DNA of 51,736 bases from Elsinoe ampelina (lineage: Eukaryota), in contig ML992502.1 in the NCBI GenBank assembly GCA_010093995.1, positions 1,956,312 to 2,008,047 of the forward strand, given 5' to 3'. Shown here piece by piece: positions 1 to 51,736 of the stretch. The notes under the pieces were generated by a model that was given only the letters and a program-made list of their open reading frames with translations, made no database searches and was not told the origin of the DNA. The translations under genes and the position numbers were made by a program. Each line of letters starts with the position of its first letter. Position 1 is the first letter of the stretch.

Positions 1-1080
1 TGTCACCGGCATGTGCAAAGGGTGAGTTCTGACTACATCCCTTGACTTTATCATACTGACTATCTTCCCAGTTTCGGATTTGTCCGCTTTCACAACTACA
101 AGGATGCTGAGAACTGCATTCGTGGGTTCCACCATCTTGGATACGAAGTCAGCTTTGCGAGGGTCAGTATCTGCCTGCCAAGTCGGCCATAGTCATGCTG
201 ACACGTTTCACAGGAGTCGTTCTACTCAAAGCTCAAGGCGATCGCAGACGATCATAACACCAATCTCTACGTTTCCAACCTTCCAAAGTCCATGAATGAG
301 CATGTGAGTCAATCTGCTCACAAACCTTCTGCCCGTCACTGACTGTTCTCAGGAACTTGGTAACATCTTCGCTCCCCACATTGTCTGCTCTGCTCGCATC
401 CTCCGCAACACCAATGGTACTGGTCGCGGTGTCGGTTTTGCTCGGTAAGCCGCATTTCATCCATCTCGCTTCGTCTGTTACTGACATTGGTCCAGCTTCG
501 AGAGCCGTCAAGACTGCGAGGAGATCATCAGGAACTTCAACAACAAGGTCATCCAGCACAATGGCGAAGAACACACTATTCAGATCCGCTATGCCGACAC
601 CCAAGAGCAAAAGCATCTGAAGCAGACAACAGCCGCTGCTCGTCAGTTCCGCTCTGCTGAGTACGAGTACGCCACGCAGGTTCACCGTCAAGGCTGGCGT
701 GCAGGATCCTCCATGGGCAGCCCGGAGGCCGTCACTCCCACCAGCAACGACTTTGACAACTACATCTCCCACAATGCTGGGTAAGTCGGTCGCTGTTGAT
801 CAGGTTGTACGTTTGCTAACATCTCCATAGCCTTGCTGCAAAGAACTACGCCGATCAGAGTTTCCGCCCATACCATCAGCGTGCTCCTCTGGGCGTTGTC
901 TCCCCCAACAACAGCAACATTCGTCGCAACGGATCGGTCTCCATCAACTCGACTCCATTGGCCAAGGTTTTGACGCACGACTCTCATGAGGGTGGTGTCG
1001 CCCTCCGCGGCGAGAACGCTGCTCCTGCCATTGCTCGCGGCGATATTAGCCCTTCCCGCGTCCGTGGCGCCGACAAATGA
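1..1080 (+). CDS. RNA-binding protein with two RRM domains (MSSP/RBMS1, Spo5/Rim4-like); 5' part lies outside the window
   Basis: Not in the ORF track; spliced by hand using GT-AG introns at 22-71, 163-213, 304-352, 445-495 and 781-830. Translation gives ...TGMCKGFGFVRF (RNP1), TNLYVSNLP (RNP2), GRGVGFARF (RNP1), IQIRYADTQEQK; stop TGA at 1078-1080. Confidence 0.88.
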
Positions 1081-2112
1081 GCTGGCACGGCTCCGCTCAG
1101 CAACACCTCCACGGTCGACAACATGGGCCTCCCTCTTCTTGTTATTCATCCAGGCAGTCCATCCTTTAAACTCCCCCTGGTTTCTTTTCTGGGTCTGTCA
1201 TCAATTACGAAAAGCTCTGTCCAATCATTCTCCTCAGCTCACAGCATGAGGATCTGATGATGGGACGTCTCGGACTTGGAGCTGGCCTTGAACCACACGA
1301 GACACTGCAACAGCTTCTGTTTTGCTCACTCTGTTCTTCAAAGACCTTTTTCTCCAGCGACGGCGCACGGTATGGGTGGCAATGATTCTGACGACGGCAC
1401 CATTTGAGATGGGCCGAGTGCGATGGTGGTGGATGCTCCTGATGGAGCACAAAACGCCATCTCTACTGTGCATCTGGCAACTTTCGGCTTGGAAGATGCC
1501 TCTTTTATCCCTGCATCTTAACTTGTAGATTAGATGATGGTATTTGCTGCTTTCCAAACACTTGTGCAACCTCGTGTGACTTTTTGCGTCCTTTTACACT
1601 TGAGCGCCTGTCTTTGACGACTTGTCACTCGCAGATTGAGGTCTCAACGCATGACGACCGTGGCTGTCACTCATCCATTGCCATGAGATGTATGTAAAAT
1701 TCCCAACTTGGAGTCCTCCGTTTGCCATATTGATGATCCTGCTAACCCGGACATCTCTGGCCCGATGTGCCACCTATGAATCCGAAGACAAGGCAGGGGA
1801 GTCGCTTGTTGTCCGGGATACAGTAAGCATCACAAGGCTGAGAAGAAGAATACATTGAATCAGCTTGGACGGTGCCGGATCGCGGCGCTTGAGAAATTGG
1901 GGGCTGGTAGAAAGGGGTATCAAGACGGAAAGGGTGGCTCGGAGCGCAGGAGATAGGGACAGGGAGAAGGTTAGGAGCTGGAGCCACGTGGGTAAAAGGT
2001 GGACATTAGCCACTGCATGTTTTTTGAACGTTGATTTTGTACCATACATATGATCAGCTATCTTGTTATCATGTCTCGTGACGAACGCGTAGCGTGCCTC
2101 GAATTGTTCTCT

Positions 2113-2215
2113 CGTAGCTCATTCTCGTGTAGGGTCGTTTATGTTCGTGTATAATGTCGTGTATGCTCGTGTGTCATGTCGCGTATCATGTCGCGTATCA
2201 TGTCGTGTCTTGTGT
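2113..2215. repeat. Degenerate short tandem repeat (about 10-12 bp units, TCATGTCGYGTA-like)
   Basis: gtgtcatgtcgcgtatcatgtcgcgtatcatgtcgtgtc, with several flanking tcgtgt words. Confidence 0.55.
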
Positions 2216-2326
2216 TATTCATGATTGCGGCAATGTAGCAAGTTACCAATGTGTTGTGCTCTTTCTCTTCTCTTCTCTTTCTCTCGTAGGCGCAGCAAGT
2301 AGATCACAGTGAAAGGTTGCAGGTGA

Positions 2327-4704
2327 TCATGCGTAAGGATCAGGCCAGGACCACATCCCGTGGACGCCACCGTCTCCGTCCCATCCTCCGTACTCATCTC
2401 CTGGCTCGTTGTCTCGTGTGATTCGGACCGTGGTTGGAGGTGACTCTGCCGATGCTGCATGTTGGACAGCGATAGGGCGTTGCTTCTGTGGAATGACGGC
2501 TGAAGTCTGTTGAGGCATCGGCTGTTTGGGGTGGTGTCGACTCGGGCGTTGGCGACTACCAGCATTAGTGTCTGCTTGCTCCCCGGCATCCATCCAGGTA
2601 GGACAGGAGTCAATGTCTTGCTCGTTCTCGCTGCCGGAGTCGATTGGACGATGGAGTGACCATGGGGGACAAGAGTCTCCCAGTACTTGCTCAGATGGTC
2701 TTTTCCCCTGACGGTTTGTATCGATATTCTCATTGCCCATACTCTGCTTGTCGCTGTCGAGTGTGTTGGTCCGCTTATGCTGGACTGGCAGTGGTACTTC
2801 GTTACCAGCATTCTGTCTGGGACGGAGAACGCGTGACCAGGTCTTTGTCCGGGTTTTGGTCACTGGAATGATCTCGGAAGCCATGGAAGACTCTTGTAAG
2901 ATCTTCTGACGCTTGGGACGAGGGCGTATAGGGGCATACTCGGATCCCTGCCTCGGTGGACGCCGCTTAGGCGTCTTTAATTGGATACTATCTTCCTTGG
3001 CGAGTCGTCTCTCCGAGGCATCTGACTTGTCAAAGGACACTTGTGCTGGAGGAACACGTGGGCGGGATGATTGATCCTTGCGGGTGTTGTCGTCCTCCGA
3101 GCCGCTTTCATCTTCATTGTCTGCATCGTGGGTATCTGCTGTGTATCTGGCGTCTCTGACAATCTGACGCTCTATCGTTGACATCGCTCGACGACTCATG
3201 AAGGTCGAAGATGTCTTCTGTTTCAGAAGCGGTGCAACCGGATCATGGTCAGCAGATCCTGCGGGTGGACCACGATAGATGATTTCGGCCTGCGAATCTG
3301 GATCGTCGAGGGAATTTGCATGTGTCTGTCCGTCTCCCAGGACCCCAAGGTCGGCCATTTCTGCCACTGGATGCTGTGCTATCCCGATCAATGGGCTACC
3401 GCCGCAAGTACGTGTTTGTGAGAGCAAACTATCCTTCGCCGTACCCAGAGTCCTACGAGGGACGGACGAGGATGACTTTCGCTTAGCGGACAATTGATTG
3501 TGGTACTCCGCATCCAGCACAGCACCCTTGGAAGTCTCCTCCGATTCGAGCATGATGGCTTCTAGCAGGGAGACTCCGGGAGTCACAACGGTCTGTGGAA
3601 AGGATTTGCTTGTAGAAGCAGGAATGACTTCCGAGGTCCTTCGAGGAGCTGAAATATCCCATTTACCCGAAGAGACAAGCAACGTCCGCTTCGGAGCCGT
3701 GATCGCAGGTCTGAGATGTGGAATACTCTGTTCTTGAGAATCTAGTAGCGTCTTCCCTAGCATGTCTGGACCCTCCACTTCAGTGGGCTCGTTCGATGCA
3801 GGGTCTTCCGGCTGATCGAAGAGCGACAGGAGACCAGAGGATGCTCTTGAAGGACTTCTGATAGCGGATGTACTTGTCACAAGGTCGACTTCAGGTTGGT
3901 CAGGCAAGGTGACCTTATCGCAGCCGACACTGGCAGAGAGTGGTAGCGGACCGGTAATGAGCTGCAGGATCTGCGAGAAGACCAAGCGGCGCCTAGTCGG
4001 TGTCTTCCTTACAGATCTGTGACTGATAATCAACTTGATCGGCGAAGGCTTGGATCTTCTTTTGAGCTCGGCCTTTGTATACGCTGGGTGCTCGCCAATT
4101 GAGACAGCAGCAAGACGCTTTCCAATGCGTGTGATTTTGTCAGGTTCGTGGGAGAGCTTGTAGTTTCGCTGGCGATCGATCACGGAGACGAGTCGATTGT
4201 GTCTTTGACGACGACGCTGGCTTTTGGAAGGCTCTTCTGAGATCTGCTGTGGACTTTGATCCGGGTCCTGTAGCGAGATATGAGGTGAGCCAGGTAGATC
4301 GTCGTGAAGAGGCAGTAGTATCAGCTCGTTCGCTGGCAAATGCCCTTTCCTCCGAATGGCGACAGCGGCTCGTTTGGGCGGTCTCAGTGCTGACTTCTGG
4401 AGCTTGCGGCGGGTAGTCCTGGTAGCAATGTCTGATCCGGATTCCTCAGAGGTATCCTGGGCCGTAAGTCGCAGTGAACCACGTGGTGGCTGAAGTTGTT
4501 GTGTCTGATCGACAATCGGGCGTGGTACCATGTTAGAGATTTGCTTGACTAAGGTCCATTGCTCGTGCAGAATTGCTGACAGTACCGTGTATGACGCGAA
4601 ATGAATAGATCTGAGTCGTCAGCTCAAGATCGGGCGAGGAGCATGAGGAAAGATTGAGGACTCAAAGATGAGAAATGTTTGATGGTTGGAAGCGCACTCA
4701 CCAT
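2327..4704 (-). CDS. Hypothetical low-complexity, probably disordered protein (S/R/P-rich, basic NLS-like clusters)
   Basis: 734-aa ORF at 2327-4531 with no recognisable domain. A likely upstream start is ATG 4704-4702, followed directly by GTGAGT, with a CTGAC...CAG acceptor near 4612. The 5' exon structure is uncertain. Confidence 0.6.
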
Positions 4705-5662
4705 GGCTGACTCCTTGGACGTCCTTCCTAGGTAGAAACTCTTCTAGCCTTGCCTGTCAGCTGGTTGGCCACTGGAAAACTGGGCTTCGGCCCAGTAAAA
4801 GAGGAAATCATTACAATTCTTGAGCGCTGTATTTACATATATGTACAAGGCGGATATATTTTGCGTTCTGTGTAGACCTTCATCTTCACCATCATCTTCA
4901 TCTTCACTTGATATCTAGACAGATTCTATTCTCTGGGCCTCTCCACTGCTCTTCACATCCTCATTAGGCTCATCGGAAGTTACACCCCTGTGTTGTTGCC
5001 GAGCAATCTTTCTCTCAAGCATTCCCTCAACCTGTCCACTCTTCCAGGTGGAATGCTGGCATCAAAGATGGTATCAATCTCTTCGAGAGTCTTGCCTGCG
5101 GTTTCCGGGTATGTAAAAAAGACGTGAATTGTCATGACGAAGCAGAAGACACCGAAGATAATGTATGTGCGCCACTGGATGTTCGTGAAGGCTGAAGCGA
5201 CGAAGAAGGCCAGAGCAAAGTTGAAGCTGAGGCTAGTCAGTCATCTTTCACGATAAAGATATCTGATCACTTACGCCCAATTGACTGCGGCCGCAATACC
5301 AACGCCCTTGGCGCGCCATTTGAGTGGGAAGACCTCGGAGGCGTAAATCCAGCCGACAGGCGGTATCGTTTATAGGAGTACCAAGTTCCAAACTTTAAAA
5401 TTTTTAGCGTATTGCTTGGCGGGCTAAATCCAGCCAATTTGTTAATAAAAAACCCTAGCTACAATTCTTACCTACCTCTTACGTCATAAGATTCCCTCGG
5501 TTAGACTTTCTATTTTATTATATAATCATTTTCTTACGTAGCAAATTTAGCCGAGCATAGCCTATCGTCGCCTATCGTAGCTAAATGTAGCTATGTTCTT
5601 GCGCATGTTGAAGCTCTAGTTTTGATAGATTATATATTTAAATTTTTGTCGCGCTAAATCTA

Positions 5663-5766
5663 GGCGCCGTGGCTTAGTGGGTAGCAACTTTTTGCACGTC
5701 TACTAATTTCTATGCGCCTTAACCTCTACGTCCTAAAGGTTCTAGGTTCAACTCCCGACCGTGTCA
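5663..5766 (+). tRNA. Degenerate tRNA-like sequence (pseudo-tRNA or Pol III cassette) inside the transposon; isotype not assignable
   Basis: 5' GGCGCCG pairs with 3' CCGTGTC-A (6 of 7 including G-U). A box TGGCTTAGTGG at 5670-5680, D-stem GCT/AGC, B box GGTTCAACTCC at 5745-5755. There are about 30 extra intron-like nt in the anticodon arm and TTTTT at 5783-5787. The T-stem pairs poorly. Confidence 0.6.
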
Positions 5767-5800
5767 ATTATTATATATAGTCTTTTTCTACTTAATTTAC

Positions 5801-5910
5801 TCGAGGTAGTAAATCTAACCGAGGTCTTTTACTTAGTTAGAGCTATATATCTAGCCGAGGTAAGTTAATAGTCGAGGTAGCTCTATAACCGAGGTAACTT
5901 AATAACTAAG
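5801..5910 (+). repeat. Degenerate 17-18 bp tandem array with CGAGGT core
   Basis: CGAGGT at 5802, 5820, 5856, 5873 and 5890 (spacings 18, 36, 17, 17). Confidence 0.75.
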
Positions 5911-6966
5911 ATTACAATTATAAAGACATATATAAACCAAAATCAGGCAAATTACATATAATTTGGCTGACGCACGCCAACTTAAAGTTCGGCCAAGTCT
6001 AAAATAAGCTTTGCAAACTTGGTACCCCTATAAACGATACCCGACAGGCGCCCAGGCGAGACCATAGATACCAACGAAGATATACACGATCGCGATCACG
6101 CCACGAGCGGCATTCCCTGGCGGTATCTCCCACTTGAGGTCGGCGTTGCCATTGACTTCATCCACTGGGTAGCCATTGAGCTAACATCGAAGCCAAAGAG
6201 GGCACCTCCGATGGTGCCAAAGGCAGCGAGGACTGCTTGTGTTAGCTCTTAAGCGACGTAGTAGAGGCGCTACTGACCATAGATGTTGGTGAGACGGAAC
6301 ATGTTTACACAATGCCGTATGCAGTACTTCGTAAAATTGCAAGGTCATTGACCACCAAAGTACAAATCAGAGGGACAAGAGCGGAAGGAGATCTGGGAAT
6401 CTTGTTATACATTGCCAGACACTTACTTACCCGCACCATAATCCCTTCTATTACCCCATCTCCAGCGGCCAGGTCTAAATATCTGGCGCGATCCATGTGG
6501 TTGACATTTGAGGGAAGTGAAAATGTCTCCCCGTCAGATACTGTATGACATCTCGCGGCTGATGACGTTGCGACGTCACCTGGGGAAATCCTTGCATTGT
6601 CCTCTAGAGTCTCCCACCGGGCGTTGATTCCTGCGGGTCTTGTTCTACGTAGCTGCTATCCAATATGATACACTCGTCACGGAACACGAGCAACGACGAC
6701 CGTTGATTTCGTGATTGTGGGACATATCCTCATGCCAAATGTGGGACGGGGATATATCCTGAAGTATGTCCTGAACTCGGTATTCAATTGTGGAAAATGC
6801 GATGGACATTCATCCGGTGGGTGAATCGTTAAATGTACGGAATCGAGCAACGACTTGTCAAGGTAGGGGTATCATTTTCAAAGCATCGCTAGGCATGTCT
6901 ATTACCGTAGCCCGCTGGGGTGGCCAGGAAGACCATCAACGCTATGCAAGACCAAAACACCTTGCA

Positions 6967-8037
<1,071 letters not shown>

Positions 8038-8039
8038 TT

Positions 8040-8074
8040 ACGCGTGAACGCGTGGTTCGAGACGGATTTCGCGT
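8040..8074. promoter_or_regulatory. MCB (ACGCGT) boxes and an SCB-like site in the divergent IDI1/MCM6 promoter
   Basis: ACGCGT at 8040-8045 and 8048-8053, TTTCGCG at 8067-8073, about 100-130 bp upstream of the MCM6 ATG; typical of MBF-regulated G1/S replication genes. Confidence 0.7.
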
Positions 8075-8171
8075 TTCGCTAGCTCTCCTCAATTTACTTC
8101 ACCCCTCGTTGTCGTCGTGAAGCGCCCGCATCTCGTCTGCCTCTCCACAGCACAAAACACACATTGTCAAG

Positions 8172-11146
8172 ATGTCTTCACTATTCGAAGCGGCGCTGCA
8201 ATCAGACAACGTACCAGACAACGACACACGCAGCGTAGCTAGCGCCAACACAGCTCGACAACTTCCCTCTTCGTCGAGACCGAGAGCACCCCCTTCGATC
8301 AGCACTCCTGGCCCCGAGAGTGAAGCGCCAGGTTTCGAAGATGATGAGTTGGTTGGAGCACGAGTATTGAGACGACAGATGCAAGGAATTGATGTCCCTC
8401 CTGTGGTAGACGGAACCGCAGAGCAGACATTGTCCTTGTTTCAAGACTTTCTAGAATCGTGAGGTTCATACACAATCTGCTTCAAGCTTTGAATCTAATC
8501 GAGTTGCAGATATGTCGAGCCTCCACCCAAACCTCAACCAGGTGCCCCTCCACCATCGAGCACGCCCGTACCAGAACGATACTACATCGAGCAAATCAAG
8601 GGGCTGGCCAGGTACGGCCTCTCGACCCTCTACGTGGATTTTCAGCATGTCATGCAATTCGGTCAGGGTATTCTCGCCGAGAGTGTGGCGGAAGACTACT
8701 TTCGATTCCACCCATATCTGACAAGAGCATTACATAACCTGATCGCAAAGTACGCGCCCCGTTACTTTCGCCAGCACAGACAGCCAGGAGCATCTTCAGC
8801 AGCATCGCAAGCACCGACAAATGGATTTGGCACCGAGTCAAGTCAAGCCGACTCGATTGCAGATCGAACACCAAATCAGCAGACGGACAAGATCTTCGCA
8901 CTTGCATTCTACAATCTCCCTCTCGTTTCGAGGGTTCGAGCTCTGAGGACAGAGCAGATTGGCAAGCTTGCATCCATCTCAGGCACAGTCACAAGAACAT
9001 CAGAAGTACGACCCGAGCTTCTTCTGGCCACATTCATCTGCGAGGCATGCAATACAGTTGTGCCGAACGTCGAGCAAGTCTTCCGATACTCGGAGCCGAC
9101 ACAATGCCCGAATTCCACATGCGGAAACCGTCAGGGGTGGCGATTGGATATCCGGCAAAGCACATTCGTCGACTGGCAGAAGGTACGAATCCAAGAGAAC
9201 AGCTCAGAAATTCCCACGGGCAGCATGCCTCGAACCATGGATGTAATACTCCGAGGAGAGATTGTCGATCGAGCAAAAGCCGGAGAGAAGTGCATTTTCA
9301 CTGGCAATCTGATCGTAGTGCCAGATGTGTCACAATTCAGAGTACCCGGTGTACGGCCTCAGGCTATGCGAGATACCGGTAATGCTCGTGGTACTGATGC
9401 TGGCGGCTCTGGAGTGAGCGGTCTCAAAGCGTTGGGCGTTCGAGATCTGACCTACCGCATGGTTTTCCTGGCCAACATGGTCACTCCAGACTCAACGACA
9501 GCGGGACAGGCATCTTCGCAACACCTCAAAGGTCAGGCGGGCAACATTCTCTCCTCCCTCAATCAAGCACCACCAAACGAAGATGTTGCGGCGGAAGAGG
9601 CTCAACAGGAGTTCCTCAGCAGCATCCCTCAATCAGAGATCGATGATCTCCGTCGCATGGTGCACACACCAAATATTTTCATGCGTCTTGTCGACTCGCT
9701 AGCACCCATGGTGTATGGTCACGCAGTTATCAAGAAGGGTCTCCTGCTGCAACTCATGGGTGGTGTCTCAAAAACTACGCCCGAAGGCATGGCGCTCCGT
9801 GGCGACATCAACATTTGCATTGTTGGCGACCCTTCGACCTCGAAATCACAATTTCTCAAGTACATCTGCTCGTTCCTGCCAAGAGCTGTATACACCTCCG
9901 GAAAGGCTTCCTCTGCGGCTGGTCTCACTGCGGCGGTCGTCAAGGACGAAGAGACTGGTGAATTCACCATTGAGGCCGGCGCTCTCATGCTTGCAGACAA
10001 CGGTATCTGCGCCATCGACGAATTCGACAAGATGGACATCGCCGATCAAGTCGCCATCCACGAAGCCATGGAACAGCAAACCATCTCCATCGCCAAAGCC
10101 GGTATCCAAGCTACCCTTAACGCACGTACTAGTATCCTCGCAGCTGCCAACCCCGTTGGAGGTCGCTACAACCGCAAGACCACCCTCCGCGCCAACATCA
10201 ACATGTCCGCCCCAATCATGTCCCGTTTCGACCTCTTCTTCGTCGTCCTCGACGAATGCAACGAGACCGTCGACCAGCACCTTGCCCGCCACATCGTCGG
10301 GATCCACCAAAACCGCGACGAAGCCGTCACTCCTGAATTCTCCACGGAACAACTCCAACGCTACATTCGGTTCGCGCGTACCTTCAAACCCGTCTTCACC
10401 GACGCAGCCAAAGCCCGTCTCGTACAACGCTACAAAGAACTCCGCGCCGACGACGCTCAGGGCGGCGTAGGCCGAAACAGCTACCGCATCACGGTCCGAC
10501 AATTGGAGAGCATGATCCGACTCTCTGAAGCCATCGCAAAGACCAACTGCGTGGACGACATCACGGAAGGATTCGTGGACGAAGCCTTCGGTCTGCTCCG
10601 CCAATCCATCGTGCTGGTGGAGAAAGACGACGTGGAGATGGACGACGAAGACGAGGACGCCGCGCAGGCAGATCAGGACATGGACGACGACGAAGTCGGC
10701 GGCGAGGAGGAGCAGCAGACCGCCGCTGGGGTTAAGCAGCGGACGCAGGTGAAGTACGACAAGTACATGTCCGTGCTCAACCACATGGTGCGTCGCGTGA
10801 ATGACGACCAGGACGAGAGCGGCGACGGGGTGAGCGAGGAGGATCTGGTGGTGTGGTATCTTGAGCAAGTGGAAGGGGAGATGGAGAGCGCGGAGGACCT
10901 AGAGGCGGAGGGGGTGTTGGCGAGGAAGGTGTTGAAGAGGATGGTGAAGGTGAGTTTCCCTCTTTCTTTTTCCTTCTCGAGGATGAGAGATGGTAGAGGG
11001 CCAAGGCTGATGTCAAGCAGGAGAATATCCTCATGCAGATCCGTGGTGAGGGGTTGCAGGGTGATGCTAACGGGGAGGGGTCGTCGAGGGGCCAGGAGAG
11101 GACGGTGTATGTCATGCATCCGAATTGCGCGGTGGAGGAGATGTGA
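8172..11146 (+). CDS. MCM6: DNA replication licensing factor MCM6
   Basis: Zn finger (CEAC...CPNSTC), IPTGSMPR, Walker A GDPSTSKSQ, IDEFDKM, SRFD arginine finger, ITVRQLES; introns at 8459-8509 and 10950-11020; C-terminus ...VYVMHPNCAVEEM*. Confidence 0.96.
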
Positions 11147-11373
11147 GGTGGCGAAGAGACGGAGGGTAATGTTGATGATGGATGAGGTTGCATTGGACGG
11201 GTGATGGGACGGCGTTGGGTAGATACCATGTTTGCACGATTTGTACACTGTCTCGACCCTTGAAGCATGTCATCAAAGATTGAAACGTGAACTTGGCAGG
11301 TCCTCGCCTGCAATGTACGTCTACAGTATGAAATGCAACAATACCCCGTACAGCCCGTGAATGCGAAAGCCAT

Positions 11374-13911
11374 CTACCCGGCTCCAAGATCCGTCGCTTC
11401 ATGGGCCAGCTTCTTTGGCTTGGCGAGGAGATCATCCTTCATCTCGTCCAACACCTTCGGCTTCTCCTTGTCCTTCTTCGTCTCCTTCTCCGCCGCCTTC
11501 TTCACCCCAGCCTTCGCCTCTTCCCTCCCCTTCTCCAATCCCTTCTTCTTCGCCTCTTGCCCCTCTCCCTCATCCTTCAAGCCGAGATACACCCTCTGAC
11601 TGCCATCAATCGCCCCCTTCCCCACCTCTCTCACATCCTTGACATCCCCCTTCACCTCCCCTCCCATCCTCTCTGCCCCTCCTTCTTCCTCCTCGTCATG
11701 CTCCCTCTGAGTAACCGGATTGAAAAGCCTCATATCAACCTTCTGCACCTCCCACTCCTCCGCTTCCTTACCCGTGTAGCAGAACAGATCACCCGTCTTG
11801 CCTTCCTTCACGATCTTTGGTCGTGCCGCTTCTTCAGCGCTGCACCCTCCGAGTTGTTGTCGGAGTTGTTTGATGTATGCGATGGCGGCGGACTCGGCTT
11901 CGGCAGAGGAGGCGAGGGGTTCGCCTGTGTAGGAGAGGAGGGGGAGGGCGAAGAGGTCCGGGAAGGAGCCGCGGAAGGGGAGGAGGGTGTGCAGGGGTTG
12001 CGAGCCGGGGATGGCGGGAACTTCTGGGTGGGATGGGGGAGTGAGGGGTTCGTCGGCCGTGAGGAAGGGTTCGTTGGATTTGGGAGGGTTGGCGGGTTCG
12101 GGTTGGGGATTCTTCTTGGGGGTGGTGTATTCTTCTGGTGGGTGGTAGAGTTCGGTGTGGATGGTTGCCCATGTGCCGTCATTGGAGTTGGCTGGGTAAA
12201 GGAAGGCCCATGAACGGGCGCGCACGAGCTCGAGGAAGAATTCGAGCCAGGCTGGTTGGTGATCGGGAAAGAGTCTGCGGGGCTTCGCAGTGTCCGGATT
12301 TGCATGCAGGGTATGTAACCGGCGGGTGAGGTAGTCGTGGAATTCGGCCCAGTGTGAGCCAAAGACGAGGAGAGCTGACGCCTGTGGTGCTTGGTACAGG
12401 AAGGGTGGCGATGAGCCAATCTCGAAATTACCCGAGTCTTTCTCTCGCATGGAGGATAGTGATGGCGGGACGAACTTCTTATTTTCGAGGGTGGTGGACG
12501 TTGAGGCTAAGGCGAGTCCAGCAAGCCGCTCTCGTTCTAGGTTGCTTGATGAGTACCTTGTGGATAGTAGGGTAAAGAAGACGTAGTGGTAGAATAGCGG
12601 CGAGACGACCGCATTTGGAGAGAGAAGGAGGACATGGTCGTCGTTGTGGTGAGATGGATAGTAAGACTCGACAAAGCGCACCGCACTTTCTTCTGCGTCG
12701 AGCGAATTGGCCGGTATTCGTCGCTGTAGCTTGAGCAGATCCGATACGGGTCGTGTTCTGTCCAGTCCGGGTGGCCAGGAGAAGTCCTTGAGATAGCCGA
12801 TCAGAAAGTCGTCTGATTTGGAAGGGAGCTCGACTGTCAGCTTTGGTGGCTTGAGCCCGCTATAATCGGCCTCTGTCAGACTCTTGAGCAATCTGGTCAA
12901 TGCTCCTCCAGCGCCAGGCGGGTCGTGAATCAGCAGCTCTATCCGTGGCTTGTGCCAGCTGTTCAGACTTGTGCTGTCCAGCCTCGCCATCCATTTAAAG
13001 TCCTCATACTTGCCCGCAGGGAGCTCGATGACCGGCTTTTCCAGGTCTTTCATCTTGCCTCTGATACCTCTAGTGAAGAAAGGATCTTCAACTCTCTCGT
13101 CATCTGTGATGACCACTTGTGGATGCATCCAGCTGTTCACGTGGTTCATGGCTCCAACCACACCCGCCTCGGCACGTACATCTGTGCTGTACTCGCTGTA
13201 ATCCGGCCTGCCGTCGTGGATGTATACGTCGCAAGTTTTTTGTGTTACACCATTCATCTTCAAGATGTCCTCGACCGGCAGTGCTTCCCTCCCCAGTAAC
13301 ACCAGATGGACGTAGTTCCTCCCTGTATCTGCCATGGCGCATGCGAGAGGTAGTAGATTCGCCGCGCTCTTTAATCGCGAGACCGCAAACAACACATTCC
13401 TATTCAGCGGTCTGTGTCCACCAGTCGTCCCAATGGCGTCGAGACTGGCTTTGAGCTTGTAGAACTTGATAGGGCCCGAATAGTAGTGCTCCTCTTCAGC
13501 TTTCTCGCCTGCCCTCATCTTACTGCGCTGCGTGCCCTTCTTCTCAGCTCGAGGTGGAGGGCCTTTCGGCGGCTGTGGCGCTGTCTTGAAGACATTCTGC
13601 TGTGCATCGGCTGCCCGACCAAAGTCCTTACCTCCAATGACATGACCTGGCCGAGAGGGACGGCCCATACGCTGATCTATTGTTGGGAGGTCGGTGGGAA
13701 TGTTGTGTATGAACAGCCATATTGCGCCAGCTATGAGAACAAACACCAGGAGTCGGCGCCGTCGCCAGCGTAAAGGCGTCTTCTTTGAATTGGAGGCGGC
13801 CCATGGCTTGTGCTTGTAGTTGTCATCCTTCTTGCCAAGCTCCTCGTCCTTATCGTAGGAAGTTCTCTTGAAGGTGGACATGAGGGTCGAGGCGGATTTC
13901 CCGCGCATCAT
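11374..13911 (-). CDS. Type II membrane protein, putative fungal glycosyltransferase (GT2-like)
   Basis: 845-aa ORF with a basic patch plus a single N-terminal TM (RRRRLLVFVLIAGAIWLFI). Luminal part has RLLKSL..ADY, RFVESYYP and VLLLSPNAVVSPLFYHY; K/E-rich tail. Family assigned from recalled similarity. Confidence 0.65.
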   Translation of the reverse strand: MMRGKSASTLMSTFKRTSYDKDEELGKKDDNYKHKPWAASNSKKTPLRWRRRRLLVFVLIAGAIWLFIHNIPTDLPTIDQRMGRPSRPGHVIGGKDFGRAADAQQNVFKTAPQPPKGPPPRAEKKGTQRSKMRAGEKAEEEHYYSGPIKFYKLKASLDAIGTTGGHRPLNRNVLFAVSRLKSAANLLPLACAMADTGRNYVHLVLLGREALPVEDILKMNGVTQKTCDVYIHDGRPDYSEYSTDVRAEAGVVGAMNHVNSWMHPQVVITDDERVEDPFFTRGIRGKMKDLEKPVIELPAGKYEDFKWMARLDSTSLNSWHKPRIELLIHDPPGAGGALTRLLKSLTEADYSGLKPPKLTVELPSKSDDFLIGYLKDFSWPPGLDRTRPVSDLLKLQRRIPANSLDAEESAVRFVESYYPSHHNDDHVLLLSPNAVVSPLFYHYVFFTLLSTRYSSSNLERERLAGLALASTSTTLENKKFVPPSLSSMREKDSGNFEIGSSPPFLYQAPQASALLVFGSHWAEFHDYLTRRLHTLHANPDTAKPRRLFPDHQPAWLEFFLELVRARSWAFLYPANSNDGTWATIHTELYHPPEEYTTPKKNPQPEPANPPKSNEPFLTADEPLTPPSHPEVPAIPGSQPLHTLLPFRGSFPDLFALPLLSYTGEPLASSAEAESAAIAYIKQLRQQLGGCSAEEAARPKIVKEGKTGDLFCYTGKEAEEWEVQKVDMRLFNPVTQREHDEEEEGGAERMGGEVKGDVKDVREVGKGAIDGSQRVYLGLKDEGEGQEAKKKGLEKGREEAKAGVKKAAEKETKKDKEKPKVLDEMKDDLLAKPKKLAHEATDLGAG

Positions 13912-14392
13912 GATTGCGTCGTGCCGTGCGGGTCGAGTTGTATGAGCATGGTGAGGCGACTATCACGCCCACCGGGCTGAACTGTAGCTTTCTCGATAGG
14001 TGATGGTCAACTTTCCGGTCTCGTTGGCTGTCAATGGTTGTTATTCAGGCACGGGAGGCTGAAGACGGCTGGACCGAGGGATGAACACGTGGAGATAGAC
14101 CAAAGAAGTACAACTAGACTAAAGATCGCCGGATGGGAGGTGTTTCAAGATGCTGCGACTTGTCCCTGCCTGCGACTTTCCAACTCCGGCTTGCCAAACC
14201 TTAATTTCCGCATCTGGTGCGGCTCAACTCCGACCTCATCTCCCTATTCATGTACCTATATTCGATAAGCACATGACGTAGGATCAGGTAGGTATACAAG
14301 TCGCCACAGGCTCTATACACTTGTGACATATGATCAACGTTCTCGTACTTTGACTTCCACATCGTTATCTGTGAGGCATACAGTAGCTCACT

Positions 14393-15956
14393 ATGAATGA
14401 GAAAGATTTCTTGCGCTTCGCCAGTCAGTAGTGAAAGAGCACATCTGTGTCCTGCATTGACATGTCTAGGTCCCAATGAGCAGAGGACTATCACAAGAAA
14501 GAATCTTGGACTCTCAGATGCTGTGACCATTGGGGCAGTGTATACTTTCCCCAGCTCATTTGTCGTTACATCGCCCAAGTCATATTTCAGTCCGCTGGCA
14601 TCATGTCTAAGGGCAAACCCGTATCTATCTGTCCTGCTTGGCAGCGAGTCAAGCGATAAGTCCTGGTACAGAAGTAGCGATACTGTGGATCTCAACAAGC
14701 ACATCAGGATCTTGACGGCTAAGCCCGCCGAGGAAGATGCATCCTCCGCGATCCAGCAACTGCTCCAAGACCACCTCGATCTGCCATTCGAGGACGAGGT
14801 TCCTCCATGGCGCCTGGTCGTCTTGCCACTCGACACTTCAAAAGCCTTCCTCTCCTTCGCCTTCTCCCACGCGCTAGGCGATGGCAACACCGGCTTCTCG
14901 TTCCACCACCAGCTCCTCTCAGCACTGCAAACCGACGACCAAACAACCGGACCACACATTGTCCACATCCAAAAGACCCCCTTACCAGAACCATGCGACA
15001 CCCCCTCCCGCCTCACCCTTTCCTGGACCTGCCTCCTCTCCGCCATCCTCTCCCCGACCCTCCCCACCTTCCTCTCCTCCCTCCTCAGGCTCCCCACCTC
15101 CACCCTCCCAGACGACCAAACCTGGACCGGCGCCCCCGTCCCCACCCTCCGCACCAACCACACCCGCCTCACCCTCTTCACCATCCCCGCTCCCGCCCTC
15201 TCCAAAGCCCTAACCGTCGCCCGCTCTCACTCCACCAAACTCACCGCCCTAACCACCCACCTCATCGTCCGCGCCCTGACCATCTCCCTCCCTCCCTCGG
15301 CCAACACGCGCAATTTCATCGCCAGCATCCCCCTCAACATGCGTCCTGCCTCCGACATGTCCCCCTCCGAAAGCGGAAACTGGGTCTCCCTCGTCGATGA
15401 GAAACACCCTGCATTTCCCCCGCTTGATCCCCTGCCCACGGGGCAAGGAGACAAGATGACCTCGGTCCCGGGCACGAGCGCAGGCGCGGACGTCCTGCCA
15501 CCTGCGCGATGGGCAGCAGCAGCCTCTACCTCCCGCCTCCTGGCCGAGAGAGCAGCGTCCCTGCGAGACCACCCCGTCGGGCTGCTCAGGTACGTGGGGA
15601 GTATGCGCGAATGGATGCTCGGGAAGATGGGCAACAAAAGGGGGGTGTCATTTGAGGTAAGTAACATCGGGGTGTTCACGCCTCCCGCTTTGATCGCCAC
15701 CGCGACAGTCTCCGGGGAGCGGGAAGGGGATGCAGAAGGCGTGGGGATTGAGCGAGTGGTGTTCGCTCAGCCTGGGGCGTTCGCGGGGCCGCCGTTGCAG
15801 TTTAATCTCGCGAGTGTCAAGGGAGGGGATATGGTGGGGACTGTGACGTGGTCTGCTGGCGCGTTGGGGTTGGACGGAGGGGAGGCGGGGGAGGGGGAGT
15901 TCGTGAAGAGGGTGTGCGGCGATGTCGAGGAGGGTTTCAGGCTGGTGGTCGCATGA
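14393..15956 (+). CDS. Alcohol acetyltransferase (CoA-dependent acyltransferase, ATF/condensation fold)
   Basis: ATG 14393, intron 14424-14469 (MNEKDFLRFA-S-PNEQR); PPWRLVVL, catalytic HxxxDG (SHALGDG), SFEVSNIG. Confidence 0.85.
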
Positions 15957-16093
15957 GTCGTTCCCCGGCAGTCGGACGATGGTGGCAAGGGGTGAGGTAG
16001 GGTATAACGTCTAATACAAATATCAACACAACTACAACTACACACCTGACTACCGCACATTCCTCCTGCACATGACCACTCCCAGCGAAGTGA

Positions 16094-18129
16094 TCACGAG
16101 CTGTCCAAAGGACTCTTGCAAGTAAACGCCGTCACCTGCGGCTCCTTGAACGCAGTGATCAACGCCGTGATCCCCGCCCACATGCCCAACGCAGCCGTGC
16201 ACAGCGCACCGAGCGCATACAGCACCAACCAGAGATTGATCGCCGACTTCTTCGCGCCATTCCCGTACAAGGCCTTCATGATCGCTGACTTCCTCTCCCC
16301 TGCCCCTTGCGAACCGGGATGGAAGCGCTCTGACTCGGCCGCTGTCGCGGTCTGCGAGTATGGCGGGAGGGCGGGTTTCTCGGACGAAGAGAGCGCGCGG
16401 TCGTTGTCGGAGCCGGAGTCGGAGTGGTGGGTTGGCGAGGTGGTCACGGCGCTGTTGGGGCGGTTGGGGGAGGAGTGGTTGGTTGCTGGGGCCAGGCCGA
16501 GGAGGCGAAGGGCGTCGCGCTGGACGGAGTAGCCGAGGTAGAGGATGGGGGGGAATGTGTAGGTGAATTGGAGAATGCAGGCGGCGGCGACGACGGAGGT
16601 GAGGCCGGAGAAGTTGGGGATCTGGAAAAGGTCAACCATGGGGAAGGGAGAGGAGGGCTGGAGGAGGATAGGAACGTACGGCTGCAGCGATGATGAATGC
16701 TACGGTCCAGTAGATTGGGACGATGGCGATCCAGAGCAGCTTACCCCCTTTGCTTTCGAGAGGGGGAGCGCGAAAGAGCTCGACCAGCACGTTATTGTAG
16801 AGCACCTTGATACCGATATTACCGTAGAGAGCCGCTGCAATGAGGGCTGAGACCATGGCGATGCTGTTGCATGCGACCTGCCAGTTGTACGGGCTCATAC
16901 CCTGATACGATGGATTGACGACGTACTGGCCGTAGAAGCCGTACATGTACAGTCCGTAGAGCATGTAGAAGAAGTAGATGAAAGCTTGAGCACTGTACAC
17001 CATCAGCATCTTGCCCTTCATCACGAGCGCGGTCGACTTACCCCCACATGGCCTTGATAAAGTCATACGGCCTCCTCATCTCACTCATAAATTCGGTAAA
17101 CAACATCGCCCCTCCATAACTATACACCGCCTGCATCAAACCCGTGACCGCCGCCCCAAAGTTCCCACCTACGGGCAACTTCGCACTCGTCGCAATAGGA
17201 GGATAACTCCCATCCGGCAACTGAGCGACCAACTCGCCTCCCGGCCCCGAAATGGCCGCACCCGCACTCGTCGACTGCGCCGCGTCATAATTAGGCGGGT
17301 AATGCGCGGTGACCCCCATGGTCAAAAAAATGACCAACAAATTCAACCAAATCGCAAAATTGGCCAACCAGCCAAACCTCTTCAACGTCCTGATCTGACC
17401 CAAGAAAAACCCCGCCAGGGCAAACACCAAACAACAAATCGCGTAACACAACCTGAACCTCGCGACCTGACTCAGACTCTGCCCGTTCTGGATCACAATC
17501 ACGCCGACGTTACACAACAACTGCACGGACTGGAGGATATTGACCCCGTGCCTCGCCCAAGGCCCGTAGATCCTGAAGGCCAGATCCCCGTACGTCTTGA
17601 TCGGGTACTGATAGCTGTCCAGGCCCAGGAACATTTTCCAGATGAGATACCCCGAGTAGCCCGCCAGGAACCCGAAGACGGTGTACAGCGCCACCGCGGG
17701 GCCCCAGCCTGTCGTGCCCACGGCGTAAGGCAGGCCGTACGGTCCCAGGATGTCCGTCGTGATGAGGTAGAACATGCTGGGCCAAGTGGCGAGGCGGAGC
17801 GCGCGCGAGGCGTTGGTCCATTCCGACTCGGAGATGTGCATGCGGGCGTCGTGGGAAGAGAGGTTGACGTTTGGGACGGGGGCTTTGTCGTGCGCGGCAG
17901 GGTCGGAGGCGGCATTGGAGGAGCTGGACTTGCTGAAGCGCGCGGGGAAGATGGTGGCGAGGAAGCCTTTCGGACCATTGGCTGCGGAACCGGAGTTGTG
18001 CGCTTCTTCGCGGCGGGCTTGTTGCGCGTAGAAGTGGTATTCTTCGAAGCCGACGGCGGTGTCGTGGAGTTTGCGGGTTTGAGGCGCGATGTACTCGCCC
18101 AGTGAGGGCGTCACGGGTGGTGCGGCCAT
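16094..18129 (-). CDS. Amino acid transporter (AAAP/Aa_trans, Mtr-like neutral amino acid permease)
   Basis: FYLITTDILGP, YPIKTYGDL, VYSYGGAMLFTEFMSEMRRPYDF and multiple TMs; introns at 16993-17041 and 16622-16679 join three ORF-track fragments. Confidence 0.9.
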
Positions 18130-18956
18130 GGTGGGTGAGGAGCAGTGGGTGAGGGCACGAGGTGAGGTTGGAGGGGCGCGGGAAACGGGGACGACAACGG
18201 TTAGATATGTAGAGCCGACGCCAGATGCAAGATCTGACTTGATGGTTGTTCTGAACACGAGATTGCTCCGAGGGACCTCAGTGCCAGGCCTCGGATCTTC
18301 AGCGATTGTGGGTGCGACGAGGGTTCATGGGGTTGTTATCGAGTTGCGATCGGGATATCGGCTTGACTGTGGCTGGCAGATGGCGACCTTCCTGAATCGG
18401 ACTGGGCCAGATCGGATCTTCGGCCTGCAGGAGGTGCATGTGGTGTTGTGTTCGCAGCCCATTATCAAATTGGTACCAGCCATGACGACTACTCGAGACC
18501 AGGAGGTATGGTGAAGCGAAAAGAGTCACGAAATGCGGGATATGTTGCCATGCGATGCGGCGTGAGGTTGAAGCTCGTTTTGCTTTGGCCAATCGCACTC
18601 GGCAAAGCTTGGATGAAGCTTAGCCCCCGCTTTGGCTCGTGTTGGGAGTGAAAACATGCGAAACCCCGACGAAGGATACGGGCCCTAACTGACTTAAGAT
18701 GCAGAGAAGAGAGGTCATATCTTTCAAATCCATGGTATCTAGTCCAGCCCTCACTCCACGATATGCCAGTCAGAAAACACAAAACGAAGGGTATCTATGC
18801 AGAAAACTTTTGTTCCTCCCATTTGTCAAACCATTTTTCTATCCATCATGATCATCAGTATAGCCCGTATCTGCCGTGAACCATTCTGTCGGCCCTGGCA
18901 GCTCGCTTGACACCTGCATACGGTCCCATTGCTGTGGTCCGAACTTCCGTCCGGCC

Positions 18957-21932
18957 TCAAACGTTGAGACCCTTGAAGAAATTCATCGCTCTTTTGCCAG
19001 CTCCTTTTGAGCCATCGCCATTGTCGTCAGACTTTGCCTTGTTGCTTTGTGCCCCACCTATCGCATGTCAGCTGAGACTCGTTCGAAGAGCGCCTTTGAA
19101 CTCACCACGACCAAACCTCCTCACCTTATCCATAGCCGTGAACCTGTCCCTACCATCAAAGTTGCTCTCTTCCCTGGCCGAGCTGAAGGCGCTACTGCTC
19201 TCTCTTGGACGTCCGTCATTTCCGATGCCTCCGCCCACCGGGCCGTAGTTGTCGCCGAGGAAAGGCTTGCCATCGTACGACCCCGTTACTACGCCGTTGG
19301 AAGACGACGTATCCCCATATAGACCACCGCCTTGGTTCGCGCTGCCTTCGCTTCTGCTCAACATGCTGTGGTCAGACATGGAGCGTGCGCCAAACTCATC
19401 CGGCCTTGGAGGTCGTACAGGAGATCCATGTCCGTTGACAGGACGCGGCAGTGTCCTCGCGATCCCATCAGTAAGACCATACGTAGCACCGACAGCTGGA
19501 CCTTGGAACAGTTGTGCATTGCCATCTGCAGCAGGTGCAGGAGCTGGGTAGGGCCTTAGAGGACCATCTGCCTCGGTCCTCGTCGATGCGGTAGTGGCCA
19601 GCAGATCGTTGTATTTGGCCTTGAGTTGCTGCAAATCCTGTTTCGTCTCGTTCCAGCCGTTCTGAAGTGTCGTAATCTCGGCCTGATAAGTCGTGGCGTG
19701 CTTATGGGTTTCCTTCCATGCCGTAGCTCCATATTCCGCGAAAAGGGGGTCTTCTAGCTGAGCATCCTTGGCCTCAACTGACATGTCTCTCTCATCCTGG
19801 CTAATGCCTGACGACACAGGTGTCGTCTTCGTGTCCGACTGATCACTCTCTGGTCGCTCGCTGTTGGCAATATCGTCACTCCCTCTCATCGGCGTATCAC
19901 TCTTCGACTTCGCAATCTCGGCTTTAAGTGCCTCGATCTCCTTCAATTGCTCCATTTGCGCCTCCAACTTGTTCTGCAACCTCGCTTCACGCGACTCGCT
20001 GCCCGCCAACAGCTCACGCAGGATCTCGATATCAGCAGTCGCTTTCGTCAAGCTTGCCTGCAGAATCTTCTGATCTGCCAGACTGCTGCGAAGTGATCGT
20101 ACTTTGGCATTCAGCAGATCTTCACTCTGGCGAGCATGCGTCTTCCTGCTCTGAGTCTCTTGCAGAATCTTCTCGTTGAACTTGTTGGCTTCTTCAAGTT
20201 TCCTTTGGAGACGCTTGTTGGCATTGTAGAGTGAAGTGGTTTCGGCTTCTACGGTGACAGCCTTGATCCGCTCGCGCTTGAGCTGTCCGATGGCGGCAAC
20301 GTGTTGTTGCTTGAGGTACCGCTCGAAGTTGAGCTCGTTACGCATGACCAGGAGTTCCTTTTGAAGGAAAGCGGCGTCCGCACTGAGGACAGGGACAGAC
20401 TTGGACAGAGAGTCGATAGATCCAGCCATGATCGATGGCGATGGTGAAGGTGGATCAGCATCATGGGTCGGTGACATCAAACGATCGGGTGAGAGTGGAG
20501 CTAGTTTCGTCGTCACCGTTGGAGACTCTGGCAGAGGGGGCAGCTTGCTTGTTGGCGCCGGTCCAGGACTCTGCGGGATTGCTGCGTTTCCAGAGTACAG
20601 CCCGAGACATTCTGCTACAACCTCTGACGGCTCTGCTTTCAGCCAACGGGTATCAGCGAGCTCTTCTTCTGGTGTCGTGGTGAAGAAGCTGGGGTGCAGA
20701 AGATGCGCACGCTGAAATTGCTCGGTCCGCTTACGAATGACATTCTGATCCAAGTCAAAGTGCTCAGCACCAGGGAAGTTGATCTGCTTAAGATACTTCC
20801 TCGGTTTGCGGACATAGCTCATGAAGTTGACCGGATACAGCCCATAAAGGTAGGTGAAGTATGTGAGAAGCTCAGGAGCTGCGGAGTCGGGCGCATCTGG
20901 AACAGATCTGACCACGTCCCAACCAGGGTCGATGGTGAAGAGTTCCTCGACTTCATCGTCTGATCCATTGACCAGTCGATCGTCGGTTACCAGATCTCGC
21001 TGGGCTTTGGAAGTCGTGTCGCTGAACTTCTCCCAACATAAGCACCGACTATAAATGAGGAACAGTCGAGGAAGCTGAGAAGAGACGGTGGCCGGTATGT
21101 GAGGGAGAAGCATGAGGAGGCATTGCAACGCCGAAGACACCATGCCGGTCGAGCGATCGTTCATCAAGCATTTGAGCAAGATGTCAACGATCTGAGTGTG
21201 AGTGACGAGGTCGAGGTGAGCATGCTGATGACGAAGCCATGCACAGAGGAGTTGTAGAGTGTGATACCTTGTGGATGGCCTTAGTAAAGGTCCCTCAAGT
21301 GCACCGAAGAGTTCTTGTGGATGTCGCTTTCCCAGCTCGATCAGTATTGCCTCCAACTGCTGCTGTGACCTATTCTGCAATCGTAGACTCGAGCTTGTGT
21401 TGCCCTTTGCTAGTTCATCGGTGCGCTTCAGGTATTCGTTTATGATTTTGGCGGCGGAAGTCTTGCATGTTTGCGATCTTGCCTTCGCATCTGTCGCATC
21501 CTTGTCGAAAGTGGTGCATGTGAGAATGAAGTCCTGTGTCTGCTGGACAAGCGACTTCTTATTGCCCTGCACATCCACAATGGTCGAGATTGTGATGTCG
21601 AACCACGACTGCAGATCGCCTGTCCTCCTCAAATATGGTTCCACTGCCGTGAGACTGACCACGAATGCTTCCAGCTTGGTCGTGTCTGTCTGAACATGCT
21701 CTATATATATCTTCCGCAGCTCTTCCTGCACCTTGGCGGATTGTGTCTCTTCTGGGTCTTGGTGCTTATCAGCAAACAACTCGAGGGATTTTCGGAGGGA
21801 TGTGAGGGTGTCATGGTTGATTTCTGGTTGAACAAATGCCTTGCTCAGTAGCGAGACTGTGTCGCTGGAGGAGCTGTGTGACTTGTTAGTCTTATCAACG
21901 TGTATTGGGTGGACTATCACATACCCAGACAT
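18957..21932 (-). CDS. TSC1: Hamartin / tuberous sclerosis 1 homologue
   Basis: LLMLLPHIP...LPRLFLIYSR, FTYLYGLYPVNF, HLLHP, then coiled coil NELNFERYLKQQH; introns at 21874-21924 and 19058-19105; last exon GGAQ...KGLNV*. Confidence 0.9.
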
Positions 21933-22134
21933 TGTGGAATGTATGCCTTGAATAGCCGAGCAGGTGAGGATTGGAAAAACGCAACGCTCAAGTCGTGTTG
22001 AGTAGCGCTAATATGTGCAACTTGAATGTGTAAAAGGTCGTTAATGAGCATTGCTGTCATCGCTGAGAGGATATCAGTCCTGTGCGAGGTGTCGTTAGTC
22101 TTGCGCGGCCGAAGACAAAGACTTCATTGCAGCG

Positions 22135-22154
22135 AGCAGCAGCAGCAGCAGCAG
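22135..22154. repeat. (AGC)6 microsatellite upstream of TSC1
   Basis: agcagcagcagcagcagcag. Confidence 0.8.
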
Positions 22155-22741
22155 TGAGTCCGCATCCGGTCAGTGGGGGCAGTGCTGTGCCAGAGACAAG
22201 GTCGCCCTGTGAGAAGTTAAAAAGGCAAAGGCGTATGATCGAAGGAAGCGAGCGATAAAGGAGTGTAAGGCAGACAAGGTGGTTGTCGTCAAGATCACGA
22301 GTGTGAGTTTTAGGTCGTGGTTCGGGTCAGTGAGAGCAGACCATCATTGCTCTTTTCAGGGTTCGTTCCAGGTCGATCCGACTTCTCAGACGCGGGGAAA
22401 GCTGTAAAAAAGTGCAACAAAGACCTGCAAATCCTGCGGCCAACTGCGCAGAGGCCAATCAGGGCCAATCACGACAACCCACGCAATCAGGCGCACAACA
22501 TCCCACGCTCGAGCGCCGGGACGGTCCTTCCGCAACTTCCGACATCTGGGGATCGAGCGCTACTGCAGGAAATTTTTGATTGTGGCTGGAGCTGGATGCT
22601 ATCTATTCGAAGCGCTGCCCTGCTCTCGTCGAAACTCCGAGCCGTATCCCACCATCGCCATGCTGTTCTATACTGGTAGGAAAATGCTGTGCTATGTCCA
22701 ATGCTATGCTCATTCAATCATTTCAGAACTCATTCCGGCCA

Positions 22742-25700
22742 TCACACTGCTGTGCCCAGCTCCACTGCACCTTCCCCGTCCTCAGCCCTACAGTCGCATC
22801 CGTAGAGAGCCCTGAACTGCGACACCGATAGCCCCTCCAGCTCCCGCATCGCATTGTCTGCACTCCTCCCTTTACCGTACCTCGTCGACAACGACACGTC
22901 ACCTCCTATGACCTTATCGTGGACAATGACCGCGGCAAACGCTCTCGGCTGCCCATTGTCAATGGCAGGCTCTTCCTCCGCAAACACTCTGTATCCGCGA
23001 CAGCCGAACGTGTCCCCTAGCAGCCGATGCAGCCGGACCACAGGATGATCATTGGCAAAAGTGTCATAGATCTCCATGTCCTCAAAGTATGGCAGCATGT
23101 GCTTGTCAAAGAACATCTGGACCTGATTATAATCGAAGCCAGAGTCAAGAAACATGGCCCCAATATATGCCTCGACAATATCAGCCAGACACTTTGGAGG
23201 ATCGCTAACCGAGGTCCAAAAGTCCATGGCTCCATTTGCATTCTTTTGCGCTTCCTCGAGCTCTTCAGCATAGATTTTGATCTGTGGGCCGAGCTTGTTG
23301 GTGCTGTACCGCAGGTTGCGATGAAACCCGAGGATCACGCAAAGAGCGCCGAGGAATCTGTTCGCCACCATGGCCATCTTGTGCTCTGTCAGCCACTGCG
23401 GGCCTTCGTCAGGGTAGCGGTAAATCAAGTGAGATACGCATGCCATATCAAGAAGTGAGTCGCCCAAGAATTCTAGCTGTTGGTAGCTGCGGACGGACTC
23501 GTAAGCGCGAGGCATTGATGGGTGAGTGAAGGCTGCGTGTAGCAGGCGGACGTTCTTGAAGCGGTAAGGGTGAATGAGTGCTACTTGCTCAGCCAGGTGG
23601 AGCTCGAGTCCTCTGATCTGCTTGCCATCCTGCTTCTGCCATTCCGGGACAATATAAGCCTTTTCGTAATCCGTCCACTTCAACATCCCATGCTTGACGA
23701 TCTTGTCTTCTTCGTTGACCTTGTCGTTATTACTATTGACCAACTTCGTCACGGCTCTGACTGCATTGTCCCAGCTTTCTGGTGTCCAATTCCCCGGCAC
23801 GTTGTCACTCAACCAGGCAGCTCCGATGATGGCCTCGCAGACGTCCGCAATGGTTTTCTTGCCAAGGGCATGCTGCAACACGATGTCCGCTTGCTTGTTG
23901 GCCCCCTTCCCCTCGAGCATCTTGATGCCTTCAGGGTACCAGGTACGTCTGGAGAAGCCCTGTGTGCGAATATGGTCCGTCAGCTTAATCTCTAGTGCGG
24001 TCTGGAACAGATTCATGTTGCACAGCTGCAGCATGCGCTTGACATGGAAGTCGAACTCTGAGTCATCGGGGTTGCGGATGTAAGTGTGGATAGATGTTGT
24101 CATCTTCAAGAAGGTATCGCCCAGAAACTCAAGTCGCTCATAATTTCGTCCCATACCACGCTCGAACTTGACCTTGGACAAATCCTCGCCATAGTCACCG
24201 GTGGCATCCGAGTCCTTTGTTAGGGCCTCTAATGCAAGAGTCGGATTTGCCGTGAGACCCAGATGCTCCCATGCCTCAGCAGCAATGAGGTGAGACTCGA
24301 TGCGCCAAATTACTGCTGGAAGGGCATAGCAGGCCGAAGCAACGCTCACCGGGATGCGAGAGATACGCAGTGGCTGTGGACAAATGTAGCATTTCGCCTT
24401 ACCCTTCAGCTCCTTGTCGACCACATCTGCCAGCATGTTTCGACGATGTAGCAATCTTTCGGCTTCGAGCACGGGCTGATCAGGCGTGTAAGTTGCCTTG
24501 AGCTTTGATTTCTTCCACAAAGATATGGTAGTGGTCAGGACAGATGGACCGCTCCCGTCAGCCTTGATGTGGTCAGGATTAGGATCAGTCGCTTTCAGGT
24601 TGGTTGCTAAACTCTTTGTGAAGTAGCGCTTGCCTCCATCAAACGGGTCCACAAGGAACTTGCCGATGAGATCTGAGGTGTGCATATCAGGAGTCCAGCG
24701 AGGGTCATCTCCTCCGCAGATTTGCTCGAGAATACGCCAATCGATGATGGTATGGAGGTCGCGCTCGTCTGGACCTTCTCTGACAGGCGCAATCCAGTAG
24801 GACATCTTGGCAGGGTCGAATTCGTACGTCTTGTTGAATATGTCCTTGAAAATCTTCAGCGCGAACCTAGTAAGCAGGTCCAGCTGAGGTCCCTGCAGGT
24901 CCAGGACTCCGTCAACTGGACGTACGATGGTTGACGACGAGGATCCGGAGTTGAGATACAAGAAGAAAGAAGGGATCCGTGGTAACCGATCTCTAGAGAG
25001 GATGAGAATCGGTCTGTGTGGCTGATCAAGACCAGCCGTGAAATCGATCAAACTTCCGTGTAGCACCAACGGAGTCTCACCATGCCTCCAGAACGCTGGT
25101 TTGTGCTTCATCTTGTAGCTGCTCTTGCCTTGGAGATCAAGCGCCAGAGCAGCATTTCTCATTGTGGGCAAGCGATCCTTGTAGATGGGTAGAAGATTGT
25201 CGTCTAGTAGTTCTCTCTTCAAAAGCTCAAGACAACAGTGTAATGCTGCCGAACACTTTGCGTCGACCTTGCGCCGCTTAGGTTTACCTTGAGCTCCTCT
25301 GACAGGGGAGCATGTTGGCAGCACCACTTCACACCTGAATCCTCCGGCAATATACTGTACGGCGTATTGTGGTCTGAGTGGCTCGTCGCCACTATTTGGC
25401 AGAGTGCTGACGAAGTGGGCTAAGAAGACGACCGCATTGGAAGGAGTCAGCTTTGCCCCAGAAGAGGCAATGTTATGGAAATTCTCGCCGTGGTACAATA
25501 TCTCGGGCGTGCGAAGGTCCTCATTTCCAGTCAGCCGGCGGTCTTCCGGGAGTCGTGCACAGAACGATCGCATCATCTGCTCGGCTCTATTATTGTCGTC
25601 GTACATAACGGCATGGTCGCGGTTGCCTGTCTCGATCATGTGGATGAAGGTAGAATTCCGATGACGAGCTCGTCCCCTTGATTGGACGTATTGAATCATC

Positions 25701-27331
25701 GTCTGGCAAGGATCAAAGCGGATGATAAGGTTGCAACTAGGCACGTCAAGTCCTTCTTCTGCAACAGATGTCGCAAATATGCAATTGATCAGCCCATCCC
25801 TAAACCTCTTGAGCGTCAATACTTGTTCTCGCAGTGTACTTGCTGGGTTGGCCATGTCCATGCTTCCAACGCCGATAAGGTAGCCACACTGAAGATGAAT
25901 GCCTCCTAGAGCATTAAAGACCTCAGTCAAAAGTGTTGCAGTGTGCCTTTCCCGAACAAATACGATGCAGCGATAGTCGCTAGGTCCGCTGAAAAAGTCT
26001 AGGAGGCATCGGTGTAGGGCCATGACTTTTGGAGACAGTGTGGATGCGGACGGTGAGGGCATGCCTTTGGAGGAGATGTAAGCAAGGAGCCCCCGCATCT
26101 GGGCAACTTCACGTTCCCTCAAAGCATCGTCCCCTGTGGACGTGCCGTAGGCCCTGGCATACTTCTCAATATGCATGTCTGACTTCAAAGCGATCTTTTC
26201 CGGTAGAGATAGATGCCAGAATCGATCTGCACACCAGGTCCCCAGGTGAGCATGAACGTGTGAGGAGCGGTCGGCAAGCCTTTTCATGAAATGGAAGTGA
26301 CCGTACTTGTTCACCAGATCCACGCAGAACGAGGTCTGTGACGGAGGTGGCAACCTGGGGTACGTCTGTTTGGACTCTCTTGGTCGATGGATGTAGCTAC
26401 TGAGCGGAGCCAGATGAGAGGCGGTCGCGATGGTACTATGCAGTGTTGCCTCCAGCTCCAATGCAAGGTCGACCACGTCCAAATCTTCTGCTTTGGCGTC
26501 GATTGGCGAGGCCGTCATGCCAAAGACACGAGGTCGCCTGGCCTTGTCAAGTGGGTGAAAGTAGTCCCGCATAATCTTGCAATAGGGATGTGATTGTTTT
26601 GCATGATGGGCTTCGTCGAAAATGAGGAGATTGATTTGGTCCATTCTGATGAAGCCATGGGACAGACAAAGGTGCAAGACCTCGGGCGTGCAGACAATGA
26701 CCTTGTTCTTCGCAAAGTGCTTATGCCACTTGTCCTTGGTCCAGAGGTCGATACCCATGGCACCGTAGATACGAGCAACCTCATGGTTGAGATTGTGCTT
26801 CAGCACAGCCTGTTGTTGAAAGACCAAGTTCACAGCGGGTACCAGAAAGAAGGCGATACGAGAAGGTTTCCCAGCTAAGCGATCGTCCAATTCTTGGTCG
26901 ACGATATGCCGTAAGAGTAGGACAGCTATCAGTGTCTTTCCGGTGCCCGTATCCAGTACCGCTATGGTGTTGTGCTGTTTGGCTCGTTCGAAAAGCTCCA
27001 ATTGATACTCCCGCGGGTCATCAATGATATGCTCTGATTCCTGTTCGCCAATGATTTGACTGATTGACAACTGTTGCTTTGTCGAGTCTTTGCCTCGTCT
27101 ATCACGAGCAGGCTGTGCATCTGACGCTATCTGTTGCAGCATCCATGACCTGAATATCGAGTGTTGCTTCTGCTTTCGTGAATGAGCAGTGAGTGGCCGG
27201 TCAGTCTGGTCGTCATCCAAGTCCTCGCTTTCGCTGTCGACATCTTCCGCTTCCGAGTTCATTTGTTTAGTGTTCTTCGGATCATCGCGTAGTGTGATCG
27301 CAGGCTGTGCATGGACGATCGACTCCGGCAT
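22742..27331 (-). CDS. dcl1: Dicer-like protein 1
   Basis: DExH helicase (LDTGTGKT, FDEAHH, GMTASP, AEEGLD, QSRGRAR), Dicer dsRNA-binding fold, RNase IIIa NYERLEFLGD, RNase IIIb YQQLEFLGD, and the C-terminal C...H...CDC zinc motif typical of fungal Dcl1/Dcr1. Confidence 0.93.
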   Translation of the reverse strand: MPESIVHAQPAITLRDDPKNTKQMNSEAEDVDSESEDLDDDQTDRPLTAHSRKQKQHSIFRSWMLQQIASDAQPARDRRGKDSTKQQLSISQIIGEQESEHIIDDPREYQLELFERAKQHNTIAVLDTGTGKTLIAVLLLRHIVDQELDDRLAGKPSRIAFFLVPAVNLVFQQQAVLKHNLNHEVARIYGAMGIDLWTKDKWHKHFAKNKVIVCTPEVLHLCLSHGFIRMDQINLLIFDEAHHAKQSHPYCKIMRDYFHPLDKARRPRVFGMTASPIDAKAEDLDVVDLALELEATLHSTIATASHLAPLSSYIHRPRESKQTYPRLPPPSQTSFCVDLVNKYGHFHFMKRLADRSSHVHAHLGTWCADRFWHLSLPEKIALKSDMHIEKYARAYGTSTGDDALREREVAQMRGLLAYISSKGMPSPSASTLSPKVMALHRCLLDFFSGPSDYRCIVFVRERHTATLLTEVFNALGGIHLQCGYLIGVGSMDMANPASTLREQVLTLKRFRDGLINCIFATSVAEEGLDVPSCNLIIRFDPCQTMIQYVQSRGRARHRNSTFIHMIETGNRDHAVMYDDNNRAEQMMRSFCARLPEDRRLTGNEDLRTPEILYHGENFHNIASSGAKLTPSNAVVFLAHFVSTLPNSGDEPLRPQYAVQYIAGGFRCEVVLPTCSPVRGAQGKPKRRKVDAKCSAALHCCLELLKRELLDDNLLPIYKDRLPTMRNAALALDLQGKSSYKMKHKPAFWRHGETPLVLHGSLIDFTAGLDQPHRPILILSRDRLPRIPSFFLYLNSGSSSSTIVRPVDGVLDLQGPQLDLLTRFALKIFKDIFNKTYEFDPAKMSYWIAPVREGPDERDLHTIIDWRILEQICGGDDPRWTPDMHTSDLIGKFLVDPFDGGKRYFTKSLATNLKATDPNPDHIKADGSGPSVLTTTISLWKKSKLKATYTPDQPVLEAERLLHRRNMLADVVDKELKGKAKCYICPQPLRISRIPVSVASACYALPAVIWRIESHLIAAEAWEHLGLTANPTLALEALTKDSDATGDYGEDLSKVKFERGMGRNYERLEFLGDTFLKMTTSIHTYIRNPDDSEFDFHVKRMLQLCNMNLFQTALEIKLTDHIRTQGFSRRTWYPEGIKMLEGKGANKQADIVLQHALGKKTIADVCEAIIGAAWLSDNVPGNWTPESWDNAVRAVTKLVNSNNDKVNEEDKIVKHGMLKWTDYEKAYIVPEWQKQDGKQIRGLELHLAEQVALIHPYRFKNVRLLHAAFTHPSMPRAYESVRSYQQLEFLGDSLLDMACVSHLIYRYPDEGPQWLTEHKMAMVANRFLGALCVILGFHRNLRYSTNKLGPQIKIYAEELEEAQKNANGAMDFWTSVSDPPKCLADIVEAYIGAMFLDSGFDYNQVQMFFDKHMLPYFEDMEIYDTFANDHPVVRLHRLLGDTFGCRGYRVFAEEEPAIDNGQPRAFAAVIVHDKVIGGDVSLSTRYGKGRSADNAMRELEGLSVSQFRALYGCDCRAEDGEGAVELGTAV

Positions 27332-27793
27332 CTCTCGACTGAGTCAAGCTTGGTAATGCTCTTATGGACCCAGGCTTGGTGAAGGGAGGACTCTGATGCA
27401 GACTAGTCCAAGATCCTAGCGATTGCAATGAGAAAGACAAAGAGTACTGGGGAGTATATATAGCTCGCACATGCTTCCAGCAGTACCAGTCGCTATCACA
27501 TGGTAAACTGAAACGCACAGCAAACATGTGCCGTCTTGTGCTCAAACCTGGAGATGAGGTTGTCAATCCAATGGTTGATTTTCAACGAAGCGCGAGGTCA
27601 AGGGTTTGCCCGTGTGGCCCTGTTTCCTGGGGATTGGTTAAAAATCCACCTTCGCCTCTACCACACGCGCGCGCACCTGTCCTTTCAAATATACCATCTG
27701 CCATACCTGGATCCATCTGCAATCAGACAGAGACAACTAGCCAGTCATAGAACCTCCGATCCGAGCTTCACTTGAACCCTGAACTACTTCAAC

Positions 27794-28900
27794 ATGTCCG
27801 GCGAGACCATGAGTCTGCGATCACTGTATCAAAGCGCCGAAGGCAAACGGCAAAAGCTGAGCCAGCTACCATCATCAAACGCTCCAGAATTCCAGGACAT
27901 TCTCAATTCAGCTCTATCAGACTACCAGAAAGCTCTCGACACAGTAGATAGAGGCTCGATCTTCAGTCGGAACGAAATCATCGATGATGTGTCTACAAGC
28001 GATATAAGGTCGGCTCTGTGTCCGCTTCTACAATACGTCCGCTGACAGTAGGTCAGATACTTTCTGCTGCGGTATTATCTTGCGGATTTGACTCTCAAAA
28101 AGACTGGTGGCGACAGGAAAGCACATGTGAAGGAGGCACAGTCGTTATTGACAGCGTTTCTCAAACAACTCGATTCCCACGATATCTTGACAAAGCCTGA
28201 TGCGAAATTGCTGGAAAGATTCCTCGACACACCCGACACATTCTCTATTGCTTCAAGTGCCGATCCAGCAGCGCGCAGAGAGATCAAGATCCGCCGATTC
28301 AGAGAAGAGAAAGAGCTCAAGCAAAGACTCTCGGTCCTGCAGTCACAATCTTCGGCTTCGCAGGATGATGAAATCGCACGTGACCTGTACCTCCAGCAAA
28401 TATCATTTGCGGTTCATCAGACATTCCAGACGCTGGAATCAATAGCGCAAGAGCTGCATATCCTATCCATGGCACCTCCAACGCCACCCGACTTGGGCGA
28501 GCTCACCCTTGACTCCCGGGACAGGGAGCGTAGAGGTGATGGCTATTCGGAAAGGCTTGACGGACCATCACACTTGTCAGCGGGATTGAAAGGTCCTCTC
28601 CTTGATTCGAAGGGCAAACCTATGAGACTATTCACATTGCTTGACAAACGGACACAGCTTCAGCAAGGTGTATTCAGACCAGACCATAGCCTCCCGACCA
28701 TGACCATCGACGAGTACTTGGAAGAGGAGCGGAGGCGCGGAGGTATCATCGAGGGTGGCGGACCCAATTCTGGACTTGCTCCAGAACCAGACGAGGACAA
28801 TCTGGAAAAGGCAGATGCAGAGACGATGAAAGCTAGAGCTTGGGATGACTTCAAGGATGAGAACCCAAAAGGCGCGGGAAACACGTTGAACAGGGGTTAG
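27794..28900 (+). CDS. TAP42: TAP42/alpha4 PP2A-associated protein
   Basis: IFSRNEIIDDVST, RREIKIRRFREEKEL, VFRPDHSLPTMTIDEYL, KARAWDDFKDENPKGAGN; intron at 28009-28056. Confidence 0.93.
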
Positions 28901-29496
28901 TCACACATACAGAGGGTGTTGGACATGAACATCTCGCTATGATCACGAATCTACAAAACATCCTGATGGCACAGTCCCATGACGTTAACACTTGACGATG
29001 GTGATCCAACGTGGAATCCCTGGTCGGAGTTCGGAGTCAAAGGGCCGTGGAATCAGGATCAACGTGGCGGAGATCACGCTTGGTCAAAATCTGGAGAGGT
29101 TATCCGGGCAAATCTCGCCCCTTGGCCCCAAAAAGCATGCTTTTGCGGCCAACACTCTTATTAGCCCGGCCAGAGAGAAATGGCGCATTTGGCTATCTTT
29201 CGCTGCCAGTGCCATTCACTGCGGTACCTAAAGACTTTTCACCGACTCCTCGGGCGCTACCAACCGCTCAGTACATGAGATCTTGCTTATCATGTTGATC
29301 AATTGACCCACGGACGTTTCTCATCGCACATAATTCTGTTTCCCTGCATAGTTGTTTCTGTTCCTGGTCTTTACGTCACAAATACCTGCATTGTTTCCAC
29401 CGCCTCGAGTGTCAGGATTTCCGTCTTGATCGACGAGCGGATCTGACATTCTACTTTTCTGCTGGATACCCGTCACAACTCTGGTTCGCGTCAAGT

Positions 29497-31505
29497 ATGA
29501 GTTTTCGAAATAACGACCGACGGGGTAGCAATCGGAACGCGCTATCTACCTCGCCACTGGCAGAGCAGTCGATATTGCGCGACCTGCAAGACGAGGAAGA
29601 AGAAGAAGAGGAAGCCCAGCAGCTTCTTCGAAATGGCCGTTCCTTTGGCGATGGTCATCATATGAATGGTCGTCGTGCTTCGGCTTCGAGAACAGATTAT
29701 TCCATGATCGGAAGTTTTCGAAGACCTAGTGCTGTTGCATATGGTCCCAGACCAATATTTTCAGCCGCTCCAGCACCAGACCCTGGCCCATTCATCACGG
29801 AGCAGGACCGCGAGGCAGCTTTCGAGGACGAGCGGAGTCTTCTCAGAGACAATGAAATTATCCCTCCAAAGCATCCGAGGAAGGAAAGCACAGCGTCTGG
29901 CACATCTGGCTTTCTCGCCCGCAAATTGTCGATACAGCAATTCATTCCCCGCCGGAGCATGAGCGTGACCCGCGGAAGCGCCATCGAAGACGACGCTGTA
30001 GATGAGACCACGCCTCTTGTGCGGAATCACAACTTGCCATACGGCGGCGAGGACACGCCAGAGAACATTGACAAAAAGTGGAACGAGGCTGTAGCTCAAG
30101 GCGAAATCCAAACGACCTGGCAACGAGAGGCAAAGGTTCTGGCAAAATACTCCAGACCGCTTGTCTTCACTTTCGTCCTACAGTACTCCTTGACGGTAGT
30201 CTCCATCTTCACTGTCGGGCATATCGGTAAGATCGAGCTCGGAGCTGCTTCACTAGGTGGCATGTCCGCCAACATCACTGGATTCGCCATCTTCATTGGT
30301 CTGGCGACTAGTCTGGATACCCTCTGCCCTCAGGCTTACGGATCCGGCAAGAAGCAATTGGTCGGTCTGCAGATGCAGCGTATGGTCTACTTTCTCTGGC
30401 TTATCACCATTCCGATCGCCTGTATCTGGGCCGCTGCCCCACAGATTCTCACTGCTGTGCTTAGCGAGAAGGAGGTCGCCGCAAAGGCAGGACAGTATCT
30501 CAGAGTCTTGATCTTTGGAGCACCTGGCTATGCTGCATTTGAGAGTGGCAAGCGCTATGTTCAAGCTCAAGGTCTCTTCCACGCTACGCTGTACGTCCTC
30601 ATGGCTGCAGCTCCTATCAACGTCTTCCTACACTGGCTCTTCGTGTGGAAGCTGGAGTGGGGCTTCATTGGCGCTCCCATCGCAATCGCCATCGTCGACA
30701 ACCTGCTTCCGCTCTTCCTCTTCCTGTACGTTCGCTTCGTCGACGGCATGGAGTGTTGGCCTGGTTTCACCCGCCGCGCCTTCAAGAACTGGTGGCCAAT
30801 GATCAAGCTCGCCCTGCCCGGTCTCGTGATGGTGCTTGCGGAATGGCTTGCATTTGAGATTCTGACCTTGACCTCGTCATATATCTCGTCGACCCACTTG
30901 GCGACTCAGAGTATTCTCAGCACGATCAGTGCAATCACCTTCCAGATCCCATTTGCCATCAGTATTGCATCGTCAACCCGTATCGCCAACCTCATCGGCG
31001 CCACTCTTGTCGAACCTGCAAAGCTCTCGACCAAGGTCTCGCTTTACGTGGCTTTGATTGTCGGTGCAAGCAACATGCTTCTCCTCATCGCCCTCCGCAC
31101 TGTCCTCCCATGGGCTTTCACCAACGATTCTGATGTCGCCGAATTGACAATGAAGGTGCTGCCTCTCAATGCAGCCTTCCAACTCTTTGATTCGCTAGCG
31201 GCTCTTGCCAATGGTATTCTTCGCGGTCTCGGCCGTCAAGAAGTCGGTGGCTACGTCAATTTGATCTGTTACTATGTCGTAAGTTGCACTCTTATTCATG
31301 ACATACAAACAAATTCTAACAAGCATAGATTGCCCTTCCCATCTCCTTCGCCACCGCTTTCGGCCTCCACTGGGACCTTTACGGTCTTTGGGCCGGTCCC
31401 GCAGGCGCCCTCGGTCTTGTAGCAGCCATCGAGCTCTATTTTGTCTACAAGATGGACTGGAACAAAGCCGTCGAAGCAGCAACGGCCAGGAACGAAGTCG
31501 GCTAA
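29497..31505 (+). CDS. MATE family efflux transporter (ERC1-like)
   Basis: ELGAASL, SLDTLCPQAYG, WLAFEIL, STRIANLIGA, GILRGLGRQ; intron at 31279-31328; stop at 31503-31505. The start codon is tentative. Confidence 0.92.
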
Positions 31506-31651
31506 GCATGTCACATTTATCCATAAATATGTTTGTATCTAGCGATCAACCACATTGGTTACTAGCGTAGTATAACGGCCTACTGTAGACACATGCATAA
31601 TCCCATCCTCCCCCCTTGCCCCTCCTCACTCCCCCCCCCCTGCTCATCCCT

Positions 31652-32545
31652 CTACACCACCCTCCTCCCCCTAATCCTCAGCGGCTGCGGATCCTCCGGA
31701 TCATTACTCGCCGGCACCGACCCCTTGATCCTATTCTGCGCCTGACAATCACTCGTACAATTACTCGCGCCCAGACTCGCCTCCGTAGCATCCTCACCCA
31801 ACACGCCCCCCATCCTACCCCCGCTCTTGACCAACCACTTCGTGACGCTCCCATCCTGGTACGTCTTCGCGGCGACCTGCGGACTATCCTTCCCGAGCAA
31901 CATCCCATGCCGGCCCTCCCCCGAACTCACCGCGTCGACGCCGTTCCCGAAATTGATCTTCCCCGTGACGCTGTTTTTGAAGTAGAACATCTCGGGCCCC
32001 AAGGTGTGCACGAACTCGACGTCGGACGCGAACTCGGTTTCCATCTGGAAGATGCCGCCTTGCGGGGCGTCTTTGCTTTGGATCTTGAGCTTGCCGAGCG
32101 GGGTGGAGAAGATGATGACGAAGACGTCGTCTTGCAGGTCGAAGTCTTTGATGCTGCTTGAGGAGCGTTGGGCGGGGGTGAGGGAGGGGGTTTTGGAGGT
32201 GAAGATCACCGTGGGGGATGTCACCATGCGTTCTGGTGAGGGGGCGCCGGTGAGGGTGTAGTTGTTGACGGAGAGGGTGGTGCAGTCGATGTCGTAGGAG
32301 ACGTGGATGCCGCGGACTTGGATGGCGTCGCGGCACGTGGCTTTGGAGGGGGCTTTGGCGGATTTGCCGGGCGCGGGGTTGTAGGTGATGCCGTTGAGGG
32401 TGACGGCGAAGTCGCCTGAGCCGGAGGTGTTGGAGATGGTGGTGGACCCGCCGTCTTTGGAGCTGTCTTTGGTGGTGTCTTTGGCTAGGGCTGAGGTGCC
32501 GAGGGAAGCCAACACGGCGAAGAGGGGGAGGGAGTGGTAGTGCAT
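31652..32545 (-). CDS. Secreted protein of unknown function, 297 aa, intronless
   Basis: Signal peptide MHYHSLPLFAVLASLGTSALA; strong codon periodicity; four Cys; beta-strand-rich pattern; no domain I can name. Confidence 0.8.
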   Translation of the reverse strand: MHYHSLPLFAVLASLGTSALAKDTTKDSSKDGGSTTISNTSGSGDFAVTLNGITYNPAPGKSAKAPSKATCRDAIQVRGIHVSYDIDCTTLSVNNYTLTGAPSPERMVTSPTVIFTSKTPSLTPAQRSSSSIKDFDLQDDVFVIIFSTPLGKLKIQSKDAPQGGIFQMETEFASDVEFVHTLGPEMFYFKNSVTGKINFGNGVDAVSSGEGRHGMLLGKDSPQVAAKTYQDGSVTKWLVKSGGRMGGVLGEDATEASLGASNCTSDCQAQNRIKGSVPASNDPEDPQPLRIRGRRVV

Positions 32546-33484
32546 GATGCTTGGTGTAGCTTGGTGTTGCTTGGCTATTGGGATAGTATGAGGATGGATG
32601 GAGAAAATGGGGCAGATCGTGCGAGGTGATATGTGGGTAAGGGGAGGGATCGACAGAGAATACTTATACTGAAGAAGTACATAGGCTTACCTTGGAATCA
32701 CTACTGGCTTCCGCACATTCATCCCCGATCATGCTTGACCATTGTGCAGTATGTGAGGTGAACCGTTGCGTCGCGGAGGAATGCAATCTCCCCAGGCGGC
32801 TCATGAGCATAACCGTTCTAGACCTGTGAACTAGTGGCCTTGGCACGCGGTGATGGCGTTGAAGTGGCATCCCCTAACGTCGTCGCAGTGACACCAGTTC
32901 GCAGCGTGATAGGCTCATCCAACAACAAAACCTGGCACGAAAGTATGGTTATACTGATGGCTGAATAGTGGAATAGTGAAAAGGAGGCTGGCCTCGATCC
33001 ATGGGTCCATCAAGGGGAGCTCATGACTTTATTGGAGGAACCCCGTGGCGTGGGCTTGAGACCTATCAATGTCGTCCAACAGCTAGCGTAACAGGTTCTG
33101 TCGCAGGCATCTTGATAATTGACCCGGCCATGAGTAGCACTGTGTTGTACGAGCCGAGGTCAGCCACGACACGGATGAGGCAGGTGGTTCTGGGTCCTGA
33201 CGGTCATCGGTCAGTAGAGCCGCGCAACAGGCGGACAGAGTGTCGCGACGTGGAGCAGGATGTGCACGCCGACGTGGTGAATTAGTGATGGAACGATTTT
33301 TGCGCGCAAACACGAGGAAGAGCGGTGTCAAGAGCCGCACGAAAATGGGCCGAGGGCGGCGGTGACGGACCCTGAATTTCGGGTGTTGCACCCTTCCAGA
33401 AGCCCCACATGTTCTCCGCTGTCCGTCACCACCTCTTTCTCGCATTCACATGTATCTCCTCGTTGCAGACTAGCAATCTGGTGT

Positions 33485-34532
33485 ATGCACACTAGTCGCC
33501 TGTCGCGAATCACTTTACCCAGACGCCCTTCACGCCTGCCGACCTTCTCATCGCCCACGCGATGTGCTAGAACCCTCTCCCGCCCTTCCACGAACCTCGA
33601 ATGCCGAAGGCCAGTAATGACCGCGGCCGTCAACGGAACCACACGTCATGATGCCCGCCGGACGGAGACAATAGATCAAGGCAACGAGCCCGACCTGACG
33701 CACCTCTGCGCGAAGGTTCATGCTCGGGTGAATGCATTCCTGGATGCCGAACCCACCACAGACCTGTTACGGCGGGTGCAAGATCAGACGAGATTGAGTC
33801 TCAAGATTATCGACGAGGCATTAGACAGATACAGGTAAGATTGGAAGGGGTTGTGGTGATTGGTAGGCTGATCTTCCCAGCCTTGAAGAATTGTCTCTAT
33901 CATACAACGGTGGTAAGGATTGTCTGGTACTCCTGATCCTCTATCTGAGCGCCTTGTATGGCAAGGCGCGGAAAACAAGTCGACCACTCCCCAAGGAGCT
34001 GCATTCGGTGTACATTGTGTCCGCACATCCCTTCGAGCAAGTTGAGTCCTTCGTGATCTCATCAATAGAAACGTATCATCTAGAGCTTGTCCGGTATGCG
34101 AAACCAATGCGGCAAGCCTTCGAGGACTATCTGAACGATCACAAGAGCATAAAGGCCATCTTTGTTGGGACACGGCGGACAGATCCACACGGGGCCTCGT
34201 TGAAGTATTTCGACCCGACTGACAGGGGATGGCCGTCGTTCATGAGGATCTATCCAGTGATAGACTGGCACTATACCGAGATTTGGACTGTAAGGTGTCG
34301 TCAGACAGACATGCCGTGCTCATGCTAATTGGCTGCACAGTTCATTCGGCATCTTGACATACCTTACTGTACACTGTACGATCTGGGGTACACATCACTA
34401 GGCGGAACTACCGACACACACCCGAATCCCGCGCTGAAGGTCGATGGCTCAGACGCCCGCGGGGAGATCAAGTACCGCCCGGCATACGAGCTGGTAGAAG
34501 ATGAAGAGGAACGCCTCGGTCGGGACAAATAG
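33485..34532 (+). CDS. FAD1: FAD synthetase (FMN adenylyltransferase, PAPS reductase family)
   Basis: SLSYNGGKDCLVLL, IFVGTRRTDPH, PTDRGWPSFMR, LYDLGYTSLGG, ERLGR; introns at 33835-33880 and 34290-34340; in-frame ATGs at 33485 and 33617. Confidence 0.92.
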
Positions 34533-35363
34533 ACAAGCGAGCGATCTAGACTTGTAAATAGAAACACCTACCATTATGCCGTATCTCGAACCTGCGAAGT
34601 CCATGGCTCTATATTCCATATTCCATGGCTTCTGGCGACTCCTATCTTGATCTAGCAATGGAAGGATGTCCGTCTTTCCCTGCTGGAAGCAAATCTGGAA
34701 TAGACAGAGGAGCAAATGAGGAAGTCGCGCGGGATGTCCGACCTCACTTCGTCCTTCCGCACACCATGGACTGGGCCTCACCAGCAAACCAGCAAGGTTG
34801 CAAGCTTCAAGAAACTCGCAGCTTTCGAGACTTTCCTGGTAGTTACTATATCATTCTCCTGTCTCCTTGATGATAGAAACCGTTTGCTGGATACTATCGA
34901 GCGAAGTGGTCTTATCCTCATCTTGACACACTCATCTCTCTGTCTCTTTTCCACGCCACTATACCGCATATCCGGAACAGATCATGACGTGGAAACAAAA
35001 CCATGTTTGCCACTTTGTTATTTGAAATTGAGCACATCATTTTGAGTTTTACCCACAGTTCCCACCCGAGGTCACACCAGATCTGGCGGCTCAACCCGCG
35101 TTGTGGAGGAGATCTGGATGGGCCAATTGCCGCCGGTCCTTTGCTGATTTGCCCGAGAAGAGAGCAAAACTGGGTCTTGGCCGGTCGCGACATCGGGAGG
35201 AGGGCCCTGGCAATGTTCCCTCTGGGCGAGACGTTTGTGGCCATCACGAACAAATTTTCTGTCTCTCTATCCTACCATCTCACATCCTTACTCAGATCTG
35301 TAGCTATCCCACCACAGATCTGTTCCAACCGTCCACGATCTGGTCCCTCGATCTGTTTAGACA

Positions 35364-38300
35364 ATGGCTTCCGTCCTCACCGTCGGAGAGGCTGGTATGA
35401 GTCCCCCGAAGCCCCGCAATGCCGCGGGATTGCTCACGGAAATGGACTGACACTTTCATAGTTGCACGGATTGCATACCTGAGCAGCGACGTTGTTGTAT
35501 CAGTGCAGCCCTCCCTGACGAACGAGACCGAGTTCTCAAAGTTCTTTGAGACTTTCAAGAGCAACAAAGCTTCTGGTGTTGTTGCAAAGGACGGCGCTGA
35601 GGTATGTTTTTACATTGCGAAGAAAGTGCTTTGCTGACCTTGACACCAGATCATTCGTGTCCGGCACAATGCTGACCCTCTCCTTTCCGTCTTTGAGCCG
35701 GCTCGAGCTGGCAAACTCGTCTCCGTCTCAACGCCATCCTCCATCCTCGTAAAATCGATACCACATCTTTACAAACTCGCACAATACCCTGTAGTGATAC
35801 ACACCTCATTACAGCCGACCGCACATCCAGACTACTCCGACATCACATCGATCAGGCAGTCTGGATTCATTTTCCTCCAATCTGAGACCTTGCAAGAGGC
35901 ACAGGATATTGCCCTCACAGCACATGCACTTGCCATCAAGTCTGGCAAGGGTGTTATTCACTTCTTCGATTCCGAGACAATTGACAAGGACTCATCGATC
36001 CCGCAAGAGAACAGAGATTTGGTTAGAAGGATACTCGGAGTGGATAGCTCGAGATCAGTCCAGGCTGCTCTCGCAGAAGAGAACTCCCTGTATGCCGACG
36101 ATGGCAGATTACCTACCCGGACAGTATTCGGCAGCAACGACCGGGACCGCGTTCCCACGGTTGAATCTGGCAGCACTTCATCCGGATCAGACAGGCCAGC
36201 CCCATTACGAGCAAGCGACCTCGAATCGTCCGTAGCAACGTCTCCTGAGCGCAATACCAGCAGCGACAGTGCTTCTGTCGGATCATCCGCCGCGACTTCA
36301 GTGGAATCCGTACACCAGAAGCCTATCTCGTCCGACGATATTGATGCGTACGTCAATCAGATTTGGTCGGAGCTGCAGAATGCAACTGGCCGTGCATACC
36401 AGGCTTTCGAGTACAGCGGTCCTTCTGACGCCGAGACTGCGCTGTTTGTTTTCGGATCCGACACAGCTTTATTCGGCAAGGAGATTGATCAAGCCACCTC
36501 GCAGGATGAGTTTTACAATGCCGCAATCATTACGCCACGCCTTTACCGACCCTGGTTGGGCATCAAGCTTGCGAGGGCTGTTCCGAGGAGCATCAAGCGC
36601 ATTGCTGTGCTCGAGCAGGTTCAGCGAAAGACTACCAAGTGGGGTCCTCTCCTGTTGGATGTTCTGATGTCTCTGAAGGCCGCCAACACTAGTGGTCCCA
36701 CTATCGTTGGCCACCAACTTGGGTACATCGAGCCGTCGACTGTCAAGCAGGCTCTGCGCGGCATCTTCCAGAATCTCAAAAGCCCATCCCCGATTCAGAA
36801 CCTGGAAATTGGCAAGCACGAAGAGAAGGCTCCGCAGGGAAAGGAATATACCCTAAAGCAGCCCGATGCTGAGAATGCTTACATGAAGATTTTGCGTCAG
36901 ACCTTCTCCGACAGACTCTACATCGCCAACCGTCTCAAAGCTGACAACGCCGGCATCAACTCGGAAATGTCCGCGAACCCAGAGTTTGGATTTGGCTCAC
37001 TTTTAGCTCGTTCGGAGCACCGCCAGCGTTTTGTGGAGGAAGTCAAGTCGGCGTCAAAGAGCAAGGAATTCATCACAACCGCACCATCGAAGTGGCTCGG
37101 CAATTGGCTGCTCGAGGCCGAGAAGGGTGGTAAGGTTGATGAGATTGCCCCAGAAGTCATTGCCAGACTCAGCACCGATGGATCATTGTTAGCGCGAGGC
37201 TTGGCTGAGAAGAAGGCATTCTTCTACAATGAGTCACAGTGGCTCATCGGCTCGGATGCGTGGGCTTATGATCTCGGCAACTCTGGCGTTCACCACGTTC
37301 TCGCGTCCGGCAAGAATGTGAACATGCTCATCGTTGATTCTACGCCGTATTCCGAGAGGGCTGCTGCAGATGCTGCGCGGAGAAAGAAGGACATTGGTCT
37401 CTATGCCATGAACTATGGCAATGCCTATGTTGCCTCCGTTGCAGTCTACAGCTCATACACTCAAGTCTTGCAGGCCATGATCGAGGCGGAGCAGTTCAAT
37501 GGTCCTTCGGTCATTGTTGCTTACCTACCTTACCACAAAGAGTCAGACTCACCTTTGACCGTTCTCCAAGAGACGAAGAAGGCCGTCGACATTGGCTACT
37601 GGCCTCTGTACCGATGGGATCCGAAGGCCGAGGAGCGTGGCGAGGACAACTTCCAGCTCGACTCGGAGCGCATCAAGGACGAGCTCAAGGCTTTCCTCGC
37701 TCGTGACAACCATCTCACTCAGGTCATGCGGAAGCACCCTCAATTCCACGCCAACCTGTCAGAGTCATATGGTACGGAGGTTGTAAAGACACAGAAGCGC
37801 ATGGCCAAGGATGCATACACCAAATTGCTCGACAGTCTTGCTGGTGCCCCAATGACTGTCCTTTTCGCATCTGACAACGGCAATGCCGAGAATGTCGCCA
37901 AGCGATTGGCCACCAGAGGTCGTGCCCGTGGTCTCAAGAGTATGGTCATGGCTATGGACGACTACCCGGTCGAGGATCTTCCCCATGAGGAGAATGTCGT
38001 ACTTGTCACCAGCACAGCCGGTCAAGGTGAGATTCCTCAGAACGGCAAGAACTTCTGGGAGACAGTCAAGGGTTCCACCGACTTGGATCTCGCTGGTGTC
38101 AACTTTGGTGTGTTCGCCCTTGGTGACAGCCACTACTGGCCACGCAAGGAGGACAAGCACTACTTTAACAAGCCCGGCAAAGATCTTCACAACAAGTTCC
38201 TCGCTCTCGGCGCGAAGATGCTCGTGGACGTCGGTCTCGGTGACGATCAGGATCCTGATGGATACCAGACCGCGTACGTCGAGTGGGAGCCCAAGCTTTG

Positions 38301-40125
38301 GGATCTGCTCGGTGTAGGTAATGTCGAAGGTCTGCCAGAGGAGCCTCCACCAATGACCAACGAGGACATCAAGATCCAGTCCAACTTCCTTCGCGGTACC
38401 ATTGCAGAGGGACTGTTGGACGAGTCGACAGGCGCCATTTCTGCCGCCGATCAGCAACTCACCAAATTCCACGGCACGTACATGCAAGACGACCGTGACT
38501 TGCGCGACGAGCGTAAGGCGCAGGGTCTCGAGCCGGCCTACTCCTTCATGATTCGATGCCGCCTGCCTGGTGGCATTGCTACGCCTGACCAGTGGCTCCA
38601 GATGGATGCCATCTCTGACAACCTCGGCAACGAGACCATGAAGCTCACGACTCGCCAGACCTTCCAATTCCACGGTGTTGTCAAGGGCAAGCTGAAGCCG
38701 GCCATGCAAGCCATCAACCGGTCGCTCATGACCACCATCGCAGCGTGCGGTGATGTTAACCGTAACGTTATGTGCTCTTCCCTACCAACCAACAATGCCT
38801 ACCACCGAGAAGTCTACGCCTGCTCCAAAAAGATCTCCGATCACTTGTTACCCAGCACGATGGCCTACCACGAGATCTGGCTCACCGATGACAACGACAA
38901 GAAGACCCAAGTCGCCGGCGACGCAGTCCAGGACTTCGAACCACTCTACGGTCCTACCTATCTTCCTCGAAAGTTCAAGATAACAATCGCCATTCCTCCT
39001 CATAATGACACTGATGTTTACGCCCATGATGTCGGCCTCATTGCTATCAAGGGCGATGACGGCCACCTTCTTGGCTTCAACGTACTGGCTGGTGGTGGTA
39101 TGGGCGTGACTCACAGCATGAAGAAGACCTATCCGCGGACAGGGAGCATGATGGGTTACGTGAACAAGGAAGAAGTCCACATTGCTTGCGAAAAGATCAT
39201 GCTCGTGCAGCGGGACAATGGTGACCGCAAGAACCGCAAGCACGCCCGCCTAAAGTACACCGTCGATGACATGGGCGTCGACAATTTCCGGGCCGAAGTC
39301 GAGAAGTACTGGGGGCGTAAATTTGAGTCGGAGCGACCATTCGAGTTCAAGAGCAACATCGACACCTTCGGCTGGGTCAAGGACGAGACGGGACTCAACC
39401 ATTTTACCATGTTCATCGAGAACGGTCGTATCGAAGACACTGCAGACTTCAAGATGAAGAGTGGACTGGTCGAAATCGCCAAGCTAAATGTCGGCGAGTT
39501 CAGATTGACCGGCAACCAGCACTTGATTATCAGCAACGTTCCGGACTCGAGTCTTGACCAGGTCAAGAACCTTATGAAGCAGTACAAGCTCGACATCACC
39601 AACTTCTCCGGACTCCGCCTGAGCTCCTCCGCCTGCGTCGCCTTCCCCACCTGCGGTCTCGCCATGGCTGAATCAGAGCGCTACCTCCCCGAACTCATTA
39701 GCAAGCTCGAATCCACCATCGAGGAAGCTGGTCTTCGGCAAGAAAGCATTGTCATGCGTATGACTGGCTGCCCGAACGGATGTGCTCGTCCGTGGTTAGC
39801 GGAAGTCGCGTTCGTCGGAAAGAGCTACGGCGCATACAACATGTACCTCGGCGGTGGGTATCACGGACAAAGGCTGAACAAGCTCTACAGGAGCAGCATC
39901 AAGGAGGATGAGATTTTAGAGATCATGCGACCGCTGGTGAAGAGGTTCGCGAAGGAGAGGAATGATGGTGAGCATTTCGGTGACTGGCTCATCCGGGCGG
40001 GTGTCATTAAGCCGACGACGGAGGGCAAGGCTTTCCACGAGGACGTGAGTATAAATGACAACGAGTGAGAATGCACATATACTGACGATGGACAGACTGC
40101 CGAGCTCGAAGAGGATGATGAGTAA
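35364..40125 (+). CDS. MET5: Sulfite reductase (NADPH) beta/hemoprotein subunit
   Basis: PFOR-like N-terminus, flavodoxin domain (FASDNGNAE, STAGQGE), TKFHGTYMQDDRD, ACGDVNRN, CVAFPTC and MTGCPNGC siroheme/4Fe-4S motifs; introns at 35395-35461, 35602-35649 and about 40045-40095; stop at 40123-40125. Confidence 0.95.
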
Positions 40126-40531
40126 GACTCCTACAAAAGGAAAGAATGTCTGGGTTCTGCTTTTTTTGCATTGCACGGCGGAATACCATGAAAAGCTTTT
40201 GAAGTTGTACATAGCATTTCGGAAAAGAAATACACGAATTAATTTCAGCCACTCGCCAGTCACCAATCTCGGACATCATTACAGCGATTTTGCTTGTTTG
40301 CGAACAAGATTCAGTGTGTTCTGGAGCATAATTCTTCTACCATCCGAATATAAAGCTCACGACCATGCCACCTCTTTGTCCTCAACACACAACCACACCT
40401 CTGCATAGACAATACTCAACTACGCCTCTGCATCCACGTTGCACCAGGACGCATTTGCATCCACAATCAACCACACCTCCACGACCACAAAACTAAACAA
40501 CAACACATCCACCACGACACCAGATCACACC

Positions 40532-41746
40532 ATGCCTACCACCCCAACCCTTCACACAACCATACACCTGCCCCACCGCCCACCTCCCCCCCTCCCCACC
40601 CCTACCCCACCCTTCCCCCTCCTCCACGCCCTCCCCTTGGACCTCAAATACCTCCTCGTCGAGCACCTCGCCCCCTCCTCCCTCCCGGCTCTCCTCCTCG
40701 CCTCCCCCCTCTACGCCGCAATCTACACCACCCGACCCCCTCACCACCTCGTCCGCAGCCTGCAATCCTTCCTCAACCTCCCCTCCCTCCGTCTGGCTCT
40801 GGCCGCCTACCGCCTCTCGCACGGGGTATTCGCCCACTCCGCCGCACCGATGACCAGGGAGAGGATGCACGCCGAGATGGGCAAGTTCTTCTCCGCGCTA
40901 CCTTCCGGGGAGGACGTGGGGCCTATGGCGGGGAGGGAGGCGTGGTGGGTGGTGCAAAGGTGGGGAGGGGGGATGGAGGGGTTGGAGAGGGCGTTTATGG
41001 GGATGCTAGAGGGGGATGTGAACGGGTTGGAAGAGGAGATGAGGGGGCGGATGCTGCCGGGGTTGGAGGTGGTTAGGGGGGAGGTGAAGGCGGGGTTGTG
41101 GGGGGTGGAGGTGGAGAGTCTGGTGGTGAGAGTCGTGGAGAGGGCGGGCGGGGATGTGAGGGCCATGTTGGGGAGGTGGGGGAAGGCGAGGGATCAGCAA
41201 GGGGTAGGGGAGGGGAAGGAGGGGACGATGGAGATGGTGAGAATGTGGTTGGCGAGGGTGTGGTGGACGTGGTTTTGGAGGTTGAGGGAGTCGCAGAGGA
41301 GGGTGCTGGTAGGGGAGTTTGTGAAAGTGAGAGGGGGGAGGTCGAGTGTGGTAGGAGTGGGAGAGGATTTGTGTCGGTTCATGGCATCGATGGGATTGGA
41401 GGTGTTGATGGATCTGACGAAAGAGAAGAGTGCGTCTAGGGTAGGGGAGAAGTGGATTGGGTGGTTGAAGACTGGGAGGTGGAAGATGATGTCCGGTGGA
41501 AGGCTCGACGCATACGTCGATGAATGCCCTACCAAGAAGTTGATACTAAAGGTGCTTACCGAGGAGGGGATGCCTGGGGAGACGGGTGCTGGAACCAAGA
41601 CACACGGTCCTGGACAGGCTGGAAAGAGTGGATCGAAGAGAAGCAAGAAACGAGTCTTGGACATCACCTGGCCAGGAGCCTGCTTGGGTGTACGCGAGGA
41701 GTATCAGCTCCTCGCGAAGAGTCGCAAGGTGGCAACGTCCAATTGA
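40532..41746 (+). CDS. Hypothetical protein with an N-terminal F-box-like motif
   Basis: LLHALPLDLKYLLVEHL...LPALLLASP resembles a fungal F-box; first in-frame ATG near 40532; extreme compositional bias. Confidence 0.55.
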   Translation: MPTTPTLHTTIHLPHRPPPPLPTPTPPFPLLHALPLDLKYLLVEHLAPSSLPALLLASPLYAAIYTTRPPHHLVRSLQSFLNLPSLRLALAAYRLSHGVFAHSAAPMTRERMHAEMGKFFSALPSGEDVGPMAGREAWWVVQRWGGGMEGLERAFMGMLEGDVNGLEEEMRGRMLPGLEVVRGEVKAGLWGVEVESLVVRVVERAGGDVRAMLGRWGKARDQQGVGEGKEGTMEMVRMWLARVWWTWFWRLRESQRRVLVGEFVKVRGGRSSVVGVGEDLCRFMASMGLEVLMDLTKEKSASRVGEKWIGWLKTGRWKMMSGGRLDAYVDECPTKKLILKVLTEEGMPGETGAGTKTHGPGQAGKSGSKRSKKRVLDITWPGACLGVREEYQLLAKSRKVATSN

Positions 41747-42764
41747 TGGGCGGACAGCATGGAATACTAGGAAAAACATGCAACGTCTTGGATCGACAAG
41801 ATTGGACTTGACGCATTGGGCGATGCGCTCATACTATAGTCGATAGTAGTATACATCGATGAGCAGGAAGTTGAGATCAAATCGTGTGCGTTTGAGGCAA
41901 AAAGCACTTCCGGTAAATGGTCGCCGCACGGGTGAAAACGGCTTGAGCGGAGTAGACCCCGGGCAACAAATCCAAATCCAACTGCTAACCTTATACTCAA
42001 TCTACAATTATTTTGTCCATGTATGCAAGCCAGCGTCACGCTGATATTGATTGTCTACACGCTCTCTTTGGACCGTTTTGCGTATCGAGTCGATCGATTG
42101 CCCAATGCAGGCTCAACTGGACCATGAAGCATGTCAATGATGGCATCTCCAAAGAGCGGCAGGAGGCGTTCATGTCTCTGTTTAGCATGTCGATCAATGC
42201 TCGCCCTGGTGTCAAGGCATCCCCAGGAGTCAACGGCTTGTGGGCTCTTAATTTACCTGCTGACTTCCTGTTTCACCTGTGCCTGTTCTCTTTATAGACA
42301 TTGTCTCCGCTATCGCCAGCCACACTGACTCCTGTCATGCCCGCGGAGCCGCAGATCCCACTGCCAACGCTCTCCATGAGCCGAGTGACTATTCCTGTCA
42401 TGGAAGAAGCAAGCGAAACCAACCACTCACTCGGTGCCGCCAACCACCAACCTGGGTGAGTTCACGGTAGTAATCCTGCAGGTCCCGTTCATCTGCACTA
42501 TGCTGGGAAAAGCTGTCAAAGCCAAATAGCGCCTCTCGCTTATGATGATCATCTCCTTTGGCATGGTTCGTGATTTCCATGTCTCGCTATCACGGGACAA
42601 GCACAGAGAGCGGCATGAAGGTCTGATCGCCCGACCACGAGCACCAGTCTGCCTATATTTGAGTATCGCCCTTCCACCAGTGCGTTTGCCTGTTCATCAT
42701 TCGCCTACTCAACAGAAATCCCCTTTCACAGATCAACTTGTCGTAAATTTCCGCAAAGTTTATC

Positions 42765-43583
42765 ATGCTCAAACTCACAACATTACTAGCCTTGGCTTCA
42801 TGGGCTGTAGCCGACGAGATAGTACTTGCCAGACCCCGCCAATTGGATGGCGTCTCACCAGCAGACCTGCAGACTCGATCACTGTTCCTTGACAAACGGC
42901 AAGGTTGCCAAGGCACTCGGTTCGAAAACTCATACTGCTGCTCGTCCTCGACTTACTGCTTCAATGGGGAAGTTTGTTGCAACAATGGCTTCTGCTGTCC
43001 CGGAGGGTCCACATGTCTCGAAGCGACATACCAATGCTCCGGTCGGGGTGATGGCTTTGGTACTGGCACAGCGATCCCGACTACCACGACCCGGGCGACA
43101 GCAACTAGGTCCGATCTCACTTCATCCAACACTGCCATTGCCGGCGGTGCAGACACGTACACGACGGTAGTCATTGTTCAATACTTCAGTTACTCACTCA
43201 CGTACATTTCCCCGACCACTACCCTCACCAGTGAGGAGCAAACTCTCACAACGACCGTGCGGGCATTCGCCTCCAACGCTGCCGCGGGTCAAAGTCTGCT
43301 ATCGTCACGCGCGGAGGACATTACAAGCTCGGTCAGCATTTCAGCAAGCCAACAGAGCAGTCGGTCCGCCGCCTTTGCCAGCCTTGCTGCGACAAGAACA
43401 ACCACCAGCCGGGCTTCTTCCATTGCTAGTGGAACCAGCACTGCAACCAGCACAAGTACTTCGGTACCGGCTGGATCCTTGGGAGCGGGTAGCGCTCTCC
43501 GACTAGATTCCTACGACAGGTTGCTCGGCCTGCTCATGTTCGTCGTGGCCATGACTAGTGGTCTGGGTGCATTGCTTCTCTGA
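42765..43583 (+). CDS. Predicted GPI-anchored cell-surface protein with a Cys-rich domain and S/T stalk
   Basis: Signal peptide, Kex2-like KR site (DKRQ), 10-Cys domain with three CC pairs, S/T-rich region and hydrophobic C-terminus (LLGLLMFVVAMTSGLGALLL). Confidence 0.85.
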   Translation: MLKLTTLLALASWAVADEIVLARPRQLDGVSPADLQTRSLFLDKRQGCQGTRFENSYCCSSSTYCFNGEVCCNNGFCCPGGSTCLEATYQCSGRGDGFGTGTAIPTTTTRATATRSDLTSSNTAIAGGADTYTTVVIVQYFSYSLTYISPTTTLTSEEQTLTTTVRAFASNAAAGQSLLSSRAEDITSSVSISASQQSSRSAAFASLAATRTTTSRASSIASGTSTATSTSTSVPAGSLGAGSALRLDSYDRLLGLLMFVVAMTSGLGALLL

Positions 43584-44850
43584 AGAGCTCAATCAGCTTT
43601 CAACGATTCAGCGCCTCCACACTTCAGTGGTACTTTGTAGTGACAATGTCAAGCTCCGCAGCACATCCGATCAAATGTCTCATTCATTGCGTGTTTCGCG
43701 TGTCAAGTAATCAATTTCGAAATAGCATTGATGGTGAAAGGGGCGAGGTGAAGTCAAAAAAAGCTTGCCGAAGGTGCCGGGCGGAAAAAATCGACACCGC
43801 AAACATCTCGGCGACCTGTCCATCGACATCTACGGTACCTGCATAAGACCTTTCCATTTGTCATCAATGCCTTAGCCGTATATTGTTCTGTCTATGCGCG
43901 ACATCGGGTCTTTTGAGCCGACTACTTGGAGACGTTATGCAAAACTACCGGGAGCAGGGTCGTACATCCTCATCTCAATGCGCTACAACAGAGTACAGTA
44001 TACGCGACAGTCACGAAAAAACGCCTTGTGAATTCTAGCGGCCGAAATTCGCAGGCTCTACCGAAGATAGTGTCCTCTTCGAATAGGTCTCATCGACGTA
44101 GACACTCTGCCTGGAAGCATGTATTACAGCACCCAGGTCTAGTCGTGGCACAACGCCTCCTCCATCAATGCGCCATGGTTACCTTGACAAGAATGACCAT
44201 CAGCCCCGCAGGAGGAGTCGCCTTGACGGACTTGATCAGGAAGGTAGAGAATCTCGGGGAATGGACCTACCAGGTTCGTGTCGAGATCTTGCGAGAATGA
44301 TTGAAGAAGTCGTTATGGATGACAGTCAGGAGGAATATGCTGATGGTCAGCTGAAGCTTTTTACGACACGTGCGAGTACTTTGAGGCCAAGAATCATCCA
44401 TCCGTGGAAACAACCGTGTTACAGCTCCAATCCAGCTTAGTCTCCGCGTATCACTGGACATGCTTCCGGATAGAATGCCACTTCATTGGTCACCTATGCG
44501 ATAGTAGTCTCCGAGACGGAACACCGACCACAACTGTCCATACTATCAAAGCATCCGACTATATTACATTGTGTAGGGTTCATCTGTCACACACGAGACA
44601 ACCATCACGTCTTCGACATCATGCAGGCGATCGTGAGACTGTGGAGAAGAGGAGTGAGATGCAATATCGGCGAACGTCTGGTCACATTAATTGACAAAGC
44701 AAATCGATGCAATGTGCTCGTTCCGAATGTATCCCCCGAGTATCAAGACATTACGGAAGGTATAAGAACCACCTTTTGGCCAGGGTAAGTCGGGCATCTC
44801 TTTACTTTTCATCGCGACCTCCAAGCAGTCGCAAGCATATCAACGACATC

Positions 44851-45840
44851 ATGCTTCTCAAGTCCTTCATCCAGGCGTGGGCCTTCACTGGTATCGCAGC
44901 CGGCCAGTCTCAGTCCATTGTTCAGGTCCGCCAGAGCGACCCAGAGTTGTCTACCACCTTGGACGTCCTCAATCGCGTCCCAGACATCGTCCGTCTTGTC
45001 ACTACCACCCCTGGCCTCACCGTCTTCGCCCCCACCAACGCCGCCTGGGACCGGCTCTTCGGGCCCATCAACCAAGGCATCCCCGACCTAGAGAACCGCA
45101 CCAACCTCCTCGGCGAAATCCTCCGCTACCACGTCCTCCCCTCCAGCCTCCCCACCTCCGCCATCAACGACGGCGGCGTCTTCCGCTCCACCCTCCTCCA
45201 GAACAACTTCCTCACCACCGTCCGTCCAGGCCAAGTGATCAAAGCCCTGCGCGTCCCCACCTCCCCCGTCTCCTTCAACATCACCTCCGGCGCCGGTTCC
45301 CAGTCCATCATCACCAAAGCCGTACGTTCCCCCTCCCTACCTCCCCGCCCCCGGTCATCCCCCCACTAACACCCCCAGGACATCCCCTTCGCCAACCGCG
45401 GCACAGCCCACATGGTCAACCGCGTCCTCACCATCCCCGCCCTGGTAAACAACACAGCCACCGTCTCCGATCCCCCCTTCACCACCTTCACCGACGCCCT
45501 CGACGCAGCCGGCATCCTCGACCCATTCAACAGCCTCACGCAATCCGCCACGGTATTCGCGCCGAGCAACGTCGCCTTTGCGAAATTCGGCCCCTTGCCG
45601 ACGGGTGATAAGTTGCGGAGGCTGTTGGAGTACCATATCGTCGAGGGCAGGATCGTGCGGTCCGCGGATTTGAGGGTCGGGCAGTTGTTGCCGACGAAGG
45701 ACGGGCGGGCGGTGAGGGTGACGGGGGCGGGGGCCGGGGCGGGGGCGGGGGTGCGGGCGGGGCCGGGGATGGTTGATGTGCCGGTTAAGAATGGGGTTTT
45801 GTGTGGGATTGATGAGGTTTTGACGCCTCCGGGGTTTTAG
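44851..45840 (+). CDS. Secreted fasciclin (two FAS1 domains)
   Basis: Signal peptide; H1 motifs TVFAPTNAAW and TVFAPSNVAF; LRYHV and LEYHI; H2 motifs HMVNRVL and NGVLCGIDEVL; intron at 45322-45378. Confidence 0.92.
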
Positions 45841-46399
45841 AGGGGATGTTGAGAGGGGGAGGGAGGGGGAGGGGAGGAGGAGAAGGCTGGGAGGGGAAAG
45901 GGGTGGTGCGGGAGGAGAGGGAGAGGGAGAGGGAGGAGGTGCTAGGTCCGTTTCAACAATGAGGGATTGTGCTTGGCGAGTTGAACCTCCTTAGTTCTCG
46001 TTTCGATACATCTACTCCGTGCGAAGGTGTATCTGATGTTGACATGATTCCATTTTGAAGATGCGGCTTGCCTCGCTCAACATCGAGGTGACATCAGATA
46101 CCTCGTCGTCGGCTACGATGCTCCTGGTCCGATAAGGGGTCACCAGTTACTTGAAAAGGGGCATAGAAGAGGTCTTGTTTTTCGCCGCCACAAAGTAGTG
46201 GACAGCGCCAGTTCCATTGTCAATCCAAACCCAGCGGCAGCACCAAAGGCACTACCACCAGGCTCTCAAGTCTTAACTACAAGATTTTCGAAGAATAAGT
46301 CCCAGTCTCTCCAGTCCACCATCAGGCAGACTATATTTCAAGCCTGCCCTTTCCCCTCCCTCCCCTCCTTCTCTTGTCCCATATCTGTGAGGAAGAGAT

Positions 46400-46854
46400 C
46401 TAGTTAGACCTCAAAAAGCACCTCAATCCCTGGGGGCAGGACCCGCCGACAAAATTGCCGGGGAAGCGCTGGTCACCGCTCAAGTTGGGCACGAGGCAAG
46501 CAGACCTGGTGCCAGCACCGGCGCAGTCGTTCTTGACGCAGCAGCCGCCAAAGTTCTGGCCTCCGACGGCGGCGCAGGCTTGAGCGGAGATGCGGGAGCC
46601 TGTTCATATGCATCAGCCACTGCGCACCACTAAAGGAAAGGGGAGAGGGACTCACCGTCCAAGTTGCTCGGGATGCTACCGCCGGTCTCGGCCTGGGCTT
46701 CACCGGCGGGGATGACGCTGGCGGAGACACGGCATGTCTGGACCGCAGCGGTGCCGCCTTGGCCGCCGCGAGTGGCTCCGCCGCCGCGCTGGCGCTGCTG
46801 GGCGAGAGCGCCGGAGGCGGCGAGGGCGAGGATGGCGGTGATGGTGAACTGCAT
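46400..46854 (-). CDS. Small secreted cysteine-rich protein (132 aa, 8 Cys), effector candidate
   Basis: Signal MQFTITAILALAASGALA; intron at 46600-46655; exon 2 reads SRISAQACAAVGGQNFGGCCVKNDCAGAGTRSACLVPNL...GSCPQGLRCFLRSN*. Confidence 0.85.
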
Positions 46855-48754
46855 TTTTGCTTGGGAAGAAGAAGTTGAATCTGTCAAAGATTGCGGTTTG
46901 TTTGGTAGAGTGAAAGTGTTGATTCTTGGGCGCGCTGCGCTGAAGATGTGTGAAGTGAATGAGTTGGTGGGGAGTGGAAGTGGCCTGCACTGGATTTGGA
47001 TTGTTGTTTGGATGGTGGAGAGAAGGGGAGGTTGAGATGGTTGTACTTATACCTTGAGCATGCAGCTTTCTGATGCCTTTGACATGCTGTAGAGTCTTGT
47101 TCTCGGTCTCCGAGTTGATATGCTCCACTTGGACGTTACCGACATGTGGAAGCCACTGATGCTTTGCTGTTGGTAGGCATAGAGAGGCTCAGAGGTACGA
47201 TCGAGATGGCTGACATGCAGGAAACAGCATCTGGGCTGAGATCGAGGCGTCGATGGGCAAAGCCTGACTCGGCAATTCTTTGCATGGGCTGGTGAAACGC
47301 TACCTTGGAGGAGACTTGTTGGATGGAAATATGGCGCATGACGGCACTTTCTGCATGTGGCTGGGAGAAAAGTCGGTTCGAGAGGGTCTGGAGGAGCAAA
47401 GAGAAGCTGAGACGCCTTCGGGGATTGTGAACCTGCAGCGGGCAGCATCAATCTGATACAGGTACAGAGCGTTGGGACTAAGGTGATGGAGGTAGAGCTG
47501 TCATTGTTGAGTGTCGGAGCCGCACAGCCGTTCGTGGAGGCGGGTAGATTGATTGTGATCGATCCCAGGTTGATGGTGATCCATCTGCTGATTGTCGATG
47601 GGTTCTTGTGAGGGAAGGCATTGCTACAGCATAAGTGCATCTACCTGAATGTGCTGGAGCGGCGACGAACAGTCGCCCAAAGAACGTCTAGGACATGCTC
47701 TTCTGCCGCTCCAGGGTATCTTGGAGGTCAGGACAGTCGATCCAAACCCTCTCGAGACCCCGCCGTCGACCAGCGCGTCGGAACCGGAGGTGATGGAAGT
47801 GGCGGTCTTCCAAAGTGGGCGCCTTCTTGCTTCTCTGGAATCATGAAGTCAACGGAGGTCGTCTGCGACAAACAATGCGGGGCGATATTAGACGATCTGG
47901 GCACTTTGCTCGATCGACGGCGATGCAGCGGAAAGGCACGAAACCGTCGTCAAAGTGTGAGCTTGTTCGTGAGCTTGTCTGCCGTGGAAGAGAGCGTCAT
48001 CGCGCAGTGACAAGGAGAGGCTGAAACGACGTGGCGTGTTTGAAGTCAGCCGCCGAACTGTCGTCGGGGAACTTGACCATGAATAGATTTTTGGGCAGTG
48101 ACTATGCTTTTCCAACTTCGATCATCGGCCATCAGTGAAGTGATTGTCAATACAACTTCAAACATTTGTATCAATCGGATTGTTGTCGAGTGACTTGCTG
48201 TAGCTCGCTTAGGCATATAGCGGTCACCAATGCACGCCTTTGGGCAGTGCACGCATGAAGGAGGTTTGTCATTACATCGTAGAGGCATACAGATTAATCA
48301 TCGAGAAAAAGAAATCGAACAGGTCGGCGCCAGGTGCTGCCCTCAAGAGCCACGCCGGCTCTCAACGTGTCTGCTTGATCTGCTTAGGCGCCAAAGATCC
48401 GTTTAGTATGCCGGACATGGCCGCTTGACTGCATGTGAGCAGACGCTCCATAGCGTTCTCCCGCTGTTGTCGTTCGTATCTCTTCGTTTCTGTGCGATGT
48501 TCTGTATGCTCATGAGGATTGGGAGATTGCTGTGATGGATCATGTTCCGAGCCATCGACCTTGAGACCATGCCTGTGGTTCACGAGGTGTATGCTGAGCT
48601 TGGTCTAATTCGCTGTGACGGCTTTGCCTCTCATACTATTGCTGGTGAGTAATCAGTCCCGAGATGACGATGCCGAGATCGTCATACCGCCTTTAAGCTG
48701 CATGCGTGTGGTGCGAAGCCCTTTGAGTTAGTAGCCCGGTTTCGTGGAGACAAT

Positions 48755-50074
48755 TCATGTGTTGAGAGCAGAAGTACAATGAACCGCTACATCGGTCTTG
48801 CCCTTTCCTCCACCAAAGATTGGCCAACTGATAGTATCAATGGACATCTCTTGGGCTCTCCTGGCAAGACTGTCCAAGGTCGCCGCCTGAGGATCCTCAA
48901 TGAGTAGGTCGTAATTCATGGTATATGTATTAGCCTTTGAATCATATATCTCGATCTCGCTATCTCTGTTGTGGATCCTCTCGAATATCTCCAGCGTTTC
49001 TGGAGGTAGATCCATCCCTTCATCGTAGATGGCCGAGGTGAGCAGTCCGTCCAAAATAGAGGAGTAGAATGGATGACACCGTGAGCTCTCGTACAACCAG
49101 CGAACGCAAAGTGTGAAATAGTAGCGCGCATCTGCATTGCCCTTGCGTACCTCTGTGAGTAGACTGTACGCCGAACGATGAGGGATGGGGCCTACGAAAG
49201 CTCCAGCTGGAGGACTGCCCCAGACATTTCGATACTGGCGAAGAAGATAGCAGGAGCGGGTAAGGGCATCGCTGTAAAGCTCGAAGAACCGAAGATCCTC
49301 TGCGATGAAAGGTCTGAACAATTCCATGGTGAGCGAAAGAGCAATGAGGTGTGTATCAAGAACGAGTGGTGCGGAAATGGAACATTCATAAGTGCGCTCA
49401 TGCTGTGTATCGTTATCGTCAGAAAGCGGAGTATCATTTAGGACACTCGATATTTTCATACGAGCTGCGCTGGACACCCTGGGAGTACCCTTCGGAGATG
49501 TCTTGGGAAAGAGAGGAAATGGCCCGTTCTCCAGCAAACTCACCAGATCTTGCACACCGCTGGAGTAAATCATTGTTTGGGTGAAGGACCCTTTCATTCG
49601 CCTGCGTGGAGCCAGAGTGTTGTCCACTATAGCTTGGCTGGACGCGTCTCTGACATGTTCGCCCGAGCGAAGTCGTTGGATCAGGTCGTCTGCTGCTGGC
49701 GTTGGCACGTTGCGCAGGGCATTGACGAACTGGCGTAGCGTGGCAAACTCATCTTGCAGCTCGGCATGCGTCCTTCCTCTTCAAAGTGACTGCACGCGTT
49801 GTGTTCTCATCAGCTTCTCAGACGCACCTTGTGCCCCGGCGTTGACAGCCAGTGCAGATTAGGCGGTCCCCATTGCACTACGGTATCGTGAGCGATGTGC
49901 AGCCAGAGTCTCAAATGTCGCCGACTCTATGTTTCCGACTCCGACATGCGTTGCAAGAGACTTTGATATGAGTCCTCTTTCTGTGTTGTTTTTGGGCTCT
50001 TCAGTATCCGGTGTCCTGCCATTCACCGAAATGATGAACGGAGGTGATGGCGGTCGGCTTCCATCAAGCGGCAT
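48755..50074 (-). pseudogene. Zn(II)2Cys6 transcription factor pseudogene
   Basis: Hidden cluster RKRTHIKVSCNACRSRKHR-(intron)-CNGDRLICTGCQRRGTRCV* with in-frame TGA at 49818-49820. Frameshifts near 49990 and 49770, then a dimerisation-helix-like HAELQDEFATLRQFV...DDLIQRLRSG continuing into ORF 48755-49708. Confidence 0.8.
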
Positions 50075-50512
50075 CTAGCACGTAGATGAACTGCCTGGCA
50101 GACCCAAGCAATCATGCAGTGCTTGACGTGAAGATCTATGCCAGCTGCAACGGCTCAAGCGGGCACAGTGGGGTGTCGTCGTAGGGAAGACTGAAATCGA
50201 GTGGAATCTCGGTCCCGTTTGGATCACGAATGCCACCTACCATGTTGCGGACCTTTGTTGAGCGTAACCAGCTCAATCAGCTAATTTGTCAATAGAAGCT
50301 GACACAAGTAGTGATTGTGATGTTTCCGCTTGCTCAATATTGGTAGCAGTGACGACAATAAAAGCTGAAACGGCCGTCAGTATCTCTACAAATCTTGATG
50401 TCAACCGAGGCATAAGCTGGAGCGCCAAGAAGACCCTGAGTCAGTTCATCCCAAGGTTGAACTAAACACTATCTTACTATTTCACTAATCCATGATCAAA
50501 TTAGATGATTAT

Positions 50513-51736
50513 TGTCTTAATCTACTGCTATTAAGGAGTTCTTTTGATTTAGTTATCTTTTAGTACACTAGGTTAAGTATTTATATAGTTATAATCTACC
50601 TTATTTTAGTAGTATAGGCAGTAATTAATCCTTTTTCCTCCCCTATACAAGTTAATAGTTATAAGCCTAGTATAACTACCCCTATACAAGTATATTACTT
50701 AGTTGCTTTTCTACTCTATTTATTAGTTAATTCTCTACTATCTTACTTTTTAAGTATTAGAATCTATTAAGAACTGCCTTAACTATAACTACAGGATTTA
50801 GATGTTAATAAGGAGATAAATAACTATAGATACTAACACCTTAATAGCTAGAACATCTATTATTCTTGCTATATTAGCTAAATAGGCTAGCTAGCTATAT
50901 ATTATTAAGATAAGAGTATTAAATACTAAGATATAGAACCTTATTAATCCCTAGAAGGCTATTAAGCTAGAAGGGCTCCTTAAGCCTTAGAGACTAGAAG
51001 TAGTAAATATTAACTTCTTAGCACTCTTCTAGATATATAAGGAGGAATAAGTATAATATAAAAAATAGTATAAGGCCTTAGCTAATTTAGCTAGCCTTAT
51101 TTAGTTATTAATTATACTATAAGTTCTTACTATTATCTAACTAGAAAGGGATTCTTATCTATAGGCTATCCTTAGGGCATTAAAGAATAGATTTACTCTA
51201 TCTAATATAGCTATTTAGCTCAAGATTAAAGCACTCTAGAGAAAGTAGCTATCTAGCTCTTCCTTATAGAATATAGACTATTAGCTTTAGTAATAGAAAG
51301 AGGTTATAGACAAGGCTAGGAACTATAATCTACTAGAAGCTTAAGGCTTAAGGCTATAGAGAGACTTCTTACTCTCTATCTTAAAGACTAAACTAGTATT
51401 TACTAATAAGTACCTTATTAATCTAGATTTACTAACTCTACTAACTATGCTTAAACTAATTACTAAATTTAGACAGTTTTATAAACTCTATAAGCTATAT
51501 AGTACTACAAAGGCTAGTAAGGGGGTTATAGCCTTCTCTATAGCTACTAAGAATATTCTTTATAAGAAACCTAGTCCCTCTAGAGAGCCTAAATATATAT
51601 ACTAAGGCTAGCATAAGTAGATTAAGTACTATTACTTAAATAAGTATCTAAGGCTAGAAGGATAGACACTAAACTAGTAGACTATAAAGGAGATTAAATA
51701 AAGGCTAAATAATAAGACTCTTAAAGAGAGAATTAA
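50513..51736 (+). mobile_element. RIP-inactivated Ty1/copia-type LTR retrotransposon (putative 5' LTR plus gag), running off the window
   Basis: Abrupt AT-rich, TpA-saturated, CpA/TpG-depleted block. Reverting RIP changes in one frame from 50826 gives W..IIK.RA...IW.LI.P, LRALKNRFAPSD, NID.WLQQWE, LPEAQG.RP.RDFLLSI, a zinc knuckle C-x-C-x3-H-x4-C-YYL at 51594-51638 and RPEGW.P. This matches my recollection of fungal copia gag. LTR limits (TGT at 50513, ACA near 50793) are tentative. Confidence 0.75.

Follow-up and report, generated by a model that had tools for sequence, protein, structure and literature searches.

A recently mobile MITE of Elsinoe ampelina carrying a probable tRNA-derived relic and giving rise to read-out RNA

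The window analysed is a stretch of 51,736 nucleotides (51.7 kb) of contig ML992502.1 of Elsinoe ampelina (assembly GCA_010093995.1), and all positions count from its first letter. Close to its left end the minus strand carries the relic of an MFS sugar-transporter gene, which is interrupted by an insertion. The downstream part of the relic with the C-terminal exons is located at 4918–5352 and contains an intron at 5227–5274, as revealed by Pfam, tblastn and spliced contigs. The upstream part (6051–6302, intron at 6233–6277) was recognized by tblastn and by contigs; it encodes the first ~29 residues and then jumps to about residue 350 of the homologues. The 86-aa C-terminal exon matches the Pfam family Sugar_tr with an E value of 1.6e-9, and the two short exon pieces beside the insertion matched no Pfam family. 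The protein nearest to the transporter exon is from Elsinoe batatas (77% identity). A protein of Elsinoe batatas is also nearest (90%) to the product of a neighbouring gene for an isopentenyl-diphosphate isomerase, for which the next nearest match is from Myriangium.

The insertion extends from 5363 to 6041 on the plus strand and comprises 679 bp of non-coding DNA. A repeat scan identified terminal inverted repeats (TIRs) of 25/26 nt at 5362/3–5387 and 6016–6040/1, which are 96% complementary with a single mismatch (25 of 26 positions). A pattern scan and comparison with a second copy of the element fix the left TIR at 5363–5387 and the right TIR, which lies on the minus strand and is one base longer, at 6016–6041. 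When the 25-nt TIR pattern was searched with up to three mismatches, only these two sites were found in the whole window, and no match occurred in 100 shuffles. The repeat scan also revealed a perfect direct repeat of 10 nt, CCGACAGGCG, at 5353–5362 and 6041–6050. The contigs of the second copy show other flanks, namely ...ACAAAATG ahead of 5362 and ACAAAATGG... directly after 6041. A duplication of 9 bp together with an element from 5363 to 6041 is the sole choice of boundaries that gives a perfect target site duplication (TSD) at both copies. The TSD therefore reads CGACAGGCG at the copy in the window (5354–5362 and 6042–6050) and ACAAAATGG at the second copy. The perfect TSD and the 26-nt TIRs described in the initial annotation are thereby confirmed, with 9 bp as the true length of the TSD.

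The reconstructable empty site that had been claimed is real, and so is the insertion. Deletion of the element together with one duplication in silico yields a single open minus-strand frame in the transporter exon. In the interrupted gene, the frame stops after ...GLAWAPVG on the side of 6180 and resumes with WIYASEVFPLKW... on the side of 5352. Four full-length sugar transporters were compared by tblastn, those of Elsinoe batatas and E. fawcettii giving the best alignments. Across the four, residues up to ~345–398 align to 6258–6037 and residues from ~339–392 to 5369–5004. The ranges of the homologues overlap at the insertion, since the residues encoded by the duplication are matched twice, once on each side of the element. 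A reading of the insertion as an introner or MITE-derived intron was rejected: within the duplicated 9–10 nt there is no minus-strand GT..AG pair 688 nt apart, and no contig of the runs compared joins across the element.

Four public sequencing runs were compared over positions 4700–6700 in the form of Logan assembled contigs. In run X1, which is the probable source of the assembly and hence not independent of it, the element forms a separate contig of 680 nt (5362–6041) at a depth of 337.7 and without any variant. Four further contigs adjoin it, two different ones at each end, with depths of 159.3, 155, 150.5 and 154.2. The element contig has about twice the depth of its flanks, and two contigs abut each end; thus there are two copies, identical throughout their length. 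The initial annotation spoke of a transposon family, a term that is not supported by exactly two identical copies in run X1, as counted from its assembly contigs. No third copy or further TIR pair was found within the 51.7-kb window, and a TIR scan of metagenome contigs gave no match. The element contains no open reading frame, and stops occur throughout all six frames. With its TIRs, its TSD and an identical counterpart inserted at a different site, the stretch 5363–6041 is a real, recently mobile non-autonomous TIR DNA transposon (MITE), as had been proposed.

Near its right end the element carries a plus-strand subterminal array of five CGAGGT-centred repeats at 5800–5905, starting at 5802, 5820, 5856, 5873 and 5890, and the repeat scan found an inverted partner of this array at 5495–5512. 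The composition of the element is RIP-like, with a GC content of 0.364, a TpA/ApT ratio of 1.58 and a (CpA+TpG)/(ApC+GpT) ratio of 0.60, compared to 0.56–0.58 and 1.24–1.37, respectively, in the flanks. The two copies are identical, and RIP-like decay consequently predates the last transposition. A 9-bp TSD is a hallmark of Mutator-like elements, whose superfamily range is 9–11 bp, and 9 bp were found in two of two copies. Judged by TSD length only, the element would most likely belong to the Mutator superfamily. TIRs of 25/26 nt are short for typical MULEs, which counts against this assignment.

A cassette resembling a tRNA gene is situated in the centre of the element, on the plus strand. 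All features listed in the initial annotation were found at, or within one base of, the positions given there, including every part of this cassette. A TATA-like word (TATATA at 5631) occupies 5631–5640. The tRNA-like stretch itself extends from 5663 to 5766 and begins and ends with acceptor-stem halves (5663–5669 and 5759–5765) that pair at six of seven positions, two of them as G-T. The A box at 5670–5680 perfectly matches the textbook consensus TRGCNNAGTGG, which occurs nowhere else in the window on either strand. The B box at 5745–5755 is a perfect GGTTCRANNCC and starts 75 nt after the start of the A box. A TTTTT run proposed as the terminator follows at 5783–5787, 17 nt past the tRNA-like stretch, and another TTTTT run at 5689–5693 between the two boxes is a potential early stop for Pol III. 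Both copies of the element carry the cassette, as they are contained in the single 680-nt contig without variant. The claim that the cassette was mobilized together with the element is thus borne out, and the cassette is not a private one-off insertion.

Rfam and ARAGORN were applied to this stretch. In a search restricted to 161 nt, the tRNA model RF00005 aligned end to end (model positions 1–71) to 5663–5766, with six of seven pairs in the acceptor stem, three of four in the D stem and three of five in the T stem, and with the pairs of the D and T arms in register. The anticodon arm is absent, and 50 unaligned nucleotides take the place of the 17-nt arm. The alignment scored 14.2 bits (E value 1.8 on 161 nt) compared to a gathering threshold of 29. 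From this E value, about 0.14 tRNA matches of 14.2 bits are expected per window of such size, and therefore a derivation from tRNA cannot be based on the covariance model by itself. An Rfam search over the entire 51.7-kb window revealed nothing at the gathering level and no tRNA gene. In a search of 1 kb around the element, the cassette was not listed and only a chance match to RsaJ appeared. ARAGORN found no tRNA gene either at default settings or with introns allowed. A low-threshold call of an intron-containing 'tRNA-Ala' was discarded, since the same setting gave 88 calls in the window and 88–129 calls in each of 10 shuffles.

The cassette is not a tRNA gene: the anticodon arm is missing, the score of 14.2 bits falls far below 29, ARAGORN gave a null result, and a TTTTT run lies 27 nt into the body. 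The view of the initial annotation that a tRNA gene or Pol III transcription unit is present is therefore not supported.

Is the resemblance to a tRNA a coincidence within the AT-rich, repeat-built interior of a MITE? The low score, the missing entry in the 1-kb Rfam search and the unspecific ARAGORN match would all agree with this. So would the RNA fold of 5663–5766, for which the minimum-energy structure is not a cloverleaf and which is no better than that of shuffled sequences (z −1.27; 24 of 200 shuffles fold as well). Furthermore, a motif that is repeated within the element, CTAAATC[CT]AG, shares positions with the 5′ acceptor half. Against this stands the combination of features. An A box and a B box 30–110 nt apart, as in tRNA genes, occurred 0.001 times per shuffled window (2000 block-shuffled windows), and none of the 2000 windows contained both boxes together with acceptor pairing at six or more of seven positions, in a chance test that was defined post hoc, after the feature had been seen. 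The end-to-end alignment to RF00005 with the D- and T-arm pairs in register also argues against chance, and we regard a mere coincidence as improbable. The cassette is quite probably, to judge from these sequence features, a tRNA-derived relic that has retained its promoter boxes and lost its function.

Transcripts were found in the other three runs (X3, X4 and X6), which represent three studies and bear the label 'RNA?' or '?'. These runs contain contigs of the transporter relic that are spliced on the minus strand, lacking 5227–5274 and 6233–6277, which are bordered by CT..AC on the plus strand. As these introns are removed, the runs hold RNA. They differ from the DNA at position 5778 (T>C) and possibly derive from another strain. 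A contig of 765 nt in X3 (record 7) joins 5669–5857 to 5924–6499 and skips 5858–5923. If the cut is shifted by two positions, the skipped stretch becomes 5860–5925, a spliceosomal-type plus-strand intron of 66 nt with the borders GTAAGT...AG. This intron is represented by one contig of one run (X3), which a 66-bp deletion allele would formally also explain. Both X4 and X6 contain a contig of 5687–5859, which stops exactly at the donor site at 5860. In X4, a further contig (record 11) comprises 5985–6041 followed by 97 more letters, of which the 30 displayed correspond to the right flank of the second copy. Accordingly, the spliced RNA of X3 exits the first copy through its right TIR, and a separate contig of X4 crosses the right TIR of the second copy. 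At the first copy, the X3 contig retains the minus-strand intron 6233–6277 and hence is antisense to the 5′ part of the transporter. None of the RNA-type runs covers 5370–5637 or crosses the left junction.

The RNA contigs within the element begin at 5669 (X3) and 5687 (X4 and X6), that is, 6–24 nt from the tRNA-like 5′ end. From Logan contigs, neither the true 5′ end of an RNA nor its strand or polymerase can be read, and the strand was deduced solely from the letters of the splice sites. Agreement of the contig starts across studies is no more than a weak hint. With these limits, the data indicate a plus-strand RNA whose start is close to the tRNA relic's 5′ end, ~30–38 nt past the TATA-like word, and we infer that this word at 5631 acts as promoter. 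The X3 contig and those of X4 and X6 span the TTTTT run at 5783–5787, and the run at 5689 is passed likewise. Thus, the proposed TTTTT terminator does not act as a terminator on the observed RNAs, which are the sole ones seen and of which one is spliced and leaves the element. Read-through of the T5 runs, splicing and a length of >800 nt indicate a transcript of Pol II type rather than of Pol III.

These transcripts also bear on the idea that the cassette still functions as a Pol III unit or binds TFIIIC and that the transposon spreads it as a source of ncRNA or as a chromatin barrier. Both boxes are perfect amid decayed stems, as in SINE heads that keep their promoter; the TATA-like word upstream and the T5 run downstream fit such a unit, and the contig starts close to the tRNA-like 5′ end point weakly in the same direction. 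Nevertheless, the TTTTT run at 5689–5693 would stop Pol III early, the observed RNAs pass both T5 runs, and the long RNA of X3 is spliced. Moreover, a comparison of two identical copies gives no indication that the boxes are under selection. Altogether, a Pol III unit or binding site that is still at work appears unlikely.

A parent tRNA gene was not found in the 51.7-kb window by ARAGORN or Rfam. When the initial 22 nt of the tRNA-like stretch were used as a pattern with three unspecified positions, the scan returned 32 loci. ARAGORN detected a tRNA at none of them, and no parent was identified among these loci. By eye, most of the 32 are members of a single SINE-like family of repeats from other organisms, which has nothing in common with the element beyond the head. 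It is very unlikely that a retroposed tRNA or a tRNA-derived SINE entered an older MITE that later made its last transposition: the cassette has a 9-nt direct repeat, ATTATATAT, on either side (5629 and 5770), and SINE-like repeats elsewhere have, by eye, tRNA-type heads whose first 22 nt are almost identical, but the flanking repeat is AT-rich, was matched in 230 of 5000 mononucleotide shuffles and measures only 8 nt in one strain owing to the change at 5778, no A-rich or simple-repeat tail follows the cassette, and the tRNA-like part begins 25 nt past the left repeat and ends 3 nt short of the right one, unlike a Pol III transcript from start to terminator. The flanking repeat was consequently rejected as the TSD of a nested SINE, and the initial annotation was right in seeing neither a second TSD nor a tail around the cassette. 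The tRNA-derived relic was probably acquired by capture together with its flanks, in the manner of transduplication.

The observed structure, insertion, two copies and read-out transcripts can be combined into a reading that we consider rather likely: a MITE of Mutator type took up a tRNA gene and the DNA beside it, underwent decay and has remained mobile, and its interior has come to act as a Pol II-type promoter that travels with it and happens to supply an exon and an intron. According to this, the 679-bp MITE, most likely of the Mutator superfamily, would depend for its movement on a transposase supplied in trans from another locus. Uptake of the tRNA gene fragment and its flanks would have proceeded as in MULEs and other DNA transposons that acquire pieces of their host's DNA. 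In this fragment both promoter boxes would have stayed perfect, along with most base pairs of the acceptor, D and T stems; the anticodon arm would have been lost, and no tRNA could be made from it any longer. RIP-like base decay would have followed before the last transposition of the two identical copies. In the window, the MITE would then have entered an exon of the sugar-transporter gene, which is now a relic, and made the 9-bp duplication. From a plus-strand promoter of Pol II type, with the TATA-like word ~30 nt upstream and a start coinciding with the 5′ end of the tRNA relic, a transcript would pass the T5 run and then lose a 66-nt intron derived from the element's own subterminal repeat. 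It would leave by the right TIR into the adjacent DNA and would here run antisense to the 5′ part of the transporter.

A further prediction is that the intact A and B boxes and the TATA word still recruit TFIIIC and TBP and that the relic has been kept for this reason; we give it a slim chance. If true, the MITE would be a portable module for start-site positioning or a barrier, providing an outward transcript and its own small exon and intron wherever it is inserted. It would also be the DNA-transposon counterpart of a SINE head, with Pol III promoter boxes dispersed by cut-and-paste. Binding of the Pol III machinery to the boxes, which is hypothetical, would mean an unusual spread of Pol III promoter elements by a DNA transposon and not by a retroelement.

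The element is a concrete case of a small transposon that equips the DNA next to it with promoter, exon and intron, and it was still able to move despite its RIP-mutated-looking sequence. The Elsinoe fawcettii genome report describes a GC content of 52.3%, a transposable element coverage of 0.37% and sparse AT-rich regions with 33.8% GC (PMC7259788). The window resembles this picture. The two copies are identical and their duplications perfect, which speaks for DNA transposition in the very recent past; the closest relatives of this fungus with sequenced genomes are reported to be transposon-poor (PMC7259788).

Several known systems share features with the element. Full-text searches of PMC and bioRxiv literature revealed no tRNA-like unit inside a TIR element in the titles and abstract openings listed. 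Transposon-borne outward promoters are alike in that transcripts start inside and exit through the end of the element into the flanks, here at both copies; they differ in that the start coincides here with a tRNA relic and that an intron was gained from the element's own repeats. The heads of tRNA-derived SINEs likewise have perfect A and B boxes, a decayed cloverleaf and no working anticodon arm. SINEs, however, depend on reverse transcription and have the Pol III start site at their start and a tail at their end, whereas the relic described here is placed in the middle of a unit with TIRs and TSD and has no tail. Among Dothideomycetes, the transduplicating hAT element of Pyrenophora tritici-repentis is a transcribed DNA transposon with a host gene enclosed by its TIRs; it has a size of 2.3–5.6 kb, a histone H3-like ORF and 10–26 copies (PMC3538342). 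Both are thus Dothideomycete DNA transposons with host-derived cargo and transcripts, but the element of Elsinoe ampelina has only 679 bp, is non-coding, makes a 9-bp TSD and contains a tRNA relic. Mutator-like MITEs and Pack-MULEs agree with it in being short and non-coding, in their TIRs and subterminal repeats, in the 9-bp TSD (two of two copies) and in a host-derived fragment that moves between the ends. Unlike them, the element has TIRs of 25/26 nt, no known transposase partner and two copies in run X1. The cargo of Pack-MULEs consists of protein-coding exons, whereas the cargo found here probably comes from a Pol III gene, that of a tRNA. We regard the element as a MITE or Pack-MULE-like element with probably tRNA-derived cargo, and its kind, captured host DNA in a DNA transposon, is already known.

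The minus-strand MFS sugar-transporter gene (4918-6302) into whose exon the 679-bp TIR element (5363-6041) is inserted is a relic in its own right, irrespective of the insertion. Comparison with Elsinoe homologues revealed that approximately residues 30-350 of the homologues are absent, and the N-terminal motif (6302-6171) directly adjoins the TM10 region near 6171-6180, which is read in a different frame. A further frame change between 5046 and 5004 is required for following the homologues at the C-terminus. Despite this decay, spliced RNA contigs exist for both halves of the gene.

Each TIR of the element contains an outward-facing TATAAA (5369-5374 and 6029-6034), positioned 6-12 nt from the tip. 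Minus-strand contigs of the 3′ part of the transporter end at 5306 in one RNA-type run (X3) and at 5324 in another (X4), that is 39-57 nt outside the left end of the element. An outward promoter within the TIR is possible; the contig ends disagree between the runs and are no proof of it.

The coding flank directly left of the insertion (5334-5356) resembles an internal stretch of the element (5415-5437; repeat family D2) at 18 of 23 nucleotides, including the exact 10-mer AAATCCAGCC. This type of motif is absent from the 30 letters seen of the left flank of the second element copy, and the likeness is thus probably due to chance.

At position 5778, downstream of the tRNA-like cassette (5663-5766), all three RNA-type runs, which originate from three studies, show a C, while the DNA run that probably underlies the assembly shows a T in both copies of the element. 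The dinucleotide at this site is accordingly TA in DNA vs. CA in the RNA runs. The strains could differ here, or the T could stem from a C-to-T change of the RIP type; the mismatch is not callable as editing, since the strains used for the RNA and DNA runs may differ.

The end of the window (50460-51736) is formed by a strongly AT-rich and TA-rich block with a GC content of 0.283, a TpA/ApT ratio of 1.85 and a (CpA+TpG)/(ApC+GpT) ratio of 0.29. These values give it the look of repeat DNA that RIP has heavily mutated and that continues past the window edge.

A scan of metagenome contigs with the cassette's first 22 nt, leaving three positions free, yielded 32 loci (L001-L032), most of which have in common a single repeat that is at least about 130 nt long. 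ARAGORN predicted a tRNA in none of the 32 loci. The repeat opens with a tRNA-type head that differs little from those 22 nt of the cassette and then diverges, and it has the appearance of a tRNA-derived SINE family from a different organism.
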